Assembly: GCA_039680575.1 (NCBI GenBank)
Contig: JBDKSP010000069.1
Span: 1 to 15,408 of the forward strand
Reading direction: 5' to 3'
Length of the DNA: 15,408 nt
DNA from: Armatimonadota bacterium
GTDB taxonomy: Bacteria > Armatimonadota > UBA5829 > DTLH01
Shown here: positions 1-15,408 of the stretch, one piece after another
Position numbering within the stretch: position 1 is the first letter of the stretch
How the letters are laid out: each line of letters opens with the position of its first letter
The notes under the pieces: generated by a model
What the model was told of the DNA's origin: nothing
Databases searched by the model: none
The model's input: the letters and a program-made list of their open reading frames with translations, nothing else
Made by a program: the position numbers and the translations under genes

Positions 1-83
1 TCCGCCTTCGCCCACAGAGCATCGTCAACTCGCCAGATTGTTGGCACTCGTTCTTTTTTGGGTTCTGTCGCTGATGTAGTCAT
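1..83 (-). CDS. IS5-family transposase, N-terminal fragment (runs off the window)
   Basis: Hand translation from ATG at 83 gives MTTSATEPKKERVPTIWRVDDALWAKA. This resembles the 'W.V.D.LW..I' start of IS5-family (DUF4096-type) transposases. Not in the ORF track. Confidence 0.75.
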   Translation of the reverse strand, partial: MTTSATEPKKERVPTIWRVDDALWAKA

Positions 84-127
84 ATCAGCACTTTACCCAC
101 TTATTCCCAGTTTTGGGATGCACTCTA
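1..127 (-). mobile_element. IS5-family insertion sequence, left (5') end, truncated by the window start
   Basis: Bases 110-129 (GTTTTGGGATGCACTCTAAG) are the exact reverse complement of 15283-15302. A transposase-like N-terminus starts about 45 bp inside the end. The IR boundary is uncertain by 1-3 bp. Confidence 0.8.
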
Positions 128-186
128 AGGAGTTTCAGGTATTACCTGAAACTCTCCCCGGAAGATTTTCGGCTATAGCCGAAAAT

Positions 187-283
187 CCATAGATTCAGGG
201 TCCATTTTCTTCCTGGATGCTGAGTCAAGCTCAGCATGACGTAGTGTTCGTTCAGCATGATGTTATACCCATCAACCCTGAAC
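187..283 (+). repeat. 97-bp structured palindromic repeat (REP/MITE-like), copy 1
   Basis: 79/97 identical by hand, ungapped, to the reverse complement of 5803-5899. Inner hairpin ATGCTGAG-TCAAG-CTCAGCAT; outer arms TTCAGGG...CCCTGAA. Confidence 0.85.
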
Positions 284-315
284 TTTTGCCAGAGGGAAGG
301 CGTTGATACGGCGTT

Positions 316-594
316 TCAGAATCTGCGGACCTGAAAGTCGTGGAACTCGCCTGTTGCGGGGAGGTAGACGGCTATGACATCTCGAACGTGAGCGCCCATC
401 GGACCTCGTTTCAGCATCTCTTCGAACCTGGTTAGAGCCGGTTCTTCTCCTTCGGCCACGACTTCCACATCACCATTCGGGACATTCCGCACCCAGCCTT
501 TGAGCCCGAGCGACCCCGCACGGGTGATTGCAAAATACCTGTAGCCTACCCCCTGGACTGTCCCCTTGATTACTACACGGAGTCTTCGTTTCAT
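316..594 (-). CDS. acyP: Acylphosphatase
   Basis: 92 aa with signature motifs GTVQGVGYR and GWVRN. Confidence 0.95.
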   Translation of the reverse strand: MKRRLRVVIKGTVQGVGYRYFAITRAGSLGLKGWVRNVPNGDVEVVAEGEEPALTRFEEMLKRGPMGAHVRDVIAVYLPATGEFHDFQVRRF

Positions 595-599
595 TGTTT

Positions 600-1886
600 T
601 TAATCTACAGCTATGAGCATATTGTCATTGCAGACCACGTAGATTGTGCCGTCTGCGCCCATTACAGCGGCTTTGACGCGTGACGCTTTTAGAGGGATCG
701 TCTTTATCAGCTTCCCTGTCCTGGAGTCAATTACCGCAATGTTTTCATCTCTTGCCAGATAAAGCCGATCATTCGACGCGATTATGGGGGACACTTCCCT
801 CGGCTGCCATAAACCCCGTCCAGTCCATTTTACTTTACCGTTAGCAGGGTTGATCGCATATATATTGCTGCCATCGCCTGCATACACTGTGCCGTCAGTC
901 CCTATTGCCGGGCCGTATCCCGCCAGAACATTCTCCGGGAGTTCGGAAGGCTTTCGTAAACGTTTGACCGGAGGAGTGAAGCGCCATTTTTCATTGCCTG
1001 TTTTGTAATCGATGGCTGCTATATAGCCTTCATCAGGGTTGGCGCCATAGAGATATAAGTGATTATTGTCGATAGATATCGATACCGGCCGGCTTTTGAT
1101 ATTTCTCCATTTGACTTTGCCGTTGGATGGGTCCAAAGCAATTGCTCCGCCAACATAGATTGTGCCGTCATTCCCGATTGCAGGGATAGAGCCCTCAACG
1201 CCTCCAAAATCAGTCTGTTTCCAATTTTCCTTGTGCATCCATACGGTTTTTCCGGTATCTCCGTCTACGGCATACACATTGTTGTTCTTGCAAAATACGA
1301 CCTTGTTATCGCGTGTGACAGTCGGAGACGACATATTGATGCAGATCGTAGATGACACACTTTCCGGGATCTTTTTTTCTACGAAGATCCATTTGCGTTT
1401 CCCGGACGCGCTGTCAAGAGCATAGAGATTGCCGTCTATTGAAGGGAAATACACCATGTTGTTGGAACCTACTGCAGGTGTAATAATACCTTTGCAGGGT
1501 CCATAGGAGAGAGAGGAAATATGCGGTATTTTTTGCCAGAATGGTAGATTGTTGACGTTCGATCCCCACTTTACCTTTCCGGTCTTACTGTCGAGCGCAT
1601 AGGCCTTGGCATTCATGCACTGGAAGTAAAGAGTGCCATCCGCACCGATTGCAGGGGACTCGAAAATACGAGACGGCGCATGGTATGTCCATGCGATTTT
1701 GCCCTTGGTGTCTTTTCCGACACCAAAATAGCTGTTTTGGACATTCCCGCCATACTTCCACCAGGACTGTTTCTGTGGACCGGAGGGCGCAACTTTTGGA
1801 GGGGCAGCCTTGAACCGCTGAGAGGCCATCCAACCGCCTGCCAGTACTACTACTGCTGCAAAAATCAGAAGTGACTTCTTTTTCAT
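600..1886 (-). CDS. Exported or membrane-anchored PQQ-like (BamB-type) beta-propeller repeat protein
   Basis: N-terminal KKK plus hydrophobic segment. Repeated 'SPAIGxDGTxY...YAxDxxTGKxKW' blades. Confidence 0.85.
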   Translation of the reverse strand: MKKKSLLIFAAVVVLAGGWMASQRFKAAPPKVAPSGPQKQSWWKYGGNVQNSYFGVGKDTKGKIAWTYHAPSRIFESPAIGADGTLYFQCMNAKAYALDSKTGKVKWGSNVNNLPFWQKIPHISSLSYGPCKGIITPAVGSNNMVYFPSIDGNLYALDSASGKRKWIFVEKKIPESVSSTICINMSSPTVTRDNKVVFCKNNNVYAVDGDTGKTVWMHKENWKQTDFGGVEGSIPAIGNDGTIYVGGAIALDPSNGKVKWRNIKSRPVSISIDNNHLYLYGANPDEGYIAAIDYKTGNEKWRFTPPVKRLRKPSELPENVLAGYGPAIGTDGTVYAGDGSNIYAINPANGKVKWTGRGLWQPREVSPIIASNDRLYLARDENIAVIDSRTGKLIKTIPLKASRVKAAVMGADGTIYVVCNDNMLIAVD

Positions 1887-1940
1887 TGAGCGTCTTCTTT
1901 CAAGGTTTCGAGTTCAGAAAAGGGATTGGTGGATGCCGTT

Positions 1941-1974
1941 AATGAAAGCTTCGGCACATAAATTGCGCCGAAGC
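1941..1974 (-). terminator. Possible intrinsic terminator after kdsA
   Basis: Minus-strand hairpin GCTTCGGCGCA-ATTTA-TGTGCCGAAGC followed by TTTCATT (short U tract). Confidence 0.5.
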
Positions 1975-2010
1975 ATGACATAATTCTTTTCTGCTGATGG
2001 TTGAAAGCTG

Positions 2011-2841
2011 TTAGCTGTCCAGCCCTCGCACGGCCTCTTCGATCTTCTTCGCTGAGGACAAGAGTTCTCTTACATCCGACAGTTTCAGCATGGACGCTGC
2101 GTCGGAAAGGGCTTTCTCAGGCTCAGGATGGACTTCCAGGAAGAGTGCGTCCACTCCGACAGCCATTGCGGCGCGTGTCAGGTGAGGGATGAACTCCCTC
2201 GCCCCGCCTGAAGCATTCCCCTGGCCGCCAGGCCGCTGAACACTGTGGGTTGCGTCAAAGATCACGGGATATCCATAGGACCTCATTATCGGAAGTGAGC
2301 ACATATCGACCACCAGCGTATTGTAGCCGAACGAACATCCCCGCTCGGTCAGCATCAGGTTCTGGTTTCCGGTGCTTTCGATCTTCCCAACGATGTTTTT
2401 CATGTCCCAGGGAGCTAAAAACTGGCCTTTTTTCACGTTTATGGGCTTTCCGGTCGATGCAGCGGCGACCAAAAGGTCGGTCTGCCTGCAGAGAAACGCG
2501 GGGATCTGCAAAATATCGACGACTTCTGCCGCCGGGCTGATCTGCCATACCTCGTGAATGTCCGTCAGCACGGGAACACCGACTTTTGCCTTCACTTCAG
2601 CCAGGACTTCAAGCCCTTTGTCGACTCCAAGCCCTCTGGCTGAGTTGACTGACGTCCTGTTGGCCTTATCGAACGACGCCTTGAAGATATACGGTATCCC
2701 CAGCTCTTTTGCGATGACGTTTACTGTCTGTGCGACTTCCAGGCACAAATCCGCCGATTCTATAACGCACGGTCCGGCGATAAGCGCAAACGGCCTGCCT
2801 CCGCCGATATTCACGTTTCCAACTTTAACAACTCTTGTCAT
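2011..2841 (-). CDS. kdsA: Kdo-8-phosphate synthase (2-dehydro-3-deoxyphosphooctonate aldolase)
   Basis: Motifs [48 protein letters not shown]. Cys in GPC suggests the metal-dependent class. Start overlaps the kdsB stop (ATGA). Confidence 0.97.
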
Positions 2842-3590
2842 ACCGATCTCTCCAAAAGCAGCATTCTAACTTTTATAAGGTCTTCTTCCGTATCGACCCC
2901 GATAGGGCTGAAATCCGTCTCGATCATCTGTATCCGCCAGCCGGACTCAAGCGCTCTCAACTGTTCGAGTGACTCTGCCATTTCTAGCGGGGTGGGCTTC
3001 AGTCTGCTGAACTCTTTGAGCGCACGCACGCTGTAGCCGTAAAGCCCGATGTGGCCGTAGGTCTTGAGCGCGGGGTGTTCGTCCCGCACATAGGGGATAG
3101 GCGATCTGGAAAAATACAGCGCTTTGCCTGATGTGTCGGCCACGACCTTTACTAAGTTGGGGTCGGTGGCTTCCGTGCGGCTGACGGGGCGCATAAGGCT
3201 CGTCATTTCAGGCGCATCGGTTTTAAGGAGCGGCCCGATCAACTGGTCTATGGCATCCGGCGGGACCAGCGGCTCATCACCCTGGACATTTATAACGATG
3301 TCATCATCTCTTAGCACGGAAGCGGCCTCGGCCAGCCTGTCCGTGCCTGAACGATGGTCGGGCGAGGTCATAACAGCCTTTCCACCGAATGATGTGACTG
3401 TATTGATGACCTCATTATCCGGGGTGGCTACGAGGACATCGCTTACGCGGGCGGCGCTTTTGGCCCGTTCGTAGACCCGCTGGATCATCGGTTTGCCGCA
3501 GATGTCGGCAAGTGGTTTCCCCGGCAGGCGTGTCGATGCCATCCTCGCCGGGATGATCGCGACGATGCGCGGAACGAAATTAACTTCCAT
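2838..3590 (-). CDS. kdsB: 3-deoxy-manno-octulosonate cytidylyltransferase (CMP-Kdo synthetase)
   Basis: Motifs [52 protein letters not shown]. Confidence 0.97.
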
Positions 3591-4083
3591 AAGATTCCAA
3601 AACCTTCGCTATTATATTTGTGGTGGAACGCCCCTCGACGAGCGGTATTATCACTATTTTCCCGCCGTAGGCCTTGACTGCCTTAGCTTCCGGCAGGTCA
3701 TCGGCTGCATAATCGCCGCCCTTGACATGGATATCCGGCTGAAGGCACGTAATGATCTCTGTCGGCGTGTCCTCGGAAAAGAGAGTTACATAATCGACAC
3801 ATTCAAGCGCCGCTATGAGCTCCGCGCGCTCGAACTCAGGTACCAGCGGGCGGGAATCGCCCTTGAGCCGCTTCACAGTATCGTCCGTGTTGATGGCAAC
3901 TACGAGGCAATCTCCCAAAGACCTGGCAGCCTCGAGATAACGCACATGTCCCACGTGGAGTATATCGAAGCACCCGTTCGTAAACACGACGGTCTTTCCC
4001 GCCGATTTCAGATCACCGATGATATTCTTAAGTACCGACCTTCGTTTGACCTTCGAAGCCGTCGTAAATTTGCTGTTTTGCAC
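3580..4083 (-). CDS. rfaE2: D-glycero-beta-D-manno-heptose 1-phosphate adenylyltransferase (stand-alone RfaE domain II / HldC)
   Basis: Motifs VFTNGCFDILHVGHVRYL, KGDSRP, VKGGDY, STTNII. GTG start overlaps the tsaC stop (TAGTG). Confidence 0.93.
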   Translation of the reverse strand: MQNSKFTTASKVKRRSVLKNIIGDLKSAGKTVVFTNGCFDILHVGHVRYLEAARSLGDCLVVAINTDDTVKRLKGDSRPLVPEFERAELIAALECVDYVTLFSEDTPTEIITCLQPDIHVKGGDYAADDLPEAKAVKAYGGKIVIIPLVEGRSTTNIIAKVLESYGS

Positions 4084-4724
4084 TACTTCCTTACCTCGCC
4101 GACTACCTTTTCGATCTCTTCCACGGGAAGCGCGCCGACCCTGAGTATCCTCGGAATATCTTCAGTCACATCGACCACGGTCGATGCCTGGCCGAACTCT
4201 GCCGGACCTGCGTCCAGTACGACATCGACCTCGCTTCCGACCTGGGCTACCGCATCCGCCGCTGTTTTGGGCTCCAGCCCGCCTGAGATGTTGGCACTCG
4301 TGGCGATGATAGGGCAGCCGTACTCCCAGAGCATCTTAAGCGCAACCGGATGGTTCGGCATCCTGACGCCGATCTTATCGCCGTTTGCAGTCACAATCTC
4401 CGGGATGTTGGCGTGCTTCTTCAGGATAAGGGTGATAGGGCCGGGGAAAAATTTGTCGATCAGTTTTTTACCTGCGTCTGGAATCGACTGCGCGACCTTT
4501 TTTATGTCGTTTTTTTCGCCGATCTGCACAGGGAGCGCTTCGGAAAGCGGCCTGCGCTTGGCTGCGAAGACCTTGGCAGCGGCTCCTGCAGCGAAAGCAT
4601 CGGCAGCGAGCCCGTAGACGGTCTCTGTAGGGAAAATGACGAGTTTTCCCTGCCTGAGCGCCGATGCCGCGCGCTTTATCGCTTCTTCATCTATCCGTTC
4701 CGGGTCGATTTTATATATCAGCAT
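4083..4724 (-). CDS. tsaC: L-threonylcarbamoyladenylate synthase (TsaC/Sua5/YrdC), single domain
   Basis: Motifs FPTETVYGL, AKRRP, PGPIT, GVRMPNHP, TSANISG, STVVD. Confidence 0.95.
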   Translation of the reverse strand: MLIYKIDPERIDEEAIKRAASALRQGKLVIFPTETVYGLAADAFAAGAAAKVFAAKRRPLSEALPVQIGEKNDIKKVAQSIPDAGKKLIDKFFPGPITLILKKHANIPEIVTANGDKIGVRMPNHPVALKMLWEYGCPIIATSANISGGLEPKTAADAVAQVGSEVDVVLDAGPAEFGQASTVVDVTEDIPRILRVGALPVEEIEKVVGEVRK

Positions 4725-4865
4725 AATAACCCTCGGTCTCTAACGACATTCACTATCGCTGATGGACCGGGGGATCCATGCCCCGGTCCCATTCTCCAGG
4801 GCATCCATGCCCCTTGCTGTCTATCGAGCCTCCACTAATCCCATCCCTCTATCCTCGATCCTTCC

Positions 4866-5729
4866 TCAAAGCTCGCAGCTTACAACCCGATCTATGCCTG
4901 CGAGGTCGTTTATTACTTTGGTATTAGTATATCCAATATTCCGGGCGTAAGCTGAAACAGCTTCGCCCTGGCCGATTCCTATCTCCATGTGGACCCACCC
5001 GCCGGGTTTCAGCCACTCGCGGGAGGCTTCGAGTATCTTGCGGTGGTAGTCCATCCCGTCTTCTCCGCCGTCCAGCGCGCCGCGAGGCTCATAATTCGTA
5101 ATCTCCGGCTGCAAGTGATAGATCTCTTCCGATGGTATATACGGAGGGTTCGACACAACTGCGTCAAGTTTGCCTTTTACCTCTTCCGGCAGCGGATCGA
5201 GCAGATCACCTTCCAGTATATCTATCCTGACCTCCACCTGATGCTTTATGGCATTGCGCCGGGCAACTTTCACGGCTTCTGGAGAAATTTCAGTCGCATA
5301 GACCACCGCATCCGGCAGTTCGACTGCGAGTGAGATTGCTATTATCCCGCTCCCGGCGCCGATATCGGCAATAAGAGGATTTTCCCTATCTCGAAGCGTT
5401 GGCAGTGCGGTCTCGATAAGTGTTTCGGTCTCCGGCCTGGGTACGAGCACCGCCGGGGTCACATCAAAAGAAAGCCCCCAGAACTCTTTCTCGCCTGTTA
5501 TATAGGAAAGGGGCTCTCTTTTAGCCCTTCGGGCGGCAAAGTCACGGTAGCGGCAGAGTTCGTCATCGGTAAGCGCCCTTTCTTGATGTGTAATCACATA
5601 GACCCGCTGAGAGCCGATGACATGCGCCATCAGCACTTCTGCATCGAGCTGAGATGTTTCTACCCCCTCCTGCGCGAGTGTACCCATTGCTGACGCGAGT
5701 TCCTGTGCTATCGTGCGAGTCTCCGCCAA
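4866..5729 (-). CDS. prmC: Release factor glutamine N5-methyltransferase
   Basis: Motifs REPLSYITG, VLVPRPETE, DIGAGSG, SNPPYI, ALDGGEDG. Start moved from 5795 to the in-frame TTG at 5729, which has GGAGGT 8 nt upstream. Confidence 0.95.
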   Translation of the reverse strand: MAETRTIAQELASAMGTLAQEGVETSQLDAEVLMAHVIGSQRVYVITHQERALTDDELCRYRDFAARRAKREPLSYITGEKEFWGLSFDVTPAVLVPRPETETLIETALPTLRDRENPLIADIGAGSGIIAISLAVELPDAVVYATEISPEAVKVARRNAIKHQVEVRIDILEGDLLDPLPEEVKGKLDAVVSNPPYIPSEEIYHLQPEITNYEPRGALDGGEDGMDYHRKILEASREWLKPGGWVHMEIGIGQGEAVSAYARNIGYTNTKVINDLAGIDRVVSCEL

Positions 5730-5802
5730 TACGCTAAACCTCCGAACAATCCCCGCATAGTATACCACTTTTAGCTGCCGGTATTCAGCCATCATGGTAA
5801 GG

Positions 5803-5899
5803 GTTCAGAGTTGATGAGTACAACATCATTCCGAATTATCACAACGTCATTCCGGACTTGATCCGGAATCCAGGAAGAAAATGGACTCTGAATCTATGG
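5803..5899 (-). repeat. 97-bp structured palindromic repeat (REP/MITE-like), copy 2
   Basis: Inverted copy of 187-283. Inner hairpin ATTCCGGA-TCAAG-TCCGGAAT; outer arms TTCAGAG...CTCTGAA. Confidence 0.85.
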
Positions 5900-6099
5900 G
5901 GCGAGTTTCAGGGTGACGTGCTTCCATGATGACGTGTTGGTTATTGGGGATGATATATAATTTCACAAGAGTGAACTGTTACATCGAATTGGGAAGAGAA
6001 GTTGTGAATAGAAAGGGGTTGAGATATGAGGGACAATGGTGTGAATTTCCACCACTCATCCCTCATCCCTCATTTTCTGTCCCTGAATCTGTAATTACC

Positions 6100-6912
6100 C
6101 TATGGAGTCGGTACGGACATTGGCTCCGTGGGTGTATCAGGCGCAGCTGGTGTCTCCGGTGTACTCGGCGTTGGTGTCACAGTAGGACTTGGTTGAGTTA
6201 CCGGTTCGGTTGGTCCGGCTCCGGCAGGAGTTGTCTCTGCTGATTCCGAGGCAGCCGGTGCCTTTGGGGTTAGCTGGACATTCGAGAATGTCACGTCGAT
6301 AGGGACAGTAAACCGGTCTCCCAGGTTGCGGTCGTGCCGCAGAATATCCGGTGCGGGTGCGTGAACCCTGATCGAGTAGCTGCCCGAAGTCGGAATGGAG
6401 AAGTTCGCGCCGTAATGGTCAGCCATCGGATGCCAGAAGTAGGAAAGCTGCTTCGATTGCACTGTATTTCCGGACTGATCGATAACATCGAGTGTGGGCG
6501 AGACCGGAATCGGTTTGCCGGTGAGAGAATCCAACACAACTACTTCGATGTGCTGAGTCTCGCCTGGCGCCGGCGGCACCCATGTAAGCTGGCCGTTTAT
6601 CGTCTGATAGTAGCCTTTCGGGGGATTTACCATATAGGCCACCTGGTAATCACCCACAGTGCTCTGTCCACCGGATTGTTTGATGGAATTCATCATCATC
6701 TCTTGGGACTCACCCATGTTATCCACATGTCCGCGCTGCTGGATCACTGAGATCGGCGCAATCGAGATAGCTGCTGCAGCCTCAGCAGGACCAGCACCAG
6801 TCGGTTGGGTTGTCGGCGTGGTCTTTTTCTTTCCGTTAGCCCAAACGCCTGCAGCCATCAGCAATACCAAAAGCATAATAATCGCCAAAAAAACAATTCT
6901 ACTTCCCTTCAT
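6100..6912 (-). CDS. Exported P19/FetP/Tpd-like iron/copper-binding protein with Pro/Thr-rich N- and C-terminal tails
   Basis: Signal peptide. Motifs HIEV, WHPMADHYGANF and P..LRHD match the Fe2+ transport protein family pattern. RBS GAGGAGG. Confidence 0.75.
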   Translation of the reverse strand: MKGSRIVFLAIIMLLVLLMAAGVWANGKKKTTPTTQPTGAGPAEAAAAISIAPISVIQQRGHVDNMGESQEMMMNSIKQSGGQSTVGDYQVAYMVNPPKGYYQTINGQLTWVPPAPGETQHIEVVVLDSLTGKPIPVSPTLDVIDQSGNTVQSKQLSYFWHPMADHYGANFSIPTSGSYSIRVHAPAPDILRHDRNLGDRFTVPIDVTFSNVQLTPKAPAASESAETTPAGAGPTEPVTQPSPTVTPTPSTPETPAAPDTPTEPMSVPTP

Positions 6913-7181
6913 TGCAGATTAGCCTCCTCATTCATACCTTGCTTCCGCAAAATTGCCGTAACTGGATACAAAACTACCCATCATTAATCGCCTGTCAAAC
7001 TATAGGTTTTTGGCTGTTCAGTTAACAACCAATTGTATACAGGCCAAACTGGGCTTATCCGCTTCGTGGATGAGACTTAACCGAAAATCTGTAGATAAGG
7101 GGATTCGGGATCCGGGATTCGAAATTGATGGTGAATATTTGCAATGTCTTTCCTAAATCCTTCCCAATAACTGCAGATTGA

Positions 7182-7210
7182 TTGACTCAGTATCACGCGG
7201 TGGGTAAAAT
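7182..7210 (+). promoter_or_regulatory. Sigma70-type promoter for the downstream secreted protein gene
   Basis: TTGACT (7182-7187), 17-bp spacer, TAAAAT (7205-7210). Confidence 0.6.
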
Positions 7211-7302
7211 CTAATTATAGATTCTCGGTTATTGCCAAAATCTTCCTGGAGAGTTTCATTTGTCACTTGAAACTCCTCAAGAGATTATCTGGAGGTTATA
7301 TA

Positions 7303-9123
7303 TTGTCGAATTTAACTCGCCGCGCTCTGTTACCGGCTTTTACCTGCGTGGCTCTTGTTGTTATCACAGGTTTATCAGCTCACGCCCAGTTCGTCCCGCA
7401 GGTGGACTACGCGGCAAGAGGCAGTGAGGCTGTAGTCACGATAAATGGCCGCGTCGCGGTCCGGTTCAAAGCATCTAATGCCAGGTTAACCCCGCTCGAG
7501 CGAGCGAAATTGACTGCAGGCAGGCTGAAACCTCTCGCGACCGGCGGGTGGAAAGCGATTACTGTAAAATCCACAAGCACGAAGCGTTCTCAAGTTGTTG
7601 TCAACGACAAGGTAATCTGTATAGCCACTGCGGCGGATGCATCCGCCAGTAAAACATCCGCACAGACACTCAGCGAAATCTGGGTAAGGAATATGCGACG
7701 GCTTTTCTCCATGCCGCCAATAACACTGACTCCCGCTGAGATCACAATACCCGAAAACGAAAAGCGGATGACTGTTATCAGCGGGGCGGCGCAGGGTGCG
7801 ATAACCGTTTCCGACGGCAATCCATCAATAGCGGTATCATCCTTCGACTCTGCTCACCGGTCCGTAGTTGTCACAGGCAGGGCGGTCGGGCGTTCCACTG
7901 TAGAGGTAAGCTGCCAGGGCTGCAGATGTACACTTGTGGTCAACGTAAAGCGATATGCAGGAAGGCTGACCGGTATAAAGACTATTGAAGTCACCGGGGA
8001 GCCCGCGCCGGACTGGCTGCTTACGAAAGTGGCGAAGAAGGCTGCGTCTTCAGTCGTGGCGCTCGAACCGGGAGCCACGGCAACATACGGCAGACCGAAG
8101 ATAGCATGCGATTCTCTTGGAAAGGGTAAAAGTGTACGCGCCCTCGTTCCAGTAAGAGCCAGCGGTTCCAAATTCATCACTACAGATATGTTTGCGCCGG
8201 TCGAGATTGTTAACAGACCGCTGTCTCACAAATTGGCTGTAGACCTGTTTTACAGCAACGATCCCGAGCGGCTTACGCAGTACGGGACACTTTTTACCGG
8301 CAAGCTGTCTTTCGATGAAAAGACCAGGCTCTTTTACCACCACCAGAACATGATGGGTAAGCGTGTGAGGCTTGCAGTCGAGCTTTTGAACGCTGGGGAT
8401 ACGGAAGCCGGAGTCCAGGCGATAAGCGGGATCGGCCACCCCATAGTAGATACGGTGGTTGTTGGCTACATGGCTGGAATGGACTTCATCCGGGACCACC
8501 TGCGCAACGTGGGAATGGTCTATCGTATCCCGCCGAGATCAAAAATCGTCGTCTACGCTGATAACCTGAGCCATAACATCACCGCAAGCGGCATTATAGA
8601 CCTAAGACAGTTCGCGGGAGGAGATGTATATGTTAAGGTCTCTGCAAACCCTCCGCGCCTGGGTCAATTATCGGATGGACAGACTGCATCGATCAACGAT
8701 GCGGACATACCCACGTATTTGTCCGAGCATGTATACATGACCCCGACCAAGCAGATGGAAGCGAATTATGTCATAGGCGAGCGCTGGGAATTTATCAGGA
8801 TTGGAAAATATGCGATCAAAGATGCAGCCGACAAGAAGCAGCTTTTCGGCAACTACGGCGTGATCTACAACATCAACATCCGCATCGAAAACCCGACCGC
8901 CGATGCCCGGACTGTTAAGATCATTTTTGATCCTACTGCAGGTCCCGCATCAGGGATTTTCGTCATCGGCGGCAAGATAATAGGCATAAAGATAGTCGCG
9001 CCGCCGAAGGAGTTCCAGATAACGACGGTCCGGGTCCCTGCCGGGCAGGCGAGAGAGCTGACAATAACCACAATGCCGCTTGGAGGCTCGGCCTATCCTG
9101 CATCGATTGTGATAAGACCGTAA
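7303..9123 (+). CDS. Large secreted hypothetical protein with an Ig-like / pilus-secretin-N-like segment and a C-terminal domain of unknown function
   Basis: Long ORF (track start 7267). In-frame TTG at 7303 has GGAGG 7 nt upstream. Signal peptide ends AHA. Segment 'ITVSDGNPSIAV...VVVTGRAVGRSTVEV' looks Ig-like. Function not recognised. Confidence 0.7.
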   Translation: MSNLTRRALLPAFTCVALVVITGLSAHAQFVPQVDYAARGSEAVVTINGRVAVRFKASNARLTPLERAKLTAGRLKPLATGGWKAITVKSTSTKRSQVVVNDKVICIATAADASASKTSAQTLSEIWVRNMRRLFSMPPITLTPAEITIPENEKRMTVISGAAQGAITVSDGNPSIAVSSFDSAHRSVVVTGRAVGRSTVEVSCQGCRCTLVVNVKRYAGRLTGIKTIEVTGEPAPDWLLTKVAKKAASSVVALEPGATATYGRPKIACDSLGKGKSVRALVPVRASGSKFITTDMFAPVEIVNRPLSHKLAVDLFYSNDPERLTQYGTLFTGKLSFDEKTRLFYHHQNMMGKRVRLAVELLNAGDTEAGVQAISGIGHPIVDTVVVGYMAGMDFIRDHLRNVGMVYRIPPRSKIVVYADNLSHNITASGIIDLRQFAGGDVYVKVSANPPRLGQLSDGQTASINDADIPTYLSEHVYMTPTKQMEANYVIGERWEFIRIGKYAIKDAADKKQLFGNYGVIYNINIRIENPTADARTVKIIFDPTAGPASGIFVIGGKIIGIKIVAPPKEFQITTVRVPAGQARELTITTMPLGGSAYPASIVIRP

Positions 9124-9346
9124 ATCTGCCTTGAGCGCATCTGAGGCAATTGCGCTGAGTTAATCCGAGATCGATAGCCCGTTGTCGAAGTGGTTATTAT
9201 CCGGTAATCACAGACACGGAGGAGGAAAAACGTCTTGTCGATGCCGGAGAGGTGCTTTTTATGGTACACTGATTGGCACTCTCCATTAATCTGTGCCTGA
9301 ACGGACAACCATTTTGGACTTAATGCAACGACCTCAGCATTTGCCG

Positions 9347-9375
9347 TTGATTTTATGGTGTGAATGCGGTATAAT
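9347..9375 (+). promoter_or_regulatory. Sigma70-type promoter of ssrA
   Basis: TTGATT (9347-9352), 17-bp spacer, perfect TATAAT (9370-9375), 20 bp upstream of the mature tmRNA 5' end. Confidence 0.8.
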
Positions 9376-9395
9376 AATGACGAAACTGAATACGT

Positions 9396-9744
9396 GGGGG
9401 CGAATGGAGTCGACAGGGAAGCAGCGGCTTTGGTTGCGGGCCGAGGCGCCGCTGGCCTCGTAAAAAGCGGCAAGCCAATAAACGGCACAAATCAGTACGC
9501 ACTCGCAGCTTAATTAGCTAGCGCATCCGCCCGGTCTATTTCGGCGTGACCGGATACGGGTGTCAATAGAGCCGAATTGCTCCTTCCTATACGTTCGTAA
9601 CGGGAAGAGGACACAATACGAACTGGCTTGAAAGAATCCCGCCTGTGGGAGTCTGACAAGTGAGAATTAAAACGCTGGATACGCTCGTAGAAGCCTCTGT
9701 CAGCTCTTCTTTGGACCCGGGTTCGAGTCCCGGCGCCTCCACCA
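9396..9744 (+). ncRNA. ssrA: tmRNA (transfer-messenger RNA), tag peptide (A)GTNQYALAA
   Basis: 5' GGGGGCG pairs with 3' CGCCTCC-ACCA, including the G3-U alanine identity wobble. T-arm CCGGG-TTCGAGT-CCCGG. Tag frame 9484-9513 (GGC ACA AAT CAG TAC GCA CTC GCA GCT TAA) follows ATAAAC. Length 349 nt. Confidence 0.97.
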
Positions 9745-9970
9745 ACATCATTGAGACTTACATGTCTCTTGTTGTTCATGTATATGAACTGTGCCACGCT
9801 CATATTTTGACGATGTGAGCGTGGTTTTGCTTTATAGGCTGCCCAAGTCTGTGACAAACTCCTTTGGACTGGGTTTAGGCGGATGTTACCTCAAAACTTG
9901 CTCAACCGGTTCTCTTTCGGGCTGTTTTTCTCTGTTTTCTCCGGTGGATTCTCTGCTCAAGTCCAAAAGA
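9736..9970 (+). repeat. att core (CCTCCACCA) plus conserved left arm, copy 1
   Basis: About 83% identical by hand alignment (39 differences in 235) to 13227-13460. Confidence 0.92.
9794..9833 (+). terminator. Intrinsic terminator downstream of ssrA, carried in the left arm
   Basis: CCACGCTCATAT...ATGTGAGCGTGG stem followed by TTTTGCTTT. Confidence 0.75.
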
Positions 9971-10012
9971 CCTCCGTTCGCAAGAGATAGTAGGTAAGCG
10001 CAAGCTACTTCG

Positions 10013-10024
10013 AGTCTGTAGACT
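10013..10024. promoter_or_regulatory. Candidate C-protein operator (C-box-like dyad)
   Basis: AGTCT-GT-AGACT inverted repeat about 70 bp upstream of the controller gene. GACT/AGTC half-sites are typical of C-boxes. Confidence 0.35.
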
Positions 10025-10091
10025 TAACGGCTGCAGAATTGAGAGAATACAGTTGAGGTGTCAGCCCGCATAGCGCTAAGGAGAAAAGCCA

Positions 10092-10322
10092 ATGAGAAGA
10101 GAATCACAGACGCTCCGATTTGTGCTGGCCCACAACGTCCGACGCCTGCGAAGCCAGCTGGGAGTATCGCAAGAGGAACTTGCCGACATGTGCGGACTCC
10201 ACCGCACGTATGTTGGCTCAGTTGAGCGGTGTGAGCGCAATGTTACGCTCAGCACTATCGAGGTGTTAGCGCAAGGGTTGGGAGTGAGTCCGGACAGTCT
10301 GTTGAGAGAGGGGAATGGCTAA
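10092..10322 (+). CDS. XRE-family HTH controller (C) protein of the R-M system
   Basis: 76 aa with SQEELADMCGLHRTYVGSVERCERNVTL. RBS AAGGAG. Its stop directly abuts the REase GTG. Confidence 0.9.
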   Translation: MRRESQTLRFVLAHNVRRLRSQLGVSQEELADMCGLHRTYVGSVERCERNVTLSTIEVLAQGLGVSPDSLLREGNG

Positions 10323-11375
10323 GTGAAAGATCTGCATACGCCGCTTGCATACGCGGACAATATCCGGCAGAGTGGATTGGATATATACGCGTCGATTGAC
10401 GTAGGGGACCCGCAGTTGTGGATACCAGCCCCCGAAATGGAATTCCTTCTGAACAGCGCACTGAAGGGCACAAGCCTCGCTGGACTTCCCCTGCGTACCC
10501 GCTCCAAAGTGGTTAAGGCCGCCGTCTGTGAAGCGATGGGATACACTGTGCCGCGTAGCTTTCGGAAGACCCAACCGCGCTTCCCCGGCCAGTGTCTGGA
10601 CACCTATGTACAGAAGTCATCCAACCTGCAGATATGGAATGAGGAGATCGCCCCTAACCGAAGATACGCCATCATCAAGGTGGCTCAGGATGATACCATT
10701 GTCAAAGTGAAAGTGGTGACCGGAGATACTTTGGCCTTACTCGATACGACCGGCACGCTCACCCGCAAGTATCAGGCACGCATTACACCAGGAGACGCAG
10801 ACGTGGAACTAGTCAGCGATGTCGACACCGAGAACCTGGGGCGGATCACTTGCCAATACCGTAACACGCCGGGATTCGCGGTCAGCCCAACAGCACATCC
10901 TTCAGTCGGTCAGTTGATGCCAATAGAACTTGTCTGTCGTAAACTTGAGCAGTTGGTAGGCAACACTTTTGTCGATGCAGGAATTGACCAAGAACGGAAC
11001 CGTGGTGGCGAACTACACCGCCGGGTATGTGCAGCCCTGGGTTACCAGCGTCACCAAGACGACGGAGCGTTTCCTGATATACGCCATCAACTGATCGAGG
11101 TAAAACTGCAGACATCGCCTACTATTGATCTGGGCCTGGTTAGCCCAGCCTCAGAGGAACCCCTTGATACGCCACGGTTGGAAAATGTACAAGCTCGACA
11201 TTGCGATGTCCGATACGTTGTGTTCTATGCCGAAAGAAACAACGCGAATGTAACTCTTACCAAGCTGTATGTCTCCACTGGTGAACGATTTTTCGCGCGA
11301 TTTGTGCAGTTTGGCGGCTTGGTTACAAACGCGAAGCTGCAAATACCGCTGCCAGCTTCCTTCTTTGAAGACTAA
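10323..11375 (+). CDS. Putative Type II restriction endonuclease (PD-(D/E)xK), possibly ClaI/BseCI-like
   Basis: 350 aa with FPDIRHQLIEVKLQ (PD...EVK). Lies downstream of a C gene and converges on an N6-adenine MTase. Confidence 0.78.
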   Translation: MKDLHTPLAYADNIRQSGLDIYASIDVGDPQLWIPAPEMEFLLNSALKGTSLAGLPLRTRSKVVKAAVCEAMGYTVPRSFRKTQPRFPGQCLDTYVQKSSNLQIWNEEIAPNRRYAIIKVAQDDTIVKVKVVTGDTLALLDTTGTLTRKYQARITPGDADVELVSDVDTENLGRITCQYRNTPGFAVSPTAHPSVGQLMPIELVCRKLEQLVGNTFVDAGIDQERNRGGELHRRVCAALGYQRHQDDGAFPDIRHQLIEVKLQTSPTIDLGLVSPASEEPLDTPRLENVQARHCDVRYVVFYAERNNANVTLTKLYVSTGERFFARFVQFGGLVTNAKLQIPLPASFFED

Positions 11376-13093
11376 CTAAAGACGCTCCAAACGAGCCTAT
11401 CGAGCTCTTGTTCAAGCACCAGCCCCTCATCAGATGGGGTCAATTCATAGATGCGTTTAGCGAGCGCTACCATTTGTCTCGACTCCAGGCGCGCCGGGTC
11501 TGGTACAGGGAACTGCTCCACATACTGGGTCATGAAACGTCGTCGTCCGGCATATAGCTTGTTGTTGAACTTCTTGTCATAGAATGCCTCGGTAAAAGAC
11601 GAGTTCGCAACAGCCAATGCCAGCCACAGAATGTCTGGATCAGATGAAGTGGAGCATAGCCAATAGCAGTCGCCGTTTACTACTGATCCTCCTAGATCCA
11701 TCCAGAATGTAGGATGCTCACTGATGTCGCGGAATGCTATCTTTGGCGATTGCCAAACCGCTGGATCCTGAGGAACCCATATCTCGTACCAGTTGCGGCC
11801 TGCCGCTATGACATACTCTCGCGCCTCCAGAGTTGTCCGGTGCTTTTCAAGATACTCTGCGCTCCGGGGATATTCGGCAAGATCAACCGGATAGCGCCGA
11901 CCGTCTATCGTCTTGTGTGTATATAGAATTTGCCGTTGTTCGTCAGTTTCCAAAGGGCGGAACCGACGCGCAACGTGGTGTGTGATCAATGGCATCAGAA
12001 GTTCGGGCACGTCATCGCCCAATATCTCATGCCAATCCTTACGTATGAACACTTTGTCAGCTGTAGTTTTTACACCAACGCGTATGTCGCCGATATTCCC
12101 AAACGTGCACCAAGTATTTGTGGCTACCCTATCTAGCCAAGCCGAACTAGATTCCGTCTCGATACGCCATACATCCTCTGTTGATTTACCAATATGCAAG
12201 TAACCGTGCTGTACGTGAAAGCGCTCACCGCTGGTCAGTTGTATATTGCCCCGCTCCTGCATTGCCTCTATTGCGTCACGGCATATTATATCGGGATCAA
12301 GGAAATCGCTTGAATAAATGTTACTGAATAGCGTACGCTCCTGAGGCTCAAATCCAGCATGCTTACGGCTCAACAGCAAGACAGCAGGCAGCACCGCAGC
12401 CGAAAACAAGCGCGTATCTCCGAAATCCCAAATGTGAAGAGGATCAAATTGCTGAAGTATTTCGTCTCTGACCGCCGCGCCCGATCTTGTGGTCATAAAG
12501 CGGTTCGACACTATGATACCAGCTATTGCTCCAGGGTTCAGTATGCGGCCGATGCCACACAGGAACGCGTGGTAAAGATCAATACGCCCGTTCAGTCTAA
12601 ATCCCTCTGCAATACTCTGCGCTGTCTCCGCACCGAGAATTTGGGTCCGCACATAGGGTGGATTTGCAATAAGCACATCGTAGTGTGTGGAATCAGCGGA
12701 CCTGAATAGGCTCATCTGGCTGTTGTCGTAATCTGAAAGCACGACGTCAAGGAAGCTCCTGCAGCATAGTTGAAGCTCTATCAGCGGGAAAACACTTTGG
12801 ATACGCTTTCGGGCTAGCTCAAGAGCCGAACTGCTCGTATCAAATCCAGATGCTGATAAATGCTGGTAGCCGTGTTCAAGTAGCTCGTGCACCAGAGCCA
12901 GAATGAGTTCGCCGTCCCCCGCAGCAGGATCGACAATGAAAAGCCTTGCGTTCTTGTCGCGTTCTCCGAGAGCCGCAACAATCTGCTTCGCAACAAATGC
13001 AGCGAGAGCAGGCGGAGTGTAGTGTGCCCCTTCCGCCTTCACATCGTCCACATCTCTATATCTGGCTACGCCAGCCACTCTCTGAGTTGCCAA
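11372..13093 (-). CDS. Gamma-class N6-adenine DNA methyltransferase, similar to M.BseCI/M.BanIII (ATCGAT)
   Basis: Motif order GAHYTP, DPAAGDG, NPPY, then a C-terminal TRD. ANPPYVRTQILGAE, GRIDLY, SNRFMTT and AAVLPA match my recollection of M.BseCI. TTG start with GAGG RBS; 4-bp stop overlap with the REase. Confidence 0.9.
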   Translation of the reverse strand: MATQRVAGVARYRDVDDVKAEGAHYTPPALAAFVAKQIVAALGERDKNARLFIVDPAAGDGELILALVHELLEHGYQHLSASGFDTSSSALELARKRIQSVFPLIELQLCCRSFLDVVLSDYDNSQMSLFRSADSTHYDVLIANPPYVRTQILGAETAQSIAEGFRLNGRIDLYHAFLCGIGRILNPGAIAGIIVSNRFMTTRSGAAVRDEILQQFDPLHIWDFGDTRLFSAAVLPAVLLLSRKHAGFEPQERTLFSNIYSSDFLDPDIICRDAIEAMQERGNIQLTSGERFHVQHGYLHIGKSTEDVWRIETESSSAWLDRVATNTWCTFGNIGDIRVGVKTTADKVFIRKDWHEILGDDVPELLMPLITHHVARRFRPLETDEQRQILYTHKTIDGRRYPVDLAEYPRSAEYLEKHRTTLEAREYVIAAGRNWYEIWVPQDPAVWQSPKIAFRDISEHPTFWMDLGGSVVNGDCYWLCSTSSDPDILWLALAVANSSFTEAFYDKKFNNKLYAGRRRFMTQYVEQFPVPDPARLESRQMVALAKRIYELTPSDEGLVLEQELDRLVWSVFS

Positions 13094-13174
13094 GTCGTGT
13101 CCTCACTTGTCCTCTAGGTATACCACAATGATACTTGCAGTCATCATAATAGTCAAGTGAACCATGACCACTCC

Positions 13175-13235
13175 GCCTTTTGGACCTGAGAGAAAACTGC
13201 CGTCACTTTTTGCGGAGGGCACGCTTCCTCCACCA
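13175..13235 (+). repeat. Conserved right arm plus att core, copy 1
   Basis: 52/61 identical by hand to 15223-15282. Ends TTCCTCCACCA. Confidence 0.9.
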
Positions 13236-13460
13236 TCATCCCAGAGACTTAATAGTCTCTTGCTGTTCATAATCCCGAAATGTGCCACGCTCATGTTTTG
13301 ACGATGTGAGCGTGGTTTTGCTTTGTACTCCGCCTGAGTCTGTGACAAACTCCTTTGGACTGGGTTTGAGCGGATGTTACCCAAAACTTGCTCAACCGGT
13401 TCTCTTTCGCGTAGTATTTCTCTGTTTTCTCTTAGTAGTTCTCTGGGCAAGTCCAAAGGA
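13227..13460 (+). repeat. att core plus conserved left arm, copy 2
   Basis: Direct repeat of 9736-9970. Confidence 0.92.
13285..13324 (+). terminator. Second copy of the left-arm terminator
   Basis: CCACGCTCATGT...ATGTGAGCGTGG followed by TTTTGCTTT. Confidence 0.7.
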
Positions 13461-13649
13461 TGAGATGATAAGGTAACAGCAGGCGGACTTTGTGCATCTG
13501 ATATAATTGTGATATTGTTCGGTGTGGCTTCGAACTGCCATACAAGGCAGCAAAAGCCGAGGTGGGTGAATGGAAAATGATTGTGCAATATGGCACGTTT
13601 CTTGCACAGCTTGTTTATCTAGCAAACATAATGAAAGGCGACTTAATAA

Positions 13650-14366
13650 ATGCATTCTCTATATAAAATCAAACTTTTGTTGAGCCAGATTGTATTAACA
13701 GCCATTGTCGCATTGACTGCGATATCTATGCCGATATACGCACAAGCCCAGGCTACTTCCAGAACAACGCCGGTTGAAGTGAAGAACCCGGTTTCTATTG
13801 ATCAAAGTGGCAATACCGTGAATGCTCAGCAGAGCGGGACATGGAGTGTTGGAATCGCAGGCATACCGAGCGTGAACGTATCGAATACACCCGGGGTGAC
13901 AATTACAAATACGCCCAACGTAAATTTAATTAATTCACCCACTGTGCAGATAGACGAAAAATGCAATTCCGTAAAAACTGCAACGCAATCCTCAGCGATG
14001 AAGTTATGGAACGAAAACGTGTTCGTAGCACCGTCTGGCACTATTTGGAGCAATAATATATGCTGCAAAGGCTACAAGGAAGTGAGAATTGTAATCAAGC
14101 TCGGCCCATATAGCAATGATCTTACAAAAGTGTATGTAAATGTTTATATATTCACACCTGATGGTTTCAAAACGTTCCTCGGTAAAATTGTATTTTCATC
14201 ACCAACCGTAAAATCCATAAGCCAGGGCGATCTTGAATATGGCGCAGATTCATGCATTTTTACAGTGCCTGTCATGTCGGACAATATGGCAATTCAAATT
14301 TACAATGGTGATGTTAAGCAGCTTCCTATATATAGCAGGGATACTTGGGCATATCTGGTCAATTAA
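13650..14366 (+). CDS. Secreted hypothetical protein with short V/T/N/P-rich repeats
   Basis: 238-aa ORF with signal peptide ending AQA. Repeats VNVSNTP/VTITNTP/VNLINSP. GAAAGG upstream. Confidence 0.75.
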   Translation: MHSLYKIKLLLSQIVLTAIVALTAISMPIYAQAQATSRTTPVEVKNPVSIDQSGNTVNAQQSGTWSVGIAGIPSVNVSNTPGVTITNTPNVNLINSPTVQIDEKCNSVKTATQSSAMKLWNENVFVAPSGTIWSNNICCKGYKEVRIVIKLGPYSNDLTKVYVNVYIFTPDGFKTFLGKIVFSSPTVKSISQGDLEYGADSCIFTVPVMSDNMAIQIYNGDVKQLPIYSRDTWAYLVN

Positions 14367-14368
14367 CA

Positions 14369-14509
14369 TGGTTTTGCTTTGTTCGAGTCTGTGACAAACT
14401 CCTTTGGACTGGGTTGATGCGGTTGTTACCCCAAAACGCTCTCAACCGGTTCTCTTTCGGGCAGTTCTTCTCTGTTTTGTCCATTGGCGTCTGTGGATCA
14501 GTCCAGAGG
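14369..14509 (+). repeat. Third, partial copy of the left arm (distal ~140 bp)
   Basis: Contains the invariant blocks AGTCTGTGACAAACTCCTTTGGACTGGGTT (14386-14415) and CTCAACCGGTTCTCTTTCG (14441-14459). Ends AGTCCAGAGG. Confidence 0.9.
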
Positions 14510-14526
14510 TTCCGTCCCTCACGTCG

Positions 14527-14556
14527 TTGACCAGTTTGTCCGGTCGACAGTATCAT
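14527..14556 (+). promoter_or_regulatory. Possible promoter for the acetyltransferase gene
   Basis: TTGACC, 18-bp spacer, TATCAT. Confidence 0.35.
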
Positions 14557-14612
14557 ATAGGCGTCTGAAGCTTGGCTTTGCGCCGGTTCTCTCGATTTGC
14601 GAGGTGTCAAAA

Positions 14613-15163
14613 ATGACGGAAAAGAAAAATCATATGCTGGTATGTTATACCAACCCGGCGATCCCGAACTTGTTGCAGACCGTGATATTACCGTAAGAAA
14701 ATTATACGATTACAACAATCTGAACCCTTTGGACCGTGACGTGCGTCGAGTGGCTATACATGGTTTGTTAGGTAAGGTCGGAGATAACTGCGTTGTGGAA
14801 CAACCGCTTTTCTGCACTTATGGATATAATACCACGGTGGGCGACAATTTTTTTCTCAACGTCAACGGAAAACTTATGGACAGTGGGAAAATTACGATTG
14901 GAAACAATGTGTTTATTGCCTCTAATGTTTCTATTATAACGGAAGAACATGCAATGGATGTTGAACAACGTCTGGCAGGATTAGAATATGCTTATCCTGT
15001 CACGATAGGCGACAATGTCTGGATTTGCACAGGAGCTATAATTTTGCCGGGCGTGACAATCGGCGAAGACAGTGTAATCGGCGCGGGTAGTGTTGTGACA
15101 AAGGATATACCACCGAAAAGCTTAGCTGTCGGCAACCCTTGCAAGGTAATCCGCAAACTTTAA
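14613..15163 (+). CDS. maa: Maltose/galactoside O-acetyltransferase family protein (hexapeptide repeat), apparently frameshifted at codon 4
   Basis: Motifs YGYNTTVGDNFF, PVTIGDNVWI, PGVTIG, GAGSVVTKDIP, VGNPCKVIR. The RBS-preceded ATG at 14613 (MTEK) is one base out of frame with the body; the track ORF uses TTG 14597. Confidence 0.85.
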
Positions 15164-15181
15164 TTTAAATAGATTGTTGGT

Positions 15182-15216
15182 GTATCGGGATTTGAACGCG
15201 GTGGAAATCCCGATAC
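15182..15216. terminator. Hairpin after maa (possible terminator or stability element)
   Basis: Perfect 12-bp stem GTATCGGGATTT/AAATCCCGATAC, but no U tract. Confidence 0.45.
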
Positions 15217-15222
15217 GAAACA

Positions 15223-15282
15223 GCCTTTGGACTTGAGAGAAAACCGCCGTCACTTTTTGTGGTAGGAACAATTCCTCCACCA
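15223..15282 (+). repeat. Conserved right arm plus att core, copy 2 (candidate attR)
   Basis: Direct repeat of 13175-13235. CCTCCACCA at 15274-15282. Confidence 0.9.
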
Positions 15283-15284
15283 CT

Positions 15285-15408
15285 TAGAGTGCATCCCAAA
15301 ACCCAAGTGATGCGCTTGATCATGATAATATCTGCCTGTATATGATTAGGCAGCAGGCAAACTGTATAAGAGCAAGGTAGTTCTCCGGTATGCGCTCATA
15401 TCTCACAA
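15285..15408 (-). mobile_element. IS5-family insertion sequence, right (3') end, truncated by the window end
   Basis: Terminal IR matches 110-129 in inverted orientation. Contains a transposase C-terminus. Confidence 0.8.
15320..15408 (-). CDS. IS5-family transposase, C-terminal fragment
   Basis: Hand translation VRYERIPENYLALIQFACCLIIYRQILS* matches the 'RYEK...NY.A...A..II' tail of IS5-family DDE transposases. Confidence 0.8.
   Translation of the reverse strand, partial: VRYERIPENYLALIQFACCLIIYRQILS

What the first reader, a model, noticed from the sequence alone, without database searches (positions are those of the whole stretch)
9956..15235. Cargo of each unit is bracketed by an inverted repeat that appears to covary between units
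Seen: unit 1 has CTCAAGTCCAAAAG (9956-9969) and CTTTTGGACCTGAG (13177-13190), 13/14 complementary. Unit 2 has CAAGTCCAAAGG (13448-13459) and CCTTTGGACTTG (15224-15235), 12/12. The variant AAAAG/CTTTT versus AAAGG/CCTTT tracks with the unit. Arm homology ends within 1-2 bp of these motifs on both sides. A second motif pair lies just outside (GTTTTCTC in L, GAGAAAAC in R). Inference: these mark a second recombination system (cargo capture, exchange or inversion) or are integrase arm-type sites that define the minimal element. The covariation rests on one position in two units.
Basis: partly seen in the sequence, partly recalled or inferred. Interest (0 to 1): 0.8.

Follow-up and report, generated by a model that had tools for sequence, protein, structure and literature searches.

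The report
Prophage-arm mini-islands stacked at tmRNA
Two small gene packages behind the tmRNA gene (one is a restriction-modification system) encode no recombinase but are flanked by arms that match the ends of a tmRNA-targeting prophage family, and the inverted repeat is likely a protein-binding site at the outer tip of those arms rather than a second cargo-swapping system.

Summary
The motifs are at the stated coordinates. They are the outer tips of left and right arms of two recombinase-less units (3.5 and 2.0 kb) stacked at the tmRNA 3' end, separated by a 9-bp core. The arms recur across the host's class (right arm in 21 of 53 class genomes). I counted 28 core-to-core units of 0.4-4.1 kb, none with a recombinase hit.

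The parent is a prophage family with DUF2924, a large serine recombinase and a small ParB-like protein beside the same left arm (7 tmRNA loci; one 94-kb prophage ends in the right arm). Phage AcaML1 has the same three genes.

Per-unit covariation is not supported (6 of 9 units, permutation p=0.33). In parent left arms, however, the motif has three copies that change together with the recombinase lineage, as expected of binding sites.

No sign of inversion, target duplication or motif-exact cargo exchange was found. This genome's only family recombinase belongs to another lineage with another motif.

Verdict: CIME-like cassette arrays using unusually long, modular arms of a serine integrase family. 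The scan had no note on this DNA; one loosely similar stacked-junction note exists for another genome.

The parts
9396..9744 (+). tmRNA gene, the integration target
   Evidence: ARAGORN; Rfam RF00023
9736..9744 (+). 9-bp core CCTCCACCA (attL of unit 1)
9745..9833 (+). Proximal left arm 1, with terminator hairpin 9793-9825
9847..9969 (+). Distal left arm 1: motif A direct (9863), TTCTCT x3 (9910, 9928, 9949), motif A inverted (9961) at the tip
10092..10322 (+). Cargo: RM controller (C) protein
   Evidence: PADLOC PDLC03665 E 2e-25
10323..11375 (+). Cargo: type II restriction endonuclease
   Evidence: PADLOC PDLC03565 E 7e-140
11372..13093 (-). Cargo: type II methyltransferase
   Evidence: PADLOC PDLC03226 E 9e-184; Pfam
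13177..13235 (+). Right arm 1 (59 bp): motif A, inverted TTCTCT, core 13227-13235; forms an attP-like junction with left arm 2
13236..13459 (+). Left arm 2 (terminator 13284-13316; distal part 13338-13459)
13650..14366 (+). Cargo: 238-aa protein without family hit
14369..14509 (+). Orphan distal left arm (no core, no right arm before it); likely a fusion of two units by deletion
   Evidence: same context in an independent run; alike to the G002 unit arm
14527..14556 (+). Sigma70-like promoter after the orphan arm, shared with a G002 unit that carries other genes
14597..15163 (+). Cargo: maltose O-acetyltransferase-like hexapeptide protein
   Evidence: Pfam PF12464, PF00132
15182..15216 (.). 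12-bp inverted-repeat hairpin just before right arm 2, shared with other units
15224..15282 (+). Right arm 2 with core 15274-15282
15283..15408 (+). Multicopy repeat, likely an IS end, directly after the last core; the contig breaks here, so the array may go on
   Evidence: 5 copies of its first 20 bp in the assembly; contig depth 274 vs about 36

Best explanation
The window holds two recombinase-less units stacked at the tmRNA 3' end whose left and right arms match those of a prophage family encoding DUF2924, a large serine recombinase and a small ParB-like protein, and the inverted repeat is likely the outermost binding site for a protein of that module, marking the minimal arm that is kept. 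Inferred mechanism: a circle carrying right arm-core-left arm (about 280 bp) recombines with the tmRNA end inside the 9-bp core. Repeated integration stacks units. The units likely arose from prophages by loss of everything between the two cargo zones that the parents already have inside each arm. They would excise or integrate only when a tmRNA-type helper prophage supplies the proteins. The ParB-like protein is the predicted reader of the TTTGGAC motif. Shown: arm homology, gene linkage, motif layout, lineage covariation. Inferred: which protein binds, activity in trans, origin by deletion.
For: Window left arms align with attL arms of prophages that carry the three-gene module next to tmRNA; 7 such tmRNA loci; Pfam PF00239+PF07508+PF13408 and PF11149. 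In single-contig genome G045 the order is tmRNA, left arm, cargo, module, phage genes, cargo, right arm+core about 94 kb later. The 7 tmRNA-linked recombinases plus one more with the same arm form a clade (97/90) apart from 8 linked to other tRNAs or to no recognised target (17 rows). In parent arms the three motif copies keep a 74-76 bp spacing in 8 of 9 arms and change together: own motif matches 8.6 and 7.9 of 10, other-target motifs 5.4 and 5.9 (the first figure is partly by construction). AcaML1 has the same three genes (53%, 39%, 42% identity), no tyrosine integrase in its annotation and a 10-bp repeat at tmRNA (PMC3826726). The small protein folds like ParB/Noc DNA-binding domains (probability 1.00, rmsd 2.0 A over 66 residues, E 0.09; Pfam HTH_ParB weak in 9 of 32). 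None of 28 units has a recombinase hit. The RM cargo joined to the same right arm occurs in another study's run at 91-95% identity, followed by other sequence after the core.
Against: No binding or recombination was tested. The parent prophages also encode tyrosine recombinases. 20 of 28 units lack a recognisable distal left arm, so many may be dead relics or the left motif is dispensable. This assembly's only close family recombinase (C77, 54%) groups with the tRNA-Glu/Pro lineage and has another motif, so no matching helper is seen here. Right arms of non-tmRNA lineages were not found, so left-right covariation between lineages is untested. Only one parent prophage was seen with both ends. 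AcaML1 arms do not score with my arm profiles. The fold match is above E 0.001, and DUF2924 gave no fold match.
Confidence: 0.68

Rival explanations
1. A second recombination acts at the TTTGGAC tips and captures or exchanges cargo between the arms, making a cassette system with an active loading step.
For: Conservation falls abruptly 3 bp outside the right motif (at most 0.48 vs 0.90-1.0, 73 flanks) and after window-type left arms (15 flanks); 32 of 73 right flanks are unique. In G000:C77 an intact right arm-core-left arm sits in a prophage with the right tip abutting a duplicated primase 3' end. The 14-bp match test gives p=0.07.
Against: Variable-base covariation 6 of 9, p=0.33; 41 of 73 right flanks share upstream families; parent-type left arms run 45 bp past the motif. 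The window's orphan arm and a G002 arm share about 70 bp of promoter region past the motif before different genes start. 20 of 28 units have no distal left arm. Selection to keep the outermost binding site gives the same sharp edge.
Confidence: 0.15
2. The arms are lambda-like attP arms read by a tyrosine integrase of the same prophages; the serine recombinase module is a neighbour.
For: About 280 bp with repeated sites is the size of tyrosine attP sites, whereas serine att sites are typically 50 bp or less (PMC4111918). The prophages carry a XerC-like integrase plus a small N-terminal-domain protein.
Against: The serine module, not the tyrosine gene, is the recombinase nearest the left arm in 7 tmRNA loci; its tree groups by target; AcaML1 has the module and no annotated tyrosine integrase.
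Confidence: 0.08
3. The units are only decayed prophage relics (dead CIMEs) and never move as small units; arms persist by chance or recent origin.
For: Many arms are truncated or degenerate; no matching helper seen in this assembly.
Against: The right arm is strongly conserved across families (54 of 81 with the exact motif; motif-core distance 48 bp in 45 of 64) while cargo differs. The RM cargo with its right arm occurs in another sample with a different sequence after the core. Units also sit at tRNA-Ala.
Confidence: 0.2
4. Right arm-core-left arm is a MITE-like module with TTTGGAC terminal repeats, or the cargo inverts between the repeats.
For: In the junction the two motifs face each other as inverted ends about 280 bp apart.
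Against: No target duplication in 11 of 12 junctions (0-2 bp; one of 5 bp); junction ends match at the variable base in only 4 of 12.
Confidence: 0.03

Closest known systems
Dehalococcoides ssrA genomic islands (DsiB/DsiA; PMC3146451)
   Same: Tandem islands at the tmRNA 3' end, a serine recombinase on the reverse strand next to attL, and islands without integration module (15 reported there).
   Different: There the repeat is 20 bp with insertion in the T-loop and a six-gene module with DsiA. Here the core is 9 bp at the far 3' end, the parent is a prophage with DUF2924 and a ParB-like protein, arms are 59 and about 230 bp with repeated motifs, and units are 0.4-4.1 kb.
CIMEs, cis-mobilizable elements and accretion (PMC5704250)
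   Same: Elements that lost integration and transfer genes but keep attL and attR, in tandem at a tRNA-type gene.
   Different: Described as decayed ICEs/IMEs. Here the parent is a prophage, and the units are one- to three-gene cassettes with a highly conserved right arm across a class.
Acidithiobacillus phage AcaML1 (JX507079); phage WO recombinase
   Same: Same three-gene module (Gp4/Gp3/Gp2; 39/53/42% identity), tmRNA target with a 10-bp repeat, TTCTCTG repeats and a terminator in the left end. WO recombinases are 42-43% identical.
   Different: Its arms do not score with the window arm profiles; no derived mini-units or arm motifs were seen in the passages read.
Lambda attP arm-type sites / canonical serine integrase att sites (PMC4111918)
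   Same: Long attP with repeated direct and inverted sites, as in lambda; short core, as in serine integrases.
   Different: The review ties long arms to tyrosine integrases and gives serine att sites as 50 bp or less; here long arms go with a serine recombinase.

Membership tests
CIME (cis-mobilizable element) | Bounded by attL and attR of a site-specific element | tested here: met
   Cores at 9736, 13227, 15274; arms homologous to prophage ends
CIME (cis-mobilizable element) | No integration or transfer genes inside | tested here: met
   Window cargo annotated; no recombinase hit in 28 of 28 units; transfer genes were not searched separately in the other units
CIME (cis-mobilizable element) | Moved together with an adjacent autonomous element | not testable with these tools
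   No autonomous neighbour in the window; contig ends 126 bp after the last core
Dehalococcoides ssrA-GI | Integration at tmRNA in tandem, serine recombinase reverse-oriented next to attL in autonomous members | tested here: met
Dehalococcoides ssrA-GI | 20-bp repeat, insertion in the T-loop | tested here: not met
   Shared core is 9 bp; T-stem bases stay host-specific
Dehalococcoides ssrA-GI | Six-gene module with DsiA, ParB, Mom | tested here: not met
   Genes beside the recombinase are DUF2924, a 135-aa protein and an M15 peptidase in a prophage
AcaML1/WO-type three-gene serine recombinase prophages (parent, not the units) | DUF2924 + large serine recombinase + small subunit at the left end | tested here: met
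Lambda-type tyrosine integrase attP | Cognate tyrosine integrase next to att | tested here: not met
   No tyrosine integrase ORF in loci L041-L099 or the window except mid-prophage on C77; the recombinase nearest attL is the serine one
MITE | Target-site duplication flanking terminal inverted repeats | tested here: not met
   0-2 bp in 11 of 12 junctions
Invertible cassette (shufflon-type) | Cargo found in both orientations | tested here: inconclusive
   No strand-changing joints in contigs of 5 runs; contigs drop rare forms

The most novel reading that the evidence does not exclude
A class-wide, integron-like cassette system at tmRNA: 0.4-4 kb gene cassettes that keep only phage att arms are loaded at the TTTGGAC tips and are excised, packaged or re-integrated by a helper prophage whose serine recombinase needs two accessory DNA-binding proteins and a 280-bp lambda-like attP, an att architecture not described for serine integrases in the papers read.
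Probability: 0.25. Interest if true: 0.82.

Novelty: new variant of a known kind. Interest (0 to 1): 0.58.

Why it matters
It gives a testable att-site map, with lineage-specific motifs, for a three-gene serine recombinase module also found in phage AcaML1, with related recombinases in phage WO, whose accessory proteins have no assigned function in the searches made. If the long arms are needed, this family departs from the short-site rule for serine integrases. It also points to a route by which a little-studied bacterial class stacks defence and other genes at tmRNA without paying for an integrase gene in each unit.

Tried and rejected
Per-unit covariation: not supported.
MITE reading: no target duplications.
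Tyrosine integrase on C77 as the cognate enzyme: it lies mid-prophage and no relative lies in any unit.
Right-arm motifs in IMG/VR: no exact match; none in 5 viral records with the recombinase, all 20-55% complete.
Right arms of tRNA-Pro/Glu/Gln lineages: pattern searches gave only chance-like hits.
Unit-1 cargo in 52 other class genomes: not found.
Runs X2 and X3 cover the tmRNA region and unit 2 at about 99% but not 9905-12998; no contig joins across, so this is not counted as evidence.
No excision, inversion or swap joints in contigs of 5 runs; contigs drop rare variants. No RNA holder listed.
DUF2924 model (pLDDT 73, pTM 0.38) had no PDB match at E 0.001 or better; the wider structure search could not be run.
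Metagenome pattern scan: 5 of 12 loci had no arm profile hit, 2 only weak ones, 2 repeated known loci.
The tmRNA has its own TTTGGAC 26 bp before the core; tRNA-Ala targets lack it, so I did not build on it.
Paper searches listed no description of these arms or arrays; the library lacks most subscription papers, and no supplements were read.
Full report
OBSERVATION. They lie downstream of a tmRNA gene at 9396-9744. The 9-bp tmRNA end CCTCCACCA recurs at 13227 and 15274, defining units of 3491 and 2047 bp. Each unit starts with a left arm of about 230 bp (terminator, TTTGGAC direct, TTCTCT repeats, TTTGGAC inverted) and ends with a 59-bp right arm (TTTGGAC, inverted TTCTCT, core). The left tip of unit 1 matches the right tip of unit 2 at 13/14, as well as its own. 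Cargo is a type II RM system with controller, an unknown 238-aa protein and a maltose acetyltransferase-like gene. A multicopy repeat follows the last core and the contig ends, so the array may be longer.

DISTRIBUTION. The left arm was found in 15 of 61 and the right arm in 18 of 61 related genomes. In a phylum sample the right arm was found in 28 of 401 genomes, 21 of them among the 53 of the class. Ten of 12 records with the exact right motif are titled Armatimonadota/Armatimonadetes and two uncultured bacterium. In fetched loci I counted 81 right arms (two duplicate loci dropped); 73 have the motif within one mismatch and 54 exactly. The motif lies 48 bp before the core in 45 of 64. Twenty-eight core-to-core segments under 12 kb measure 0.4-4.1 kb, lie in arrays at tmRNA, at tRNA-Ala or with no anchor in view, and give no tblastn hit at E 0.001 to the serine recombinase, its partners or 11 tyrosine recombinase queries. 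These segments were defined by their right arm, which biases that count. Only 8 of 28 keep a recognisable distal left arm.

PARENT. A family search led to L109: tmRNA, left arm, then on the opposite strand a 135-aa ORF, a large serine recombinase (PF00239, PF07508, PF13408) and DUF2924. Seven tmRNA loci have this layout, some with cargo between arm and module. Their left arms align with the window's. In single-contig genome G045 the module is followed by replication, head and tail genes, more cargo and a right arm with core about 94 kb from tmRNA; this is the only parent seen with both ends. Phage AcaML1 has the same three genes. Its annotation shows no tyrosine integrase, and PMC3826726 (passages) lists it at tmRNA with a 10-bp repeat and calls it inducible. 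The seven tmRNA-linked recombinases plus one with the same arm form one clade (97/90); AcaML1 is a long branch outside it.

COVARIATION. Thirteen left-right pairs were assembled; 9 had both motifs, and 4 were dropped because one motif was degenerate. The variable base matched in 6 of 9 (permutation mean 4.8, p=0.33). Two flanking bases gave p=0.08 and a 14-bp window p=0.07. Of three units with the AAAAG left end only the window's has CTTTT (window unit 2 was paired with its nearest, orphan arm). Per-unit covariation is therefore not supported, on a small sample. At lineage level it is visible within left arms. Those of tmRNA, tRNA-Asn, -Pro, -Gln and -Glu prophages share the TTCTCT repeats and spacing, but each has its own 10-bp motif in three copies: two direct, 74-76 bp apart in 8 of 9 arms (one mis-anchored by my script), and one inverted. 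Own-motif matches average 8.6 and 7.9 of 10 against 5.4 and 5.9 for other targets; the first figure is partly by construction, and the C77 arm's first copy fits the Pro motif better than its own. This is what binding sites of an element-encoded protein would do (inference). The 135-aa protein is predicted to fold like ParB/Noc DNA-binding domains (model pLDDT 73; Foldseek probability 1.00, rmsd 2.0 A, E 0.09; atlas neighbour with HTH_ParB in 24% of members). DUF2924 gave no fold match.

BOUNDARIES. Conservation drops to 0.48 or less from 3 bp outside the right motif (73 flanks) and to 0.53 or less after window-type left arms (15). Parent-type left arms (15) stay alike for 45 bp more, and 41 of 73 right flanks fall in six single-linkage families, some members weakly linked. 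Window right arm 2 shares its upstream hairpin with other units. The orphan arm shares about 70 bp of promoter region past the motif with a G002 unit that carries other genes. No target duplication flanks 11 of 12 junctions. One case keeps the capture reading open: on C77 an intact right arm-core-left arm with cargo sits in a prophage between two diverged copies of the primase 3' end, the right tip abutting one.

MOBILITY. A run of another study holds the RM cargo at 91-95% identity, with one contig running through the right arm into the core and then other sequence. No excision or inversion joint appeared, but only contigs were laid. This assembly (96.8% complete, 122 contigs) has one close family recombinase, on C77 at tRNA-Glu, 54% identical, outside the tmRNA clade and with another motif. 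A matching helper is thus not seen here.

COMPARISON. The system works like Dehalococcoides ssrA islands (PMC3146451; one ninth of the text and passages read) and meets two CIME features (PMC5704250; passages). It fails the ssrA-GI core and module tests. PMC4111918 (passages) gives serine att sites as 50 bp or less and lambda attP as about 240 bp, so a 280-bp motif-rich attP tied to a serine recombinase would be unusual if the arms are needed. Eight paper searches (listings only, apart from the four papers named) showed no description of these arms or arrays; coverage is partial and no supplements were read.

VERDICT. A real, class-wide feature: a new variant of tandem tmRNA islands. The inverted repeat is likely the outermost accessory-protein site (confidence 0.68). 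A second cargo-capture recombination is not excluded but lacks support (0.15).

Noticed in passing
G000:C77:57855-66150 (L041): An intact right arm-core-left arm plus cargo (including a 1337-aa and a 752-aa ORF) sits inside a tRNA-Glu prophage between two diverged copies of the primase 3' end; a unit may hitchhike in a phage of another lineage.
   Followed up: partly
upstream of right arms in L062, L063, L064, L069, L070, L073, L085, L099, L179 and window 15182-15216: Palindromic hairpins recur about 8-10 bp before the right motif (arms of 8 bp or more in 10 of 72 flanks vs 0.7 expected); they may be REP-like.
   Followed up: partly
downstream of window-type left arms: TTGAC follows the left tip within 50 bp in 6 of 15 arms (0.6 expected): cargo often starts with a promoter just past the arm.
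   Followed up: partly
L057, L078, L080, L082, L188: A shared 60-bp or longer leader precedes the right arm, with a -10-like TACAAT pointing into it and, in at least three of them, a partial second right arm further up.
   Followed up: no
L042 (G000:C46:22257-22295), L064, L069, L085: Core-less partial right arms start exactly at the motif and end raggedly after 27-41 bp.
   Followed up: no
window 13211-13235 and other right arms: GGAGG-N8-CCTCCACCA could fold as an acceptor-like mini-helix ending in CCA; the 8-bp spacer differs from tmRNA and varies between units.
   Followed up: no
window 9710-9716: The tmRNA itself has TTTGGAC 26 bp before the core; tRNA-Ala targets do not.
   Followed up: partly
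window 15283-15408 and 110-129: A repeat found 5 times in the assembly, mostly at contig ends, begins directly after the last core; likely an IS end.
   Followed up: partly
window 14597-14620: The start of the acetyltransferase gene differs by a one-base indel in other runs.
   Followed up: no
L146, L156 (G027): Recombinase modules of this family occur in tandem pairs; that genome has 9 matches.
   Followed up: no
window 187-291 and 5795-5899: A 105-bp inverted repeat pair (80%) 5.5 kb apart in intergenic DNA.
   Followed up: no
L078 53-9608: A large cargo upstream of a right arm (methylase-like, 1186-aa NTPase-like and ThiF/JAB-like ORFs, by eye) is 94% identical to part of L057 in another family.
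   Followed up: no
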